This document shows, in pieces, positions 1 through 64,000 of a DNA stretch of 64,000 nt. This stretch comes from a virus (taxonomy: Duplodnaviria; Caudoviricetes). Numbering within the stretch: the first letter of the stretch is position 1; each line of letters begins with the position of its first letter. The stretch is from positions 5,151 to 69,150 of the IMG/VR virus record IMGVR_UViG_3300031760_000045; one strand, given 5' to 3'. The notes beneath the pieces are model-generated. The model made no database searches. It was not told the DNA's origin and saw only the letters and a program-made list of their open reading frames with translations. A program made the position numbers and the translations under genes.

Positions 1-11
1 ACTTAAATGAG

Positions 12-1439
12 ATGCTGTTAGATGCAAACAACTTTGCAGCAGAAGTCAAAGAAGTGTTAAGCAGAAGCTATGGAGAAATTGTGTTATGGCTGCAACAGAA
101 CGATATTGATTATCAAAACAGTCTTGACGACAGAAAGAAGCAAATGGAGCAAGGCTGGAAAGAAACATGGATGGCAATGAAAGGTATCGTTGAAACATAT
201 TGGGATCAGATTGAAGATATTCTTTCAAGCGAAGATCGTTTCATGCAATACATGTATGAGAACAGCCTCGACTATGCAAATGCAAGTGTCACCGGACAGC
301 TTCAGCTTGCAAGCCAGTGGGAAGATGGATGGACAAATGCTGCAAACGCTGTAAATCAGGCGATCCAAGCAATCAATTACACTCCCGACATCCATGAAGA
401 CTTTACTCCTCCAAATGCAGATCAAGCTCTTCAGGAAGCATTAGACTGGGGCTATGATGACAGCTGGTATAATGTCGGCGGAAGCTATGGTCCAACCTTT
501 ACAACGTTTGAAGATGTTACTCAGCATGGGCTAGATAAACCTCAAGAAGAAGAACAGCAGCCTGAAGAACCTCAAGAAGAGCAGCAGCCTGAAGCATCGT
601 CTTCCGAAACATCATCTTCTGAAGGATCGAATCTTGTGCCTCCAAGTGAATATGCGGGGAACCCTGAACCGAATATTCAACAGACTCCAACGACAACTCC
701 AACTCCTAGCCAGCCAACAAGTACTGGTTCGCATGGCGGTGGAGGAGGCGGCAGCTCACAAGGACAAGGTTCTCTGTATGATGTGTATGATGAAAGAGGT
801 TTCCTTACAAATTATCATGTCACTGCTTCGTCTGCAACAGAAGCACAAAATATTGTTAGAGAAACATATGGCGGATATTATAGTGCATCTCCGCACAGTT
901 CTTTAGCTTCTGGCGTAAGTTCGTCTTCTTCTGGGTCTGTTTCAGCTTCTGTTTCTGAGGTTAATCATGAAGCTGGATCGTTTTTCAATACTGTTAGTAA
1001 TGCATTTGAAAACGTTGCAAATGCGATTCAAAATGAAGCAGATAAATTTTCCTCAGCAGTTAGTCAACTTGGGATTGGCACCATCGATACTTCAGGCCCA
1101 ATCCATCGTTTCGCTTCCGGCGGAATTGTTGATTATACAGGCCCCGCTTGGGTAGATGGTACAAGGTCAAGGCCGGAAGCATTCCTCGATCCTTACGACA
1201 CAGAAAACATCAGGGCTCTTACTGATGCGTTGAACTATATTCGTGTTGAGCCGTTCTATGTTCCGAACACAGATACACTTTCCGGCAATACGCAGAGTAT
1301 AGGTGATATTAACATTACGATTAACGGAGCCGAGATGAAAGATGATGCTGATTATGAAGACGTTGCAAGAAGGGTCGGACAAGCTTTTACAAGAGAACTT
1401 CAAAAAGAAGGGCTCAATCTAGCAAGATATTCATTCTAA
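12..1439 (+). CDS. Tail tape measure protein, C-terminal part (likely begins upstream of the window)
   Basis: ORF starts at the window edge. It has a low-complexity E/Q/S/T/G linker and a C-terminal FASGGIVDYTGPAWVDG..PEAFL motif typical of siphophage TMP ends, and lies directly before a Dit-like gene. Confidence 0.75.
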   Translation: MLLDANNFAAEVKEVLSRSYGEIVLWLQQNDIDYQNSLDDRKKQMEQGWKETWMAMKGIVETYWDQIEDILSSEDRFMQYMYENSLDYANASVTGQLQLASQWEDGWTNAANAVNQAIQAINYTPDIHEDFTPPNADQALQEALDWGYDDSWYNVGGSYGPTFTTFEDVTQHGLDKPQEEEQQPEEPQEEQQPEASSSETSSSEGSNLVPPSEYAGNPEPNIQQTPTTTPTPSQPTSTGSHGGGGGGSSQGQGSLYDVYDERGFLTNYHVTASSATEAQNIVRETYGGYYSASPHSSLASGVSSSSSGSVSASVSEVNHEAGSFFNTVSNAFENVANAIQNEADKFSSAVSQLGIGTIDTSGPIHRFASGGIVDYTGPAWVDGTRSRPEAFLDPYDTENIRALTDALNYIRVEPFYVPNTDTLSGNTQSIGDINITINGAEMKDDADYEDVARRVGQAFTRELQKEGLNLARYSF

Positions 1440-1508
1440 CTTTTCGGATTGTTATCATTTCTTTTCGGATCGTTAAAAATGAGACCATCCGAAAACGACT
1501 GTAAAGGA

Positions 1509-1548
1509 GAGAGGAAGGGACTTTGCTGTCCCTTCCTCTCCATTTTTT
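1509..1548 (+). terminator. Intrinsic terminator-like hairpin after TMP
   Basis: 13-bp stem GAGAGGAAGGGAC (1509-1521) / GTCCCTTCCTCTC (1528-1540), then T-run at 1543-1548. Confidence 0.7.
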
Positions 1549-1562
1549 AATAGAGGAGGTGA

Positions 1563-2687
1563 ATGTGTTTGAGAGGTGGATTTACTTTTTGCGGATATGA
1601 TATCGCAGATTTAAATCTGGAATATGCACCAGATAATGAAAACACATACGTTTATCGTCCAGCTAAAACTAATGTCCACGAAGAAACAATGGATGGACAT
1701 GATGGCGGATATTATTATGGGGCTTATAAACAGCCTAAAGAATTTATTCTCCGGTGCTTCTACGAAGAGAAAGATATCGACCGTGGATTGATGAGTAAAC
1801 TATTTCATATTTTCAAAATAGGAAAATCCGGAGAGTTAATTTTCAAAAGAATGCCATGGTATTCATACTATGTTACCGTTATCAATGTTGATGATCGGGA
1901 AATGCTAAACTACCGCAATGGTCTCATCACAATCACTATGAAGGCCGGTTATCCTTTTGCACGAGGAATAAACATGAACGAACCTTATACGAATGAACAT
2001 CTGTTTTATTCGTTGCCGGTTGACAAATATCATGACAAAGTGATTCAGAACACTGGATTATTTACAAGCGCGGAAATGGTTCCTCAGATGACATTTCAGG
2101 ATATACAACTTACAGCTCCAAACAAAAAAACTATTTTTCTTGCAAACCCTGGAACTGAGCGTGCAGCTGTTGGGTTGTCCCTGGCTGGAAACGCCGGTGA
2201 TGGGATTATCATTGCCAACGCGACAACAAGGCAGGAATGCCACATTGTTGGTATGACAAGATCAGCAACTACGGGAGCACAGAAAACATTGTACATTGAC
2301 GGGATTAGCGGGAAAACCGTTCTCAGGGATTCCGTCAGTTCTGAAATAAGTTTCTTATATCATTCAGCAGGTTTTATTGAAATTGAACCTACAAGCCCTG
2401 TGATCAGAGGATTATATGTTGCAGAAGTCGGAACCAATACGATATCGCTTGTCAATAATCTTAATGAGAATGTTATTGGAAGATATATATTTATCAATTC
2501 TCACTGGCATAAAATCTTAAATCAGACCGAAAACAACGTACTGACACTACGTGTAAGCGACAATGAGCCTCTTGGCCCTCAGGACAAATCAACTATGATA
2601 TGCGACTTGAATGAAGTCACTATATCTCCTGTTACAGATCTATATTTGGACGTTCTTTCTTTTATTTATAAACCAACTTATTCGTAA
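1563..2687 (+). CDS. Distal tail protein (Dit)-like
   Basis: Position between TMP and the large tail-tip gene. N-terminal GFTFCG..IADLNL, DG.YYYG and G.LIF..MPW..YYV motifs resemble siphophage Dit proteins. Confidence 0.65.
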   Translation: MCLRGGFTFCGYDIADLNLEYAPDNENTYVYRPAKTNVHEETMDGHDGGYYYGAYKQPKEFILRCFYEEKDIDRGLMSKLFHIFKIGKSGELIFKRMPWYSYYVTVINVDDREMLNYRNGLITITMKAGYPFARGINMNEPYTNEHLFYSLPVDKYHDKVIQNTGLFTSAEMVPQMTFQDIQLTAPNKKTIFLANPGTERAAVGLSLAGNAGDGIIIANATTRQECHIVGMTRSATTGAQKTLYIDGISGKTVLRDSVSSEISFLYHSAGFIEIEPTSPVIRGLYVAEVGTNTISLVNNLNENVIGRYIFINSHWHKILNQTENNVLTLRVSDNEPLGPQDKSTMICDLNEVTISPVTDLYLDVLSFIYKPTYS

Positions 2688-2692
2688 AGGAT

Positions 2693-5600
2693 GTGATAAG
2701 GTTGAACACTAATGTGCGGAATTTGCAGCTAGACGTTTGTGATTATAGCGGCAACGTTCTTTGTAATTTATACGATAATCTTTCTGATAAGAGCGGACGT
2801 GCAACAAACGTATTTGTCACATCTGAAAGAAACGGCTGGAAAGAACTTTCGTTTACAATTCCTTCTATGATAAACACAGACGAAGGTATAGAAGAAAACT
2901 ACAGGTTAAAGTATCTAATTGCTGATTATCGTATTCGGTTGAGGGATGACTATGAAACAGACTGGTATCTTATCTCTGAACCTAAAATCAGCCATGATAC
3001 TAAATCGAAAAATGTATCTGTTACAGCGAATCATGTATCTCAACTGCTTAAACAAAAGAAAATGGATCTTGAATTCTCTGACGAAGAAGGCAACAATGTC
3101 GGGACGGCAAGGCAGCTTCTTGAGACGATTCTTGAGGGAACAGGATGGGAATGCGGAAACGTTGCACAGTTTATGGAACGTGATCAGCCTAATGTTGAGA
3201 AAGTAAGATCGTTAAATGCTTCGGCAAAAAGCGGTGCTTTTAAAATGATTGCTTCCATGTGTGAGTTGTTCGACGCAAAACCTATTTATCACGGCGACGA
3301 AATGACCGTCGATATTTTGCCGATGAATCCATTTTCGGAAGAAATAAACGATGACGGCACACCAACGGAAGTCGTAGACAACAACATTCCGGTGCTTGAA
3401 CTTCATTACGACCGCAATACTCATAAGATAAGCAGGACCTTAAACACGGAAAACATCTGCACTAAACTGTATGCATACGGTTCATATGGTGATCGTGAAG
3501 GTCTTTGTTCTCTCCAGAAATGCGAACACGACGAATACACCATGACAATTTCCGGAAACGGAGAATACTATTTCTCAGACGGCGTTGCAACTTATTATTT
3601 CTATGCAACAAACGCAAGAAACAACGATACCGTTGTTTGGTCTATGCTTGATGCTGCATCTATGTCCTACGTGTGGAATAACCGCACAAATAAAGCATAT
3701 CGTGTGTATAAGCAGCCGAAATATGAAAACAGAACTCCGTTAACACCAGCTGTTTCTAGTGTTCGAAATTATTTCTCATTTATTATGGATTTCGGATATT
3801 ACGATTCTGTTGGCCTTTTGTCAGATGAACTGCTTCAGAAAATCGCTTTATATCAAAGAACCGCTCCTTCCCTATTAGCTTTAGCCGAAGAAAAATATGA
3901 AGAAGTCATTGAAACACAAAATAAGCTTAGTGTTATAGCAGAGCATAATACAGGGTTCCTAAAGCTCAATGTGAAGAGATATGAGTCTGATGGAAACTAT
4001 CTGAAATTAGTCTTGGACAGTTCTCAGCCTGTATTATATCGTTCTGATTATGATGAACCGCGTAGAAGGTTATTTACATGGTATGTAGCGGAAGAGCTTA
4101 AAGAAAACGGAGATCCCGTTTCCGGGCTCGGAAGCGTTGTATACGCAATTAACCCAACGGTTTCTCCTGCAAAATGGAGAAAAGGTTATGTTAAGAAAGT
4201 CAATAATCTTACCGAGGACTACGTGTATACCGCAAAAGAAAACGATGATCCTCAATCGCTTGTTGTATGGCTGAGTGCTGACGAAGTTAATGTGTCGAAT
4301 TTTCCTGTAAACAAAACACATTTTTATCTGTATTGTACAAATTCAATCAGTGGAAAACTTGGTGTCAAGGAAAGCGAAGCCGAAGCTCTTGCACGGACAC
4401 TTCAGCAAACGACAAAACAAGTAACAGAAATTCATCCTACTTACTTTGGATGGGATAATGATCCGTTACCCGACTACCGTCTTGTTCAGAATAGTTACGG
4501 GTGGTTCTACAGATCATTCAGAGATTCCACATCTCTCGGGAATCTATATTTTTGTTACGGTCTCGCGGGCGACACAATCTGGAGAAGAGTATATGTTTCT
4601 GAAACACTGCCGGATGTTGTGTCCGGCGATTATTGTTTCAACCTGAAATCGAAACTTCTCTACCACGGAGAAACGCAAAGTGGAACGCTTAAATGGGTTG
4701 AAATTGGAGACAGTGGAATACAAATACCAAGCCATAATAAGTATTACGCTCCCGATGCTGAAGCACAGCGTCTTACAAACAACTTCAGCAAAGTCGTATT
4801 TTATTGCTTAAAACGCGACATGCTTTATAAAGGCTTGTATGACCGGTATGAGCATACGGCAGCAAAAGATATTATTCCAGGCAATTATGCTTTTGAAGAT
4901 GAATATGGGTTTACATGGGTTTTCACTACAGACAAAATCATAACGCAAGGGAAAAAGATTATATTGGACACTTCGTCAAATAATGTTTTTCAGGGACAAA
5001 TTGACGGAGATATTGTAAAAGCCGAAATCAAACCGTTTGATACAATTGATTATCCTTCGGCGAACGATCTGCCCAACGTAACTTTCAACCAAGGTGCTAT
5101 TGATCGCACAACTCACGTTGAATATAACACAGACAGCTTTGTACGTTCAAACAATATAACTCTGAACTATTCGACGGATTACGATTATAATCTTCCTTCC
5201 GGAACTTATATCATGCTCTATGACTCCAACAGAAGATTCCTCGATTCTTATTCTTTAAATTCATCCGGAACCTTTACTACTTCCGAAAGAGTCAGATATG
5301 CAAGAATTGTTTGTCCAAGTCAGCCTACATCTTCAAATTATTTAAGAGTTCATGATTATACGAATAGACTGTTTATTTCAAGAAAACAGTATCAGATCAT
5401 TGGCAAAACAAGCAACAATACGTTGGTTGCTCAAGGAAACAGGACTGGCATAAACGAGCTCATTGCAAATCTTATTGTATTCAGCGACAGACTTTTCCTT
5501 GAAAAGCTCCCGGCATATGATGCAGTAGGAAAACAGATTAACGATCAGAACAACCAATTTGCAAGCGACCTTGGCGATATGTACAGAGAAGGTTGGTGGC

Positions 5601-8600
5601 AGAAAGATGATTATGTCGAAGGCGATGAGCAGAAGTTATACGCAGATGCCAAAGAAAACCTGGATAAAATATCAAGGCCGGAACCAACTTATACATTTAC
5701 GTTTTTAGATTTGTATGGATCAGACCAAGGATTAACGGTTGATGACAGAGCAATTGCAGACTGGCCAGACATCAATATGTCTTATGCAGCTCACTTAATC
5801 GATCCCGAAATTGACGTAAATGAATGGGCATTTATTGATAAGCTTGAAAAGTGTTATGACAAGCCTTGGGAAACAAAGCTCAGTATTAACACAAATCTTT
5901 CGCTTATTAATCAACATTCTTTTACGGATGTTATCTCCCATATTGCCGATGTTGCGCAGCAGACTAAAGCAAATCAATCCGTATATAAACGAGCTTCTAA
6001 TATCTCCGGTTCAGGCAAAATGGCAACAGATAAACTTGAGGGAGCTATTAAAGCTAATGTAACATTGCTCCAAGGCGGATCGTCAAACTGGTACACAGAT
6101 CCCAAAGGCAATATTATTATGGAATCAGCCGACGGCAATTCCGCAATGATGCTGACAGGGTCAGGATGGATGATCAGCAATTCCAAAGATAAATACGGGC
6201 AGTTTGAATGGAGATCCACAATGACCGGCGATGGCATGACAGCCGATGCTATTTATACTGGATTGCTGTCTGGAATTTTAATAGAAGCCGGGTCTATCAC
6301 AACCGACAAGATAAATGCCAGCGTTGGACAGGAACTTGAAATTGGGAGCAATAAAGCACTTGAATTGTATGCGACCACAGACGGGTTCAGACCTGCCGGA
6401 ACTTTGCATACCACTGATGCGTTAATCGACATTCGAGCCGGACATGATAATACTCCTGCGGCAATCTCTGTTCTTTCAGGCGGCGAAATTAATCTGAAAG
6501 CCGGATCTGAAAATACAGCCGGTGGAAAGATCAACATTGAGTCAAAAGGAGAATTAAATGTTTCCGGAGGCGCAGTCAATTTATCCGGTGGCAGTATGAC
6601 AATCCGCTCCGGCACAGTACTGGATATTCAAGCTGGTAGTGAATTCCTTGTTGCTTCACCAAATTTCAGTATTTCTAAAGACGACAATGGAAAGTATGCT
6701 TTAACAATCTCAGGCACAGTTAATTCAGAGAGTGGCCATATCGCTGGATTTACGCTTGATAAATCTACGTCAGGAAACGTAACACGGCATTATATGTACG
6801 CAGGAGGAGATAATAATATAGACAGCACATCCAATGGTGTGTATATAGGTACAGATGGAATTAATATTGGCGGTGGAGCTTTTAAGTTTTCCGCTGACGG
6901 CACAAAAGCCCATTTGACAATTGCAGCAAGCGATATTGTTCTTGGTCAGGGAATGACTCTTGGAAGTGAATTGTCAACGGCGAAAAGCTCAATCTCAGGA
7001 GCCGCGCTGTCTATTGATGCTGCAACAGGCAATATAAGCGTTCTTGCTGCTAACACTGTAAATATTAATTCAGGTAAATTATTATCTATTCTTACAAATG
7101 GCACAATGAAAATTGGGAGTACTTCTGCTCCGTTTATAATCGGTTCCAGTGGAAGTATATCGTACATATATAATAATATGCCAACAATTGATTCAACAAA
7201 TTTAAATGGCATTTATCTTGGAACAGATGGAATCAGTCTTGGCGGCGGGAATTTTAAAGTTACAAAAGCTGGCGAATTAACTTCGCTAAAGGGAAATATT
7301 GGCGGATGGGAAATTGAATCTGCTGGCATTCATAAAGGAGATTTCTGGTTAAACAGACTTGCAAACTCTTCTGTTACAAATACTACAGTTGTTGTGCAGG
7401 CTGGGACTAAGAGCGAAGGAAAATATCCTTTCCAAGTAACAAGCGGAGGTATTCTGTCTGCATTAGGTGCAAATATTCAGGGAGAAATCAAAGCGAAAAA
7501 GTTAACGCTGGAAAGCAATTCAGTTACAGTTGATGGGAGTATCCAACAGTTTTATTTCCATGCGGATCATGATACTTTTGTATCCCAATATACAACATTC
7601 AGCGAAGAAATGGCTAATAAAACAAGATTCTTGCAAGACAGCGGGAAAATAGATTTAGAAGCTATGACTGAAACTGTTGGAGGCATTACAAAAGTTGCCG
7701 GTATTCAAGTCGATGGCGCTGGACGAGTTGTTCTTAGTGCAACGTATTTTGATTCCCTTGGAGGACAGGCATCCGGCGTTTTAATTGAGCCAAGCAAAAT
7801 AACCATCAGTACAGGTACGCTTGAAATCAATTGCGAGAACATGACATTAAAAGGCACTCCATTTTCTAACGGAACAGCAAATTTGTTTGGTCAATTGAAT
7901 GCAGCAAAAGAGAACGCTGTAACAGACGCCGTAACAGAAGCCATAAGCCAAGTTGGGACTACGTTACAAAATTATAGTACTATATCTCAGACAGATACTG
8001 CTATCTCTACTTATGTTACAAATCTTCAAAACACAAGTGGTGTATATATTACAGCCGAAGGCATTAAAATATCGGCATCTAAAAAGTTAACTCTTGACTC
8101 TGGTGGAACAATTGACATTAACAGCAGTAACTTTAAGGTTGACGATCTTGGAAATGTTTATTTGAGATCTTTGATGATCTGGGATGAAAAAAAAGAGAAG
8201 TTTGAGCCTGTAGATTTTTCAAAGGATTTTTCTAATGCCGTTTCATATTCTAGTGGCAGTTGGAGCGGCAATACATTTAATGCCACGCTTAGCATATTTG
8301 GTAGAAATACCAGTAAATACATCAGTCTAAATGCATCAATCAATCCGCGGCTTGTTAGATTGCAGTCAGGTGATCGCAACTGGAGTGACGCAAGAGGAAA
8401 GGTCTGGGTATTAATGAAAGTTAACGGAAAGCAATCAGACGAAGAAAATCTTGATGTTGAAGTTGATGCGCATTTAGCATATGAAGCTGGAATTGATGAT
8501 GCTAATGACAAATACACGCAGCATACTGGATATCTTCGAGGAGAATCCGTAGACGCCAGAACCGGCGGAACTGAGATGACAATAAATCCAATTAATACAG

Positions 8601-8734
8601 AACAAAGTGTTGTCGTAGATGGAGTTACTTATTATGCCGCAAGCAATGCGCTTAATGTCATCGTCGGAGCAAACGCACTAACACAATATTACAGATCCGG
8701 GGATCGTATCACATATTATACTCTTGATGATTAA
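2693..8734 (+). CDS. Large tail-tip / Tal-like minor structural protein (2013 aa)
   Basis: Follows Dit. N-terminus resembles phage tail endopeptidase/hub domains (TKLYAYGS). C-terminal half is Gly/Ser/Thr-rich and beta-like, with repeated G(V/I)Y(I/L)GTDGI motifs. Confidence 0.7.
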   Translation: MIRLNTNVRNLQLDVCDYSGNVLCNLYDNLSDKSGRATNVFVTSERNGWKELSFTIPSMINTDEGIEENYRLKYLIADYRIRLRDDYETDWYLISEPKISHDTKSKNVSVTANHVSQLLKQKKMDLEFSDEEGNNVGTARQLLETILEGTGWECGNVAQFMERDQPNVEKVRSLNASAKSGAFKMIASMCELFDAKPIYHGDEMTVDILPMNPFSEEINDDGTPTEVVDNNIPVLELHYDRNTHKISRTLNTENICTKLYAYGSYGDREGLCSLQKCEHDEYTMTISGNGEYYFSDGVATYYFYATNARNNDTVVWSMLDAASMSYVWNNRTNKAYRVYKQPKYENRTPLTPAVSSVRNYFSFIMDFGYYDSVGLLSDELLQKIALYQRTAPSLLALAEEKYEEVIETQNKLSVIAEHNTGFLKLNVKRYESDGNYLKLVLDSSQPVLYRSDYDEPRRRLFTWYVAEELKENGDPVSGLGSVVYAINPTVSPAKWRKGYVKKVNNLTEDYVYTAKENDDPQSLVVWLSADEVNVSNFPVNKTHFYLYCTNSISGKLGVKESEAEALARTLQQTTKQVTEIHPTYFGWDNDPLPDYRLVQNSYGWFYRSFRDSTSLGNLYFCYGLAGDTIWRRVYVSETLPDVVSGDYCFNLKSKLLYHGETQSGTLKWVEIGDSGIQIPSHNKYYAPDAEAQRLTNNFSKVVFYCLKRDMLYKGLYDRYEHTAAKDIIPGNYAFEDEYGFTWVFTTDKIITQGKKIILDTSSNNVFQGQIDGDIVKAEIKPFDTIDYPSANDLPNVTFNQGAIDRTTHVEYNTDSFVRSNNITLNYSTDYDYNLPSGTYIMLYDSNRRFLDSYSLNSSGTFTTSERVRYARIVCPSQPTSSNYLRVHDYTNRLFISRKQYQIIGKTSNNTLVAQGNRTGINELIANLIVFSDRLFLEKLPAYDAVGKQINDQNNQFASDLGDMYREGWWQKDDYVEGDEQKLYADAKENLDKISRPEPTYTFTFLDLYGSDQGLTVDDRAIADWPDINMSYAAHLIDPEIDVNEWAFIDKLEKCYDKPWETKLSINTNLSLINQHSFTDVISHIADVAQQTKANQSVYKRASNISGSGKMATDKLEGAIKANVTLLQGGSSNWYTDPKGNIIMESADGNSAMMLTGSGWMISNSKDKYGQFEWRSTMTGDGMTADAIYTGLLSGILIEAGSITTDKINASVGQELEIGSNKALELYATTDGFRPAGTLHTTDALIDIRAGHDNTPAAISVLSGGEINLKAGSENTAGGKINIESKGELNVSGGAVNLSGGSMTIRSGTVLDIQAGSEFLVASPNFSISKDDNGKYALTISGTVNSESGHIAGFTLDKSTSGNVTRHYMYAGGDNNIDSTSNGVYIGTDGINIGGGAFKFSADGTKAHLTIAASDIVLGQGMTLGSELSTAKSSISGAALSIDAATGNISVLAANTVNINSGKLLSILTNGTMKIGSTSAPFIIGSSGSISYIYNNMPTIDSTNLNGIYLGTDGISLGGGNFKVTKAGELTSLKGNIGGWEIESAGIHKGDFWLNRLANSSVTNTTVVVQAGTKSEGKYPFQVTSGGILSALGANIQGEIKAKKLTLESNSVTVDGSIQQFYFHADHDTFVSQYTTFSEEMANKTRFLQDSGKIDLEAMTETVGGITKVAGIQVDGAGRVVLSATYFDSLGGQASGVLIEPSKITISTGTLEINCENMTLKGTPFSNGTANLFGQLNAAKENAVTDAVTEAISQVGTTLQNYSTISQTDTAISTYVTNLQNTSGVYITAEGIKISASKKLTLDSGGTIDINSSNFKVDDLGNVYLRSLMIWDEKKEKFEPVDFSKDFSNAVSYSSGSWSGNTFNATLSIFGRNTSKYISLNASINPRLVRLQSGDRNWSDARGKVWVLMKVNGKQSDEENLDVEVDAHLAYEAGIDDANDKYTQHTGYLRGESVDARTGGTEMTINPINTEQSVVVDGVTYYAASNALNVIVGANALTQYYRSGDRITYYTLDD

Positions 8735-8748
8735 AGGAGATTTTTATT

Positions 8749-9114
8749 ATGAAACAATCTAAGATTAATATTGCTTTTTCTGCAACTGAAGAATTGATTA
8801 AGCAAAGCGATTTATCAATTTCAGGTAAGTGGGTTCTTTTCAAAGTTCGCAAAGAGCTTTCTTTTCATATGGACTTCTTTAAAGACGAAATGAACAAACT
8901 TCTTGAAGAGTTCCATCCTGGTTTTGAAGATAATATGCTTAAGTTTGAATCTGTGGATAAACGCATAGAATTCGAAAAGAGACAAAAGGAACTTGAGAAT
9001 TTTGAAATTGAAACTGTTTTTACAAAAGAAACTTTAAAGCTTTCTGATATTCCTGGAATTACTGTACCTCAGATGGAAATGCTTCAAGACTTTATTGAGT
9101 TTAATCCAGAATAA
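8749..9114 (+). CDS. Hypothetical tail-region protein
   Basis: AAAGGAG RBS, co-directional in the tail operon; no recognised motif. Confidence 0.6.
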   Translation: MKQSKINIAFSATEELIKQSDLSISGKWVLFKVRKELSFHMDFFKDEMNKLLEEFHPGFEDNMLKFESVDKRIEFEKRQKELENFEIETVFTKETLKLSDIPGITVPQMEMLQDFIEFNPE

Positions 9115-9163
9115 ATTTAATAAGATATGAATCAAATGCAACATTATTAAGAAAGGAGGAAGC

Positions 9164-10600
9164 TTGATGGCCTTTCTCGACGGTCACGGTCTTCAAACAT
9201 TTAAAACAATGTTGGACGGATTGTTTGCAAAGAAGGCAAACAAAACAGACATTCCAACAAAGGTGAGTCAATTAACTAACGACAGTGGATTTACAGATAG
9301 TACGGGAACCGTTGTTTCAGTTGCAACAGGATCTGGTTTAACCGGTGGCCCTGTTACCACTTCAGGAACAATCAAGGTTAACATCACAGAAGAATCACGA
9401 TTGGCAAATTCCGCTGTAGATGTTACTGAAACAGTAGGAAGAGTTTATCCAGTTCGGCTGGATGCAAACGGAAAACTCGCAGTTAATGTACCTTGGACTG
9501 ATACAAGCTTAGTATCGAGTGTCGCAGGTAAAACAGGTGCCGTAACTCTTGAAAAAGAAGATGTCGGTCTCGGCAATGTCGAAAACAAATCATCGGCTTC
9601 GATAAGATCCGAAATAACGTCAGCAAATGTCGTTTCTGCACTTGGATATACTCCTCTGGATTCTTCTTTGAGAGGGGCTCCGAGCGGTCTGGCTGAGTTG
9701 ACCCCTGAAGGGAAAGTGCCAACAAGCCAACTCCCGTCGTATGTTGACGATGTCCTGGAATTTGAAACTGAAGCCACTTTTCCTGTTCCAGGTGAAACAG
9801 GAAAGATATATGTAGCAACAGATACCAATTTAACATATCGGTGGAGCGGAACTGGATATGTAGAAATTAGCCAGTCTTTAGCTCTTGGTGAAACAGCATC
9901 AACGGCGTATCGTGGTGACAGAGGCAAAGAAGCTTACGATCATGCAACAGCAAAAGGTTCTGAGTTTGCAAGCGGATTATATAAAATCACAACAAACGCA
10001 GAAGGTCACGTAACTGACGCAACAGCTGTTGTTAAAGCCGATATTGTTAATCTTGGAATTCCTGAAAGTGATACGACATACGGAGACATGGGGCCAGCAA
10101 CGGTAGACGGAGCTGGAAATCGTGGTCTTGTCCCGGCCCCAGCAGCTGGAAAGCAAATGTCGTATCTTCGTGGTGATGGCACATGGTCTATGCCTACAGA
10201 CACTAATACAACATACACTTTAACTCAAAATGCTTCCAATGGTCACATTCTTACGTTTACACCTTCAGAGGGCAATGCTACTACTATCACAATTCCAGAT
10301 AACAATACAACATACACGTTAACGCAGGATACTGCAGATGGGCATAAGTTTACACTTGCAGGAACGGACGGTACCGAAACCACGATTACAATTCCAGATA
10401 ATAATACGACTTATTTAAGCAAACCTGCAACAGATGAAGGAAGCGACGTTTCTCTTGTTACAACAGGAGAAAAGTATATATGGAACAGTAAACTGAATTC
10501 AAATCTGGGGTCTACTAATTCCGGCAAGTTTCTTGTTGTTGATACAACAGGAAATATTATACCTATTACAATGCAGCAATGGTCTGGGGGTGATTATTAA
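9164..10600 (+). CDS. Tail fibre/appendage-like modular protein
   Basis: Thr/Gly-rich. Contains SQLPSYVDDVLEF..GE.GKIYV and GLTGGP.TTSGTI modules shared with 22765-24204. Confidence 0.6.
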   Translation: MMAFLDGHGLQTFKTMLDGLFAKKANKTDIPTKVSQLTNDSGFTDSTGTVVSVATGSGLTGGPVTTSGTIKVNITEESRLANSAVDVTETVGRVYPVRLDANGKLAVNVPWTDTSLVSSVAGKTGAVTLEKEDVGLGNVENKSSASIRSEITSANVVSALGYTPLDSSLRGAPSGLAELTPEGKVPTSQLPSYVDDVLEFETEATFPVPGETGKIYVATDTNLTYRWSGTGYVEISQSLALGETASTAYRGDRGKEAYDHATAKGSEFASGLYKITTNAEGHVTDATAVVKADIVNLGIPESDTTYGDMGPATVDGAGNRGLVPAPAAGKQMSYLRGDGTWSMPTDTNTTYTLTQNASNGHILTFTPSEGNATTITIPDNNTTYTLTQDTADGHKFTLAGTDGTETTITIPDNNTTYLSKPATDEGSDVSLVTTGEKYIWNSKLNSNLGSTNSGKFLVVDTTGNIIPITMQQWSGGDY

Positions 10601-12729
10601 TGGCTGCTGATAAATTAGTCGATAGCGCACAGTTGGATGGTGCTTTAACAGCCACAGCAGATTCAATCAGAGCTATTACTGGAAAAACAGCCGATATCAC
10701 CTGGGACATGGATGAAGGATTCAAGGATGAGCTTGAAACAATTCCTGTAAGGACAGGCGCAAATCTGTCTGCCGATGGCCCAACCGTTACTGCTTTGGCG
10801 GGGTACTATCGTACAAATGTTTCAAAGACAGTTGCTAGTGGAAGTGTTACTGAGAACACACCTACCATTGCTAATTCAACAGGCGTTGTTACTGGTTCAT
10901 CTACTGTGTCAACAGGATACGTTACAGCAGCAACTCCAAGTAAAACACTCCAGCTGACCACAAAAGCAGCTGCTACATATAACACAAGAGCTTCGGATCA
11001 AACAATCGATGGATACAGATGGCTAACCGGGGCGCAGACAATTAAAGGCGTTACAACTTCTGGTATTGCGGCTGGCAATATTAAAACAGGTGTTTCGATT
11101 CAGGTTGGCGATGAAAACGATTCTGATCGTATAGCAGGCGTCACCGGGACGTTTACAGCTTCAAGCACTGTTTCGAGTGGCCAAACTGCAGCAGCTGCAG
11201 GACAACTACTTTCCGGCTATTCTGCTTGGGTAAACGGAGCAGAAATAAAAGGAACAATAGCAAGCAAATCAGCATCTGATATGTCTGTAAGCGGTGCTAC
11301 TGTTACTGCTCCGGCTGGATACTATGCTTCCAACCAAAGCAAAAGTGTTGCAAGCGGATCTGCCACTACGCCAGCAACGACAATAACTGTGTCGCCAGGT
11401 ATATCAATTGGAACGGATGGTAAAATAACGGCTTCAAATAGCGGAAGTAAAAGTGTTACTCCTACTGTAAGTGCAGGATATGTCTCTGCTGGGACAGCAG
11501 GAACAATTACAGTAAACGGTTCTAACACAAAGCAGATGACAACAAAAGGGGCAACTACCTATAATGCAAGCGGCTCAGATCAATCAATTGCATCCGGTAC
11601 TTATCTGACTGGTGCGCAGACAATTCGAAAAATAGTTACAGGCAACATCTCTGCAGGAAATATAAAGACCGGAGTCGCAATTACAGTTGGCGATAGTGGA
11701 TCAGGAACAAGAATTGCAAATGTTACAGGTACTTTCACAGCAGCTAATACGGTATCTTCCGGGCAGACAGCTGCTGCTGCAGCTCAAATACGTTCTGGAT
11801 ATTCCGCATGGGTAGCAGGTGCTGAAGTTAAAGGGTCTATTGGTAATGGAACTATAACTAACAATACGTCTGGTGGGACATCATCCGGAACAATCAACAG
11901 GGGCAAGCAAATTAAAATAGGTGCTGGTTTCTATTCTTCTGATCTATATTATACGGCACAAAGTAATAGCGGAACAAAAACAATTTCTGCATCAGGTACT
12001 ACTTCTGTTAATGGATATGCGAATGCCAGCGTTGCCGCCGGTTCTGCTACTACTCCAGCTACGACTATAACAGTAGCGCCTTCTATCTCTATCGATTCAG
12101 CTGGTAAGATTACTGCATCGAATAGCGGATCGAAGAGTGTAACGCCGACCGTTAGCGCAGGATGGGTTTCAAGCGGGACCGCAGGTACGATTACTGTAAA
12201 TGGATCGAACACAAAGCAGATGACCACCAAGGGTGCAACGACATATAATGCGAGCACGTCTGATCAGACCATTGCCTCTGGGACATATCTCACCGGAACG
12301 CAGACGATCCGAAAAATCACAACGGCCAATATTTCCGCCGGGAATATTAAAAGCGGAGTAACTATTAAGGTCGGCGACAGCGGATCTGCAACACGCATAG
12401 CGAATGTAACAGGAACATACGCACCGACATTGCATGCTGATGGTACTAAACTTACAACATCAGTTAAGAGCAAATCTGTTACAGTATCAGGCTTAGCAAC
12501 CAATACGCTATATGCCATCAATATAATAAAGAGCGCTAACCGTGGCATTGGCCTGCAAGTCCTCATCATGGGGGATGGTACGATCATTGCAAAAACGGAA
12601 TTTAGCTATGGTGTCACCGCTCAATCATCTGATAACGTTACTGTATCAAAAAGCGGAACGACGTTAACCCTTACATTCCCAACTATGATGGCTGCCACAA
12701 ACTGTTACACAATTGGGTCAATATCATAA
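10600..12729 (+). CDS. Tail fibre-like protein with long internal repeats
   Basis: Very T/S/G/A-rich, with a ~130-aa block repeated. Start overlaps the upstream stop. Confidence 0.6.
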   Translation: MAADKLVDSAQLDGALTATADSIRAITGKTADITWDMDEGFKDELETIPVRTGANLSADGPTVTALAGYYRTNVSKTVASGSVTENTPTIANSTGVVTGSSTVSTGYVTAATPSKTLQLTTKAAATYNTRASDQTIDGYRWLTGAQTIKGVTTSGIAAGNIKTGVSIQVGDENDSDRIAGVTGTFTASSTVSSGQTAAAAGQLLSGYSAWVNGAEIKGTIASKSASDMSVSGATVTAPAGYYASNQSKSVASGSATTPATTITVSPGISIGTDGKITASNSGSKSVTPTVSAGYVSAGTAGTITVNGSNTKQMTTKGATTYNASGSDQSIASGTYLTGAQTIRKIVTGNISAGNIKTGVAITVGDSGSGTRIANVTGTFTAANTVSSGQTAAAAAQIRSGYSAWVAGAEVKGSIGNGTITNNTSGGTSSGTINRGKQIKIGAGFYSSDLYYTAQSNSGTKTISASGTTSVNGYANASVAAGSATTPATTITVAPSISIDSAGKITASNSGSKSVTPTVSAGWVSSGTAGTITVNGSNTKQMTTKGATTYNASTSDQTIASGTYLTGTQTIRKITTANISAGNIKSGVTIKVGDSGSATRIANVTGTYAPTLHADGTKLTTSVKSKSVTVSGLATNTLYAINIIKSANRGIGLQVLIMGDGTIIAKTEFSYGVTAQSSDNVTVSKSGTTLTLTFPTMMAATNCYTIGSIS

Positions 12730-12949
12730 TAAATAATCAAAACATTAATCAAAATCAACAACACATACTTATTTAACTATGTTGATATTTTTATATATTA
12801 ACATTTTTATTTCTCAATCAAAGCAGTCAAAAAAGCTTTATTAATAGTAAATCTATTAATGCTACAACAAGCTTGATTAAGTGTTTTGAAATGCCAGGGC
12901 ATTTCACATGCGCCCTGAAGAAAGACGCTGGTAAAGGAGATGAACCAAA

Positions 12950-13291
12950 ATGATGATTAGAATGCCGCGAGGCGATATTAGACTGGTTCGATTTATTGTC
13001 AATAACCCGGATGGGACAAAAGCAGATATTGATTTTACAGAAGTTTATTTTACCGTAAAAAAGACCTCCAAAGATCATTCATATCAGTTTCAAGAACGTT
13101 TGAGCACTGGCGGCATTACGAAAATAACTCTTGGTGAATATCAAGTAAAAATTGAACCTGAAGACACGGCAAACATGAAATATGGATCATATAAGTTTGA
13201 TGTTCAATTTGTTTATGAAAATCAGCTTAAAGAAACTTTTGTTGGAGATTTTATCTTGACAGAAGAGATTACTTTTAACGAAAACGAATAA
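12950..13291 (+). CDS. BppU-like baseplate upper/adaptor domain protein
   Basis: RGD..L.F...D.TEVYFTVKK...Y.V.IEPEDTA..KYG.Y.FDVQ pattern recalls BppU N-terminal domains; AAAGGAG RBS. Confidence 0.5.
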   Translation: MMIRMPRGDIRLVRFIVNNPDGTKADIDFTEVYFTVKKTSKDHSYQFQERLSTGGITKITLGEYQVKIEPEDTANMKYGSYKFDVQFVYENQLKETFVGDFILTEEITFNENE

Positions 13292-13308
13292 AAAAAGGGG
13301 GTGAGTGC

Positions 13309-13545
13309 ATGAATATATCTGACACTCAATCTGTTCGAAAAGGAAATTATCATACGCTCACCCTCGCTACTCCTGTAGCGATGGGTGATGGGGCGGGAAC
13401 TTCAGATTACGAGAAACTAGATAACAAACCTGTCATCAATGGCGTTGAAGTTGTAGGAACTTTGACATTAGAAGATTTAGGCATCGAAACTGATGCAACA
13501 CTTCAACCTCTTACTGAAGAGGAATTAGATGAGATATTGCAATAA
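13309..13545 (+). CDS. Small structural protein ending in a LTEEELDEIL motif
   Basis: DYEKLDNKPVINGVEVVG motif common in phage fibre-associated proteins. Confidence 0.5.
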   Translation: MNISDTQSVRKGNYHTLTLATPVAMGDGAGTSDYEKLDNKPVINGVEVVGTLTLEDLGIETDATLQPLTEEELDEILQ

Positions 13546-13602
13546 AATATGCGTTAATAAATATAAATTGCTGTTATTTTTCAAAGAAAGGAAGCGGAAA
13601 AA

Positions 13603-13926
13603 GTGTTTATTCCTGGCGAAACTATCGTTCATCAATTTCACATTCCATTCAGCAGTGAAGAAGTCGATAAAATTATTGTGACATATTATCAGAACGATAG
13701 AGTTATCTTAAATAAAACAGCTTATCCTATCGACATATCTCAAGAGGCAACAGGAACAAACAGTCAGTTTTCTGTAGAACTTTCGCAAGAAGAATCCTTG
13801 TTGTTCGACGATGGGTACAGCTATACAGTGCAACTAAATGTGCTGTTTACATCCGGTTCACGATGCTCCAGCGTAGCGCTGAAAGGTGAAAACGGTATAC
13901 AACATTATAGAGAGGTTGTGCGTTGA
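13603..13926 (+). CDS. Hypothetical baseplate/adaptor-like protein
   Basis: GTG start with AAAGGAAG RBS; beta-rich; within the structural operon. Confidence 0.45.
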   Translation: MFIPGETIVHQFHIPFSSEEVDKIIVTYYQNDRVILNKTAYPIDISQEATGTNSQFSVELSQEESLLFDDGYSYTVQLNVLFTSGSRCSSVALKGENGIQHYREVVR

Positions 13927-14546
13927 CAATGAACGGAAATGGAGTTTTTGAATTTTATCCTACGTTCAAAGAATTCTTATCTGTGTACCGTGACGTAAAA
14001 CGCGTGTGGATCGGTGACGGAAGCGACGGCGATAATAACGAAAGCGGTATGCTTTACGCCGAATATGCCAACAGTAGAATTGTTGAACTGGGATATGTTA
14101 CTTTATATCCAATTGCCGTTGAGAACGGCTACCAAGGTACAGAATCTGAATGGATTCAAGCAATCGTAAACATGGCCGCAACCGACAAAGGTGCGACCGC
14201 AAGCGTTACTTATCAGAATTCTACAAGTGGAACAAATCCTCCAAGCGGTGGAACTTGGAGCAATCTTCCCAACCCACAGCAAGGTCAGTATCTATGGACA
14301 AAAATTGTTTTACGGTGGGTCGATGATACGACAAGTACTATTTACAACGTTTCTTATATAGGCCTGGACAGCTCTGTTGAAATTCGTTCTGTCAACGGCA
14401 AGACAGGCGTCGTTGTCGTACGTGGTGACGATATTGAAATTGCTGCCAACAACAGCAAGACAATCAAGCAGTATATCGATGAGCTTACGTTTGAGCCCGT
14501 TGTTGCAACTGACGCTCAAATCGATGCTATGTTTGAAAATTCTTAA
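13923..14546 (+). CDS. Fibre-associated protein
   Basis: YQNSTSGT.PP.G.WS..P...QGQYLWTK motif typical of phage tail fibre/host-specificity segments; C-terminal ATDAQIDAMF. Confidence 0.55.
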   Translation: MTMNGNGVFEFYPTFKEFLSVYRDVKRVWIGDGSDGDNNESGMLYAEYANSRIVELGYVTLYPIAVENGYQGTESEWIQAIVNMAATDKGATASVTYQNSTSGTNPPSGGTWSNLPNPQQGQYLWTKIVLRWVDDTTSTIYNVSYIGLDSSVEIRSVNGKTGVVVVRGDDIEIAANNSKTIKQYIDELTFEPVVATDAQIDAMFENS

Positions 14547-14565
14547 GGAAAGGAGATGAAGATTC

Positions 14566-17500
14566 ATGCCAACACTTATTACTTTGGAAAACCTTGAACG
14601 ATTCAAAGGAAAACTCAAAGCAGATATTGAATCCAAGTACGGTGAAGCAAACGGTATTGCTCAGCTTGATGCGTCCGGCAAACTCGTAAGCACTCAAGTT
14701 CCTTCTGATGTGTATGAAGTGCACGAATATAATAATCAGGAAGCATTCCCTGTAACCGGTGAGTCCAATAAGATTTATATTGACAAGTCCACAAACAACA
14801 TGTTCCGTTGGGAAGAAGATGAATATGTCAGCATTTCGTCTCCTGAGAGTATTAAATATATCCAACAGACATTAAGCGAAGCACAGAAGCTTCAGGCCAG
14901 ACAGAATATTGGAGCGATTTCTGCGAGTGAAATCCCATCTTTGGATGGTTATGTCCGCTATGATGAAGCTCAAGAGCTTGAAGGAACTGAAAAGGTTCAG
15001 GCCAGAGCCAACATTGGAGCTGCCTCATCGTCTGATGTGAGCGGACTTTCTGAGACCGTTTCGACACTCAACGACCGACTGAACAACTTTGGCAACTTTG
15101 TGCGTGAAGTCACGCCATCTGAAGGCGGAATCAATGTACGTTACGACAACAACTCAACAACTACAATTGGCACAGGTTTGGATTTCAACGGCGGAACGGT
15201 GGACAAGAATAACTATCTGATTCTTTCCAAGAACGGAACGCCGCTGTCCAATGATATTTATACTCCTATTCAGCTCCCAGCAGGTGGAGGCGGCGGTGGT
15301 GCCGTTGCAACAATCGCATTGTCTAACGTTGTGAGGCCAAGCACCGTTCGTAACGGAAAGCCTGCTGTATTCAGTTTCACAGCTACGGCTTCTGACGACA
15401 CGGATATCTCTGTAACGTGGCTTGTTAACAACAAAGTAGTCGGAACAAACAGTGATATCAGTGGCTCGTCTTTCTCCAGAAATGTTCAGGACGAACTTAC
15501 ACCTTCTGTCAGAAACACGGTTGAAGCAAGAATTACCAGCGTCGGTGGCGCATCGTTAACCAGAAAGTGGAATATTGAATGCGTTGCTTTTAGCATTGAG
15601 TGGGGTAGTTCGATTGACCCGATCATGCTGAATAACTCCAATACCAATATTTATGTTCCGATTAACGTATCAGCTGAAGGAAACTCAACAAATAACGTGA
15701 CAATTACTGTAAATGAGACTACGATTACCCGTCAGGTTAACGGTAGTATGACTCTTACTGTCCTGTTAAATAAAGAAGTGTTTAACCCCGGCGTAAATGT
15801 CATTACTGCAAGCATGGCTTCCGCCGAAGATCCTGACGACAGAGCCGATGATATTCATTATACTCTTATTTGGGGTACAGGTGTGAGCTCTCCTGTTGTC
15901 GCATTTGAATCACCTTCAATTGATTGCAATCAGTACGACCTTGTGGATATCTATTACTTTGTATTTGATCCCAATAACGAAACAGCCAGCTGCACGATTC
16001 AGGTTGGATCTGGTAATCCTGTTTCTATCTCTGCGAGACGGGAACTCAGAAGATATCAATACTCCCCTTCTGAGTCTGGCACGATCAACGTGGTCTTGCG
16101 GTGCGGTACTGCTACCACAACGACAGTATTAAATGTTGCGGCTGTGAGTTATAACCTGAGCTACTATTCTGATGACAGTTTGCTCTATGTGTTAGATCCT
16201 TTTGGGCACGATAATTCTGACGCAGACAGAGAAGAGTTTGGCAATCTTATTTTTAACAACTACGACACAGCTATTCAGGAGTCTGATAAGATCCCGTTCG
16301 ACTGGGTCAATGGTGGATTCAAGACAGACGAAAACGGAGCGGTTGCTTTCGTTGTAAAGAAAGGCAATACAGCCAGACTGCCTCGTGGTCTATTCGAAGA
16401 CAGAGACACGAATGGTAAGACGATTGATATTTCGTTCCGTGTTACGAACAGCGATCAATATGACGCTGTTGCCATGTATGAGCTGAATGATCAACAGTCC
16501 AAAGGTATCATTCTGAAATCCAATAACGGTGAATTAAGACTGAATAACGTTGTCGGTAATGAGTTCAGATACAGTGAAGATACTCGTATTGACATGTCAG
16601 TTCTTGTCGAAGTTGCAAGCGAAGGAACTCAACGTCTCGCTACCGTGTGGTTAGATGGTATTCCTTCAGGAGCGATCAAGTATTCCAACAATATGCTTGT
16701 TCAGGATGAAGGACAGCTGGTTATTGGTTCTGAACACTGTGACGTATGGGTATACGGAATCAGAATTTATGCTTCTGCTTTATCTAAGGCAAACATGATT
16801 CAGAACTATGTATCATGTGGTAATACTACTTTAGAAAAGGTAGATCGTTATACTAAAAATACAATCTTAGATAAAAATGAAAGGATCACTCCTGCCATAC
16901 TTCATACTGCTTCTCCGGATCTCACAATCATCGAGATTTCTGCGCCCAGAATGACGCTGAACAAGTCTGACTCGGTTGCTGTCGATGTCAGGATCACGGA
17001 CGGATCAAATGTTCTCGAATTGTCCGGTGATGCCGGGACTGTATTTAAAGTACAGGGTACATCTTCTGCCGCTTACGGTCGATCCTCTCTGAATATGGAT
17101 ATTGACTTCAAAAAGACTGGCAAGAAGTACAAGATTTCTGAGAATGCAATTCCCGTTAATTATCTGAATATCAAGGTTAATGTTGCTTCTTCTGAAAACG
17201 CTAACAACATTAATGCAGTCGATTGGTACAATACTTATCAACCGTATATTACCGAACCCAGAACTAGGCCAGGTGTTCGCGATTCTGTCGAAGGCAAGCC
17301 TTGCGCTGTTTTCATTACGAACACAAGCAATGAAACAAAGTGGTTCAGCTCGCTTGAGATCAAACCTGAAGAAACTGTTCTTTATGCCATGGGCGATCTT
17401 TGCAACAGTAAGAAGAACAAAGCAGTATTTGGTCAAGATGGATCTGGCGATCATCCTACTAAGGCTTGTATCGAAGTCTCCGGTAATGACACTGAACCTC

Positions 17501-20500
17501 AGAGGTTTAGAAGCACTGAAGCGGTGTTCAACCCTGACGCGGATGATGGAGACGGACGCTGGGAAACCTCTGCTATTGTGGACGGAAAAACGGTAACTAC
17601 GAAGCATTTTGAGTGGAGAATGGTTCCGGCTTCTGAAGACAAAGATGAAGTTGTTGCGTCATGGGATGCTCTTGTGGCATGGGTGGTTTCCACAATTAAC
17701 GACAGCGCAAAGTTCAAGCGCGAAATGCACAACTATTTTGCTGTCAATTCCATGCTCTATCACTTCCTGTTCTTGGAATACTTTGCCTGTTACGACAATG
17801 TCAGCAAGAATACTTTCTATTCTTATGACTGGGATGAAAATGAACAAAAATATCTTTGGAACATTAAGTGCGCCTACGATATGGATACCATTCTGGCTGC
17901 TGATAACGATGGTAAACCGCTGGGCGATTACGGCCTCGACTATGGTGATACTATAGACGGCACACCCACCGGCAGACAGTACTTCAATGCTGCAACCAAC
18001 CCGATCTGGGTTAACATTCAGAAGGAATTCCAGACTGAATTGTCTAATCTGTATGTCTCATTAAGGAGTGCAGGTGCTTGGGCCTCTCAGAACATTGCCG
18101 ACAAATGGAACACTTATCAAGATCTTCGTCCTCATGCGGCTATGATCATTGACGCATACAACAAATATATCGCTCCTTATAAGACGACTGGCGTTATTCT
18201 TGGAGAAGATACGCTGAGCTATGATGACTCTTATCTTCCCCGTCTGCAAGGTTCCAAGATTTATTGGAGAAAGCAATTCCTTACTTATCAAACGGCTTAT
18301 ATGGACGGTAAATACGGCTACTATTCCAAGTCTAACTCTACGCAGTTCAGAACAAACGGCGAAGCCAGCAAACGCAACTACGCGATTAAAGTATACGCAA
18401 AGACGTATATTACGATTGTTGCGGACGACAACAGAGTCGGCACAAAGAAGATTAACGCTGGACAGGAAGTTGTATTCGACAACGTTTCCGTTGGTAATAA
18501 CACTACAATGTATATAACTCCTGACCGTCTGATTCAGTATATTCGCCCGTTGAACAACACACAGAACAGTACGTTCTCCGCATCCGGCGCAGCTAAACTG
18601 ATGGAGGCGATCCTTGGTGGCGAAGAAGTGAACACGGCTTGGCCTTCCGGCACTGGTGTTACTATTCCTTCTACGCTTTTGAAAGATTTCTCCATCAGAA
18701 ACATCCCAAACTTCACAGATGCACTGGACTTATCTCCGAACGTAGAATTGGAAACGTTGGATACGCGGAATACCAATACGGGTCTGATTACACTTCCGTC
18801 TTTCTCTCCGTTGAGAAGTGTGCAACTGAACGCATGTACCGGGCTGTTTGCTCACAACTTGTTGAACGTTGAACAATTCACAATGGAGAGCGGTAACAAT
18901 CTTGTGTCTATTCAGCTTGAGAATTGCAACAATACTGTATCTGAAGCGATTCGTGGATACTTGGTTCAAGCTGTTAATTCCGACCAGATTGCAACCAGAC
19001 GTATTCGTGCAATCAACGTAAACTGGACGTTCAATAATCTGGATGCCATCGCCAAGATTGCTACTACTTGGCGTGGCTATAACAACCTTTGGGAAGAGCA
19101 GAATGCTCCTGTAATTACGGGCGTGATCAATGTTACGACTCTGTCCAAGAAGAAACTTGAACAGGTTAATGCTGTATGGGGCGTTGGCTCTGTTGAGGAT
19201 AACCTTGACGAACAGAACAAACGTTGGCAATATGGTGACTTGACGATTAATTACAATTCTCTTATTCCCTACTTTGAAGTCACTTTCCTGAACGTAGACG
19301 GTTCTGCAATTAAAGACAGAAACGGAAATGATTATATTCAGTATATCGACTTGAACAGTCAGGCTTACAATCCTATTCCTTCCGATATCGATACGCCTAC
19401 CTATATTGATCCTGTTGGACAGTATAGATACACATTCACCGGCTGGAGTAATCTTGGCGGTAATGTCACAGCCAACAAGACTGTAACAGCCACCTACTCC
19501 ACAGAAGATCTTACGTACACGGTTAGATGGTACGATAAAGTCGGTGGCACGATGTATGATGAACGCACAGGAGTCAAATATGGCGAAGAAGCCGTTTACG
19601 ATCCTGAAGGAACAATTGGACTTCCGACTCTGACAGATGAAGAAGTCGCAGGCGTATTTAAGGTATTCAAAGGCTGGGATAAGTCTACAGGATTTGTTAA
19701 AGGCGATATTGATGTGTATGCTCAGTGGGAGCAAGGCTCAATCAGCAATTTGACGGCTAATCTGAAAGATATGAATGTCGCTCAGATTTATGGTATTACA
19801 AAGAATTATCGCGCCGATGAATTCTTTGAAGAAGAAGATTATGTGGATATTCAGGTTGGTAAGGATTTTGAATTCTCCAATGTGGAATCTCAAGTTCTGC
19901 TTCAAGAAAGATATTTCAACGGTAATGAGATTCTTAAGTTCGACGATATCAAATTGTTCGATGAAAATTCTCCTACGTTTACGTTGGCAATTGACTATGA
20001 ATTCTGTAGTAACACATCGAGTGCGACACTGATTAGCTGCTGTGATTCTACCGGGTCGGCAGAAGGATTTAGAGTTCACTATTATCTTGACAACAACGTT
20101 GATGAAAATGAAAGCGTAAAAGTTTTATGGGGCGATAAAAACGTTACCGTATCTCATGGTTTGAACCGTGGAATGCTTATCCTCAGGCACAGAAAAGGGT
20201 CTAAGAACCTGCTTGTTGCTTCAAGCAATCCAGGTCGGTATGTAACACACTCCTCTGATTATGGCGGAGACGATTTGCCTGCCGATACGTATAATCAGAT
20301 TTCAAGATACGATGGATATAACACATCGATTTTCTACTCTGAGATTCCGAGAGCGCAGGAAACAAATACGGATTCTGTACTTTCTTTCGGCGCAATGGCA
20401 TACGGTTCGCAAGGTCAGAGATACCCGGCAAAGGGCTGGATTCACTGGGCAAAAATCTGGTACGAAGATCTCGGAAGCAAAGTTGTAAGAGAACTTGCTG

Positions 20501-21318
20501 AGTGGCCGCATGAAACATGGAGAATGCATTATCGCGGGCATGATCTTTACAACAAAGACGATGGAACTGGTTTGATGGATGGAGCATCGTTCATTGCAAA
20601 TGCTCCGCTGCCTCTGTTCTACGAAATGTATCCGTCCAGTTCTGGTGGATACACCACCGAAGGCGGTTGGAAGAATTCTCTTGTTCGCAACTTCATAAAA
20701 ACAAGATGCTTTAATGCGCTTCCTTATACTTGGCAGTCTGTTATCAAACCTGTCAGTACAGTTACTAAAGGTGGTTCTGATAATCCTAATAACCTTGAAT
20801 ACACGACGGATAAGTTGTATATTCCTTCTTATGCGGATATGATGAATGTTCCGTCCGGATTAATCAGTTCGGAAAGTAGACAAGTTAGCTGGTTTACTGA
20901 CAACAATTCTCGTGCTAAGTTCATGGGAATCGTTATTCCAGAAGGTGCTCAAATCTATACAGAAACAAGTGATCCTACTCTTTATACTGATACTCACACT
21001 GTACATGAGGGCGATATCTGGGCTCCGTCTAACCGTGCTGATAGAAAGTATGTGTATGTTTCCGCCGAAACAGCTGCAAGACATGGTTACTATGGTGGCC
21101 GTTACATGGATGATTCTAATAACAATGTTCAGGCAACAGGTTCTCAAGGCGGAATGTGGATACGTTCAATCACTTACTGGACAAGAACGAGCTACACGAC
21201 TAACAATAATGCTTATTCTCAATACTACGTGCAGCCGCAAGGTAGCGTAAGTTATGTCAATATGCAGTGGGATATTGCATATCAGAGAAAAGGCATTGTC
21301 TTAATGTTCTCACTGTAA
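14566..21318 (+). CDS. Giant (2250 aa) multidomain structural/receptor-binding protein: LamG-like, CotH-kinase-like, repeat domains and C-terminal DUF6273/lectin-like domain
   Basis: YDNVSKNTFY..W.I..AYDMDT (CotH-like); YTFTGWS/VFKGWDKS (InlB B-repeat-like); TTDKLYIPSY and YWTRT..G..LMFSL ending (DUF6273-like). All assigned by motif recognition only. Confidence 0.55.
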   Translation: MPTLITLENLERFKGKLKADIESKYGEANGIAQLDASGKLVSTQVPSDVYEVHEYNNQEAFPVTGESNKIYIDKSTNNMFRWEEDEYVSISSPESIKYIQQTLSEAQKLQARQNIGAISASEIPSLDGYVRYDEAQELEGTEKVQARANIGAASSSDVSGLSETVSTLNDRLNNFGNFVREVTPSEGGINVRYDNNSTTTIGTGLDFNGGTVDKNNYLILSKNGTPLSNDIYTPIQLPAGGGGGGAVATIALSNVVRPSTVRNGKPAVFSFTATASDDTDISVTWLVNNKVVGTNSDISGSSFSRNVQDELTPSVRNTVEARITSVGGASLTRKWNIECVAFSIEWGSSIDPIMLNNSNTNIYVPINVSAEGNSTNNVTITVNETTITRQVNGSMTLTVLLNKEVFNPGVNVITASMASAEDPDDRADDIHYTLIWGTGVSSPVVAFESPSIDCNQYDLVDIYYFVFDPNNETASCTIQVGSGNPVSISARRELRRYQYSPSESGTINVVLRCGTATTTTVLNVAAVSYNLSYYSDDSLLYVLDPFGHDNSDADREEFGNLIFNNYDTAIQESDKIPFDWVNGGFKTDENGAVAFVVKKGNTARLPRGLFEDRDTNGKTIDISFRVTNSDQYDAVAMYELNDQQSKGIILKSNNGELRLNNVVGNEFRYSEDTRIDMSVLVEVASEGTQRLATVWLDGIPSGAIKYSNNMLVQDEGQLVIGSEHCDVWVYGIRIYASALSKANMIQNYVSCGNTTLEKVDRYTKNTILDKNERITPAILHTASPDLTIIEISAPRMTLNKSDSVAVDVRITDGSNVLELSGDAGTVFKVQGTSSAAYGRSSLNMDIDFKKTGKKYKISENAIPVNYLNIKVNVASSENANNINAVDWYNTYQPYITEPRTRPGVRDSVEGKPCAVFITNTSNETKWFSSLEIKPEETVLYAMGDLCNSKKNKAVFGQDGSGDHPTKACIEVSGNDTEPQRFRSTEAVFNPDADDGDGRWETSAIVDGKTVTTKHFEWRMVPASEDKDEVVASWDALVAWVVSTINDSAKFKREMHNYFAVNSMLYHFLFLEYFACYDNVSKNTFYSYDWDENEQKYLWNIKCAYDMDTILAADNDGKPLGDYGLDYGDTIDGTPTGRQYFNAATNPIWVNIQKEFQTELSNLYVSLRSAGAWASQNIADKWNTYQDLRPHAAMIIDAYNKYIAPYKTTGVILGEDTLSYDDSYLPRLQGSKIYWRKQFLTYQTAYMDGKYGYYSKSNSTQFRTNGEASKRNYAIKVYAKTYITIVADDNRVGTKKINAGQEVVFDNVSVGNNTTMYITPDRLIQYIRPLNNTQNSTFSASGAAKLMEAILGGEEVNTAWPSGTGVTIPSTLLKDFSIRNIPNFTDALDLSPNVELETLDTRNTNTGLITLPSFSPLRSVQLNACTGLFAHNLLNVEQFTMESGNNLVSIQLENCNNTVSEAIRGYLVQAVNSDQIATRRIRAINVNWTFNNLDAIAKIATTWRGYNNLWEEQNAPVITGVINVTTLSKKKLEQVNAVWGVGSVEDNLDEQNKRWQYGDLTINYNSLIPYFEVTFLNVDGSAIKDRNGNDYIQYIDLNSQAYNPIPSDIDTPTYIDPVGQYRYTFTGWSNLGGNVTANKTVTATYSTEDLTYTVRWYDKVGGTMYDERTGVKYGEEAVYDPEGTIGLPTLTDEEVAGVFKVFKGWDKSTGFVKGDIDVYAQWEQGSISNLTANLKDMNVAQIYGITKNYRADEFFEEEDYVDIQVGKDFEFSNVESQVLLQERYFNGNEILKFDDIKLFDENSPTFTLAIDYEFCSNTSSATLISCCDSTGSAEGFRVHYYLDNNVDENESVKVLWGDKNVTVSHGLNRGMLILRHRKGSKNLLVASSNPGRYVTHSSDYGGDDLPADTYNQISRYDGYNTSIFYSEIPRAQETNTDSVLSFGAMAYGSQGQRYPAKGWIHWAKIWYEDLGSKVVRELAEWPHETWRMHYRGHDLYNKDDGTGLMDGASFIANAPLPLFYEMYPSSSGGYTTEGGWKNSLVRNFIKTRCFNALPYTWQSVIKPVSTVTKGGSDNPNNLEYTTDKLYIPSYADMMNVPSGLISSESRQVSWFTDNNSRAKFMGIVIPEGAQIYTETSDPTLYTDTHTVHEGDIWAPSNRADRKYVYVSAETAARHGYYGGRYMDDSNNNVQATGSQGGMWIRSITYWTRTSYTTNNNAYSQYYVQPQGSVSYVNMQWDIAYQRKGIVLMFSL

Positions 21319-21333
21319 GGAGCGTGAACTAAG

Positions 21334-21747
21334 ATGGCTTATTTTAAAGTAATCCAAGACAACACTGTGGTCAGTGTTGGTTCAGTGTTCCTTAAGTGGA
21401 ACACGAAGAAACATAGGTTATTCATCTGCGATGTGGACAATGGTCAGTTTGTACAATCGTTCGACGAAAAGCACATCTACAAAGATAACTGGCTGAAGAC
21501 TTCTGACGGTGATATTCAATATGAAGATGCTTCAATTGTGATTATTGACGAAACTGAATATGAAGATCTGAAAGAAATGCTGATCGAAGGCGAACCGATT
21601 GTTGAAGAACCTGTTCATGAGCCAGTGGTTGTACAGGAACGTCATGAACCAGAGGAAGAAGAAAAACCTTTAACAATCGCACAAATGCGTGAAATCATCG
21701 CAGAACAACAGAAACAAATTGAACTTCTGATGAAGAAAGTTCAGTAA
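21334..21747 (+). CDS. Hypothetical protein (possible fibre assembly chaperone)
   Basis: Directly follows the giant protein; acidic, with a C-terminal coiled coil. Confidence 0.45.
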   Translation: MAYFKVIQDNTVVSVGSVFLKWNTKKHRLFICDVDNGQFVQSFDEKHIYKDNWLKTSDGDIQYEDASIVIIDETEYEDLKEMLIEGEPIVEEPVHEPVVVQERHEPEEEEKPLTIAQMREIIAEQQKQIELLMKKVQ

Positions 21748-21754
21748 CTTAACG

Positions 21755-21780
21755 GAGGGCTGTCTTAACTGACAGCCCTC
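21755..21780 (+). terminator. Intergenic hairpin (terminator or processing site)
   Basis: 10-bp perfect stem GAGGGCTGTC/GACAGCCCTC; U-tract is weak. Confidence 0.45.
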
Positions 21781-21798
21781 CTCAATTTATGCAAAGGA

Positions 21799-22740
21799 GT
21801 GAACTATATGCCTTATGTGACTATTTCGGGCAAAAAGTTTCTTGATGCTGTAGGCACAGGCCATCTTTGGGATAGAATTAAGCAACGCTACGATAGTAAA
21901 CTTGATAACATTGTTGCCGGTAACGATGCGGTGAGCGTATCCAACAACAACGAAATCTCCATTGTTATCTCTGCTGAACCTGATAACGCATTGCAACTCA
22001 AGACTGCAGGCAACAAAGGTTTGTATGTAGCCGCTCAGTCTACTGGCGAATCATTTACATACAACATTGTTAAAGACACAACTTCTCCAGATTATGCGGC
22101 TGTGTATCATCTGACAAAGACACCAAGTGGTGGTGGTGATCCGGTCAGCGTCGGTGCTGCCATTAATATTCCGAAGGACATGGTTGTGCAGAGCGGTACG
22201 GTAGAAACCAAGAGTACAGCTGGTGACTGGGGTCCTGCCGGAACTTACATCCATCTGGTGTTAGCCAATGCTGACAGTAGCGATCTGTATATCAATGTCA
22301 GCACGCTGATTGAATATGTTACTTCTGGTTCTCAGACAGGAGACATGGTTATGATCTATATTGATCCGACCACTCACGTAGTTACCGCAAGCCTGTCTGA
22401 CGACAGTATCACAGCTCAGAAGCTTGTACCTGCAATTCGTACAGCTTTAAGCAAGGCCAGCTCGTCTGTTCAGTCTGTTGCCGAAGGATCTACGAATGGC
22501 ACTATCAGTGTTGATGGTACAGAAGTTGCTGTGCATGGTCTTGGAACTGCGGCTTATGCTTCCAGTGGTGACTTTGATGCAGCTGGTTCTGCGGCGGCTG
22601 TTCTTGGCACGAATGCCGATAGTGCATCTACTGCTACAGTTTTTGGCGTAAAGCAGTATGCATCTGATGTATATGAAGCAATTCAGGCTCTTACGAATTC
22701 TGAAATTGATGCGGCTATTGCTGATGCTGTTACGCCTTAA
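21799..22740 (+). CDS. Fibre/appendage-like structural protein
   Basis: N-terminal KKFLDAVG and C-terminal ALTNSEIDAAI motifs; INIPKDMVV.SG.V motif seen in phage fibre proteins. Confidence 0.5.
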   Translation: MNYMPYVTISGKKFLDAVGTGHLWDRIKQRYDSKLDNIVAGNDAVSVSNNNEISIVISAEPDNALQLKTAGNKGLYVAAQSTGESFTYNIVKDTTSPDYAAVYHLTKTPSGGGDPVSVGAAINIPKDMVVQSGTVETKSTAGDWGPAGTYIHLVLANADSSDLYINVSTLIEYVTSGSQTGDMVMIYIDPTTHVVTASLSDDSITAQKLVPAIRTALSKASSSVQSVAEGSTNGTISVDGTEVAVHGLGTAAYASSGDFDAAGSAAAVLGTNADSASTATVFGVKQYASDVYEAIQALTNSEIDAAIADAVTP

Positions 22741-22764
22741 TCAATTGTAGAGGAGTGAATAAAG

Positions 22765-24204
22765 ATGCCTTACACGGCGACAAATACAAAAAAATTTCTG
22801 GATTCTCGCGGGCTGACTTATTTCTCCCAACAGCTTAACAATTATCCTGACAACACAGTAATCGAAGCAGTAGTAGAGGGCATTCAGGATGTTCTAGATG
22901 AAAAGCTAGATATAACACAAAAAGGTGCTGTGAATGGTGTTGCATCGTTGAACGCCGAAGGCAAGGTGCCTGCGAGTCAATTGCCTCCAGAGACAACATA
23001 CGAATTCGACGGAACATATAATCCAACAACAAACAAAATAGCCACAGTAGGGACTGTATCAAATGCTGTAAATGCATTAACCGGCGGCGAGATCGGAGAA
23101 TCTGGAACAGGCAAAACAATTACTTCTCTTACACAAACAGCCGGAAATGTTTCTGCAACTTTTGAGAATATCAGTATTGTAAGATCCCAGATCAGAGACT
23201 TCCCCACTCTTGGAATGGCTTCTACAAAAGACGTAGATACATCAATTTCGTCTTCGTCTACAAGTACTGATCTTCCAACGTCATCTGCGGTTGCATCCTT
23301 TGTCGAAGGTAAAGGTTATATGTTGTCAAACTTAAAAGGTTCAGCCAATGGCGTAGCAGAGCTTGATACAAACGGAAAAGTTCCATCTTCTCAATTGCCT
23401 TCTTATGTCGATGATGTGCTTGAATTTCAAACAAGAGATGATTTTCCATCAACTGGCGAGTCTGGGAAAATATACGTAAATCTTGCAAACAACGCAACAT
23501 ATCGTTGGAGCGGATCTACTTATGTATTAATTGGAACTTCTCTGACGCTTGGTGAAACATCATCAACAGCATACAGAGGCGACTACGGGAAAGCAGCATA
23601 CGATCATGCTTATGCAAAAGGCAGTGCGTATACTAATGGCTTGTACAAATTTACAACAAATCAAGAAGGACACGTTACTAATGCTGTCGTTGTAAACAAA
23701 TCAGATATTACTGGACTTGGTATTCCATCTCAAGACACAACATATACGTTGCGGCAAGATTCAACTGATAGACATAAGATTATATTCGAAGGATCTGATG
23801 ACTCTTCAACTACAATAACGATTCCTGATTCCGGTTCTGTAACAAGTGTTTCTACAGGCGCTGGCCTAACTGGAGGTCCTGTAACAACCACTGGCACTAT
23901 TAAAGTTAGTTTAACAGATGAAACAAATTTAACAAATCAGGCTGCTGCAACGGCTGAAGTTGCAAACCGTATATATCCGGTTCGGCTGGATAAAAACGGA
24001 AAACTAGCTGTAGTAGTGCCGTGGGCAGAATCTCAGTCATATAATACTTCCATTGCTGTAAGTGAAGAAACTAGTCAGATAACCTTAGCTGCAAACACTA
24101 AATATGCAATTACTGCAGGCGGGTCATCTTATGTGTTTACAACGCCTCCGAATGTAACATATAGCGCTATCACAGACAGCGAAATAGAAGCAATGTTTAC
24201 ATAA
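22765..24204 (+). CDS. Fibre/appendage-like modular protein, paralogous to 9164-10600
   Basis: Shares two long modules with 9164-10600, in permuted order. Confidence 0.6.
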   Translation: MPYTATNTKKFLDSRGLTYFSQQLNNYPDNTVIEAVVEGIQDVLDEKLDITQKGAVNGVASLNAEGKVPASQLPPETTYEFDGTYNPTTNKIATVGTVSNAVNALTGGEIGESGTGKTITSLTQTAGNVSATFENISIVRSQIRDFPTLGMASTKDVDTSISSSSTSTDLPTSSAVASFVEGKGYMLSNLKGSANGVAELDTNGKVPSSQLPSYVDDVLEFQTRDDFPSTGESGKIYVNLANNATYRWSGSTYVLIGTSLTLGETSSTAYRGDYGKAAYDHAYAKGSAYTNGLYKFTTNQEGHVTNAVVVNKSDITGLGIPSQDTTYTLRQDSTDRHKIIFEGSDDSSTTITIPDSGSVTSVSTGAGLTGGPVTTTGTIKVSLTDETNLTNQAAATAEVANRIYPVRLDKNGKLAVVVPWAESQSYNTSIAVSEETSQITLAANTKYAITAGGSSYVFTTPPNVTYSAITDSEIEAMFT

Positions 24205-24282
24205 AAGTTGAGCCTAAAGCTATTTAATTATTAATTAAGCAAGATTAATATTCTTGTTTTTTATATAAGAGGAGGTGATCTA

Positions 24283-24561
24283 ATGGAGTACGCAACTGTA
24301 ATTGGCGGAGTTCTTAACATTCGATCAGACACAGATGTTAAATCCAGACGGATCGCACAAATTCCTAATGGAACAGTCATTGCCGTATTGGAGAAAGGCA
24401 CCGTGTGGTGCAAGATCGTTTACAATGCATACGAAGGATACGTCATGACTAAGTTTTTAAAATTTGAGAGCGACAGTGATGATGAACAGGTTACGATTAC
24501 GCTGTCGCGTTTAACCGCACAGGAGATTTTAAATGCACTGCAGCTCTCGCTAAATAAATAA
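24283..24561 (+). CDS. SH3b domain protein
   Basis: GGVLNIRS......IAQIPNGT.I.VLEKG..WCKIVYN..EGYVMTKFL is a canonical bacterial SH3. Confidence 0.8.
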   Translation: MEYATVIGGVLNIRSDTDVKSRRIAQIPNGTVIAVLEKGTVWCKIVYNAYEGYVMTKFLKFESDSDDEQVTITLSRLTAQEILNALQLSLNK

Positions 24562-24579
24562 GCGAGGAGTGAATTTTTT

Positions 24580-25236
24580 ATGGGTGAAATATCTAAAGCA
24601 GTCGGTCAATGGATCGTTGGAAACGTTGGCTGGACTGTAATAATCATTTTATTTCTTCTTTCTTGTCTGTTCAAAGTAGCAAAGAAAGAAATTGATCCTC
24701 TTGGATGGGTCGTGAGCTGGATCGGAAAAGCTTTTACAAAGGATGTTCGGAACGATATCGCAACTCTGAAAACAAACACCGATGCAAAGCTTGACGAGAT
24801 GAAAACAAAGGTCGAAGAACTCAAAACGGACTACAATGACAAGATTTCAGGTCTGAGAGATGATCTGGATGGCTTTGAATCTTCGACAAACCAAAGCATT
24901 CAAGACATGAGAGATGGAACCGCATCCAACTGCGAACTGTTAAAGACACGGCTGGACGCAATGGAGAAGTCTAATGACATGCAGACGGTTCGGCAAATTA
25001 AAGCTCACGTATTAGACTTCGCCAATTCATGCATGAACGGACGCAAGCATACTTTCAGAGATTTTCGTAACATCATCAAAGAAAATAAACAATACGAAAC
25101 ACTAGTCGAAAAGTACGGCTTGGTAAACGATGTTTATAAAGACGACTTTGAATTCATTATGGAAATCTATCACGACTGCAAAAAGAATCGAAGTTTCCTA
25201 AACGATAATGGAGAACCATTCGTTGAAGACGACTAA
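24580..25236 (+). CDS. Membrane-anchored coiled-coil protein (holin/lysis-associated)
   Basis: N-terminal TM segment, central heptad region, located in the lysis cluster. Confidence 0.5.
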   Translation: MGEISKAVGQWIVGNVGWTVIIILFLLSCLFKVAKKEIDPLGWVVSWIGKAFTKDVRNDIATLKTNTDAKLDEMKTKVEELKTDYNDKISGLRDDLDGFESSTNQSIQDMRDGTASNCELLKTRLDAMEKSNDMQTVRQIKAHVLDFANSCMNGRKHTFRDFRNIIKENKQYETLVEKYGLVNDVYKDDFEFIMEIYHDCKKNRSFLNDNGEPFVEDD

Positions 25237-25250
25237 AGGAGTGAAGCAGG

Positions 25251-25553
25251 ATGTCTAAGGCTAAGTTTGTTCAGTACTCTAAGAAGATGGCATCTTGCAT
25301 AACCATCTTCTGGATGGTCTACAGAATTCTTAACTTCATCGTTGTTTTAATTCGACCGGAAATAGCGAACGCACTTTCTGACTTAAGCACGGGTGTTGAC
25401 ACGATCATGATAGTCAACATGGGTGCTTATACGACTAACTCTGCGACTGAAAAAGTTGCAATTGCCTTTGGTAAACGTAAGAGTCTTTATGTAGCCGAAG
25501 AAGAAGAGGAAGAAAAGACAGAAAAAGAGGAAGAAGGTGAAGAAAATGGCTGA
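25251..25553 (+). CDS. Holin-like membrane protein
   Basis: Two hydrophobic segments and a charged C-terminal tail, upstream of the endolysin. Confidence 0.5.
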   Translation: MSKAKFVQYSKKMASCITIFWMVYRILNFIVVLIRPEIANALSDLSTGVDTIMIVNMGAYTTNSATEKVAIAFGKRKSLYVAEEEEEEKTEKEEEGEENG

Positions 25554-26292
25554 AATTATTCGTCGATTTATTGAAAAAGTTTTATTAATTAAAAGTACAA
25601 ACCCAAAGCGCAGAGAGCCTGGAGATGGGTCTGACGGCTATTGTGACTGTATTGGCTTGATCATCGGTGCTATACGCAGGATGGGTTTAAAGTGGAATGG
25701 TATTCATGGCTCCAACTGGGCAGCAAGAAAAGAATTTGTTGAACTTAAAAAGATAAACTCTGTAAATGATCTTTCTGTTGGTGATGTTGTGTTAAGAGGA
25801 TGTCCCCCAGGAACAAAGGGATGGGCTTTGCCTTCCAGATATCGTCAAGGTGGAAAGTATTACAACGGAGATCTGACGGATTATTATCACGCCGGTGTCG
25901 TTACTCATATTAATCCTCTGAATATTACTCACATGAGCAGCAAGATGACAGTAGATACGAAGCTTGGCAAATGGAACTATTACGGAACACTTTCTATTTT
26001 AGCGAAAGCTGCTGGCGGAATTACGCCTAAGCCTGTTCCTACTGATCCTACCGATCCTACTGATCCTACTTCCGGCTCTGAAGCTGTCGTTGTTGCCAAG
26101 TCCGGCGGTACAGTGAACCTTCGGATTCAACCGTCTAAGAGCATGAGGATTATCACAAGAGTTCCTCTGGGACGTCGCGTTAAGATTATTACCCCCGGCG
26201 AAGAATGGTGCTATGTTACATACAATCAGTTCACTGGTTATATGATGGCAGAATTCCTTGATGTTGTCGGGGATGGAAGAGGTAAATATTAA
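25537..26292 (+). CDS. Endolysin: NlpC/P60-like peptidase plus C-terminal SH3b
   Basis: DCIGLI (catalytic Cys), YYHAGVV (His), a PTDP linker and an SH3b tail. Confidence 0.75.
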   Translation: MKKMAEIIRRFIEKVLLIKSTNPKRREPGDGSDGYCDCIGLIIGAIRRMGLKWNGIHGSNWAARKEFVELKKINSVNDLSVGDVVLRGCPPGTKGWALPSRYRQGGKYYNGDLTDYYHAGVVTHINPLNITHMSSKMTVDTKLGKWNYYGTLSILAKAAGGITPKPVPTDPTDPTDPTSGSEAVVVAKSGGTVNLRIQPSKSMRIITRVPLGRRVKIITPGEEWCYVTYNQFTGYMMAEFLDVVGDGRGKY

Positions 26293-26305
26293 AGGAGATG
26301 TTTAT

Positions 26306-26677
26306 ATGGAATTCATTACAGATAATTGGTACATTATTCTCGCTGTTATTGCGGCTGTAGCTGTTTTAGTTTACCTTGTTGTAAAGTTTTTTAAGTTCCC
26401 TCGTGCGGAACAGATTGCAAAAATCAAAGAATGGCTGTTGTTTGCTGTAACTCAAGCTGAAAAAGAATTTGGTAGCGGTACGGGTCAGCTGAAACTGCGT
26501 TGTGTGTACGATATGTTTGTTACTAAATTTCCTTATCTTGTAAAATTTGTATCGTTTGAATTCTTTAGCAAACTTGTGGATGATGTACTTGTAAAGTTCA
26601 AGGATATGTTTAAATCTAACGCCGCTGTTCAGTCTTATGTTAACTCAAATGTTGTTGAACATAAATCTGAGGTGTAA
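26306..26677 (+). CDS. Holin (LL-H-like)
   Basis: Probable start MEFITDNW after an AAAGGAG RBS. One TM helix, then AVTQAEKEFGSGTGQLKL, typical of the LL-H holin family. Confidence 0.7.
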   Translation: MEFITDNWYIILAVIAAVAVLVYLVVKFFKFPRAEQIAKIKEWLLFAVTQAEKEFGSGTGQLKLRCVYDMFVTKFPYLVKFVSFEFFSKLVDDVLVKFKDMFKSNAAVQSYVNSNVVEHKSEV

Positions 26678-26680
26678 CAC

Positions 26681-27319
26681 ATGGCAAATGAGAAACAAAT
26701 CTGGGATTATTTAAAAAAGAAAACACATAATGCATATGGCACTGCGGCAATTATGGGAAACTTAATGGCTGAAAGTTCTTTAAATCCTAAAGCCGTTGCC
26801 GGAGTCAAAGATCCGGATTATGTTTCCAATTCAGATGCTGGATTAATTGATTTTGCTAACGATGGCCATGCATTTGGACTTGCTCAATGGGTATTATATA
26901 CACGCAAAGAAGCTCTAATTACATTTGCAAAAGAACGCAATGTTTCTGTTGGAGATTTGCAGATGCAGCTTGAATACCTCATTGATGAGATGATTAATAA
27001 ATATAAGACGATATGGAATGCTGTTATTTGGGCCAAGAGTATTCGCGACACATCTGACGCTATTATGTTAAAGTACATAAATCCAGCAAATACCAGTGAA
27101 AAAGCAAGACAACGCAGAACCGATCTTGGACAAAAGTTTTATAACAAATTTGCAAATGAAGAATCTACAGAAACCCCCGTTGATTCAAGAGATGTCATTT
27201 ATCTTGTATTGACGGATATGGATGAAATAAAAAAGGCTATCATTAAAGAAGATCGTATAAATATTCAGATTGAAAATAGCCCTCAATATATTCGTTTATT
27301 TCTTCCTGATGCTGAATGA
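26681..27319 (+). CDS. Phage tail lysozyme (Phage_lysozyme2-like)
   Basis: IWDYL....YGTAAIMGNLMAESSLNP, FGLAQW, LQMQLEYL motifs. Confidence 0.75.
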   Translation: MANEKQIWDYLKKKTHNAYGTAAIMGNLMAESSLNPKAVAGVKDPDYVSNSDAGLIDFANDGHAFGLAQWVLYTRKEALITFAKERNVSVGDLQMQLEYLIDEMINKYKTIWNAVIWAKSIRDTSDAIMLKYINPANTSEKARQRRTDLGQKFYNKFANEESTETPVDSRDVIYLVLTDMDEIKKAIIKEDRINIQIENSPQYIRLFLPDAE

Positions 27320-27334
27320 TTTTACTTGCAACAT

Positions 27335-27388
27335 AAAAAAAGGGAACTTCTTAAGAGTTTGATACTCTTTGAAAGTTCCCTTTTTTTT
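27335..27388. terminator. Bidirectional intrinsic terminator at the convergence of the late and early regions
   Basis: A-tract 27335-27341, stems GGGAACTT/AAGTTCCC and AAGAGT/ACTCTT, T-tract 27381-27388; lies between convergent genes. Confidence 0.9.
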
Positions 27389-28345
27389 ATTTTTGCTCGT
27401 CAATTACATTGTCAGTTTCAGGATTTTGTTCATCAACTTCAACATCGTAATTTAAGTCAAGAACGAGCGAGACTTCTTTATTTCTGTTTGCGTCTGTCCA
27501 TTTCTTTCCGTATACGCCTACATTATCATTTTTTGCACACGCATCAAAGTAATCCCGAACAGCTTCAATCGCTTCTTCTGTGACTTCATTGCGCCAGACC
27601 CAGCCGCCGTTTTCATTTTTTACGCCTGCGTAAATAGCAGACGGCATTTCGCCATATGAAACATGATACTGTATCATTCTTGCACTTCCTCTTCTTCACC
27701 TGGTTTTTCTGTTAACTCTTCCTCGATAAGATCATCCTGTGTGTTTTCAGGAACCGGTTCTTCAACAGCAGGAAGTTCAACATAAACGACAACATCACCG
27801 TCTCCCCAGACCCATCCAACGACTTCCTGGTCAACGGTATATTCTCCCCCATCTTCGGACGCGAGATTCTCACCATCCCAGGTATAAACACCGAGCGGTG
27901 TTTCTTCGGATGTTTGCGCTTTAAAATAAATGGTTGCCGGTTCATTTGTAAGCAATTCTCTTAATTTCATAATAACAATCTCCTTACTAAAAAATATTCA
28001 TGTGATAATGTCTTTATAACATTATTTTATTCCCATCTCGCTAAGAACAGTTTTTAATCCATTATAAATATTTTCATAAGCTTTCCGCTTTTCTTTCGGC
28101 ATCTCTTGTAAAAGCTTGTTTGCCCTTACCGTCGGGCACCAGTCAGGACGCTTTTCAGGGTCAACTTTGAATGCTGTTATATCCAGTAGTTTTTCTTCGG
28201 GCGTAAAAGAATTTGATCCGCAAACTGTCATGTTTCCATATTTCATTACGACAGGACATTCCATGCAGCATTCAGGTACTTTTAATTGAAACATTGAATC
28301 ACCTCTTCGCACAGCCAAAGAAATAAGCCGTTCATACTTATCCAT
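27387..28345 (-). other. Three small hypothetical CDSs (27387-27677, 27674-27970, 28022-28345)
   Basis: Co-directional; the first two overlap by 4 nt; no recognised domains. Confidence 0.6.
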
Positions 28346-28362
28346 TCGCTTTTTCCATATTA

Positions 28363-28905
28363 TTACATCTTCAAATAAAGTACTCTTGCTTTTATTTCAA
28401 GATCGTCCAATGTTCCGTTGTTATAAACAGTAGCCCACGGTTCTTTTGGATAATCATCCAATGCTGTTTCCGATCGATGCTTCTGCTGTTCCTCCGTTAA
28501 CATGTTAAATCCAGGCCGGATAATCCTGATATGTTTTGGATGAAATGAGCTCATTCCTTCTATTTCATTTGGAAATCTTGCGTCCGGAATAAGAACATAA
28601 TCCCATTCATTTTCAAACATATAAAGAAGGTTATGAACAAAGTTAACCCAATAATCCGGTTGCTTCTTTCTGATGACATCCGTGCCTACGTACTGGAGCA
28701 GAGTTCTTCCCTTCTCGTCCTTATAGCCGTCCCAGCCGAAGAACTGTTTACAGATATATTTAAGCAAGTCTCCATAATGAACAATGAGAACCTTTTTATC
28801 GTCCTCTTCCATTACAGCTTTTAAGTATCCGGCCAACGTGTCTTTCCCATGTCCGGCTTTACCTGAAATTAAGATTAATTTCATGTCTCCACTTCCTTGA
28901 TTCAA
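28363..28905 (-). CDS. Deoxynucleoside monophosphate kinase
   Basis: LISGKAGHGKDT P-loop, GRTLLQYVGTD, IPDARFPNE and HRSETALD motifs. Confidence 0.85.
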   Translation of the reverse strand: MNQGSGDMKLILISGKAGHGKDTLAGYLKAVMEEDDKKVLIVHYGDLLKYICKQFFGWDGYKDEKGRTLLQYVGTDVIRKKQPDYWVNFVHNLLYMFENEWDYVLIPDARFPNEIEGMSSFHPKHIRIIRPGFNMLTEEQQKHRSETALDDYPKEPWATVYNNGTLDDLEIKARVLYLKM

Positions 28906-28914
28906 GTTAAAAAA

Positions 28915-30680
28915 TCAGTTGTTTTTCCCTATGTAACGTGGAAGAAGATTAATATACTCTATGACAGTTTCAATGCCGTTGATAAAGTTGTCATTCCCAT
29001 TAATCGAGTCATGATGATCTCTTCGAATCGGAAACTTATAGACGTCCTTTAACTTGATACAAGGCTCGTCATCTTCAGGGTCTATAGCGTGAGCGTTTAA
29101 CATGTCAATAGCGTCATATACTACGTCTACATATTCTTCTTCACAGCCGTTAAGTCTGATCATTTTAAGAAGCTTTTCAGTTATCGAAGATCTGTCGTTC
29201 ATTTCTTCTTCCTCTTTTCTAATGAAAAGTCAACTTCCTTTTTTCTCTTTCTCATTATTTCATGACAGAGTTCAACAAAACATTCTGAACAAATGTCCAT
29301 TCGTTTCATTTCAAGTGCGGGATAACCAAACTTAACGTTTGGTCTCTTTTCAATCCAATGTTGGAAATCTCTACAACCCATTGGTTTTCCGCAGACATCG
29401 CAAATCCATTCATCGACTTTCATTTTTTGCTCCTCATATATCACCATCAAGAATTGCATCATCTAGATTAATCCAATCATCCATTATTGTTAAACATTCC
29501 CATGTGATTCCTTTTTCGATTTCTTCAAACAGCCCACCGCAGCATCCGCACACTACATCTCCGTTGTCAAGCAAAATCCCACCATGGATTGTATTATCTT
29601 CGAGGTCTTTAAATTTTATCTGCTTTGCCATTATTTATTTCTCCTTACGTTCTCCATCAGCACAGAACCAATTTTCATGGCAAGGTATGCCATATGAATG
29701 AATTCTGTTCTTTTTATAATTCCCGTCGTAACTGCAGTATTTTCCAAGCTCCATATAATATTTGCAGTCTTTACACCTTACAAGTCTTATAGGTCTGAAG
29801 TCTTCTTCGAACTGACCTATAGGTTCAATTTCGTCATTAATTTCAACGATATATTCTCTGATCATTTATTTTCCTCATTCCGTCCGCACAAAACCAATCA
29901 GCACCATGGTAAACGTCTCGCTGATCTCCGAAATCGTCTGTGTCCATTGCACAGTATTTACACATTTTGCCATCCGCTGTCATGGTTGCGTGTTCACAAT
30001 CCTTACACCGAATGATTTCCGGTTGACTCAACGCTTCGACAGCCATATCAAAAGCTGCAGTATAATCCATTGGATATTCCCATTCGACTTGTGCAATAGC
30101 CATTCTAATAGTTTCAATGGCTTCCTGTTTCGTCATTCATACTTCACAACCTTTCCTGCCTTTTCCCGTCAGCACAGAACCAATTGGGCGAAGTATTCCC
30201 CCTTGTTTTTTCATCGTCGTATGTGTTCGGATTGTAGCAAAACCCATCTTTATAATGTTTACAATCTTTGCATCTAACGATTTTTTCATATTTATCTCCG
30301 AACACATCCAACAACGTTACGGGTTTCGAAACGTGCGCAAGAGCACGCTCTAAAACGGCAATCCGTTCACGTTGCTCTACAATAAGATTGAGCGCATCCG
30401 TAAGGGCGTCTGTTGTTGCTTCATCGTCGAACGGATCTGCATCCTGTGCGGTAATAATTTCATCAATAACAAAATCTGCGTCTTTCATTCCCGCTTCACC
30501 GCTCTTCTGCATCTCTGACAAAACTCGCTCTTTCAACAGGGTAAGGGTATCTTCGATCATTTGTCCCATGCAGTATTCCGGCTCTTTAATTGCCCGGAAT
30601 TCCTTGCCATCACAAATCTGGTAAGGGTTACTGTCTCGAAAAATTTCCCATGACTTAATTAGTTTTTCTATATTAATCAT
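28915..30680 (-). other. Cluster of small hypothetical CDSs (28915-29202, 29199-29462, 29434-29631, 29635-29865, 29843-30136, 30144-30680); three end in an RCKDC...WFCADG module
   Basis: Tightly packed/overlapping ORFs with a shared Cys-rich C-terminal module. Confidence 0.6.
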
Positions 30681-30711
30681 TTACTTTACAGATCTCCTTT
30701 CTGTATACGGC

Positions 30712-31017
30712 TTAATTGTGATTAACTTCTGTCCTTCTGTTCCATGAATTAATCAAGTCTTGCTTTTGTTCGTCTGTTGTGCCATATCCTCGCTTCGGGT
30801 ATCTTTTCATTGAGATTTCACATTTTTTACACTCAATCACGAGCATTGTGTTTGTGAAAAAATTTCCGGCGAAATCATCAAATTCCCTATCTTCAAGCCT
30901 TACATTATTTCCACAGAACGGGCATGGTTTCAGCTCGCTCATCCAATCACTCACCTCGGATCTCTGTATTTTGCCCCGCCTTTTAAATATTGCTTGTCCT
31001 CTTCCGTCTTGCACCAT
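30712..31017 (-). CDS. Lar-family restriction alleviation-like protein (probable start MSELKPCPFCG)
   Basis: ELKPCPFCG...IECKKC...A/L.NSWNRR pattern. Confidence 0.65.
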   Translation of the reverse strand: MVQDGRGQAIFKRRGKIQRSEVSDWMSELKPCPFCGNNVRLEDREFDDFAGNFFTNTMLVIECKKCEISMKRYPKRGYGTTDEQKQDLINSWNRRTEVNHN

Positions 31018-31145
31018 GCGATATATTGTTCTTTCATCTCATCCGTGAAAAGCTCCAAATGGCCAAATCCAATCAGCGGAATAAGTTCGCGATGACTTAT
31101 CCATAGCCATTGTTTCAGGCTTTCTGTCATCTTAACCATCCAACT

Positions 31146-31409
31146 TCACCGACCTTCCGCAATTGGTTTGATTCCGAAAACACAGTATCCATCTTCGATT
31201 CCCCAACCCGATAAAACGTATGTGATTTCGTATTCTTTTCCAATCAACGGATGACTAATCATTTCACATCCATCTGAATCGTATAAAACAACGAACTGGA
31301 CAATATCACCTTTTTGATAACCTCTATCGTTCTTACGAACCTCAAATGTTTTGTCACCACGGTTTACCGCATCGGCGAACGATTCACGAATCTTGATTTT
31401 ATGTGTCAT
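31146..31409 (-). CDS. DUF3850/ASCH-like protein
   Basis: MTHKIKI...F..AV..GDKTFEVRKNDRGYQKGD..EITYVL. Confidence 0.8.
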   Translation of the reverse strand: MTHKIKIRESFADAVNRGDKTFEVRKNDRGYQKGDIVQFVVLYDSDGCEMISHPLIGKEYEITYVLSGWGIEDGYCVFGIKPIAEGR

Positions 31410-31418
31410 TTTACTTCA

Positions 31419-32316
31419 CTAACCCTCCACTTCAGCCTTTACAGTTTCTACCATGCTAACAAATGCCACAGTTTCAGCTATACCGCCAATTGGAACACCA
31501 CTGTTAATCTTGTCATACTTTTCAAGTGCTTCATTTACATATTCAGCACCGATATTTCTTTCGACCCACTTGGCAAGTTCAGACCGTAAATCGTAGTGTT
31601 TTCGTTTTGACTTTTTGAACAATATCATTCCCACTTCACCGACCTTTCTTCCATTGCGCAAAAGAATATCCAACAAAACCACATTCACATTCGTACTGAT
31701 ATTGCTCCGGATAACTTGTCAAAACTATATCTGTCCTTTGAAAAAGATTCTTTCCGCATTTAGGGCATTCAATATTTGTTAAAACTTTGTTTGTAAATTC
31801 TTGTGTGTACGGAGCCATTCGTTCAAATTGTTCCCATTTCATTCCCACTTTACCTTCCGCCCGCATTCAGAGCAGAATTTACCCAACCTTACTGGTTCTT
31901 TGCTTCCGGAAGGATACCATCCAACATTTCCACCGCAGTTTCCGCATGTGCATGTTCCATCTGAATCAACCTCTGGCTCAATCGCTTCCTGCTCTTTCAG
32001 CAGAGCAAGAACGTCCCACAACACGCCATCATACTCGTCTGTTTCACTGAGTATTTTGTTGACCCCGGCGATAACATTTTCCATTTTATTCATTCCATTT
32101 CACCTGCTTTCCGCACGAAGCACAGAACCTCTGCCCACTTACACACAGCGAATTACCACAATTACCGCAAGCATATCTGCGATTTGAAAGTGGAACCGGC
32201 TCAACTGCTTCCTGCTCTTTTAATTTCTTATTTAATTCACAGTTCAGGCTTATAGCAATTTGTGCTTCATTCTCAATTTCGTCCTGCAATTCCAAATAAG
32301 ATAGAGCATCCGTCAT
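31419..32316 (-). other. Small hypothetical CDSs (31419-31688, 31636-31866, 31839-32093, 32086-32316), several with CxxC zinc motifs
   Basis: The last two share LKEQEA(I/V)EP and C-terminal CxxCG.(K/Q)VKW. Confidence 0.55.
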
Positions 32317-32445
32317 TAACTCCCAGAAGCGCCCAAAGTCGCCTTGTTGATATATTTCGTATGGACAAAGTTTTCAACGCACAAAACACGGCTCTTTCGA
32401 GTCGTGTTCTGAACTATGAAAACTCTATGAGTCAATGCAATTTTA

Positions 32446-32487
32446 AGAGTCGGAGTCTGACACTCTATCCAGCTGAGCTACGGGCAC
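32446..32487 (-). other. attP core: 5' half of tRNA-Arg(CCG)
   Basis: Minus strand GTGCCCG TA GCTC AGCTGGATA GAGT G TCAGA CT CCG AC TCT, then the tRNA sequence is lost. A20 Arg determinant present; 154 bp from the integrase stop. Confidence 0.8.
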
Positions 32488-32499
32488 TCAACGCCGAAT

Positions 32500-32528
32500 A
32501 TATTAGCATTCCAGCATTCGATTGTCAA
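32500..32528 (-). promoter_or_regulatory. Sigma-A promoter (extended -10) pointing into the tRNA half
   Basis: TTGACA (32528-32523), 17 nt spacer, TG-n-TAATAT (32505-32500); ends 12 nt before tRNA position 1. Confidence 0.75.
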
Positions 32529-32563
32529 ATTTTTCTTGAGTGTTTTTTTAATTTTGAAGGTTT

Positions 32564-32661
32564 TGTCAACTTTTTTGTCAACTTTCAAGGCTCCAAAAAC
32601 TCCTGTGATCTTTGATTTATCTATCCTGCCGGGTTTGCAATCATGTCAACTTTTTTGTCAA
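32564..32661. repeat. Putative integrase arm-type sites
   Basis: TGTCAACTTTTTTGTCAA occurs at 32564 and 32644 (tandem TGTCAA with 12-bp period), beside the att core and overlapping the int 3' end. Confidence 0.55.
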
Positions 32662-33795
32662 TTCTTTAAGCGTTTCACTGAGCTTATCACTGGCGCTCTG
32701 AATATTATTTTTATTCCTGTCAATATATTTATTGAAGGTAAAACTAAAATCAGAATGTCCGGCAATAGCCTGTATGGTCTTGGGATCTACATTACTTGCC
32801 GCCAACAAAGTCAGATATGTGTGTCTGAAGATGTGTGGCGTGGCATTATGGAGGTTGATCGTCTTTCCAATTCTTTCCCATGTTCTTGCAAATTTAGACT
32901 GTGTCATGGGAGTTTCACCGCTGACAACGAATCCTTCCCCTCTGTTTTCCAGGAACGGACGTAATTCCTGTTGAATTGGGATGTCTCTGATGCCTGATTT
33001 GCTCTTGACGTAATCTTGGACGACTGAAGTGTTGCCCTTAAAAGTGACCTCAGATCTAACTAGAATCACGTTGTCCAGAACATTGTCCCATGTGAGGCCC
33101 AATACTTCTCCTCGTCTCATTCCGGTGAAGCATAATAGGGCCATTAACAAAGCATCGTTCTTTTTTAATTTGTGGATGTTGGAAACAATGTCGTTGAATT
33201 CAGTCACCGGCAGAGCATCCCGCTTGGTTTGCTTTTGCGGAAGCGTTATTCTTTTAGACAAGGTAGGATCTCCTTTCACCTTTCCGTCTTCGACTGCGTT
33301 CTGAAAAATTTCATGAAGCATAATCAGCATTTGTTTTGTATAAGATTTGGATAAATGCTGTTTGGTTTGAAAGAACTGCTGAATAACAGCCGTGTCGATC
33401 TGGGTAAGCTTCATATCGTCGAAGTACGGATGAAGATGACGATCCAGAAGAAATCTGTTTGTATCAGCCGTGGAAGGTTTCCAGCGGGGCTTAAGAAACA
33501 CATCAAAGATTTTATCGGTATACTCTTTGAATGTTTCACCAGTCGCTGGCGTCTGAAACTTTTTAATTGCAGACATAATAATATCAGTGAAAGTATTACC
33601 AGTAATCCATGTATGGGTACCATCCGGTAATGTAATATGAACCTTTTGCCGTCCCATTTCTTTTATCCTTTCATCGGTCGGCATTGACTCTATAGAGTTT
33701 TCAAGGTTCTGGGAGAGAAATTGCCCGACGATATATCGGGCAATTTCCTCTGCTTGAGTATATGAAATCAGATTTTCATTGTCAAACATTTTCAA
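32641..33795 (-). CDS. int: Tyrosine integrase
   Basis: TGMRRGE (Arg), HIFRH (HxxR), GHS and FNKY (Tyr) catalytic motifs; N-terminal SAM-like domain. Confidence 0.92.
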   Translation of the reverse strand: MKMFDNENLISYTQAEEIARYIVGQFLSQNLENSIESMPTDERIKEMGRQKVHITLPDGTHTWITGNTFTDIIMSAIKKFQTPATGETFKEYTDKIFDVFLKPRWKPSTADTNRFLLDRHLHPYFDDMKLTQIDTAVIQQFFQTKQHLSKSYTKQMLIMLHEIFQNAVEDGKVKGDPTLSKRITLPQKQTKRDALPVTEFNDIVSNIHKLKKNDALLMALLCFTGMRRGEVLGLTWDNVLDNVILVRSEVTFKGNTSVVQDYVKSKSGIRDIPIQQELRPFLENRGEGFVVSGETPMTQSKFARTWERIGKTINLHNATPHIFRHTYLTLLAASNVDPKTIQAIAGHSDFSFTFNKYIDRNKNNIQSASDKLSETLKELTKKLT

Positions 33796-34156
33796 TTCTC
33801 TCCAGAAAGGATAAGCTATCCATAAATTCGTTGTATTCTCCGATAATATTCAGGCAGCCAACAAATCTGAACTTGGGATCTTCTTCGGCTTTATAGAACG
33901 GATAGTACGGTTGACCCCCATATTCATCCATGACAAGAACATAGTCGTAGCTGTTCCATTCGCTGAGTTTCTTTGGAAAAGCAATGCATATAGTTGTGTC
34001 GCCATCTCCGACACTGTGAAAAGTGGAGTACCTTGCGTCCGGATGAATATAAGTTCCATGTGTTGATACGGGCATATTTTTAGCGTTCAACTCGTTTATG
34101 ATATCCTTTATTTTAATATCATCTTTAATCTTATACCTGTTGATAAATCTTTCCAT
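33782..34156 (-). CDS. Hypothetical protein
   Basis: AAGGAG RBS; overlaps the int start. Confidence 0.6.
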   Translation of the reverse strand: MERFINRYKIKDDIKIKDIINELNAKNMPVSTHGTYIHPDARYSTFHSVGDGDTTICIAFPKKLSEWNSYDYVLVMDEYGGQPYYPFYKAEEDPKFRFVGCLNIIGEYNEFMDSLSFLERIENV

Positions 34157-34525
34157 GATAACTCCTTACAGTATCAGTTTTCTCAGCGCGAACAACGTAA
34201 ACAGAAGAACCGTAAGTAGAATAATGGTCATTTGCCAGTCTGGTCTTCTTCTGAGCATTGTTCATCCTCCTCTAAGGACGGACAAAGATCTGTGTCTTTC
34301 AGCATTGCCACAGAAAAGTAACCTTCAATGCCGTTCAGATGCTTTATGTTTCTGTAGCATTTCATGTTGTCGCACTCGTTATAGCACCATGTGATATCAA
34401 AGTTCATATAATCACCCCTAAATAGATCAGACCTGCCACAACACAAATCCACAGAAGCACCATCATAAACACGAAAGACACAGGTACTTCCAAAAGATCT
34501 TCAAGCAGCGTATTATGTTTCAATT

Positions 34526-35065
34526 TTATTCACCTTCCAGGAATTTACGTTTGATAAAACCTTTGTCGGTTACAGCCCATTCTTTTGTAATATAAACAAC
34601 ATCGACGGTGGACTTGGGCTTAAGCCACTTGATAATCTTTCCGTCAATGTATTTTCTGACTGCCAGTCTTTGGGGACTGATAACCTTATACTCAGAATCA
34701 ACCTTTACGGGTTCGTCAAATACAATGTATCCTTTGTAAACCCAACCGTCGGTCAATTCCAGAGTCAGATTGCAGACATGCATATAGTCGTTCTTCTCTT
34801 TGCCGTCGAGATACAACTTCTGTCCGCACTGGAATAATCCAATCTCCTCACCCTTCCTTGAAGGCGTTTTCCGAACGTTGATCAGGTCATGCTCTTTGCA
34901 AAGAATGTATCCTTCGATATAGTTCTCTTCCTCTGCAATTCCAACACCTTTCAGACAGAGAAATGCTGCCATGATACAAGCGCCAAGAAGAAGAATTTCA
35001 AATACAGTTCTGATCCATGACCATAGTTCTGTATCTTTGAACTTTTTCAGTGTCATTCTTTCCAC
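34526..35065 (-). CDS. Membrane-anchored protein with two SH3b-like domains
   Basis: TM helix followed by INVRKTPS...IG.F..G and LAVRK...GKIIKWL. Confidence 0.6.
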   Translation of the reverse strand: MERMTLKKFKDTELWSWIRTVFEILLLGACIMAAFLCLKGVGIAEEENYIEGYILCKEHDLINVRKTPSRKGEEIGLFQCGQKLYLDGKEKNDYMHVCNLTLELTDGWVYKGYIVFDEPVKVDSEYKVISPQRLAVRKYIDGKIIKWLKPKSTVDVVYITKEWAVTDKGFIKRKFLEGE

Positions 35066-35261
35066 CTCTGTTGACCGCCGTAAATAGCATCCCTTTTAAA
35101 TTCCGGGCATTTAATGACGTTAAAGCTTGTTGCGCCTTCCTTATTCTTTGTGGGTTCAGCTTTCCAGCCTTCAACGGGCTTAAACAACGTAGACCACGAG
35201 CATCCGCCAATGGCGTTCCTGCAATCCCAGCAAAGCGTCGGAGGCTTATTGAAGGATGGAT

Positions 35262-35525
35262 TCATACTGTTTCCTCAGAAAGACAATAGCGAATGTAATG
35301 AACTGCTTCGCCAAATCTGTTCGTGGAATACTCAAGTTTCTTTTCAATTGGGAATCCCTGGCGTTCAATCTCAAGCATTCTTGCGCTGAGCCTCGTGATT
35401 CCCAAATCCTTAAAAGCTTCCATTGAAGAAATGGAACCAAACTGTCGGATATAATCCTTAATCTTTTCGCATTGATTCATCGTATTACTCCTTATAAGTA
35501 GTTTTTCATGAATGTCTCCATCCAC
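35262..35525 (-). CDS. Helix-turn-helix protein
   Basis: GSISSMEAFKDLGITRLSARMLEIERQG (phage wHTH). Confidence 0.7.
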   Translation of the reverse strand: MDGDIHEKLLIRSNTMNQCEKIKDYIRQFGSISSMEAFKDLGITRLSARMLEIERQGFPIEKKLEYSTNRFGEAVHYIRYCLSEETV

Positions 35526-35815
35526 TTGTCGTGCCCGTAGATTTCTTCAAAAGAAATTTGCGCATCCTTTTTTAATTGAATGTTCTTTTCCTTGTCGTAC
35601 TGAGCTCCTTCTGTCCCGGTATGACAGCCGTTACATAAATAAACCCACAGGCCAAACTTTTCGCTTAGCCTGCGGTTTGCTACTCCTCCAAGGATATGAT
35701 GCCGTTCAAGACATGTTTTCCGCCCACAGAGATAACATTGTTTTTCTCCCGGCTGAACGATAGACTTAGTCACGCCGTTCAACCTTCTTTCCCCATGCGG
35801 TAAGGAGCTTTTCAC
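35492..35815 (-). CDS. HNH-like zinc protein
   Basis: CYLCG...LERHHI.GG..NR..SE..GL.V.LC..CH. Confidence 0.65.
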   Translation of the reverse strand: MKSSLPHGERRLNGVTKSIVQPGEKQCYLCGRKTCLERHHILGGVANRRLSEKFGLWVYLCNGCHTGTEGAQYDKEKNIQLKKDAQISFEEIYGHDKWMETFMKNYL

Positions 35816-36446
35816 GCTCGTTTTCCGTCATCGTGGGAATGCCGAGATCGTTTGCTATCAAGACAACATAATCGATGATCCTGCTCATGGAGGCTGTATC
35901 GTACGTTGAACTACCGTAGTAGGCATGGACTTCTTTACGGTGTTCCACGTCATCACCCATGAAATCATCGTAATAGTCCTCAACATAATCATCTACAATC
36001 TCGGCAAACCATCCGGTTCCCTTGTCACTCCATCGTTTCAGAAACGTAGGAAGAGCTATCTCTTTCACAAGAAGATCCTCATACTCTCCTTTGGCTTTGA
36101 TAGCCTCTCTGTAGACTTCATTCTTTCCGTCCGTAGAATATTTAGAGGAAGCTTTTGCTATCTCTCCGCATAAATGCCAGAGGTAAGCGTTGGCGTCCAG
36201 ACTTCTTTTAGCGGAAAGCTTCTTGATTTCCACGCTGACATTCGAGTCTTTTAACTTATCGAACATCTCTCGGAAATCTTCGTTAACCGTAACCGTGATA
36301 TTCTGACTTTGATCACGGTTTATGGTCAGATCCTTCAATTTCCCGATCATAGTCATGCTCCTTAACAAATAAAAGCATTGCAAGAACTGCGTTGACCAAT
36401 GCAGAACAGATAAAGAGTGTTCTAATAGTAGAATCACCTTCAACAA
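35766..36446 (-). CDS. NinB/Orf-like recombination-associated protein
   Basis: KRSLDANAYLWHLCGEIAK and GSSTYDT..MSRIID..V..A..LGI motifs. Confidence 0.55.
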   Translation of the reverse strand: MLKVILLLEHSLSVLHWSTQFLQCFYLLRSMTMIGKLKDLTINRDQSQNITVTVNEDFREMFDKLKDSNVSVEIKKLSAKRSLDANAYLWHLCGEIAKASSKYSTDGKNEVYREAIKAKGEYEDLLVKEIALPTFLKRWSDKGTGWFAEIVDDYVEDYYDDFMGDDVEHRKEVHAYYGSSTYDTASMSRIIDYVVLIANDLGIPTMTENEREKLLTAWGKKVERRD

Positions 36447-36777
36447 TAAAAGCTGTTACTGCGCAGACAACCCATGCAATCGCACAAGCAATTGCAAGAA
36501 TCTTGTTAATCGTCATTTCATTTACCTTCTTCTATTATGTCCATGAATTCTTCTTCTGTTATATCAATTGGCGTATGCTCTTCGATAATCTTGAATATCT
36601 TGTGGGCAAATTTATTCAGCATTTCTTCTGTTACAAATCCATAGGGTTTGTATTCATAAGTAATTTCGTTTGGTTTGATGTTTATTGTCGGTGTTTTAGC
36701 GGTAGTTGTAACTGCATCCCATGTTCTAAGGTTTTCATACCCAATGGGTACAGTAAAAGCATCATAATAATTTGGCA

Positions 36778-37368
36778 TTAAATATCATCTACTTTCGACG
36801 CCAACATGTCTGCAAAATGAGTGTAGAGCACGTTGGGATATTTATGAATTGCTTTATCGAAGCCGTCCCAATCATCCGTTTCATAAGCTCCCATATGGAA
36901 CCGAATAGAAAGCATTTCTTCTTCAGTCAGAGGAACGAACTGAGACAGAAGCATAATGGATTTCGGCGCATGACCTTTCAGAATTGTGCTGGGGTTGTAT
37001 TCGTAATGTGATTTGCCGTTGGGATCAATGGTCATCACATTTCCTTCAACTTCTCTCGTTTCCTCATACACCAGAACATACTGATCTGTTTTGCATAAAT
37101 CATGGAACATTCCGACAATGAACGGACTCTGAGGTCTCAGCCAGTTAAGATGGTTATCCTGTGTCAACTCTTCCAACCGTGAATAAACGGTACGGCTGTG
37201 GTCGTAGAGACCGCCTTCGTACGCTCCGTGATACTTGGTTGAAGCTGGAGCCGTAAAGAAACCGCCGTTATCCAGCCAACGATAAAAGTCATCCTTCAGC
37301 TCAAACTTATTTCTGGTGCATAAATCCAGAAAATCACGGGTTCTTTCTTCTTTTGACAGAAATATCAT
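36778..37368 (-). CDS. HD-domain phosphohydrolase
   Basis: APASTKYHGAYEGGLYDHS, MFHDLCK, HA..S and IRFHMG motifs. Confidence 0.85.
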   Translation of the reverse strand: MIFLSKEERTRDFLDLCTRNKFELKDDFYRWLDNGGFFTAPASTKYHGAYEGGLYDHSRTVYSRLEELTQDNHLNWLRPQSPFIVGMFHDLCKTDQYVLVYEETREVEGNVMTIDPNGKSHYEYNPSTILKGHAPKSIMLLSQFVPLTEEEMLSIRFHMGAYETDDWDGFDKAIHKYPNVLYTHFADMLASKVDDI

Positions 37369-37626
37369 TGTTTCACCTCAATGCCTCTTATTTGCACATT
37401 CAACATTCTCAGCATATCAAGAAAGGGTTTTACAAGTTCTTTGTCGATATAATAGCTTTCACCGCTGAGAAGTTTTACGACAGCCTTGTCATCCATAACA
37501 GAAAAGGACGCAAGGTTTTCAACGTTGATATACCTTTTTATGTCCGACTGGTCGACAAAATAAATCCACATATTTTTCCCTTTCCAAAAGCGGGCCGGGG
37601 GCGGCTTTGAGGCCGCCCCGTCCCGC

Positions 37627-38517
37627 TTAGCAGTTAATGATATCGATGGCACTGCAAAGAATATCTATTTTGCTTTTCAGCTCGCCATACCTATCCTTCG
37701 CCTTTTCGTAAAGTTGCATATGCTCTTCCATAATCTTCTTCTGCTCTTCCTGCAAGCGCATAAGCGACTCCAATTTGGCTTCAATGCTGGTCTCTTTAAT
37801 GCCCTCTTCTTTTACCTCGACAGGCTTTACTTCGGCGGGCTTTTCTTCAACAGGCTTTACTTCATTGAAGTTTGCTTCAGTCTGATTGACAACAGGCTTC
37901 GTTGTTTCAGGATGCCGTTGCCGCCACGCATAAATCTTCTGCTTGGCTTTGGTCTTGCTGAACTTAAAGTTCTCCATTATCCAAGCGACCGGATCTCCGG
38001 AAGCAACGGCTTTCTCGTACCAATCTTCAATGTAAAGTCTGCCGTCCTTACCTTTCTTGCTAACAATCTCTTTCTTTTCGGCTTCTTCTTTAAGACGTTC
38101 CGCTTCACGCCTTCTCATGTTTTCTTCTTTCGCTCTTTCAATAAGCGTTTTCCCACCATAAAGAGGGATAGGCGGATCGTCATAAATCGTAGTCGCAAGA
38201 AGCTGTATTGCTCTTTTACCTTCCGGACAAGGAGTCTTGCACCTTGAACAAACGGAAATATCTCCGTTTGCCTTGGCGCAACATTTGATATATTTCTTTT
38301 TAATTTCTTCAAGTGACATATCCTGTAAAGGAACTGACGGATAATAATTTACAGGGCCGTTAGGCACATAAGCTATGTCATACTTTCTCATTTCTTTTAT
38401 TAATCTCCTTCGTATCTCGCTTCTATATTCTTTCTTGTTCTTGCCAAAGCTTCCAATGCTTCTTTTGAATACTCTGCAAACTCTACTGTTGCAAAGTTTC
38501 TTCCACAGGCAATACAT
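37627..38517 (-). CDS. Hypothetical charged protein with Cys cluster and C-terminal coiled coil
   Basis: Long ORF in the operon; no recognised family. Confidence 0.55.
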   Translation of the reverse strand: MYCLWKKLCNSRVCRVFKRSIGSFGKNKKEYRSEIRRRLIKEMRKYDIAYVPNGPVNYYPSVPLQDMSLEEIKKKYIKCCAKANGDISVCSRCKTPCPEGKRAIQLLATTIYDDPPIPLYGGKTLIERAKEENMRRREAERLKEEAEKKEIVSKKGKDGRLYIEDWYEKAVASGDPVAWIMENFKFSKTKAKQKIYAWRQRHPETTKPVVNQTEANFNEVKPVEEKPAEVKPVEVKEEGIKETSIEAKLESLMRLQEEQKKIMEEHMQLYEKAKDRYGELKSKIDILCSAIDIINC

Positions 38518-38675
38518 CTTTTGCGACGTTTTACCCCGTAAGACTGAGGCCTGCTCTCAAGAGTTTTATACATTTCTTCTTTCCCGCAATATGGACACTT
38601 CATCTTTACCTCACTCAAATAAAAGTTCCGGATACGGCAAAGTGCGGCACCAGTCGATGAATTGAGCCCACTCAT
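38400..38675 (-). CDS. NrdR-like zinc-ribbon protein lacking the ATP-cone (probable start MKCPYCG)
   Basis: MKCPYCG...TLESRP....KRRKRC..CG..F.T.E matches the NrdR N-terminus; the protein ends soon after. Confidence 0.65.
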   Translation of the reverse strand: MSGLNSSTGAALCRIRNFYLSEVKMKCPYCGKEEMYKTLESRPQSYGVKRRKRCIACGRNFATVEFAEYSKEALEALARTRKNIEARYEGD

Positions 38676-39261
38676 GAAGCTTATGACCTTCTCGCTGATG
38701 AATAATGTTTCTCAAAGCTGCATAGGAAATCATGACATAACGCTTCTGAATATAAGACTGCGGAAGAGCTTCAATGACGCTTCTCCAAATCTGCTTCTTA
38801 TACTTTTCGTCCTTCTCACATCTCCATGCCTCCATGCTGGTGTTGATGCTGTCCAGCATATAATGAAGATAATCATCATTCATACAGTCATGCTCAAAGT
38901 CAGTAACATCCAGAGGACGCCGCATCAGTGTATGCATGGTGCTCGTACTTACCTTTTCAACGCCAAAGCGGTAAGTGTCGAATTGAATCCACCATTCCCG
39001 AGGGGCTTCGATTTCCGCCCAAACCTGAATCATACGCAGATGTTTGCAATGTTCAGGGCCAGCCTTCTGAAGACGGAGAGACAGATCCCTGTCCTTGTCT
39101 CCAAGGGTAAATGTTTCTTCAATTGAATAGTCGCCGTTTTCGGGACTTCCCTTCTGAACCAAGTCCCAAGTACTATCGCTCTTTGACCATGACTGCATTG
39201 GGGCCCTCATGGCAAAGATTGCAGGAGCAAAACCATCCGTCTTAAGTGTCTTGATATTCAT
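38611..39261 (-). CDS. ThyX-like (FAD-dependent thymidylate synthase-related) phage protein
   Basis: HCKHLR.I.VW.EIEAPR.WW.QFDTYR...STSTMH and LPQSY.QKR...SY..LRNI..QR..HKL.EW pattern. Confidence 0.6.
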   Translation of the reverse strand: MNIKTLKTDGFAPAIFAMRAPMQSWSKSDSTWDLVQKGSPENGDYSIEETFTLGDKDRDLSLRLQKAGPEHCKHLRMIQVWAEIEAPREWWIQFDTYRFGVEKVSTSTMHTLMRRPLDVTDFEHDCMNDDYLHYMLDSINTSMEAWRCEKDEKYKKQIWRSVIEALPQSYIQKRYVMISYAALRNIIHQREGHKLHEWAQFIDWCRTLPYPELLFE

Positions 39262-39655
39262 GTCCAGTCACATCCTTATATGCTTTACGAATTTTAACAA
39301 GATCATCCAGAAGCAAGTCTTTATCAGCTTGCAACTGATAGATTTCCTTATACATTCCTTCAATACACTCTTTTACTTCAGCCGTGTTGTGATCCTCCGG
39401 GCAATAGGCACAGAAGCGCATACATGGGCCTTGATAGCTTGACAGCATTACGATCAATTCATGAGGAGTCGTTATTCATCACCTTCTTTTGCCAGTTCGG
39501 CGATGTAATCGTCAACAACCCTTTGTTGTTCTGATGTGAGGAATTTTGAATACAAGATTGCCTTAAGCTCAATACGTTTCATCTTTCGATTAAGCTTAAT
39601 GAGAGAGGAAATCAAACGCATCTGGTTCCGCTTATAGATCTCTAATTCTTCCAAT

Positions 39656-40027
39656 TTACCATTCCACCCATTTCACATTGTTTATGTCTGTAAGAATACA
39701 GGATTCCGTCACATTCGGATGCCTTTTGATCCAGTCGTTACAGCCTTCTTCGTCTGACAGATCGTCTCGAATCTTATCCAGAATATGCAGACCTTTCCGA
39801 TCAAGCTTTCTGACCAGATACTTACCGTCAGCCGTACATTTTGAATCGTCGAAGTTCCAATCCTTACGCCAGTCTCCGATCAGAACAATCCGGGAACCGG
39901 ACTCATTAACGATTCCTCTGAACTCCTTTACCCTTGCTTCAGAGATTCCCATCCTGCCGGAAGGAGCCAAAGCATCAGAACCTTCAAAGTTAAGAACGTT
40001 ATCTACTTGAAAAAAGATCACTTTCAT
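39656..40027 (-). CDS. HAD_SAK-like protein with a degenerate catalytic motif
   Basis: MKVIFFQVDNVLN versus consensus MKVIFLD(I/V)DGVLN; later IVLIGDWR and WIKRHP.V...ILTD. Confidence 0.55.
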   Translation of the reverse strand: MKVIFFQVDNVLNFEGSDALAPSGRMGISEARVKEFRGIVNESGSRIVLIGDWRKDWNFDDSKCTADGKYLVRKLDRKGLHILDKIRDDLSDEEGCNDWIKRHPNVTESCILTDINNVKWVEW

Positions 40028-40343
40028 AAGAGTTCTCCCGCCTTTTCAACGGAGACGAACTCACCTTTGGGAAGAGTGTTTCTGTACGGATACGGACCGC
40101 CGTTTCCGATGTCGTGCTTTCTGATGTAATCTACTTCGTCCTGCGGAAGCTCTTCAATAGGGCCAGGGTGTCTTCTGATATCCGCAGTGCCAAAGGCTAT
40201 GGCATCAAAGTAATCGTACTTTTCTGAGTGATACTTATCCTTGTAGTAAGCTTCGGCGGTCTTCTTATTCCGCGCATAACAATACTCGGTTCTCAAGATC
40301 CTGTTGTTTTTCCCAAGATCAATCCTATAAATGAATGTTGTTT

Positions 40344-41006
40344 TCATGGCGACTCCTCGATTTGTTTTATTTCGCCTTGCTGAATCAGCCAAGCGATAGC
40401 AACGGCAGCCGCATCAGATTCATCATCGCATTTATAGTTTTGTTTTCCGATATACTTTTCCAATCCGGCTGCAACTTCTTCTTTCTCTGCTTTACCAGAT
40501 CCGGCAACAAGTTTTTTTACAGTAACAGGATAGATGCTGTCCCACTCCTTTTCAGACATTTTCCACAGCATCAGATCCATTAAACCAACAACCTTGGATA
40601 AACTTCTTTCGGAGGTACTTTTCACATGCATTATTTCCGTTTCTCTTACAGCGAACGTATTTGAATCCAATGGGAAAAACGCCATATTAAAGCCTGTAAC
40701 AATGTCATCCAAAAGTTGTCCATGCGTTTTCTTCGTGTTGGTTTTATTGTCAATAGAGACTAGTTTTTTTACATCCAGTTTGACTTGTCCACCTGTCTTA
40801 TCAACAGAGAGTAAACAAAAACCTGGTCTTTTCAGACTCAGGTCAGCACCAAGTACTTTGTACTTTTCCGGAAAGATGATTTTCTCAGACTTCTTCACCA
40901 TGGAAAACCACCTTCTCAAAGGGCATACCGCAACAGGGGCAATAATTAAAAGAAGGACGATTCTCAATCCAATGAATGGATGTTGTTTGAATCGTCCACA
41001 GTTCAT
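40344..41006 (-). CDS. RuvC-like Holliday junction resolvase
   Basis: VLGADLSLKRPG, E residue, VTVKKLVAGSGKAEKEEV, DDESDAAAVA. Confidence 0.85.
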   Translation of the reverse strand: MNCGRFKQHPFIGLRIVLLLIIAPVAVCPLRRWFSMVKKSEKIIFPEKYKVLGADLSLKRPGFCLLSVDKTGGQVKLDVKKLVSIDNKTNTKKTHGQLLDDIVTGFNMAFFPLDSNTFAVRETEIMHVKSTSERSLSKVVGLMDLMLWKMSEKEWDSIYPVTVKKLVAGSGKAEKEEVAAGLEKYIGKQNYKCDDESDAAAVAIAWLIQQGEIKQIEESP

Positions 41007-41120
41007 CCCCGAATATAGGCCTTCCGGTGCAGTCTATAAAGAGACTGCAGTAAGAACAGCGCCATCCTTTTTGTGACGCATCCAATTCCAGTTTTGCATA
41101 GTCCAATTTAACCACTCCGT

Positions 41121-42158
41121 TTATTCATTTTTAAGAAGATACTTATTACTTACTACCTTCATTGAGAGTGGTCCGCCGATAATTTCATTATAAATTGGTT
41201 CTGTTGGCCGAACCACAATTCCTTCTTTGCGTCCGCCGGTTGAGTAGTTTCCGTCTGCTCTTTCAAGCATAGCTTCAATAGTCGGATATTTTGACGGAAG
41301 ATCGGTTCCGACTTCTTCAATAGGCACGGTTGGCATATCCATGAACGCACAAAGCTCCTGCATTCGCTTCAGCCCAACGCGTTTCCCGTTCTCGCGAATG
41401 GTAAATACATACCACTCCGGCTTCGCAAGCCTTAACGGATTCTTCTGAATGCCGGGAGCGCAGAACTCGCCTTGCACGGTCAGTTTATCAATGCCAAACC
41501 TGCCCATTGCGTGACGCATATTATATTCATAGTTCTTTTGTTTGATAAACTCATAGAACGAGCTTGATCCATCGTCTTTGTACTCGTAGTTATGTCCGCA
41601 GACATGAAACCCGTTCTCATCGATGGAAAGAGAGTGAGAAGATCCGTCCATCTTGGTGGAGATATAGTACTCAAGATCCTTGAAAGCTTCAGCAAACTCG
41701 GCGAAATTCTGGATTCTGATCTCGTCACTGTGCGGAACATCATAAGGAAGAGAACCGATGACTGTTCCACCCGTGGTGGCACGTTCTTCAATCTCCCATT
41801 TCTTCACACCGAGAATGTTTGTTACATCCTGTCCGAGAATTGGATTCTCAATCTCCGGAAACTCTGAGAGAGGAAGAATCAGCCCCTGTGAGATTTGTCC
41901 ACGGAATTTCATGGTCTTAATCTTGAAGCCTTCTCCCATAACGTCTGTCTTCCTGTAGCTGGATGCTCTGAGGAATTCAAACCGTTCGTCCATAGGAAGA
42001 AAAGAATCGATTTCAAAGTAGACAGCCAGGTCTCCGACATTAAACTGTCCTTTGTTTCCTACGCATTTCCATCCTTCAACGGAAAGAAGTTCCAGTCTGT
42101 CTGCGTTCTCGATTGGTTCAATCTTCCATACTTTCTGAATGCTTGCGAGCTTTCTCAA
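41121..42158 (-). CDS. RNA ligase (Rnl2/DRB0094-like family)
   Basis: MRKLASI..V..I.PI.NADRLE N-domain; KMDGSS adenylation motif; VQGEFC; EGIV; KVVSNKYL. Confidence 0.85.
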   Translation of the reverse strand: MRKLASIQKVWKIEPIENADRLELLSVEGWKCVGNKGQFNVGDLAVYFEIDSFLPMDERFEFLRASSYRKTDVMGEGFKIKTMKFRGQISQGLILPLSEFPEIENPILGQDVTNILGVKKWEIEERATTGGTVIGSLPYDVPHSDEIRIQNFAEFAEAFKDLEYYISTKMDGSSHSLSIDENGFHVCGHNYEYKDDGSSSFYEFIKQKNYEYNMRHAMGRFGIDKLTVQGEFCAPGIQKNPLRLAKPEWYVFTIRENGKRVGLKRMQELCAFMDMPTVPIEEVGTDLPSKYPTIEAMLERADGNYSTGGRKEGIVVRPTEPIYNEIIGGPLSMKVVSNKYLLKNE

Positions 42159-42162
42159 ATAA

Positions 42163-42732
42163 TCACTTCCTTTTCAATGCGTTATCCAGTTTCACAAGCA
42201 GTTCTTTTGCAGATTTTTTACTGAGCTTTGCGGTAATGTTTTCGCTGAACATCTGAAAGTACTTCATGCCGTACTGACATCTTTTATCCTTCGCCGCATC
42301 GCTCGTGTTTACAGGTCTTTCATATTTAAGCATTACAATATCCGATGCTTCTTTTACGCTCTTTGCAGAGTAAAGTGTGTTTAACACTGTTTTATACTGA
42401 TTCAATTCATACCAGAGGTAATCAAGTTGAAGAGTCAGATCCCCTACTGATTTACCCTGTTCTCTTGCCATCTTTAATAAGGCAAGTTTCCTTGTGTGGT
42501 AACACCACTGACACAAGCCGTATGCGATTCCGTCTGTTGCAAAATTATCATTTCTGTTCGCATCTGCCACGGCTGTATATTCTTCATCTGTTAATCCGGT
42601 TTTCTTCTTTACATTGTTTCCATTAACTGGATTCAAAGAACTTTCAGCATAAAGATTTCCCATGAGTCCGGCAACTCCGTAGGGGTTTCTTATCTTTGCG
42701 GACAAATAGTCCCAAATTGGCTTTTCATTCAT
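42163..42732 (-). CDS. Second Phage_lysozyme2-like protein
   Basis: IWDYL....YGVAGLMGNLYAESSLNP, YGLCQW; paralog of 26681-27319. Confidence 0.75.
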   Translation of the reverse strand: MNEKPIWDYLSAKIRNPYGVAGLMGNLYAESSLNPVNGNNVKKKTGLTDEEYTAVADANRNDNFATDGIAYGLCQWCYHTRKLALLKMAREQGKSVGDLTLQLDYLWYELNQYKTVLNTLYSAKSVKEASDIVMLKYERPVNTSDAAKDKRCQYGMKYFQMFSENITAKLSKKSAKELLVKLDNALKRK

Positions 42733-42987
42733 TGTTTCGCTCCAGCAGCAAATTTTCTATATCGTCTTCTACTATATTGATTACGGAAACCGGCGAACCT
42801 TTATATGCGTTTAAACGTCCAGAACCTGTTACGTGTATTTCCCATCCGATTTCCGATTTGTGATTTGTTTCAATCGTTACATCTGCACTTCCAACATCGT
42901 AAGAGCAAAGAACAGCTCCTGAGTCCTTGTCAACAAGATAAAACGCTTGTGCGTTTACAATACTTCTATCCATCTAATCATCCTTAT

Positions 42988-43020
42988 AAAAAAAGAGGGC
43001 AGGATTTTACTCCTGCCCTC
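42988..43020 (-). terminator. Intrinsic terminator
   Basis: 10-bp stem GAGGGCAGGA/TCCTGCCCTC with a U7 tract on the minus strand. Confidence 0.85.
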
Positions 43021-43356
43021 TCGGTCAATTACTGGTTGAACTCCATATCCAGGGTTTCATCCAGCTCCATCTCGGCAGAGGCTAACGCATCCTTCGCGTC
43101 CTGAATAGCTTGCTTATAGATTTCAACTTCGTTCATGAGTTCTTGAATCTTGTTGTTTTCCATAATTTTCTCTTCTCCCTTTTCATTGTCGATGAGTTCC
43201 ATCAGGTCGTTTTGGTCTTCACTGCCGTAGTTGTGTACAATCATAGCATCGCTCCTTATCAAAAGATACTTATCTCTGGCTGCTGCCGTCTTCGTAGCGA
43301 GCCGCGGTTCTCCCTACTGTTACAGCCATTTAACTGAACTTTCACGTTCAGCACCA

Positions 43357-43409
43357 TTTCTCCTTTACGGTAACTTTCGAAAGTCTTCAAAGTTCGGTAC
43401 CGAATTAAT
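43357..43409 (-). promoter_or_regulatory. 53-bp regulatory motif, copy 1 (palindrome TTCGGTACCGAA)
   Basis: 46/53 identical to 60138-60190 by manual alignment. Confidence 0.7.
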
Positions 43410-43827
43410 CGTCGAAATCATCATCATCGAAGTTGTCATCATCGAAGCTTGTTCCTAAGTCATCCGTTTCTTCGTCATCTTCGCTCGGCTCACTGTCATA
43501 AACGTCAAAGACTCTCATACGTTTATCCAGTCTTGTTCCGGCTTTCTCGTTGGACTTATCTATTAAAGCAAGCAATCTTTTTACAGAGAGAGGAGAAGAG
43601 GCAATCACTCCATTGTCAAAGAAAATTGCAGACTTTGCTTTCGTCAGTCCACACCCATTCAGTAATGTACCGTTCTTTCTTTCATCAGATATTATTTTTC
43701 TTGCTTGATATATTTCTGTAGACATGATCGCAACAATGCGGGTAGCACACACTGCAACATCAAACTGACGATTATCACTGCGCTTATTGGAAATTCGAAT
43801 AAACCGAAGAGGTATTGTATAGCCCAT
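43405..43827 (-). CDS. RemA/DUF370-like regulator with acidic tail
   Basis: V.ATRIVAIMS.E....RKIISDERKNGTLLN..G..KAKSAIFFDNG aligns by eye to the RemA pattern V.A.R.VAIVS.ES.P.KRII..AR..G.LID.T.GR.TRAVI..D. Confidence 0.6.
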   Translation of the reverse strand: MGYTIPLRFIRISNKRSDNRQFDVAVCATRIVAIMSTEIYQARKIISDERKNGTLLNGCGLTKAKSAIFFDNGVIASSPLSVKRLLALIDKSNEKAGTRLDKRMRVFDVYDSEPSEDDEETDDLGTSFDDDNFDDDDFDD

Positions 43828-43854
43828 GGGAAATCAACTCCTTTTAACCTGAAT

Positions 43855-43880
43855 AGCGGGTGGCTTTACGGCCACCCGCT
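43855..43880. terminator. Intergenic GC-rich hairpin
   Basis: 10-bp perfect stem AGCGGGTGGC/GCCACCCGCT. Confidence 0.55.
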
Positions 43881-43902
43881 TGAGTTGCTCCCATAAGGTT
43901 AT

Positions 43903-44238
43903 TTAAAACATATCGTCATCAAACGTGCCAATGTTTCCGTTTCCAAAGATACTGTCCACGGAACCACCGACTAAATCTCCATCTGTATCATAGAGATTCT
44001 GTCCGTTTTCAAATATGCTATCGATTGTGTATCCTACTTTTCCTTTTGCGTCACTATATAAGTTTTGTCCGTTCCCTATTACAGAATCAATCGAATATCC
44101 TGCATGAGAACCATCCGCTCTATAAAAGTTCTGTCCGTTACCAAAGACACTGTCTATTGAATAGCCAATTAAATTTCCGTTTTCATCATAATAATTCTGT
44201 CCATTGCCGAATACACTGTCGATCCCATAATACTTCAT
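43903..44238 (-). CDS. Small protein made of ~22-aa repeats
   Basis: Five units of Y(S/G/T)IDS(V/I)FGNGQN.Y(D)..G...G. Confidence 0.75.
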   Translation of the reverse strand: MKYYGIDSVFGNGQNYYDENGNLIGYSIDSVFGNGQNFYRADGSHAGYSIDSVIGNGQNLYSDAKGKVGYTIDSIFENGQNLYDTDGDLVGGSVDSIFGNGNIGTFDDDMF

Positions 44239-44253
44239 TTCTTTTGCACTCCT

Positions 44254-45144
44254 TTAATTTCCTTTGGGAGCAATTACTTTGTAACTCTTCGCCCAGATAT
44301 CATACTCACCGGGCACCACAGCCTTCGCTCCGCCTTTATATGTATAACGCGGGCTCCTATTATACTGCAGCAGGCTAATGCAGTCTCCTTCATTGAAGGA
44401 ATGTTTTGCAAAATCGTCCTTCTTGAATCTTATAATGCCAGAAGATCCTCGTTGGACTGAATACAATGTGGCTTTTACGCCATATTTTGCGTCTATTGCT
44501 CTAACAAAGTATAAATTGTCCGGCTGTGTTTTGTCAAACGACAGACACAAACCTACGTTTGCCAGTTCAGACGCCAGTCTCTGCCCTATATCCAGCTCTT
44601 CATCCGGCAGAGACTTTTCAAATTCACGGCAGAGTTCCATTCTGGATTCGTATGACTTAATCGTCTTGGTAAGCTTGTTTTTACCTTCAAAGAATTCATC
44701 AAACACCTTCATCAGCTTACCTGCCTTGCCAAACTGTTCAAAGTAGTTCAGCTCTATTAGTATCTTAATTTGACGAGTATCAAGACATGAATCCATCTGC
44801 AATGTTCTCAACACGTCTGTGAAAGTTTCATATGAACCAAGACCCAACCGCTGAAGATCTCTTGCGGCGGCTTTGCTCATATAACGAATAGAAGACAGTG
44901 ACTGAGAGATTGTTCCATGTTCCTTATCTACTACCCAGTCTCTGTTGTCTTGACCAAACCTTCCAGCAGTCAGCGAAATGTTCTTATATCGTTTCATTTC
45001 AGCGATGATGGCGGAGATCTTGTCGGTATTCTTCTTTTCGTCGTACAGTTTCAGCATTGTTACGTAAAGTTCGTATGGATAATGGACTTTCAGCCATGCG
45101 ACATAGAGAGAATCGCAGGCCATTGAGAATGCGTGTGCAGCACA
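44254..45144 (-). CDS. dnaE: DNA polymerase III alpha (DnaE), exon 2
   Basis: Reading frame C-A-A-H-A-F-S-M-ACDSLY.AWLK.HYP continues the conserved F.xxH motif of DnaE. Confidence 0.85.
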   Translation of the reverse strand, partial: CAAHAFSMACDSLYVAWLKVHYPYELYVTMLKLYDEKKNTDKISAIIAEMKRYKNISLTAGRFGQDNRDWVVDKEHGTISQSLSSIRYMSKAAARDLQRLGLGSYETFTDVLRTLQMDSCLDTRQIKILIELNYFEQFGKAGKLMKVFDEFFEGKNKLTKTIKSYESRMELCREFEKSLPDEELDIGQRLASELANVGLCLSFDKTQPDNLYFVRAIDAKYGVKATLYSVQRGSSGIIRFKKDDFAKHSFNEGDCISLLQYNRSPRYTYKGGAKAVVPGEYDIWAKSYKVIAPKGN

Positions 45145-46322
45145 CCTTTGTACCGTCGGTTTCCCGATATTTAGTAGCGGAGTAGATCATATCATCACCC
45201 TGTTCCCAGGGGCACAGCACTTCGGAATACGGAGTTTCACCGTAAACCTACTCCCTTGCGGGATGATCGTTACACATTTAAGCAGTTTCCTGTGTATTTA
45301 GCACGGTATTGTCATGTAATTCATTAAGTATCTCTTGTATTTTATTTTCTATGTTTTCTGTATATTTGATTTCATATAGTTTTATTTTGTTTTTGATACA
45401 GTATGATTGCTTCATTTTATCTGTTATTTCTCTTTGCTGTTTTCCCCAGTCGATATTTATGTAATGTTGTTCGCCTTGATATTCAATTAAACACAACAGA
45501 GACTTTTCGTCATCGAGTAAAGCAAAATCAAATCTTAACGGATTTTTGTATCTTAGATCTTCGAATTTGTACTCATGAATAAATTTGACATTATTTTTTT
45601 CTAAACATTTTAATATTTTTAATTCGCCAGAAGATATTTTACAATTTGAACAACCACAAGAAACTCTTGATCCGGATAAAAAGTGGCTTACAGTGTCCTC
45701 TATTGTATTTCCGCATTCACATTCTAATAGCCATATAGCATTACCTTTTATGTCTGAACGTAAATATTTGATTGCGGTTAATTTATGTACTTTTATCCCT
45801 GTAATATCTTTCTTGTGATCTTTAAGCTTATATCTCATACATCCGCATGATTTAGTTTTACCTGTAAGAATATTGTTTTTATATGTGATAAATTCATTTC
45901 CACAATCACATATGCATTTACATTTTTTATTATCAATAAGTTCTATTGGTGTTATAAAGCCATATTTTTTCATTAATTCAATTGCTTTATTTCTCTTTTT
46001 TTGACATTTTCCACATATTTTAGTAGGGTGACATTGAACGTCTACAGCACAAGCATCAAAAACATATCCGCAATTCATACATGTACAATTATATCTTGCC
46101 CTTTTCACGCCTTTTTTTGTAACATAGTCTTCAAGACGATAATTGAATTTAATATTATTTATTATTTGACCCGATAAATCTTTTCTTCTCCAGTCGCTCA
46201 TATTTTAAATTGTTTATAATGAATTATTTAGATTTATACCGTTAGCCGCTTTATGCGACACCCAGCATTTGCTGGTTCACTGTGTTCTTCGACACGGATT
46301 GCTCCGTGAAGGTTCCTAATTG
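45145..46322 (-). mobile_element. Group I intron (1178 nt) in dnaE
   Basis: P1 GUUU|C pairs with GGAAC, giving a U.G splice pair. P2 CACGGA-GCAA-UCCGUG. P7 GAUCAU/AUGAUC. P9 UCGG-GAAA-CCGA. Terminal G at 45145. Splicing restores a 1055-aa ORF. Confidence 0.88.
45278..46201 (-). CDS. Intron-encoded homing endonuclease (EDxHD/Vsr-like nuclease with Cys-rich N-terminal repeats)
   Basis: Repeated C.C.CG / SCGC motifs; C-terminal LRFDF...LIEYQGEQHY; markedly AT-rich versus the flanks. Confidence 0.75.
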   Translation of the reverse strand: MSDWRRKDLSGQIINNIKFNYRLEDYVTKKGVKRARYNCTCMNCGYVFDACAVDVQCHPTKICGKCQKKRNKAIELMKKYGFITPIELIDNKKCKCICDCGNEFITYKNNILTGKTKSCGCMRYKLKDHKKDITGIKVHKLTAIKYLRSDIKGNAIWLLECECGNTIEDTVSHFLSGSRVSCGCSNCKISSGELKILKCLEKNNVKFIHEYKFEDLRYKNPLRFDFALLDDEKSLLCLIEYQGEQHYINIDWGKQQREITDKMKQSYCIKNKIKLYEIKYTENIENKIQEILNELHDNTVLNTQETA

Positions 46323-48599
46323 AAACATGTAATTTGCAGCATTCTCTATAATTGTCCATATCTGTTCCACAACTTCATGAGCTTTCTTTTCAGAGGCCCC
46401 TTCTGTTTCCTGCAGAACCTTTGTAAATCCAATCTTGAACTTTTCCTTTTCAGCTAAAACCTTTTCAGTCTTTTTCTTCTTTATAGCCTTTGTGGTTGCA
46501 TACGCTTCCGGCCCTGGAATTCCTGCTGCTTTCAGGATCTGAAGAATCTGTTCATCGAACATAAGAAAGCTGTCCGGAATCTCTTCCGTCTTCAGAAGTT
46601 TGTCCAGAGAAGGAATTCCGTACTCAAATCTTTGCCGATTAATAAACGTATTCAGCATTGATTTAAAGCCGGGACGGATGGCGGCAATGAATGCACTGAG
46701 CTGTGCAGCGCTCTTAGGTTTATAGATGCTGCATCTTTCAGCAGATTTATCTCTTTCAACCTGGTTCAGCCCCATAACGATTCTTCTTGCATACAGATTC
46801 CATATCTCCTTGTCGTCCTTTACGGCTTCAAGAAGTTCGTCAACTGACATAATAGGAATACCTGCAAGTTTGAATGTTTCGGCTATGATCTTTACAACGT
46901 CAACACGCAGGAAATCTGCCTTCAGATAGTTATAAGAGTCAGCTGTTTTTCCGTCGATATATGCAGCGTAAACCGCGTCTTTAGATCCACTCTTAGACTT
47001 GACTCTTACTATGCCTATCTCTCTGCGAAGATCCTTGTCTGACAAGAGATGAGCACACGGATGCGGACTTAACGAAGTGATAATGCCTTTATACTTTTTA
47101 GACTCTTCAATCAAATCAAGATATTGTTCTTCAATATAAGACTCGATCTGAACATCATCATCCACATCATAATCCGGATCATCAGCATTGTTCTCTCTTG
47201 CGTGTTTTGCGTCCAGTTCATAGTTTTGAATCTGTTTTGCAATAGCATTTGCGGTTTCAAAATCAAGATCTCTTGCTCGCGCAAGAAGTTTAAATGCGGA
47301 CAGTGTCTTGGCTGTACCATAGGCAATCATTGGAAGACATCCGTATTCACCGAGGATTTCTTTCCCCGCTGTTTCGAATGCTTCAACGTTTGCCATGTTA
47401 CAATCGAGGTCGGGTAGGCCGTTAGCCAACCTATCCGCTGAGATAAATCTTTCCGGATACATTTTTACAGGACAGTGGAGTCTGTTGATCGAAGAGAATC
47501 CCATTGCATAATTTGATACAAACGATGCACCAGAACCTCTTCCTGTTTTCGTCAGAACTCCGCCAAGCTCAATTCCCCTGTCGATAATCCTCTTCATGAT
47601 CAAAGGATAATCGGCGGTGCCTGTGCTGGTCATTGTATCCATTTCAGCATGAATTTCCGCAGCCTCTTCCTTTGTTGGCATTCCGGCTTTGCGGATATAT
47701 TCATTGCATACTGTTTTCTTATACAGAAAATTTCTTTTATCTAAATCCATATCCGGATATGGATTCGGTATTTTCTTTTCATTTGTAAAATGTACGCCTT
47801 CAAATTCTCTGAGAATCAATGTATTCTCCATAGCTTCTTCGATCTGGGCTCTGTTCAATACATTCTGATCCTTGAGCATCTGATAAGCTTCTTCAGCCGA
47901 CGGAAGATATAAAACGAAGTCATCTTCATTTCCATAGGTGATCTTCGATGCCAGCAGAAGCTCTCTGCGCAGTTCTTTTTCTTCCTTATAAACATAATGA
48001 CTGTCCGTTCCATAGATCAGAGGCCACTTATATTTATTATGAAGCTCTATCATCCACTTGTTTCTGTCCAATTGAATCTGCTGAGAATGATGCTGAACTT
48101 CCAAGTAGAAATTGCGACCAAATATGTTGGCTAACTGAACCATCATATCTTCTTCATTCGGTCCCGCAACACAGGCAGAGGTACACAAAAAGTTATTGGA
48201 ATCAAGTCGTCTCAGAAGATCGTAGTCAACCCGTGCATGATAGTAAAATCCTGTCAGATTTGCTTCCGACAGGATCTCGTTCAACTGATAGAAACCTTCC
48301 ATATTTTTAGCCACCAAAATCAGATGATAGCCACGATGATCCTTTACGGTTCTATCCGGAACGAAATAAGTTTCTGCAGCAGCGAGAGGCGTCATCTTAA
48401 AGTTTTCATCAGAATACTTTTGCGCTAATTCAAACTGTTGCCAAACGTTGGATCTGTTGCCATGCTCAGACATGCAGAGAACATGATGACCACGTTCTCT
48501 ATATACCTTTGCATAGTCTTCTATAGACATGGTACTGTCAGGCTGGGTTAGACAATTACTATAAGATGTGTGAACGTGATATGGTTCGAACTCAATCAA
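46323..48599 (-). CDS. dnaE: DNA polymerase III alpha (DnaE), exon 1
   Basis: PHP domain (HVHTSYS, SEHG, TDSH), GRGSGA, LPDLDC catalytic motif, HPCAH, KADFL. Confidence 0.92.
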
Positions 48600-48605
48600 A
48601 TCATA

Positions 48606-49652
48606 TCACTCCTTCTTCCCCGTTGGCGTTCCTCCGGTTTCGTACGATAAATCACCGTTATAGTAATTCCATAGTCGTATTTCTTCTGGAGTGGCTTGTG
48701 TATTTTGTTGTTTTTGACTCTTTCTTAACTCTTTTTCGCCTTTGACGAATGGATCATTTATTTTTTCAATTTCTTCTTTTGATAATGTTTTGCCTATACG
48801 TTCATCGTATGTTTGCATAACCAATCCGTTATAGACAACAAAAGATCCAGACATAAGTCCTTCTAAACTATTCCAGCGTGGAAGAGCACCTTTTCTAACT
48901 TTTGCACCACTTGAACAGAACCACCTATGTTCATCTTGAAATTTCAACGCATCTTCTGAAATTTTTACTGCAACACATTGTTTATATTTTCCTTTAATGA
49001 GAAAAGTTCCAAGATAAGAACAACTAACATATTGATCCCAATAATAATGCTCGTAAATATCTTTTGTTAACGTGTCGTCCATTTTTTCAGATAAATCAAA
49101 TACATATACATAATTATCAGGAGTAGTTTCATTAATTGTATACACTAAAGGTTCATTTATTTCTGTTATATCTATTTTCTTAATTGGATTTCTGTTTATT
49201 ATGTAGTTTTCAGTTACATTTATATCGTCGCTATCATAAAACTGTTGAGTAAACGTTTCTTTTCCATTTTCGTAATGACAAGCATAGCTACAATCATCGT
49301 ACTCTATGTACATTTCCATATCGATGGTCATATCAGGAAAAGATTCTTCAATTTTTCCAAGAATTGGCGCAGGCGGTGCCCAGGCGGTTCTTACAATTAG
49401 TGTGTTATCGTCCTTCCAGTAAGAATCAGCGTTCCATTTTGTTCCCCAGTTTTCGCAACGCCAGTTATACCATGCTGGAACAAGAAAGCCATTTGCATCT
49501 TTTATGTCTGGTCTTTCCATTATATCTTTTGGTTCTGGTATAAAATTGTTAAAATCAATTGCGCCGTTTCTTCCGCACAAAAAACCATGCACATCGCATA
49601 TTTCATGAGGTTTTCCTTCAAACGTAATCGTTGTTGTAGCCCAGTTTGGCAT
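48606..49652 (-). CDS. DUF1281/YubB ferredoxin-like domain protein with an extra C-terminal domain
   Basis: MPNW, IDFN.FIP.P, WYNWR.ENWGTKWNA and TAWAPP motifs. Confidence 0.7.
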   Translation of the reverse strand: MPNWATTTITFEGKPHEICDVHGFLCGRNGAIDFNNFIPEPKDIMERPDIKDANGFLVPAWYNWRCENWGTKWNADSYWKDDNTLIVRTAWAPPAPILGKIEESFPDMTIDMEMYIEYDDCSYACHYENGKETFTQQFYDSDDINVTENYIINRNPIKKIDITEINEPLVYTINETTPDNYVYVFDLSEKMDDTLTKDIYEHYYWDQYVSCSYLGTFLIKGKYKQCVAVKISEDALKFQDEHRWFCSSGAKVRKGALPRWNSLEGLMSGSFVVYNGLVMQTYDERIGKTLSKEEIEKINDPFVKGEKELRKSQKQQNTQATPEEIRLWNYYNGDLSYETGGTPTGKKE

Positions 49653-49666
49653 AACAAAACCTCCAT

Positions 49667-50176
49667 TTATTCTTCTTCCATTCCATTGTCGGTGCAGAAG
49701 TAAACACCATCCTGGTTGTCAAATACTTCTCTTGCCACCTGTTCAAGAACAGTTGTGCAGTTTCCGTGAAGATCGCTGAGATTATCGTTGTAATACTGAA
49801 TAACTTCCTTCTCGAACTCGATAAAGGTCATCGGATTTGAGCCCATAATGACATCCTCAATCCGATGAACGGCCTCATTACCCTTGAAAAGATTACGAAG
49901 ATAGTCTTTGGTGGTTAATTCATCTTTGTTCGCCGGAATAATGATAATCTTATAAGTAACATTGCCAAACTTCTTTGCTTCGGGAAGAAGATGCGTTAAT
50001 GCTTCATACTTATCCGTATTGGCAACACGAATTCTTACCGCATCGTCCTGTATATCGACGACGATATCTTCATCGTTTTCGAAAAGAACCTTCAGTTTGT
50101 TTGCATACTCATACCACGGGGCTGACAGAGTAAAACCTTTCATAAGAACAACTCCTTTTAAATGCAAATAATGCAT
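49667..50176 (-). CDS. Conserved hypothetical phage protein
   Basis: LSAPWY.Y..KLK.LF..D, F.KEVIQYYNDNLSD..G..T motifs; function unknown. Confidence 0.6.
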   Translation of the reverse strand: MHYLHLKGVVLMKGFTLSAPWYEYANKLKVLFENDEDIVVDIQDDAVRIRVANTDKYEALTHLLPEAKKFGNVTYKIIIIPANKDELTTKDYLRNLFKGNEAVHRIEDVIMGSNPMTFIEFEKEVIQYYNDNLSDLHGNCTTVLEQVAREVFDNQDGVYFCTDNGMEEE

Positions 50177-50438
50177 ACGGAAACCACTCCAGTATGCAAA
50201 TGCAGCTCCCGTCTTACCAACATTGCTGCGTTCCCTGATTATTATCTTGTTTCTTTTTGAACTTCTTCGATAGGGTCTGTAAGTAGACGCTTGAAAATAC
50301 CAGTGAATTTCTTTTTCTGTTCTTCAATCCATGTTGGGTTTGCAAAGCCGGTTGTCCGGATTCGCAAGGCAAGCTTCGCCATCTGTTTCCACTCGTGGTT
50401 TACGGAGCCGACAGCTTTATTGCAGGTAATGTCTCTCC

Positions 50439-50582
50439 TCATTCGTCTTCCTCGATTTCAATTTCAAGACGGGCGAAAGGAATTACATCATAATTTCCAT
50501 TCTCACCGCCAAGAAACTCAAATAGTCTTGCCTGACATTCTTCCGTAAGATCATCCCAAAAGAATTCGAAATCTTTTGTCAT
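50439..50582 (-). CDS. Small acidic protein (47 aa, not in the ORF track)
   Basis: MTKDFEFFWDDLTEECQARLFEFLGGENGNYDVIPFARLEIEIEEDE; overlaps its neighbours by 4 nt. Confidence 0.65.
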   Translation of the reverse strand: MTKDFEFFWDDLTEECQARLFEFLGGENGNYDVIPFARLEIEIEEDE

Positions 50583-51664
50583 GCAGCAACCCTCTCAGTC
50601 GCATTCAGTTTGTTCCACTGTGCCGGAGACATGCCCATAATGGAATATCCGACAGATTCCAGAGCCGTAGATCGGTCATACGACCCAACATCCTGTGCAT
50701 AACGAGTCGTGGCATTGGCAAAGCCATACAGAGACAGATCCCCACCGCGAATCAGATAATCCAGAATGCCTTCGCCTTCCTTCTTGGTATAACCGAAGTC
50801 AGACCCGGCGAGCTCGACCATAGCAGGAATATTAGCGGTCGTGATCTTAGCACCCTTTGCTTGGCGCATAAGATCCACCACTTTTTCAAACCTTGCCTGA
50901 TCCACTACGGAACGAACCGTATCCTGAATCTTCAGTTGCAGCGCCATATCATCCGCAAGAAGCGTTTCATTGCTGTAGATTGTATAATCCTCAGCAGCCT
51001 CATTACCGCGACCGACATGATACTTACGAGTCTTTGCATCATTAACCACCATTCCGTTTGAACAGACGAGACGATACACAAGAGGCTGGATTGTCACAGA
51101 GCCCAACCCTACCTCAGAGTTTGTGATCAGAATACCGGATTGAACAATATCCCCAGGCACAACTTCTGTAGTCAGCCGTGGATTTACAACTTTCAGATAC
51201 ATCCGTTCATCTGTTACTTCGCAGGATTCAATAGATGCTTCCGGCATATCCGCAATGATAGGCAGAACCGTCTGAGCAATTTCAAAGTTATCGATCCGAC
51301 GATACTTCTCAGACAGGAACGCCCGTGCTGTTCCATCCAGCGTACGGATCATCCTTGTTTTCGGAGACTTATTAAACCAACTGTTGACATTCATCGCCAG
51401 CAATTCAGGATTGTCATAGCGCATCTTGTCATAATACTTTGCAGGAATACCAAGATTTGTTCCGATCTGATTATGAGCAATTTCATTCACATTGAGAATG
51501 ATGGTCTCTCCAGTGGTGTCATTGCGGATACTAAGCATGGCGTTTGCGTCATTCGCATCCATGATCATGTTCCTTGTGTCCACAAGATAGTCCCGTTTCA
51601 CCTGGTTTCTGCGATAGAGTTCTTTAGCAAGTTCTTCAAGCGTTCTTCCCTGTTTCATTTGCAT
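50579..51664 (-). CDS. DUF932-family protein
   Basis: RAFLSEKYRRIDN, ITNSEVG.GS..I.P..YRLVCSNG. Confidence 0.75.
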   Translation of the reverse strand: MQMKQGRTLEELAKELYRRNQVKRDYLVDTRNMIMDANDANAMLSIRNDTTGETIILNVNEIAHNQIGTNLGIPAKYYDKMRYDNPELLAMNVNSWFNKSPKTRMIRTLDGTARAFLSEKYRRIDNFEIAQTVLPIIADMPEASIESCEVTDERMYLKVVNPRLTTEVVPGDIVQSGILITNSEVGLGSVTIQPLVYRLVCSNGMVVNDAKTRKYHVGRGNEAAEDYTIYSNETLLADDMALQLKIQDTVRSVVDQARFEKVVDLMRQAKGAKITTANIPAMVELAGSDFGYTKKEGEGILDYLIRGGDLSLYGFANATTRYAQDVGSYDRSTALESVGYSIMGMSPAQWNKLNATERVAA

Positions 51665-51948
51665 TATTCCTTTCTTTTACTGAATTAATGTGTCTTCTTC
51701 CTCACAATAGTCTATCTCCAATATCAGATGTATCATTCCACACTGATCGCACAGAAAGTTTACGGCTGCCATATCCAGCCCCGTGTCCTTATGGAATCTG
51801 TATAACAGCTCTCTGATATCTTCAATCGTATACTCAATAGATTCGTCTATCTGAAGACTGGCTGGTAAATTGCCTTCCTCTGCGGCTGATATAGCATTCT
51901 CAACTATTTCGTCATAGTCTTCCCAGATAAAAGAGTTTCTTTTCAAGA

Positions 51949-52824
51949 TCATTCCTCCTTATATCCTTCATATTCATCGTCTTTCTTCTTTTTTGAGCCA
52001 AGCTTTGCCATACCGTTAGGACACACCTTCCTTGCAGAGCACAGCTCAGTGCAGTAAAAGTCCGGCTTCTCCTTGCAGACAAGCCAGTCAAGCACGGTGC
52101 TTTCTTCCATTCCTTCGATCTGTTTTCCGGCCCAGGATAAAGCATCGTTATAAGCATCCAGAGAGAAAAGACGCTGAGGTTTCACACCAGCCTCGTTGAA
52201 CAGATGAAACATAAGACTCGCCGGATATTCCCCGTATTTCAGCTTTACATAAGCTGCATACAGCAATTGCTGACGGTACATCTTGTCTTCATCCTTCTTG
52301 AATGACTGCATGGATTTGGATTTATGGTCACAAATAATAAGATCTCCGGAAAATTTCTCCCGGAGGATCATATCGACGATTCCCACAAAAGGTCTCGTTT
52401 CATCTTTATAAGGAAGATCTATCTTGAATTTCTCTTCAGCGGACAGGACTTCATAACCTTCAAACTCATCAAAGTTAGTCAGGAATTCCACGCCGGACTC
52501 ATAAGCCTTCTTTGCGTATCCCTTTGACGCAAGCATCCTTGGCCACGCCGTTACCACTTCTTCCGGATAGCGACGTTCATACTCAAAGAGCATCTCGTCT
52601 TTAGTTAGCTTCTTTTTTGCCCAGAGGTCCAGAAGATCATGAATCAAAGAGCCTCTTTCAGCAAAGGCGTTATTCGCCTGTTCCTCAATTCCTTCTATCT
52701 TTTGAAGATAAAATCCATATTTACATTCGTCAAACGAACTTAACTGAGAATAAGAATATACGTGATTATCACCCAGTAATCCCAATGGGTTCAGCCTCCT
52801 TTTCAACCGAGCCCATTGTTTCAA
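51949..52824 (-). CDS. PD-(D/E)xK exonuclease (Cas4/RecB-like)
   Basis: SYSQLS.F..C, RGSLIH, FVGIVDMI, ICDHKS, QQLLYA and a C-terminal Cys cluster. Confidence 0.8.
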   Translation of the reverse strand: MKQWARLKRRLNPLGLLGDNHVYSYSQLSSFDECKYGFYLQKIEGIEEQANNAFAERGSLIHDLLDLWAKKKLTKDEMLFEYERRYPEEVVTAWPRMLASKGYAKKAYESGVEFLTNFDEFEGYEVLSAEEKFKIDLPYKDETRPFVGIVDMILREKFSGDLIICDHKSKSMQSFKKDEDKMYRQQLLYAAYVKLKYGEYPASLMFHLFNEAGVKPQRLFSLDAYNDALSWAGKQIEGMEESTVLDWLVCKEKPDFYCTELCSARKVCPNGMAKLGSKKKKDDEYEGYKEE

Positions 52825-53465
52825 TCCGCTCGGCGTTTTATTAAGCTATTTCTTTTGCTTAATGAACAGCCTCTGTGTAGATAAAGCCGTCTTTCTTTTG
52901 CCAGTTTTCATCATATTCTTCGATGTACGTTGTACATTCATGATTATTATTCTGTGCATCCAGCCATCTCATTGCTTCAGCGCAGGTCTGAAATGTCTGG
53001 CTTGATTTGCTGTTCGTAAAATTAATCGTTGCAAGGTATGTCATACGCTTTCCTTCTTTCGAAAACTTCAGTCGCAACAGGAGCCCCGTCACATAAACGC
53101 AGAATATAAATCTTATCGTTGTCAAGGTTGAAGAACTTATTCATCGTTCTTGCAAGCTTTGTATGCCGTGTTTTGTGATGGGAATGGTACCAGATCCAAT
53201 CCTTTATCTCTTCTCCTGTTGCAGACTGTTCAAACGGATCATAATTCATATATCTGAATCAGCGCTCTGATCTTTGCTTAAGCCTTTGTATTTGAGTTCC
53301 CAGCCGGAAGAAGTCATCACCAGTTCTTCGTAGACCGAATCCTGATTCTCTTCCACCCACTTTGAAAAGCGTTCCATACCTTCTTCGGGCGAATCCGCCC
53401 TGACTCTGAAAGTTATCTCCGTTACTTCTCGGACAGAGAAATCGTAAATATTCATTTTTCCTCCC

Positions 53466-55310
53466 TTAGATCGGTTGAGTCTGAGTTCCATCGTCAATAG
53501 CAAACTCTTCAAGCGCCGCTGCCGCATTCTCCGGAACTTCAATTCCCGTATGATCCCAACCATAAACAGTCTTATCTCCGGTGCTCATCTGGAACAAACG
53601 ACGGTTGGTGGGATCATAGCAGGTGTTGATGAAACCCGTAACGCCAAAATCACGATTCTTGGTAACGCGGATACCCTTGGGAGATTTCTCCACATTGAGA
53701 ACCACGTCCGCAAGATTTGTGATTGCACTGCTTCCGCTGACGTCATCAGAAGTAAACGTTGCTCCAGCAGCAGTCTTCCGAGGATGAGCAATACAGATCA
53801 CATGCGCCTTATACTTATTGGCAAAGGCTTTCAACTGAGCGGTGAACTTGGCCTGAGCCTTGTTCTCCTCGTCTGCAGAAACCAAAGCACTCATTAAGTT
53901 GTCGCATACGAAAGTCTTTGTTCCATAGCGACGAGCGCAGGCTTCAAACACCTTCAGAATGGAGTCAGTCTGCTTTTCATCTGTGATAACAGAGTTGTCA
54001 TACAGGAAGAACTTCCCGTCCAGCCACTGTTTGATCCGCTTCTGAATTTCTGCGCTGACACAGCAGATGTTCTTTCCGGATCTTGCGTCGGTTTTGTACT
54101 CAATGTACTTTCGCTCAGTAGCCTGAAGCATAATCCACTCAAGAAACTTATAAGAAGACAGTTCTCCACTATAAACACAGACGGATTCTCCCTGAGAGAT
54201 GGCATTCAAACAAATTGGACCACTTAATGTGGACTTGCCCTCGCCTCTTTTACCGGAAATTATACAAAGACTACCTTCGCTGAAACCACCGATCATGTTA
54301 TCCAGCGCCGGAATTTTCGTAAGCAGCCTCGGAACAGTCGTGGGATCAACGAAGGGAATCTTGGACAGTTCCAGAACGCCCTTAATCGGAGCGGGTTCGC
54401 AGGAAGCTACCAGATTCTTCAGATAATCTGGACCATAAGCCATAAGGATTTCATTGGCATCCTTACAGATACGGTTGAAATCCTTTCCGTTCCATGTGAA
54501 TTCAGGATATTCGCCGGGAATCATGCAACGATCTTCGCCAAGTCTCTTGGACAGAGTGGACACCATTTCCAGACCAGGTTCATCAGAATCTCCGAAGAGA
54601 ATGATCTGATTAAACTTTTCAAGATATTCCCAGCAAAGGTTTACCCACTCCATATTGTTGCAACCGCAAGGAACGGAAACCACATTGGATACACCGGCTT
54701 CATACAGAGCCAGAGCGTCAATTTCGCCTTCAGTAATTACCAGAGGACGGTTGAAATCAGTCATATCCATACCGAAAAGAATTGGTTCCGTGTTGGATTC
54801 CTGCCATTCTTTCGGCCCATCTTTCTTCTCATGACGCTTCGGCTTCCGATGCTTCACGTAAACCAATTCGCCGTCCCGATAGAACGGGAATAAAATGTTT
54901 CCATCTTTATCAGCACCAATCTTCCAATCCAGAAGAGTCTCTTCAGAGATCCGCCGGGTAGCGAAATAGGTTACGATTTCTTCTGTCATGGGATAAAGCA
55001 TATCCGGATCGGGCTTTGTATAAATTTTCTTCTGTTGTTTCGTCACCTTAGGAAGAGAATAGCCGGTGGGAGCTTGTTCTCCGAAGAACTCACAAAGCTG
55101 TCTGAAATTACCCGTTTCCCCACAGCTTCCACGCTTACAGTTATACGCACCATTGTTCAGACCAATGGCAAATGTTTCTCTGTCTGTATCATGACCGCCA
55201 CAGAAAGGGCAGAATTCAGCGATTACCTGACCGTTCTTTACACGAAATTGACCAAGATGTTTTTCCGCCAGTTCGATGACGGCACTAGCCATAGAGTCCA
55301 TATTTTTCAC
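53466..55310 (-). CDS. Primase-helicase (T7 gp4/Twinkle-like)
   Basis: N-terminal Zn-binding CPFC..CKRGSC, TOPRIM EGEIDAL and FGDSD, helicase Walker A GKRGEGKST, HPRK. Confidence 0.88.
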   Translation of the reverse strand: MKNMDSMASAVIELAEKHLGQFRVKNGQVIAEFCPFCGGHDTDRETFAIGLNNGAYNCKRGSCGETGNFRQLCEFFGEQAPTGYSLPKVTKQQKKIYTKPDPDMLYPMTEEIVTYFATRRISEETLLDWKIGADKDGNILFPFYRDGELVYVKHRKPKRHEKKDGPKEWQESNTEPILFGMDMTDFNRPLVITEGEIDALALYEAGVSNVVSVPCGCNNMEWVNLCWEYLEKFNQIILFGDSDEPGLEMVSTLSKRLGEDRCMIPGEYPEFTWNGKDFNRICKDANEILMAYGPDYLKNLVASCEPAPIKGVLELSKIPFVDPTTVPRLLTKIPALDNMIGGFSEGSLCIISGKRGEGKSTLSGPICLNAISQGESVCVYSGELSSYKFLEWIMLQATERKYIEYKTDARSGKNICCVSAEIQKRIKQWLDGKFFLYDNSVITDEKQTDSILKVFEACARRYGTKTFVCDNLMSALVSADEENKAQAKFTAQLKAFANKYKAHVICIAHPRKTAAGATFTSDDVSGSSAITNLADVVLNVEKSPKGIRVTKNRDFGVTGFINTCYDPTNRRLFQMSTGDKTVYGWDHTGIEVPENAAAALEEFAIDDGTQTQPI

Positions 55311-55354
55311 CTTTCTTCATTTTCATTTCTTTTGCAGATAATTTCTTTTACATA

Positions 55355-55538
55355 TGAAGCAAACTAAATACGTAGTATTAAGTAGAAGCGAGCTGTACCT
55401 TGTCTGGTACAGCTCGCTTCAGTGAGGTGCTGCAGGCACGGTCCTGTATAGGACCTGCCAGCAGCACCTCACCAGAAGTTTATCTTTGCGAACTTATTAA
55501 TTACATCAATAAGGCAGTTTCTGCTTTTCTTTGCTTCA
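55355..55538 (-). ncRNA. Retron-like msr-msd cassette C (orphan)
   Basis: 9-bp terminal inverted repeat, G at 55529, two small stem-loops, two long hairpins. Confidence 0.75.
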
Positions 55539-55539
55539 A

Positions 55540-55914
55540 TTAGAATGGAGGCGGATTATCGTCTTCACTTTCTTCAGACTTCTTTTCCGCAGGCTTCGCG
55601 GGCGTCAGCGGAATAACCTCAGTAGCTCTTACACTCAGAGAGAACTTTTCATTCCCATTCTTGTCCTTATAAGGCTGAATGATCTGGTCTCCGTAAACCT
55701 GAACCATAGTTCCTTTCTTAATACGAGGGTAGATAAACTCGCCACTCTTTCCCCAGACGGAAACGTTGTACAGGTCACTGATGTAGTTGTCTCCCTCTTT
55801 CTTCGTGGTGTTTACGGACACAGTGAATGAAACGACGGTCGTTCCTTGCCAGTTCTTCTGTGTCGGGTCTTTAATAAGTCTTCCTGTTAAACCTACTTTT
55901 GCGCAATTGGACAT
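55540..55914 (-). CDS. ssb: Single-stranded DNA-binding protein
   Basis: GRL..DP, SFTVSVN, VSVWGK, KG..V.V.G OB-fold pattern; acidic tail ending PPF. Confidence 0.9.
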   Translation of the reverse strand: MSNCAKVGLTGRLIKDPTQKNWQGTTVVSFTVSVNTTKKEGDNYISDLYNVSVWGKSGEFIYPRIKKGTMVQVYGDQIIQPYKDKNGNEKFSLSVRATEVIPLTPAKPAEKKSEESEDDNPPPF

Positions 55915-56095
55915 ATTTTTCCCACCTTTTCTTTATTGCCTCTTTTTTCTTTATATTTCAGAATGGCTTTGCTTTCTTTTATCATCAAATTTCTTTTAAA
56001 AGAGCCACAAGAAAGCCCCCGGAAGAGGCTCCGGGGGCGCTTTAACACCGACTTTCAGTCAATGCTGATGTCACTGCTTCAGCCGGTGGTTTTGC

Positions 56096-56818
56096 TTAAG
56101 CAGCTTTCTTTGCAAGAGACAGAAGCTCTTCCAGAAGAGCATTCAGCTTATTCATGTCTTTGCAAGTCATGTAGTTCGCCCCACCAATGTGTTTCACAAC
56201 CACGTTCTGGGTGAACTCTTCCTTCTGTTCCTTGGTATATTCCTTTGTTACGAGAGAAATGCCGTTCTGGATTCTCTTGGTGATGGCCTGATAGTCTTCA
56301 GGCGTTGGAGCGAAAGCGGTCTCTTCCGGAATGGAGTACTTCGTCCTGTCCTTGGAATAATAGATATCATGAGAGAATCCAAGACTCTTACAGGCAATGG
56401 ACAGAGCATCCGTATACGCCATTTTCATGGCTTCATCGTTACAGTACGCTCCGCTCCTTTCGTTGGCGACAAACTTATTACCGCCAACGCCGGAGATCGG
56501 ATGAGACTGTTCCTTGGAAACAGGATCGACAACCACAAGTTCCAGCGTACAGAAGACTGCAATCTCTCCGGTGGAACACGGCTCAAATGAATATTTCTCA
56601 TTCTGCGTCCACCAGCCGAAACCGCAAGGTCCGAAGACTTCCGTCAGCCTCTTGATGCGCCACATCGGATTGATATCCGTGTAGCCTTTCAGTCTTCCGG
56701 CTCCGATCTCTTTGCGAGCGCTATCCGGTGTTGTCATGAACTGACTGTAGAATCTGGTGTTTCCTGACTGGGCTTCGGGCGTTTCTTCAGTCGTTTTCTT
56801 TGCAGGCAAACAAATCAT
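56096..56818 (-). CDS. Rad52/Sak-like single-strand annealing protein
   Basis: DINPMWRIKRLTEVFGPCGFGW, KMAYTDALS.ACK.LG...DIY. Confidence 0.75.
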   Translation of the reverse strand: MICLPAKKTTEETPEAQSGNTRFYSQFMTTPDSARKEIGAGRLKGYTDINPMWRIKRLTEVFGPCGFGWWTQNEKYSFEPCSTGEIAVFCTLELVVVDPVSKEQSHPISGVGGNKFVANERSGAYCNDEAMKMAYTDALSIACKSLGFSHDIYYSKDRTKYSIPEETAFAPTPEDYQAITKRIQNGISLVTKEYTKEQKEEFTQNVVVKHIGGANYMTCKDMNKLNALLEELLSLAKKAA

Positions 56819-57345
56819 TCCTTTCTTTTCATCATATCTGTGTTAATCGGAACTACATCAAGACATTCCTTGGACAAAACTTCTTTTAAAGTTAATTTCT
56901 TTTGCTTTTCTTTTATCAATTTCTTGTATCCTCTGTCATGTCTTGACTGTTCAAGCATTTTTAAGTCCGGTATACGCTTTATGTAGTACACCGGACCCAG
57001 CGGGTCGCCATATTGGTTACATTCAAACCAACACAGTGCTCCGCTTGGGTAATAATGTTTTCCCTTAAATGTGTCCTGTGTTCGATAGAGGGACAGATAA
57101 TCTATCATATCTTCATGTCCAACCATGGAAGTCACAAGCACTTTGGGAAGATTGAAGTGTGAAGTACCGTCGAATTGCTTTACAACTCGCCAGCCGGAGC
57201 GTTTTTCAGAAGTCGTTATCGCAGAGCAGAGAACATAAGAAGGCCAGAAACTGCTATTATTTATGTCTCGGTCGAGTACAATGGCAAGCGAGTAATACGA
57301 CGTGACACAATCTCCTTTTGCAGTTCTCTCTTCTCTCTCTGCCAT
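56815..57345 (-). CDS. Hypothetical protein
   Basis: Overlaps the RNAP end and the annealase start; no recognised motif. Confidence 0.5.
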   Translation of the reverse strand: MAEREERTAKGDCVTSYYSLAIVLDRDINNSSFWPSYVLCSAITTSEKRSGWRVVKQFDGTSHFNLPKVLVTSMVGHEDMIDYLSLYRTQDTFKGKHYYPSGALCWFECNQYGDPLGPVYYIKRIPDLKMLEQSRHDRGYKKLIKEKQKKLTLKEVLSKECLDVVPINTDMMKRKE

Positions 57346-60095
57346 GAGCGTTTATGAATCTTTCTGTAAGTCTCCTGACACACTTCACACCGACACTGAG
57401 CCGCATTCTTTCTTTCGCACATGAGTCCGCAATCGATGCATTCATAGAACCCGTTCGTGTTCTTGATGCACTGATGATTCTTCACCCAGGACGGAATTTT
57501 GATTCCGCATTCCTCACAAGTATCACAGCTTGCAAGGTTTGTCCGCAGATTATTCAGTGCAATGGTACCAAACACCCGCCAGAACATTTGCTTATGTACG
57601 GATTTATTCATTCCCTCTCCGGCGAAGAGGTATTTCACGATGTATGGATACGCATACTCAAGAGATCCATATTCGGAAATTATTCTGGAAGCGATATCTT
57701 CCGCTACAAAAGTACTGCCGCTGATAAGCTGTCTTTCCGAATCATATGAGTTCTCCTGCGAACTGATCATCGAAGAAATATCGGCCTTATCCAGATTACA
57801 GAACAGCAGCGGAATCTCCGGATGAGAGGTTGTGCAAGGCTCGCTTAACAGCATCTGCCAATTAAACTGAGGAACCCCGGCGTAATTCAGATTGATATGA
57901 CGGATATCCTCAAATGCCTTGCAAACCCTATTCATCGTAGAATTATTCGGATCAGCATATTTATTCTTATTGTTCTGTTCCGACCGCTGATTCTTTGAGA
58001 ACTGGAACCAATACGGCATACGGCCATTCTTTCCACCAGTAGCTTTGCCAATCTTCTTTGCTACGTTAGGGTAGTTGGTATACTCATGCACAACGCCAGT
58101 CTTTGCGCCATCTATACGCAAGTTATTCAAGTAGGTTAATAGAGCTGCGGAGACTCTGTCAGGCTTTTCTTTATTCCACAGCCGAGTCAACATGTTCGAT
58201 ATCTCACCGATGTTTGAATACTCATGGGCTCTCAGCAGCCCTTTATACAGGGATTCACTGGATATAGGCTCTGCTTTTGCCTTTTCGGCATCATAGAACA
58301 ACGGAACAATGTCGAATTCCTTAACGTTTCTTTCCGCAACCGATACGAACAATGGATCTACCACCACGTTCAACTGATCTCCATCGACATCAAACTGAAG
58401 TATTCTGGAAACCATGCTTTGAACACTAGTATGAATGGCATTCGTATAGAACCAATCGTAGATATTCTGATCGTGTGTGATCCGCTGGATCGAATGCTCC
58501 AGATACAGATGCGGAGATCGCAGGACGTCAGCTTTCTCATGGCGTCTGAAGATTTTGCAGGCTACTTCATCTTTTGCCAGTAAGCCTTTTGGATTTTCTT
58601 CGCCGAGGAACCAGTGCTGACATGCTGCATAGAAATCCGGCAGGACAAACAGCCGTTTGTTCTTGCATCTAATCCGTCCGGACTTTGCGTCTAAGAGCAT
58701 TCGTTTTCGAATGGCTTTCAGACTCTCCCGACTATACGCTTCCCTTAAAAGTTCAGGGTATATTGCCAGCGCAGCTTTATATGGAATCTCTGAATCCGGA
58801 TCAGCATTCAGCGTTCGTAACATGGCATCCATATTCCGAGTCAGATTCGTAATCCGATCATGATCATGCTGTGTAAACTGTCGGATCTCTTCGTCTGTCA
58901 TTAATTGACATGTTTGAATCATTTGATAGGACAAGGTTGTATCTTTGATATAATCTTCTTCATAGTTGGTACGGCAGAACTTACAGTTGTTTTCCTTAAA
59001 GAACTGCTTATACTCTTCCCACGAAGTATACAGCTTATACAGCTTAAACATCGATGTCGTCAGAATGACGTTGATATGTTCCTTCTCCAGATCATGAACC
59101 TTACCCCAGGCATCGGTGATGATTGGCTTAGCGTTATTCATCTTACAGAACCGTATGAAATCAAAACTGCCGAGAAGTCCTTTGATCCAGTCTGCACGAA
59201 CCATAAAGTTCGATTTTGATACTTCCGGTAGCATCATGCCACAGCCGTCCGTATGATCAATCATAACCGTTCTGACACCGATCTCATAAGTATAGTCCGG
59301 CTTGATATACATCATCCGATCTGTGACAGGAGCTTCAAAGTCCTTAATAACGATGCATCTATCAATATCAAAGTCCGTCCATTCCTCCGTTGCAGAAGAG
59401 CAGAGACTTAAATATGCCAGATATTTATTCTGATTCAGACTGCCACGCTCGTTAATCGTCTTCCAGTCCATACCGCATTCAAGCCTCTTATGGACTTTAT
59501 CCCATGCGTTATCCGACATGCACTGGATTTTATCCCGCCGTAGTTGTCCCGCACTGGCAGTGAAGAATCGATAATGTCTGTTTTCAACGCCGTTGCTTGT
59601 AAGAATCGGAATGTAAAATCCATTCATTACTATCTGTCGTAGCATTTCTACATTTTTCCATTTGATCACAACCAGATCCAAGGTGGTATCAAACGGCTTC
59701 AGTTCCAACGCTCTCGACAGTTCACAACAGAACTCCGCAATCTTTTTTGAAGTTTTCAGCTGTTGATACGTAACGCCTTCAGGGAAAGGATAATCAGCGT
59801 CTTTCGGATAATAGAGAACTGAATCAAGCCGCACAGTTCTCGGAATACCACTGTGCGCTTTAATCAGCGTCTCAAGCTGATCCTTCAGAAGTTTCTTCTC
59901 CGAAAGAATTTTTGCACGTTCTTCCTTGGGCGCTTCCTCTTCTTCCATAACATCGAGCTTGTTCTTCAGTTCAATAATGCGGGAATACAGGGCCTGCTCT
60001 TCATGGGTAAATAAATCATAGCCGGACAGGGACACCAGACGAATTTGATCCTTTAGGTAAGTTTTGTCTCCCAACTTGGTCACTCCCCCTTTCAC
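57261..60095 (-). CDS. YonO-like single-subunit (double-psi barrel) RNA polymerase
   Basis: FFTASAGQ.R..K, TDGCG, RSPH and catalytic FDVDGD (DxDGD) motifs; about 940 aa. Confidence 0.85.
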   Translation of the reverse strand: MKGGVTKLGDKTYLKDQIRLVSLSGYDLFTHEEQALYSRIIELKNKLDVMEEEEAPKEERAKILSEKKLLKDQLETLIKAHSGIPRTVRLDSVLYYPKDADYPFPEGVTYQQLKTSKKIAEFCCELSRALELKPFDTTLDLVVIKWKNVEMLRQIVMNGFYIPILTSNGVENRHYRFFTASAGQLRRDKIQCMSDNAWDKVHKRLECGMDWKTINERGSLNQNKYLAYLSLCSSATEEWTDFDIDRCIVIKDFEAPVTDRMMYIKPDYTYEIGVRTVMIDHTDGCGMMLPEVSKSNFMVRADWIKGLLGSFDFIRFCKMNNAKPIITDAWGKVHDLEKEHINVILTTSMFKLYKLYTSWEEYKQFFKENNCKFCRTNYEEDYIKDTTLSYQMIQTCQLMTDEEIRQFTQHDHDRITNLTRNMDAMLRTLNADPDSEIPYKAALAIYPELLREAYSRESLKAIRKRMLLDAKSGRIRCKNKRLFVLPDFYAACQHWFLGEENPKGLLAKDEVACKIFRRHEKADVLRSPHLYLEHSIQRITHDQNIYDWFYTNAIHTSVQSMVSRILQFDVDGDQLNVVVDPLFVSVAERNVKEFDIVPLFYDAEKAKAEPISSESLYKGLLRAHEYSNIGEISNMLTRLWNKEKPDRVSAALLTYLNNLRIDGAKTGVVHEYTNYPNVAKKIGKATGGKNGRMPYWFQFSKNQRSEQNNKNKYADPNNSTMNRVCKAFEDIRHINLNYAGVPQFNWQMLLSEPCTTSHPEIPLLFCNLDKADISSMISSQENSYDSERQLISGSTFVAEDIASRIISEYGSLEYAYPYIVKYLFAGEGMNKSVHKQMFWRVFGTIALNNLRTNLASCDTCEECGIKIPSWVKNHQCIKNTNGFYECIDCGLMCERKNAAQCRCEVCQETYRKIHKRSWQREKRELQKEIVSRRITRLPLYSTET

Positions 60096-60137
60096 TGATA
60101 TGATCCTTTTTTTTCTTTTTCAGAAATCGATAATGAC

Positions 60138-60190
60138 TTTCTCCTTTACGGCGTTTTTCGGATGTCTTCAAAGTTCGGTACCGAACTAAT
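60138..60190 (-). promoter_or_regulatory. 53-bp regulatory motif, copy 2, upstream of the RNAP gene
   Basis: Contains the perfect 16-bp palindrome AGTTCGGTACCGAACT (60172-60187). Confidence 0.7.
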
Positions 60191-60196
60191 TTGCGT

Positions 60197-60232
60197 AAAA
60201 AAATGCTGCGCGGCATATACAACCGCGCAGCA
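60197..60232 (-). terminator. Intrinsic terminator ending the RT/tRNA transcript
   Basis: 10-bp stem TGCTGCGCGG/CCGCGCAGCA followed by U7 on the minus strand. Confidence 0.85.
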
Positions 60233-60493
60233 AGGCCACTAGTCCCACCTCGTGGCCGATGCTCCTCAAAGTTGCCTGCCCCGAATTCTTGTAATGAAAA
60301 GCGACATGCATTACTAGGGTTCAACCCGATTGAGCATACGGACAGTCTCTCTGTTAACCGGTCGCTTCTTGACGAAAGGAGGTGATGAGCTATGTACCGG
60401 CTACATCACATTTAACGTCGGACTGAACGAAACCATGTAAACCGACGGGCTCTAGCCAGTTTTGTTAACAAGTTTCTGTCTATCGATAGGCTG

Positions 60494-60564
60494 TCGGAGC
60501 TGAGAGAATCGAACTCCCACTAGCTGGATATAAGCCAGGTGCGCTACCGTTACACCAAGCTCCG
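60494..60564 (-). tRNA. tRNA-Ile (anticodon UAU)
   Basis: CGGAGCT TG GTGT AACGGTA GCGC A CCTGG CT TAT AT CCAGC TAGT GGGAG TTCGATT CTCTC AGCTCCG A: complete 71-nt cloverleaf, A73, no encoded CCA. Confidence 0.88.
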
Positions 60565-60918
60565 GCAAAAATGTCACAGCGCGAGAACTTAAGTTTTTTG
60601 CAAAAGGGCCTCGAATAAAAAAATTATTTTTCGGTTGGATTAAGAGAGACGCTGTGACGCAGGTGCACGCTTTATAACCGATGAACAATTATAAAAAACT
60701 CTTTTTATGAATTTAATGCCGCTTCAAGTGGCCAGCTTGAAATGAATGCTTAGGCGCAACGGCGCGATGGACTGTATTGGCTCTCACAGGAGCCCTTAAT
60801 ACAGTCCAATATGGATCGGTGCACTACTCCGATCCAGTTAAAGAGAAACAAATAGGAGAGCGTTCCAACCTTTCAAAAGTTTCTCTTTAAGGCAATTTAA
60901 TTGGGTCAAATATAATTT

Positions 60919-61088
60919 AGCGAAGAAACTTAGTTACGAAGTAACTATTACTGACTGAGGCCGCCTCGACGACGTCGAACGGCTTGTCGGTTCGACGTCG
61001 TCGACGGCTGCATCAGTCAGATAGATATACCTTTACGGTTCTTCTAATCACATCAAAAGAGTTAGTTAAAACTTTTCTTTCTTACGCT
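60919..61088 (-). ncRNA. Retron-like msr-msd cassette B (overlaps the RT stop codon)
   Basis: Inverted repeat AGCG(U)AAGAAA/UUUCUUCGCU, G at 61077, conserved stem-loops, 70-nt hairpin. Confidence 0.78.
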
Positions 61089-62230
61089 ATTTTACCATTC
61101 AGATAATCTTTCAGCATGGATTTTACGTTTACCTGCCACTTCTTGTTCTGCTGAGCGATTAAATTCTCAAAGTAGTCTTTCTCCACCATCGTGTAGTAAG
61201 ACAGAAGTCCACGCAGGTGATACACGTCATCCATATCCCAATACTTCTTATTCTTTGTATCGAGAATAAAGGAACACAGAGCTCCCCTGAAATTCTTCTT
61301 GTTTCTATACCCTACCGTAATATCATAGTTTCCGTTACACATCAGACCAAGGTTCCAGTTGTTTCCCTTAACGGAACCAAACCTAGTCTTTTCATCCTTC
61401 AGAGTGTAAGGAGCATCGAATTCTTTCAGCACATCTCTGATCAATGCAACCACGTTCATCCACGGAAACTTTTCCTGAGCGGAAACTATAATGTCATCCG
61501 CGTAACGGGTGTAAATCATGTGGCGAGAACTGAGCTCATTGAAGATTCTGAAATCAACGGGAATCATGATCCAGTTGGTCAGAAAAGGCGACAGCGGAGA
61601 CCCTTGCGGCATTTCCCCGTTGGCCTTGTAATTGAGCGAAATTGCCTTCCGAAGCTCTTTGAATCCAGTTGGATCTTTGCAAACTTCGCTCGTAGGAAAT
61701 ACCATGCTGAGCATCTTCATTACAAAGTCCAGATTCGTATGCGGAAAGAAGCCACTGAAGTCCGTCTTCAGATACCAATTGGACTTATTTCCTACGTGTT
61801 TCTTGTTATTATCCACGATACTTCTGCCCTCGATATACGCAAAGGCGGAAGTATGATACAACAGACCGCAGTTATCACGAAGAAAACTGGTGAGCCGATA
61901 CAGTTCAGACTTCAGAGGTTCCAGCGGTTCATCAATGGGACGGAATCCACCAGTAGATTTGGGGATCTTAAAAGAGTTGAATAACTCATTTCTATCCATT
62001 TCAAACAGTCTTTTGTTATCCTCATTGAACTTCTTCAGCCATGAAATCATTCCGGCAACATCGACTTTGGACAATATGTTCTTATCGATATGTTCAAACC
62101 GCCGGGTAATCGTTGCAGTCGAGTTTGAATTCTCAAGCGTGTAATCGCTTAAGACGATATTATCAGCAATCACATCTTCCCACGTTAACTGCCGTGGTTT
62201 TCTGTGCTGCCTTACTGTTACATAAATCAT
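61082..62230 (-). CDS. Retron-type reverse transcriptase
   Basis: IPK..GG.R.I..P, SAFAY..GRS, NNKKH (retron region X, NAxxH-like), DFSGFF, PQGSPLSP, YTRYADD, NLG (region Y, VTG-like); no maturase or nuclease domain. Confidence 0.9.
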   Translation of the reverse strand: MIYVTVRQHRKPRQLTWEDVIADNIVLSDYTLENSNSTATITRRFEHIDKNILSKVDVAGMISWLKKFNEDNKRLFEMDRNELFNSFKIPKSTGGFRPIDEPLEPLKSELYRLTSFLRDNCGLLYHTSAFAYIEGRSIVDNNKKHVGNKSNWYLKTDFSGFFPHTNLDFVMKMLSMVFPTSEVCKDPTGFKELRKAISLNYKANGEMPQGSPLSPFLTNWIMIPVDFRIFNELSSRHMIYTRYADDIIVSAQEKFPWMNVVALIRDVLKEFDAPYTLKDEKTRFGSVKGNNWNLGLMCNGNYDITVGYRNKKNFRGALCSFILDTKNKKYWDMDDVYHLRGLLSYYTMVEKDYFENLIAQQNKKWQVNVKSMLKDYLNGKIA

Positions 62231-62247
62231 TCATCTGATCCTTTCAT

Positions 62248-62558
62248 TTCTGTTGCTTCATAAACTAAAAGAGATGGGGCGATGTCGCTTCCAGGTTTGA
62301 GGCAGCGCCTTCCGCCGGTCTTTACAGGTTCCACGCGCTGATGTTCCACTTCTGACAGTTTGTCAACTCAGTATTTGTCTACTTTCGGGAGACTTTTATT
62401 CCTCTCCCGGTCAGATCATCATTGTTTCGACGGTGTTCTTAAAAGTTCAGGAGCTCTGGATCTCCAGCCCGCGTGAATCCATCTCCGAGCAAAATGATTC
62501 TATTAATTACATCAATAGCTCAACCAAAGGTTGTTCTTCTTTATTAATTACAACAGAA
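62248..62558 (-). ncRNA. Retron-like msr-msd cassette A (upstream of RT, overlaps the ThiF stop codon)
   Basis: Split inverted repeat (8+5 bp), G at 62539, conserved stem-loops, branched template region. Confidence 0.78.
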
Positions 62559-63228
62559 GGGTATCAAAATCGAACGGTTTCAAGATCATTGCCCGTTCAA
62601 GTTTATTTGTTTTGACAAAGTTGATGAAGTTCACAACTCCGCCCATCGCCACAGACCACACCGTCGGAATCACGCAAAGAGAAACTTTGCAGGCACTGAC
62701 AGGCACGTTCTTTTCAGCTTCGGCGTGAGAGAAGTCCATCTGATCCAGAAGGAATTCAATATCTTCATCCTTTTCCCAATCGGCGGCATAATGCTGTGCA
62801 TCCGTCAGAGCAGTACGGAAGTCAAACATCGCCTTAATGTTCATGTTATACCGATTTTCTTCCACGATCTTCCGGCGCAGGTCAATATTATCCACGCAGA
62901 GGAACACATAACCGGAAAGCTTCTGACCGTTCCATCCTTCCGGATACAGACGAATAGTCTTTGCAGCGTCCGGATTGATCTTACACCAACGGTCATACAC
63001 ACCTTCGATCTTGGGCTTATAAAGATTCTCGGTTGTGAACATCTGATTCGCAAGATTATGTTCTTCCACGATATCAAAATCATAGAGACTCACATTCGTC
63101 AGACCAAATCTCGCAAGAAGTTCCGCGACTGATGACCCGACAGAGCCACAGCCGATGATATGAATCCGATCTTCACACAAAGACGGATCAAAGAATTCAC
63201 TGCTTTTCGCCAGATTCACCAATCCCAC
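62548..63228 (-). CDS. ThiF/E1-like adenylating enzyme
   Basis: IHIIGCGSVGS nucleotide-binding loop, YDFDIVE.HNL.NQ, K.E, VFLCVDN..R, DFR. Confidence 0.88.
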   Translation of the reverse strand: MGLVNLAKSSEFFDPSLCEDRIHIIGCGSVGSSVAELLARFGLTNVSLYDFDIVEEHNLANQMFTTENLYKPKIEGVYDRWCKINPDAAKTIRLYPEGWNGQKLSGYVFLCVDNIDLRRKIVEENRYNMNIKAMFDFRTALTDAQHYAADWEKDEDIEFLLDQMDFSHAEAEKNVPVSACKVSLCVIPTVWSVAMGGVVNFINFVKTNKLERAMILKPFDFDTLLL

Positions 63229-63995
63229 TCCTTATCATAATTTATTCCGTTCCAGTAACCGGGAAGATAAACATCGTCCTCTTCTTTTTTCTTCTTCTTT
63301 TCCTGTTTCGGATAATACTTTTCCGGATAATACTGAACAATTTTCTTTGTCTGCACAAGATCTTCTGTCTCGGCAACCCACTGAGTCAGCGTCTGATCTC
63401 CGGTTTCCACTTCCAGAATCACATCTTTGCGGTCATAGAAAGTATTGGCATCCACATCATACAGATAAGTATTGATATCGCCCTTCTTATTCCAGATCTG
63501 GAAGATATAGAATCCGGACTTGCCCATGTTCTTCAGCACATCATGCTGATTAGCAAGATCCACGCCGGAAGCTACTGTGCTGAAGTTTACATGACTATGC
63601 GCCTGGAAATGCATGTGCTCAATTTCGTCATCGGACAGAGAATTAAAGAACTCCAGCGTGTCTTCATCCTCTGTGTCCACTTTTCCGCCGTTGACATACT
63701 GCTTGCAGAGTTTCACGTCATACACCCGATAGAGCTTATCCGAAAGCTTCTCTACCAGACCATACCAGCCAACTTCCGTAGAATAATGATCCACAAGGAA
63801 ATTCATCTTCAGATACGCATCCTGGCTGTACAGGATAGTAATCTTTTCTTTTGCTTCTTCACACATATCCATGGAGAATGAGAACTTGGTTTCGTTCATA
63901 TCGAACTTATACTTCTCAATCCCTTCATGGATCTTCTGAAGACATTTCTTCATCAGCTCAATTTCGGCTTCCTGTGTAAGATTTATCGGTTTCAT
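63216..63995 (-). CDS. JAB/MPN-domain metalloprotease (deubiquitinase-like)
   Basis: EVGWYG (catalytic Glu) and HSHVNFSTVASGVD (HxH-x7-S-x2-D) form an intact JAMM motif. Confidence 0.82.
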   Translation of the reverse strand: MKPINLTQEAEIELMKKCLQKIHEGIEKYKFDMNETKFSFSMDMCEEAKEKITILYSQDAYLKMNFLVDHYSTEVGWYGLVEKLSDKLYRVYDVKLCKQYVNGGKVDTEDEDTLEFFNSLSDDEIEHMHFQAHSHVNFSTVASGVDLANQHDVLKNMGKSGFYIFQIWNKKGDINTYLYDVDANTFYDRKDVILEVETGDQTLTQWVAETEDLVQTKKIVQYYPEKYYPKQEKKKKKEEDDVYLPGYWNGINYDKEWDW

Positions 63996-64000
63996 TTACT

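Follow-up and report, generated by a model that had tools for sequence, protein, structure and literature searches.

The window analyzed here is a stretch of 64,000 nucleotides (positions 5,151 to 69,150 of IMG/VR record IMGVR_UViG_3300031760_000045), and its source is an uncultured phage, about 110 kb in size, whose host is probably among gut or rumen Clostridia. The 69,150-bp contig is incomplete, covering 69 of about 112 kb, and the phage GenBank collection holds no cultured relative. On the minus strand lies the gene for a retron-type reverse transcriptase (RT) of 382 amino acids (61082..62230; RVT_1, 5.5e-17), whose neighbors are a ThiF/E1-like protein and a YonO-like RNA polymerase. The latter is of the YonO/QDE-1 kind (PF05183) and is the sole RNA polymerase detected in the contig; two giant open reading frames gave profile matches to tail-type or unknown families. 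A scan of five neighboring proteins revealed no PADLOC effector beside the RT.

Among the PADLOC models, the RT matches RT_II-A (2.5e-46) and 63 further retron RTs. Its best matches in the Protein Data Bank are likewise retron RTs (7e-20 to 1e-11), with group II intron RTs at 5e-05. The nearest solved relatives, namely Ec83 (7e-20), Ec78, the St85 family, Ec67 and Ec86, are all msDNA-making retron RTs. The score against the NCBIfam retron St85 family (163.6 bits) falls under the cut-off of 235; thus, the protein is a divergent member of the retron family. The divergence extends to the motifs. Where retron RTs carry NAXXH (PMC12475279), the phage enzyme has DNNKKH, aligned to DNAKIH of Ec83, and the consensus of its family at this site is DCxKKH, in which the H alone is invariant. 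Further, the VTG of Ec83 is aligned to NLG in the window RT, with L294 and G295 invariant in the family.

Around this gene are three non-coding cassettes on the minus strand, A, B and C, which resemble retron msr-msd RNA in build and have the a1/a2 and priming-G features described for retrons (PMC6868368). The preliminary description had taken them to be retron-like, and this identification is borne out by the covarying a1/a2, the invariant G after a1, and the best matches of the RT, which are all to retron RTs. In the plan common to the cassettes, a1 is followed at once by the G, then by hp2 (a conserved hairpin with a UGUNAU apex that is presumably the handle recognized by the RT), a variable template, and a UAG right before a2, which closes the structure by pairing with a1. 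The a1/a2 helices of 32 curated cassettes are 5-14 bp long and unrelated in sequence, and comprise 249 Watson-Crick, 8 G-U and 2 A-C pairs. The G directly follows a1 in 32/32 of these cassettes, and it does not vary in alignment A2. One RT goes with three or four cassettes: one position is upstream of the RT gene, another is downstream, and a further one, after ssb, is about 5.6 kb off.

Cassette A (62243..62558) lies directly upstream of the RT gene. It has a two-part a1, the G at 62539, hp2 at 62499-62519, UAG at 62265-62267 and a2 from 62264 downward; model R1 matches at 62495-62547, and the template of about 230 nt is A-rich, U-poor and devoid of the mini-hairpin discussed below. Cassette B (60917..61089) overlaps the RT stop codon and consists of a1 (61078-61089, with one bulge), the G (61077), hp2 (61039-61061), a long hairpin (60952-61020), an AG (60929-60930) and a2 (60917-60928). 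Its predicted fold has an energy of -73.3 kcal/mol (z -8.3) and an anchored helix, and model R1 matches at 61036-61085. Cassette C (55355..55538) sits between ssb and the primase-helicase gene, beginning 1 nt past the ssb stop and ending 45 nt short of the primase-helicase start. Its parts are a1 (55530-55538), the priming-type G (55529), hp2 (55491-55515), two long hairpins (55422-55472 and 55385-55420), UAG (55364-55366) and a2 (55355-55363); the fold (-97.4 kcal/mol, z -12) has an anchored a1/a2 helix, and model R1 matches at 55489-55537.

Several other identities for these elements were rejected. A diversity-generating retroelement (DGR) is not supported by a blastn-short search, which found no variable-repeat copy of any cassette elsewhere in the contig, and a DRT2-like de novo gene is disfavored by A-type templates that lack a consistently stop-free frame. 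Rfam returned only tRNA, both at the gathering cut-off and with E values up to 1. Neither sigma-70 promoters nor intrinsic terminators were found within the cassettes on the minus strand, and the long hairpins have no T tails. The notion that hp2 is a promoter box is at odds with the covariation of its stem (6/9 pairs) and with its 23 G-U versus 2 A-C pairs.

On the plus strand, the sense of the predicted cDNA, all three cassettes start with CT(A/T)A next to the repeat, as had been stated: CTAA at 55364-55367 in C, CTTA at 60929-60932 in B and CTAA at 62265-62268 in A. In C and B this start leads into a mini-hairpin, and both mini-hairpins read as earlier reported. Mini-hairpin C (55367..55379, plus strand; AATAC-GTA-GTATT) has a 5-bp stem with arms at 55367-55371 and 55375-55379 and a GTA loop at 55372-55374; it lies 3 nt from a2. 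Mini-hairpin B (60931..60947, plus strand; TAGTTAC-GAA-GTAACTA) has a 7-bp stem with arms at 60931-60937 and 60941-60947 and a GAA loop at 60938-60940; it lies 2 nt from a2. Both loops are closed by C-G; the second pair of either stem is A-T, and both stems are rich in A/T. In the RNA sense the minus strand gives UAC (C) and UUC (B), again as claimed. These are not UNCG tetraloops in RNA, given that just three bases stand between the closing C and G. There is no hairpin beside the CTAA of cassette A, in agreement with the earlier remark that it lacks a clear GNA loop.

A count of perfect hairpins in the contig (stem of 5 bp or more, loop of 3 nt) gives 99. Just two of these, on either strand, belong to the cGNAg type, namely mini-hairpins B and C; first-order Markov shuffles of the contig predict 1.6 +/- 1.0, so the count is not enriched. 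It is the placement of these hairpins, not their number, that is striking: both are 2-3 nt from a2, on the same strand. The contig has no more than three triloop hairpins with a 7-bp stem, and mini-hairpin B is among them. The positions in B and C, which the preliminary description called identical, are nearly so, with the loop center 11 nt from a2 in B and 10 nt in C. The same account considered the two templates otherwise unrelated; in fact the whole 5' module is common to both cassettes, which are probably paralogues.

Conservation was assessed in a close-relative set of 16-19 phage contigs whose RTs are at least 50% identical; the cassette counts rest on those contigs, and at least 120 further RT homologues at 54-97% identity stand outside them. 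Three close loci came from scans of metagenomes and genomes, whose other finds all belonged to a distant clade, and a second alignment query led back to the same contigs. A 15-mer scan of viral contigs for further relatives gave chance matches only, and a single-protein locus search for them gave no loci. We distinguish the B/C class (cassettes after the RT or after ssb) from A-type cassettes (upstream of the RT). In the B/C class the mini-hairpin is usual at the same spot, in a fixed register 1-3 nt from a2; 5/20 cassettes have no clear hairpin. It is absent from all A-type cassettes and from about 250 distant-clade cassettes. Since these cassettes do without it, the mini-hairpin is dispensable for priming.

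Where present, the mini-hairpin is a real, conserved module. In 12 triloop cassettes, 98.3% of the cells are paired, and 5/5 core pairs have changed on both sides; the only one-sided change that breaks a pair is a single A-C. The covariation score is 0.655 versus 0.175 for shuffled alignments, a value reached in 0/500 shuffles and approached by none of the slid registers. The compensatory stem changes that had been proposed as a check are thus seen in the relatives. The loops of 15 hairpins, read in the cDNA sense, are GAA (six), GTA (three), GTGA (two), ATA (two), AAA (one) and CTTT (one). Thus, 11/15 are GNA or GNNA, three are ANA and one is CTTT. The last base is A in 14/15 and the first is G in 11/15, while the middle is free, and both GTGA tetraloops retain the G..A ends. 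Free variation of the loops, the outcome that was to count against the idea, was not observed. Among the homologous triloops, 9/12 are GNA, and the closing pair is 5'-C...G-3' in 10/12 and T-A in the other two. A strand test of the close-clade B/C triloop hairpins found GNA 10 times in the cDNA sense and 0 times in the RNA sense; in the distant clade (about 250 cassettes) there is no excess, with 19 in either sense. The mini-hairpins are not independent samples, given an identical 16-mer in three loci and the probable paralogy of B and C.

Wobble pairs offer a view of which nucleic acid is folded. The hp2 stems, in which G-U makes up 12% of pairs, contain 23 G-U versus 2 A-C, and the a1/a2 helices 8 versus 2; because G-U far exceeds A-C, both elements fold as RNA. 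In the template hairpins, wobble amounts to about 2% whichever sense is read (16 and 13 of about 750 pairs). This scarcity and the loop bias are the only indirect signs that a branched, RNA-linked msDNA may be made. The mini-hairpin stems contain three non-Watson-Crick pairs; each is G-T when read as cDNA and none is G-U, a 3 versus 0 split that is not significant. Without a loop bonus, the 5-bp stem of cassette C is worth 0.0 kcal/mol as RNA and -0.5 kcal/mol as DNA. Such 5-bp stems are marginal, and a stabilizing loop therefore matters. The DNA parameters of ViennaRNA score all 64 triloops alike, so that GNA is not rankable by energy. The literature does agree with the special stability claimed for these loops: among triloops, only GNA forms a stable, nuclease-resistant DNA mini-hairpin, GNNA is the other loop class that does so, and the loop stabilization derived from melting temperatures concerns GNA and GNNA loops in DNA (PMC13037366).

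We tentatively favor, with somewhat less than even confidence, a DNA-level role of the mini-hairpin as the best single explanation. The data show how the cassettes are built, that they are conserved and covary, that the loops are biased and that wobble is distributed asymmetrically; that reverse transcription occurs at all, where it starts, and that the mini-hairpin acts as DNA are inferred. If the phage RT works as retron RTs do, it would use the 2'-OH of the G after a1 as its primer and would begin copying the template at UAG. The mini-hairpin of cassettes B and C would then make up the first 13-17 nt to be copied, and the cDNA would open with 2-4 nt of leader, next to which would come a hairpin whose cap is a C-G-closed GNA loop. 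A sheared G-A in the loop of the DNA copy could stabilize an otherwise marginal A/T-rich stem. The mini-hairpin could help the nascent DNA to fold away from the template; it could also form a compact 5' cap that is poorly handled by nucleases and by SSB, the protein that binds single-stranded DNA, or that is readable by a protein. The covarying stem, the loop bias, the strand test, the wobble asymmetry, the marginal stems and the kinship of the RT to retron RTs all speak for a role as DNA. Points against it are that an RNA-reading protein would explain the U-N-C loops equally well, that 4/15 loops are not G..A, that 5/20 B/C cassettes have no clear hairpin, that the stems have one G-C pair, and that the strict retron motifs are missing from the RT.

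A role in RNA is the other explanation that we regard as distinctly possible, although doubtful. In it, the mini-hairpin would place the UAG in the RT active site, stack on a1/a2, or guide processing of the cassette from an operon transcript, with U-N-Y being read by the RT or a nuclease. Because G-N-A in DNA is U-N-Y in RNA, sequence alone cannot separate selection on the one from selection on the other. Of the earlier claim that selection acts on a single-stranded DNA product, the conserved hairpin and the biased loops stand, but U-N-Y on the RNA fits them equally. The fixed register beside a2 and the nearly invariant UAG adjoining the hairpin suit an RNA role, as do the U at the first RNA loop base in 14/15 hairpins, the folding of the remainder of the 5' module as RNA, and the presence of both window mini-hairpins in the minimum-free-energy folds of their cassette RNAs. 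However, A-type and distant-clade cassettes lack the hairpin yet share the G, the UAG and a1/a2; the stems have no G-U, versus the 12% of hp2; and the 5-bp versions are predicted to be unfolded as isolated RNA. UNC triloops are not known to be especially stable as RNA, and no published loop stabilization is known for them.

That the mini-hairpin is a relic of one ancestral B/C-type cassette, with little present function and a coincidental GNA loop, is decidedly unlikely. The shared 16-mers, the recurrence of the same stem in B and C cassettes, the loss or replacement of the hairpin in 5/20 cassettes, and the 250 distant-clade cassettes with no cDNA-sense GNA excess are all consistent with descent from one ancestor. 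But compensatory double changes at all five pairs, with one A-C as the sole one-sided break, are unlike a neutral relic, and the two terminal loop bases are kept, with variation in the central base and in the length of the loop.

It is very improbable that the mini-hairpin acts in the phage genomic DNA, extruded on the plus strand as an N4-type promoter or as a single-stranded initiation signal for the primase encoded just downstream of cassette C. Its position follows a2, a variable sequence that covaries with a1 at a distance of 150-200 nt, which points to the hairpin being part of the folded cassette. The location of cassette C between ssb and the primase-helicase gene would suit such a signal, and just two cGNAg hairpins in the contig are compatible with a small signal set. 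The 5-7 bp stem and 3-nt loop of an N4-type promoter are present on the template strand, the plus strand templating the leftward genes. Nevertheless, no T7-like virion RNA polymerase was found in the 69 of about 112 kb covered, and cassette A, upstream of the RT, has no hairpin. Further, N4 promoters require a purine at the loop center, and that of loop C is a pyrimidine. A review says no more on this than that the central G is contacted by the polymerase (PMC13037366).

If the mini-hairpin does act in the predicted cDNA, this would be a further natural use of the cGNAg mini-hairpin and would suggest a design feature for stabilizing retron-made editing donors. In any case, a motif that is special in DNA and ordinary in RNA, placed at the predicted start of copying, is a cheap handle on the RNA-versus-DNA question for phage cassettes. 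Retron-like RTs of viral genomes have so far been counted in surveys only (PMC13681634), and we found no paper on their template RNAs or products. A broader proposal, unlikely as a whole, is that in a widespread family of gut and rumen phages one retron-like RT makes several distinct structured single-stranded DNAs during infection, and that the G(N)NA-capped mini-hairpin at the start of the B/C products is a 5' cap resistant to nuclease and SSB or a recognition signal for replication proteins of the phage itself, as with the mini-hairpins of the G4 origin or ssiA. Reverse-transcribed DNA would then be a working part of DNA phage replication or counter-defense.

Among known systems, the closest by RT are retrons of the Ec83/Ec78/St85 group (types I-A/II-A), which give the best profile and structure matches. 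Retrons likewise have a terminal inverted repeat, a G 3' of a1, small conserved 5' hairpins and a long hairpin template. They differ in the context of the G, which is UAGC in retrons and A-A-(A/U)-G in the phage cassettes, and in that one phage RT serves three or four cassettes. Retron msd stems are described as having, in general, mismatches or wobbles (PMC6868368), whereas the phage template stems are almost wobble-free. Further, the phage RT and its cassettes lie in a lytic-type phage replication module, not in a defense island as retrons do.

The GNA triloop with 5'-C...G-3' closure is shared with the d(GCGNAGC) and d(GCGNNAGC) mini-hairpins of Hirao and colleagues, and the GNNA loops of two phage homologues also occur in the known DNA mini-hairpin class. 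In the GCGNAGC 7-mer, two G-C pairs are indispensable, and GAGAAATC melts non-cooperatively (PMC13037366). The second pair of d(GCGNAGC) is G-C, whereas that of the 5-7 bp, A/T-rich phage stems is A-T; thus, the extraordinary stability of the 7-mer is not to be assumed for the phage hairpins. Natural sites of DNA mini-hairpins include phage single-stranded origins, ssiA and the N4 promoters: the phage G4 origin and ssiA carry GNA/GNNA mini-hairpins, and the promoters of the N4 virion RNA polymerase are single-stranded DNA with 5-bp stems and 3-nt GGA or GAA loops (PMC13037366). The msDNA of Retron-Eco4 (Ec83) is cleaved between its nucleotides 4 and 5, counted from the priming G, and RNA-free single-stranded DNA results (PMC6868368). 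In the predicted phage cDNA the mini-hairpin has its first base at nucleotide 3-5 and, purely by analogy, an Ec83-like cut would leave it as the 5' end of that molecule.

The two mini-hairpins lie on the + strand at 60931-60947 (loop GAA, cassette B, 60917-61089) and 55367-55379 (loop GTA, cassette C, 55355-55538), exactly where the preliminary description had put them. Direct reading of the sequence also bears out its observation that CT(A/T)A stands beside the repeat on this strand in all three cassettes, the third being A (62243-62558). The cassettes themselves, msr-msd-like non-coding RNAs around a retron-type RT, are encoded on the - strand. The contig contains 99 perfect triloop hairpins with stems of at least 5 bp, among which these two are the only cGNAg hairpins on either strand; shuffled contig sequence is expected to yield 1.6 +/- 1.0, and their number is therefore ordinary. 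Their placement is not. Both occupy the same strand, and each is separated by 2-3 nt from a2, the 3' arm of the closing helix.

The hairpin recurs in related phages. Our set of relatives comprised 16-19 contigs with an RT at least 50% identical to that of the window (the close clade), in which the cassette sites are unchanged: one or two precede the RT gene (A-type), one directly follows it (B-type), and one lies ~5.6 kb beyond the B-type, right after ssb (C-type). A hairpin of 5-7 bp is present 1-3 nt before a2 in 14 or 15 of 20 non-redundant B/C cassettes; one of the others has a larger hairpin at this spot, whereas the remainder form no more than 3-4 weak pairs. In the 12 triloop cassettes, 98.3% of cells are paired, a figure that is partly built in because these rows were picked for having the hairpin, but the compensatory changes are not: each of the five pairs has changes at both positions, covariation scores 0.655 versus 0.175 in shuffles (0.655 being reached in none of 500), and no slid register competes with the actual pairing. 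By this score, the mini-hairpin has been kept with compensatory stem changes in close-clade B/C cassettes, a check that the preliminary description had suggested. Its loops in the cDNA sense (n=15) are GAA (six), GTA (three), GTGA (two), ATA (two), AAA (one) and CTTT (one); the final base is A in 14 of the 15 and the initial base G in 11, while the middle is free. No such mini-hairpin was found in A-type cassettes or in ~250 cassettes of the distant clade (RT 38-46% identical).

Does the hairpin act as RNA or as DNA? Three tests discriminate between the strands: wobble pairs, the strand count of GNA loops, and stability. The conserved hairpin hp2 has 172 Watson-Crick, 23 G-U and 2 A-C pairs, and the a1/a2 helix has 249, 8 and 2, respectively; given this excess of G-U over A-C, both clearly fold in the RNA of the RT strand. 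In the long template hairpins, ~750 Watson-Crick pairs stand beside only 16 G-U in the RNA sense and 13 in the cDNA sense, a scarcity that would be expected if these stems must pair in both chemistries. Among a small sample of independent hairpins, G-U pairs in the RNA sense are absent from the mini-hairpin stems, which contain three A-C (G-T in the cDNA), and GNA triloop hairpins in close-clade B/C cassettes number 10 in the cDNA sense and 0 in the RNA sense, versus 19 and 19 in the distant clade as a control. Further, 5-bp versions without a loop bonus are computed to be marginal (0.0 kcal/mol as RNA, -0.5 as DNA), and the stabilizing loop effects on record, from Tm data, are those of GNA/GNNA loops in DNA (PMC13037366, PMC3201870).

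Wobble, strand count and stability thus favor a role at the DNA level, and with it the earlier proposal of selection on a single-stranded DNA product. They are not decisive, because the hairpins share ancestry, because U-N-C on the RNA mirrors the same constraint, because one-quarter of the loops break the rule, and because each stem contains a single G-C pair, two being required in the characterized GNA 7-mer. The mirrored U-N-C would suit an RNA-level element for positioning or processing, a reading that we consider somewhat less probable than a role in DNA. Common descent would likewise suit an inherited relic, which appears improbable beside stem pairs that have changed on both sides. That the hairpin serves the genomic DNA itself as an N4-type promoter or priming signal is very unlikely: it is coupled to a covarying a2, and no T7-like virion polymerase was found in the contig.

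For the favored DNA-level role, analogy to retrons suggests a route. The RT would bind hp2, prime on the G after a1 and copy from UAG; the mini-hairpin would be the first structure in the DNA copy. Its GNA cap could aid folding of the nascent strand off the template, and the hairpin could form an element near the 5' end on which nucleases and SSB act poorly, as they do on synthetic mini-hairpins (PMC13037366). The cut in Ec83 msDNA falls between nucleotides 4 and 5 counted from the priming G (PMC6868368); a similar one here would, speculatively, put the hairpin right at the 5' end of the DNA.

Cassettes C, B and A fold as - strand RNA at -97.4, -73.3 and -95 kcal/mol (z scores -12, -8.3 and -3.4) on a common plan: a1, G, small hairpin, hp2 with a UGUNAU apex, variable body, UAG, a2. 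When the 5' parts of 19 cassettes are aligned, AA.G and TGT.AT are invariant and hp2 has compensatory double changes at six of nine pairs; the derived covariance model has 41 matches in 1.69 Mb, all on the RT strand, with exactly three in the window. Among 32 curated cassettes, the a1/a2 sequences are wholly different and the helix borders constant (G on the 5' side, (U/C/A/G)AG on the 3' side). The three window cassettes match no Rfam family, and no promoter or terminator consensus was found within them.

The templates differ by type. Those of the A-type are rich in A and poor in U (A 26-41%, U 17-22%; window 62267-62495, - strand, and loci L121-L136 of related phages), unlike the balanced palindromes of the B/C templates. 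A DRT2-like hidden gene in the A-type templates is unlikely, since no stop-free frame is conserved. The distant clade has up to four tandem A-type cassettes of 230-340 nt each (L286 520-2837; L282 2176-4308; L138 9681-12559), in which G follows an a1 that ends in TGTAAT or TGCAAT, and a conserved YATGTAG-like end precedes a2. In most C-type cassettes (e.g., L121, L124 and L128), the last long hairpin includes the same 7-bp duplex of ACAGCTC and its complement, the orientation of which relative to the loop is flipped in window cassette C (55385-55420, -); a CCTGAAGG duplex is common to many B-type cassettes of relatives and absent from window B. Both duplexes may be protein-binding sites.

The window makes up 64 kb of a 69,150-bp virus contig with tail-type genes on the + strand and the replication module on the - strand; the RT protein is also on record in a 112-kb contig. 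The - strand carries genes for a DNA polymerase, a primase-helicase (53466-55310), ssb (55540-55914), an exonuclease, tRNA-Ile, and, one gene apart from the RT gene, a 944-aa protein (57261-60095) whose match to Pfam RdRP PF05183 (1.2e-11) suggests a single-subunit RNA polymerase of the YonO/QDE-1 type. A ThiF/E1-like gene (62548-63228, -) runs into cassette A, in whose 5' arm its stop codon falls. Two copies of a 53-nt repeat, at 60138-60190 and 43357-43409, are 87% identical and have a palindromic core that includes GGTACC; in related phages, this palindrome directly follows the B cassette and stands upstream of the gene for the RNA polymerase. Downstream of cassette B, a purine-rich/pyrimidine-rich structured element (60830-60880, -, within 60565-60918) has equivalents at the same relative place in L121, L128 and L136; it matches no Rfam family and is ruled out as a cassette because it lacks hp2.

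The RT (61082-62230, -; 382 aa) has retron RT models as its top profile matches (PADLOC RT_II-A, 2.5e-46), scores 163.6 bits against the NCBIfam retron St85 family, under the model cut-off, and has only retron RTs as its closest relatives among solved structures. Both retron signature motifs are degenerate (NAXXH to DNNKKH, VTG to NLG). Its family numbers 3,677 proteins at E <=1e-10 and spans more than 530 viral contigs; its hits in genome bins are mostly from Clostridia. Retron-like RTs in viruses have been counted in surveys (PMC13681634); in the literature we found no description of their cassettes, nor of retron products with GNA hairpins. The window RT is closest to the RT group that includes the Ec83 retron. 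The window cassettes follow the same plan as retron ncRNA (PMC6868368), but differ from retrons in the context of the G, in having several cassettes per RT, and in their phage setting.

Follow-up and report, generated by a model that had tools for sequence, protein, structure and literature searches.

At the end of the window, the 64,000-nt stretch of phage DNA that was analyzed, a gene for a JAB/JAMM peptidase was followed on the minus strand by a minimal ThiF/E1 gene, a structured RNA, and a retron-type reverse transcriptase (RT) gene (Table 1). The common orientation of JAB, ThiF, and RT, claimed in the original prediction for this DNA, was confirmed by the gene calls. The intergenic gap between ThiF and RT was 317 nt, and stop/start overlaps of 4 nt occurred in the block, with the TGA of the gene upstream of JAB overlapping the JAB start codon (ATGA). 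An overlap of JAB with ThiF was also claimed and does exist, but the proposed 13 nt held only for the longest ThiF ORF, which starts at GTG 63228. As every ortholog began with MNLAKS or MDLSKS, the ThiF start was placed at GTG 63219, 8 nt downstream of the ribosome-binding site AAGGAG, and an overlap of 4 nt (GTGA) with the JAB stop is therefore more likely. At the other end of ThiF, its stop codon (TAA, 62550-62548) lay inside the 5' repeat of the first RNA cassette (arm a1, ca. 62558-62540), as had been predicted.

The first strong minus-strand terminator-like hairpin downstream of JAB was found at 60232-60204 and is likely the end of the transcription unit. Between JAB and this hairpin, the minus strand held only three weak terminator-like matches, with 5-6-bp stems, all inside the ThiF and RT coding sequences. 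The module was located in one strand block with the genes for RNAP, ssb, primase-helicase, and DNA polymerase, ca. 29 kb from a tyrosine integrase gene. The context genes were those for integrase, DNA polymerase, primase-helicase, and a YonO homolog. The phage was placed in a lineage of large gut and rumen phages that are temperate, SPbeta-like, and equipped with a YonO-type RNAP, and as a tyrosine integrase is present, it can be a prophage. A tRNA-Ile(TAT) gene was located 0.5 kb beyond RT and was the sole match in a DNA similarity search against isolated phages.

Table 1. Coordinates of the module in the window and on contig L166, which overlaps the window end.
Feature	Position	Strand	Evidence or remark
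F0, Ubl-fusion gene, 202 aa	L166:10726-11334		
F1, E2-like gene, 477 aa	L166:11403-12836		
F1 3' end (last codons and stop)	63992..64000	-	Cut by the contig end, which is the window end
JAB/JAMM metallopeptidase, 259 aa	63216..63995	-	Invariant JAMM motif; RPN11 top profile match
ThiF/E1-like adenylating enzyme, minimal, 223 aa from GTG 63219	62548..63219	-	PF00899; ribosome-binding site
Retron-like ncRNA cassette A	62248..62558	-	Covariation, fold z-score, covariance model
Retron-type RT, 382 aa, YADD intact	61082..62230	-	PF00078, NF038233, PADLOC RT_II-A
Retron-like ncRNA cassette B (second)	60919..61098	-	Covariance model R1, inverted repeats; outer limits from an earlier reading
Terminator-like hairpin	60204..60232	-	11-bp stem, 8 G-C pairs, T7 tail
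Retron-like ncRNA cassette C (third), between ssb and the primase-helicase gene	55355..55551	-	Covariance model R1

Proteins of the predicted conjugation set

It had been anticipated that a ubiquitin-like (Ubl) or E2 gene might lie past the window end. Inspection of the genes upstream of position 64000 was made possible by the metagenomic contig L166, which was identical to the terminal 127 nt of the window and extended beyond it, and both kinds of gene were found there: a Ubl-fusion gene (F0) and an E2-like gene (F1) lay directly upstream of JAB, as in all related phages. Residues 1-74 of F0 were modeled as a ubiquitin/SUMO fold (pLDDT 87.9), which Foldseek matched to SUMO and ubiquitin at a probability of 1.00 (TM 0.6-0.72, rmsd 2.2-2.9 A over 72-77 residues). 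Alignment of F0 with VIA-align yielded Z scores of 8-9.6, with a ubiquitin-like domain in 50/50 top chains, some as fusion tags; the matches included 8tyz_B, a chain of a bacterial E1-E2-Ubl complex, and MoaD (6jc0). In the profile search, F0 matched SAMP2 at E 0.013, and PF1061 was also matched. The beta-grasp domain ended not in Gly but in an invariant D-N-A-A (A76), followed by an extension of 125 aa, and no fold or family match was found for this C-terminal domain (residues 77-202).

The model of F1 (pLDDT 90.8) comprised an extra N-terminal domain, a long coiled coil, and an RWD/E2-like C-terminal domain with a UBC-like order of strands and helices. Outside the coiled coil, the best matches of residues 255-420 were all RWD domains (Knl1, Z 7.0; Listerin, 6.5/6.0; SEA complex, 6.4), members of the UBC superfamily; a structural Z of ca. 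7 is borderline by the aligner's own notes. The motif N-P-H-x5-C was invariant, and N381, H383, and C389 were the only residues without variation across the 136 family members compared (19-35% identity). These features suggested that F1 may be an E2-like protein with C389 as its candidate catalytic cysteine. No profile match (Pfam, NCBIfam, PADLOC, PDB) supported the E2 assignment: F1, like F0, matched no Pfam, NCBIfam, or PADLOC model, and its profiles found only coiled-coil noise in the PDB. Foldseek returned nothing from the PDB at E <= 0.001, re-alignment of its top chains gave coiled-coil matches only, and the single BFVD match was an uncharacterized member of the F1 family. Clustering at 50% identity divided the family into more than 2,000 clusters, all without annotation, and no name for it was found in any source searched; a weak ESM Atlas lead to DUF7829 (score 0.90) was dropped, as Pfam scans did not confirm it.

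A Pfam scan of the JAB ORF found no match, and a degenerate pattern for the JAB N-terminus matched nothing in viral contigs. When JAB was aligned with 10 orthologs, the signature E74...H133-x-H135-x7-S143-x2-D146 was invariant in all 11 sequences, in agreement with the original prediction that the JAMM motif is intact. The top PDB match of the alignment profile was the JAMM enzyme RPN11 (E 0.011), spanning the motif, and the PADLOC JAB model was matched at E 0.027. The predicted roles of JAB are maturation of the Ubl precursor and deconjugation.

ThiF matched PF00899 at 2.1e-19 and consisted of the adenylation domain only, without a separate CYS domain; a single invariant cysteine (C177) followed that domain. 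Also invariant were GCGSVGS (GxGxxG), D47, N55, Q59, K70, and D110, with R115 nearly so. N58 occupied the Arg position of the NRQ motif, an Arg that is present in ThiF/MoeB-type enzymes. The best NCBIfam match was ThiS adenylyltransferase ThiF (62 bits, cut-off 159), and residues 14-90 matched PADLOC E1-E2 models at up to 1.2e-15.

Reverse transcriptase and RNA cassettes

By its profile scores, the RT belongs to the retron clade. It matched PF00078 at 5.5e-17, its catalytic residues Y243-A-D-D246 were invariant, and its best profiles were all retron RTs, namely NF038233 (retron St85 family, 5.9e-48), PADLOC RT_II-A (2.5e-46), and PADLOC RT_I-A. The score against NF038233 (163.6 bits) was below the curated cut-off of 235, and the RT was therefore assigned to a separate clade rather than to a described family. 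More than 550 IMG/VR loci carried members of this clade. Retron-like RT clades have been reported in viruses, with nothing further on a pairing of this kind (PMC13681634). A 112-kb contig carried an identical RT. A diversity-generating retroelement was rejected on the retron RT profile scores and on the architecture of the RNA, and a reading of the C-terminal YLNG of the RT as a Cap2-style conjugation tail was abandoned, as these residues were not kept in more distant relatives.

Cassette A was arranged in the order of arm a1, a conserved G (62539), the hairpins P1 and P2, a variable G+C-rich template region, and arm a2 (ca. 62266-62250), which pairs with a1 and lies just before the RT ribosome-binding site. 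In a1/a2 and P2, 90.6% of cells were paired, with compensatory changes in 11/17 pairs, against 32-39% of cells in slid controls. The compensatory changes fell in 7/10 pairs of the a1/a2 helix and in 4/7 pairs of P2, where 100% of cells were paired, and P1 was preserved as a hairpin despite sequence change. The G of TAAA-G was retained in 9/10 cassettes. Cassette A had a fold z-score of -3.1 and matched the covariance model at 76.6 bits. With its strong covariation, the predicted RNA has the architecture of a retron ncRNA; it is msr-msd-like, and its msDNA is putative.

Two further cassettes were recognized by covariance model R1. Cassette B started at the RT stop codon (42.3 bits, E 1.8e-5, at 61025-61098) and contained a long near-perfect hairpin formed by inverted repeats (60951-60980 / 60990-61020); cassettes directly after the RT stop also occurred in five related loci (L010, L011, L059, L070, and L082). 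Cassette C lay 5.5 kb from RT (39.7 bits, E 6.8e-5, at 55478-55551), with a1 TGAAGCAAA-G, P2 loop GATGTAATT, and a2 TTTGCTTCA. A single RT was thus accompanied by several cassettes, upstream, directly downstream, and 5.5 kb away; in relatives cassettes occurred in tandem, and their number and hairpin sequence differed between relatives. On MAG loci, the sensitivity of a nucleotide HMM built from the 5' element of the cassettes was too low; the covariance model performed better but misses divergent cassettes.

Co-occurrence and comparison with known systems

The block of Ubl, E2-like, JAB, and E1 genes with RT behind it was conserved in 12 viral contigs and recurred in ca. 150 related loci, which indicated that the arrangement does not reflect chance. 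The original prediction proposed JAB and ThiF as partner proteins of the retron and named the co-occurrence of JAB, ThiF, and RT as a check; co-occurrence was near total in both directions, and this near-obligate co-inheritance supported the proposal. Among RT-anchored loci with room, ThiF was present in 74/74, JAB in 73/74, F1 in 67/67, and F0 in 66/67, and no member of the RT clade without the kit was found among the 74. Conversely, RT was present in 52/62 ThiF-anchored MAG loci with room; of the 10 without a visible RT, 7 ended less than 1.2 kb past ThiF and two were clear exceptions. The module was present in 11/11 RNAP-anchored loci (RNAP identity at least 53%, with upstream room), and it remained fixed and syntenic even where RT identity was as low as 39% and F1 identity was 20-30%. 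Within the lineage, JAB-ThiF was not commonly found without RT, the outcome that had been named as evidence against a partnership; such pairs were only very distant (25-31% identity), in crAss-like phages. For the alternative in the original prediction, an anti-defence deconjugase, nothing spoke for or against it. A literature search for a retron with ThiF, JAB, E1, or ubiquitin-like proteins found no paper describing the pairing.

The four proteins have counterparts in BilABCD (Types I/II), a bacterial ISG15-like ubiquitination system (10.1101/2023.09.26.559546; 10.1101/2023.09.04.556158), in which the same four roles occur in the same order: Ubl, E2, JAB deubiquitinase, and E1. Both systems have a single ubiquitin/SUMO-like beta-grasp Ubl, the Bil Ubl chain 8tyz_B being among the structural matches of F0, and a JAB-family deubiquitinase with a complete JAMM motif. 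The Bil JAB pre-processes a Ubl fusion (10.1101/2023.09.26.559546), so that cutting of a C-terminally extended Ubl is demonstrated there, whereas here it is only proposed. In Bil, the deubiquitinase exposes a reactive C-terminal Gly on the Ubl, and the E1 is a multidomain enzyme with a CYS domain; here the tag would end in Ala-Ala before a long extension, and the minimal ThiF has no CYS domain. The Bil E2 carries the motif CEHH, in contrast to the N-P-H-x5-C, extra N-terminal domain, and coiled coil of the 477-aa E2-like protein. F0 and F1 showed no detectable membership of the Bil families by sequence, and in a PADLOC scan no Bil-type model matched any of the four proteins (the Bil models of that release were unconfirmed). 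Unlike Bil, the present set is encoded by phages and always accompanied by a retron RT with its RNAs.

Retrons were compared on the basis of the 13 types as modeled in PADLOC (RT, msr-msd ncRNA, and effector). Shared with them were a retron-clade RT with YADD, nearest to the type II-A and St85 family profiles; an ncRNA upstream of RT with covarying a1/a2 and a conserved G after a1; and two small hairpins followed by a long variable hairpin region. The present system differed in an RT below every curated cut-off, in several cassettes per RT, with msDNA putative, in being a fixed module of a phage lineage, and in having as accessory genes a Ubl-conjugation kit that is absent from the described types. 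None of the retron effector models in PADLOC was matched by F0, F1, JAB, or ThiF.

Other systems resembled the module in part. Type II CBASS also pairs an E1-type adenylation domain with JAB (Cap2/Cap3), but the PADLOC E1-E2 models covered only the Rossmann part of ThiF; Cap2 is an E1-E2 fusion, whereas here two genes encode E1 and the E2-like protein separately, and the C-terminus of a cyclase is conjugated there in place of a true beta-grasp tag. No cyclase (CD-NTase) was seen in the five-gene block. The PRTRC cassette (TIGR03734-03742) is likewise a mobile-element cassette with a ThiF-family protein; membership was rejected, as ThiF scored 19.4 bits against TIGR03736 PRTRC_ThiF (cut-off 144.75), and no other PRTRC model matched F0, F1, or JAB. 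The archaeal SAMP/UbaA/HvJAMM1 system shares a minimal E1, a small beta-grasp tag, and a JAMM peptidase, which in that system cleaves linear tag fusions; SAMPylation proceeds without an E2 or an RT, and its tags have a Gly-Gly terminus. In the crAss-like phage cr126_1, a JAMM protein (MHSHHILGAFFSGTD, gp029/gp028 pair) lies directly upstream of ThiF among replication genes, as here, but identity to that ThiF was only 24.6%, its surroundings showed no RT, and an F1 relative was not detectable.

Proposed function and alternative explanations

The findings in this study suggested that JAB and ThiF occupy the third and fourth positions in a complete Ubl conjugation set which, with the RT and its cassettes, forms one conserved co-transcribed module; we place the probability of this reading at roughly 0.7. 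The unit would join msDNA synthesis to protein tagging. In the proposed mechanism, JAB would cut the F0 precursor after A76 to release a 76-residue ubiquitin-fold tag. The tag C-terminus would then be adenylated by ThiF, possibly with a thioester on C177, and the tag would pass to C389 of F1 and from there to target proteins, from which JAB could also remove it. With the variable hairpin regions of the three cassettes as templates, the RT would synthesize msDNA, priming at the conserved G after a1. The two halves would cooperate, with the RT-msDNA complex controlling or directing the tagging.

We weakly favored a role for this module in the phage's own infection programme (counter-defence or the handling of replication intermediates) over a moron that protects the lysogen, as the neighbors of the module are early and replication genes and the lineage has it as a fixed component. 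To our knowledge, however, all retrons and Bil systems characterized so far act in anti-phage defence, which, for a temperate phage, argues for defence rather than a role in the lytic cycle. The module might accordingly be a prophage-borne defence and a new retron type, in which RT-msDNA would detect superinfection by another phage and in response set free or switch on the Ubl cascade, so that invader proteins are tagged and disabled, as Bil does with tail fibres, and the lysogen is protected. This explanation, which we consider possible but unlikely, would be consistent with the defence retrons found as best RT profiles (St85 family, PADLOC RT_II-A, RT_I-A), the gene order of the BilABCD defence operon, the integrase, and, as an arms race would predict, cassettes that vary in number and in hairpin sequence. 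Defence genes of prophages are, as a rule, variable morons, whereas this module kept its synteny at low RT and F1 identities, far from the integrase, in the strand block of the replication genes and with one cassette placed between ssb and the primase gene; the lack of a PADLOC Bil-type match and the restriction of the CBASS E1-E2 matches to the Rossmann part of ThiF also argue against it.

It is very unlikely that the kit and the retron are independent neighbors, with a self-standing Ubl/JAB/E1 kit (used, for example, in removing host Cap2/Bil conjugates or in tagging host proteins) beside an unrelated retron. The distant crAss-like pair in the replication module of cr126_1 occurs without RT, so a JAB-ThiF pair can work alone; Xanthomonas jumbo phages have a distant ThiF with no RT nearby and no JAB shown beside it; one lineage (L047) retained the kit with no RT within 8 kb; and ThiF and RT were separated by several kb in some loci, such as L060 and L082. 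Against this explanation stand the near-total two-way co-occurrence, with no RT-clade member found to lack the kit, the a1 arm of the retron RNA written over the ThiF stop codon, and intervening terminator-like matches that were weak and confined to coding sequences. A sulfur-carrier pair of the ThiF-ThiS, MoeB-MoaD, or TtuC-TtuB kind, thiolating nucleic acid (phage tRNA or msDNA) rather than proteins, would suit the minimal E1 with its ThiS adenylyltransferase match, the SAMP2, PF1061, and MoaD matches of F0, and the nearby tRNA-Ile(TAT) gene, but is highly improbable given that the block has no rhodanese or cysteine desulfurase gene, that the tag ends in Ala-Ala plus an extension with no free Gly-Gly, that the F0 fold matches ubiquitin/SUMO at least as well as MoaD, and that JAB and the N-P-H-x5-C protein, always present, fit conjugation and removal.

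For the co-transcribed module that we prefer, a chemical coupling of its halves was also considered, in which the tag or the RT would be ligated by the E1/E2-like enzymes to msDNA or msDNA-bound proteins, producing a protein-DNA conjugate or msDNA-guided tagging for use in infection. We regard this as quite unlikely; if true, it would add a novel type of ubiquitin-like modification, one directed by nucleic acid, in which, for example, rapidly evolving DNA hairpins could serve as decoys that mark or trap host DNA-targeting defence proteins.

Both retrons and the ubiquitin-like systems of bacteria entered the field of phage-host conflict recently, and in all known cases they serve the host as defences; here they are combined in one operon, which is fixed in a gut and rumen phage lineage of very high abundance. 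If the halves cooperate, the module would represent a new retron type with a protein-tagging cascade as its "effector" and would provide compact new parts, including a 223-aa E1, an Ala-Ala-ending tag, and a multi-cassette retron. It would also mean that phages have turned both reverse transcription and ubiquitin-like tagging to their own use.

Setting of the locus and genes past the window end

The window spans bases 5151-69150 of its IMG/VR record, a linear contig of 69,150 nt; base 64000 of the window is thus the contig end, and the sequence 5′ of the JAB gene was therefore unreadable within it. The phage is large and temperate, and encodes a tyrosine integrase, DNA polymerase, primase-helicase, RNA ligase, tail proteins, and a single-subunit RNA polymerase (RNAP) of 944 aa with 32% identity to YonO of SPbeta. 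Its relatives came from rumen and gut samples, in contigs of 100-160 kb, and many were binned in Clostridia MAGs (Oscillospiraceae, Acutalibacteraceae, Christensenellaceae, and Lachnospiraceae). As originally predicted, JAB, ThiF, and the reverse transcriptase (RT) were encoded on one strand, the order on the minus strand being the JAB ORF, ThiF, a 317-nt gap, RT, a non-coding stretch of ca. 1 kb that includes a tRNA gene, and the RNAP gene. The tRNA gene fell within the same apparent transcription unit as RT and RNA cassette B. Before 60232-60204 on that strand, only three terminator-like matches were found, all weak, with 5-6-bp stems, and all in ThiF or RT coding sequence. One relative carried a DUF488-N3a gene ("active DUF488-N3 subclade"; L008:5143-5526) 2.4 kb upstream of its Ubl gene, which was not conserved in other relatives.

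Features of the module and integrase in the window
Feature	Coordinates	Strand	Remarks
JAB ORF, 259 aa	63995..63216	-	JAMM signature
ThiF ORF	3′ end at 62548	-	PF00899, 2.1e-19
a1 arm, cassette A	about 62558-62540	-	contains ThiF stop TAA 62550-62548
RT, 382 aa	62230..61082	-	YADD kept
tRNA-Ile, anticodon TAT (reads AUA)	60493-60564	-	between cassette B and RNAP gene
Tyrosine integrase	32641-33795		

In ten related viral contigs, JAB was always preceded by a protein of ca. 202 aa (F0) and one of ca. 475 aa (F1), with stop and start codons abutting or overlapping. When JGI metagenome contigs were scanned for an exact match to the initial 40 nt of JAB, one 16-kb contig (L166) was recovered, the last 127 bases of which were identical to the window end. 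Both genes are present in it, F0 with 202 aa and F1 with 477 aa, and the F1 stop overlaps the JAB ATG. Judged from this 127-nt identity, the window phage or a near-identical one has both genes, in agreement with the earlier expectation of a Ubl or E2 gene just beyond the window.

Proteins of the putative ubiquitin-like kit

The F0 N-terminal domain was shown by modeling to adopt a ubiquitin fold (AlphaFold pLDDT 87.9). Residues 1-74 matched SUMO and ubiquitin in Foldseek (probability 1.00, TM 0.6-0.72, rmsd 2.2-2.9 Å over 72-77 residues), and in VIA-align (Z 8-9.6) all 50 top chains had a ubiquitin-like domain, in some cases as a fusion tag; MoaD was one of them, as was the Ubl from the bacterial E1-E2-Ubl complex 8tyz. 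The sequence profile matched SAMP2 (E 0.013). The domain terminates in an invariant D-N-A-A76, followed by a conserved 125-aa domain for which no fold was found.

F1 is probably E2-like, at roughly two chances in three. Its model (pLDDT 90.8) consisted of two domains, the N-terminal one alpha/beta, with a 65-residue helix between them, and gave no Foldseek match. In exhaustive alignment, the best matches outside the coiled coil were RWD domains, all over residues 255-420 (Knl1, Z 7.0; Listerin, 6.5 and 6.0; SEA complex, 6.4). RWD is a member of the UBC/E2 superfamily, and the modeled order of elements (helix, two strands, insert, two strands, loop, three helices) fits this fold. A library-wide profile search yielded 2,166 cluster representatives, all about 470-500 aa and none named; among 136 representatives sharing 19-35% identity with the reference, invariance was limited to N381, H383, and C389, an Asn/His motif six residues before Cys, like the HPN-Cys signature of E2 enzymes. 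None of the sequence profiles searched supported the E2 assignment.

The JAB ORF had no Pfam match; its JAMM motif was intact, as had been noted from the sequence, and alignment with ten orthologues retained the full signature (E74, H133-x-H135-x7-S143-x2-D146). The top PDB match of its profile, spanning the motif, was the JAMM enzyme RPN11 (E 0.011). The JAB stretch at 63239-63300 (residues about 232-252) comprised a Lys/Glu-rich low-complexity linker and, after it, a conserved aromatic motif at the C-terminus, YL.GY..G..Y...DW, with a nearly invariant terminal Trp, which could be a docking tail.

ThiF orthologues kept GxGxxG, D47, N55, Q59, K70, and D110; R115 was almost invariant, and Cys177 was the only invariant Cys. 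The genes of JAB and ThiF do overlap, but the 13 nt of the original prediction applies only to the longest ThiF ORF; because all orthologues begin MNLAKS and AAGGAG lies 8 nt ahead of GTG 63219, the overlap is most likely the 4-nt GTGA.

The retron and its linkage to the kit

The best RT profile scores were retron models (St85 family, 5.9e-48; RT_II-A, 2.5e-46), both below the curated cut-off. Related loci shared a cassette layout. Its 5′ arm (a1) ends in TAAA, is followed by G, and lies either just past the ThiF stop codon or across it; in cassette A the stop lies inside a1, as was correctly predicted. Two hairpins come next: P1, which is small and has a conserved stem and changing sequence, and P2, which has 7 bp and the loop (A)TGT(T/A)A(T). 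They precede the motif CAYTTTGCYCGG, then a hairpin region that is variable and rich in G+C, and finally a 3′ arm (a2), TTTA-N, pairing with the 5′ arm. Across ten cassettes, a1/a2 and P2 were 90.6% paired, against 32-39% with a slid partner, and 11 of 17 pairs had compensatory changes. The RNA is thus retron-like and covarying, and the predicted structure of the ThiF-RT intergenic RNA is that of a retron, closed by a1/a2 with G after a1. A 14-nt direct repeat, TATTAATTACA(T/A)CA, occurred at 62501-62514 (within P2 of cassette A) and 62542-62555 (over the ThiF stop and a1), 41 nt apart.

A covariance model built on the 5′ part of the cassette also detected one cassette at the stop codon of RT (B) and another separating ssb from the primase gene (C), as well as tandem or post-RT cassettes in relatives. 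Two complete cassettes lay in tandem between ThiF and RT at L010:11487-12090 and L006:10662-11190, and L039 had four matches around RT, so that cassette number shifts fast among close phages. Further matches several kilobases past the RNAP gene (L005:17652-17726, L006:17930-18002, L023:14085-14167) resembled the dispersed cassette C. One relative had a ThiF-RT spacing of only 4 nt (L013:11561-11569) and thus no upstream cassette; the model located none in this locus, and its RNA may be elsewhere or too divergent for the model.

Linkage was sampled from four anchors: JAB/ThiF/F1 in viral contigs, ThiF in MAGs, RT, and RNAP. The order F0-F1-JAB-ThiF-RNA-RT was kept in 12/12 distinct viral contigs wherever the contig allowed, even where identity fell to 32% for JAB and 26% for F1, and also in L014 despite different downstream genes. 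The proposed check of neighborhood co-occurrence bore the association out: RT followed ThiF in 52/62 loci (one genome per GTDB species), and among the best 80 of >550 RT-anchored viral loci, ThiF was present in 74/74 and JAB in 73/74 with at least 2.5 kb upstream, and F1 in 67/67 and F0 in 66/67 with at least 5.5 kb. The module adjoined RNAP in 11/11 loci with RNAP of at least 53% identity and enough upstream sequence; one locus at 46-48% identity was without it. Among the 10 ThiF loci with no RT seen, seven ended <1.2 kb and one 1.8 kb after ThiF, and L061 had an insertion with a Bro-N gene (its relative L060 has RT 7 kb away). An Oscillospiraceae MAG contig (L047:7992-16648), which kept F0-F1-JAB-ThiF, truly lacked RT within 8 kb downstream of ThiF and would provide a natural "RT-less" control; this stretch held a 330-aa ORF without family and an RRXRR-HNH endonuclease gene.

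The refuting condition named earlier, JAB-ThiF commonly without RT in related phages, did not hold within the lineage; such a pair was seen only far outside it. Distant ThiF genes (25-31% identity) of crAss-like and Xanthomonas jumbo phages had no RT nearby; crAss-like cr126_1 has a JAB-ThiF pair without RT. There, a "metalloprotease" with a JAMM motif (MHSHHILGAFFSGTD) lies just upstream of ThiF in the replication module (L085:4394-6660, gp029-gp028). Linkage of kit and retron in the lineage is near-obligate.

Possible role of the module

The locus anatomy and catalytic motifs are established. In the mechanism we propose, JAB would free the F0 tag at A76, ThiF would activate it, and F1 would carry it on C389, while RT would copy the cassettes into msDNA; each activity would depend on the other. 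The gene order Ubl, E2-like, JAB, E1 matches that of the bacterial Bil operon (BilABCD), whose JAB enzyme cleaved a Ubl-GFP fusion and so exposed a reactive C-terminus (10.1101/2023.09.26.559546). Defence, in which a retron sensor and a Bil-like effector protect the lysogen, is a serious rival and fits a temperate phage, though we regard it as less likely than not. That kit and retron are unrelated, independent neighbors is less likely given their linkage, the pair of cr126_1 notwithstanding, as is a sulfur-carrier role for ThiF and the beta-grasp protein. A full-text literature search returned no paper joining retrons with ThiF, JAB, E1, or ubiquitin-like proteins; one survey noted viral retron-like RT clades, partners not named (PMC13681634). 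We weakly favor a role of the module in the phage's own infection program, as it is fixed across the lineage with synteny kept, and lies in one strand block with genes for replication and transcription, among which its cassettes are scattered.
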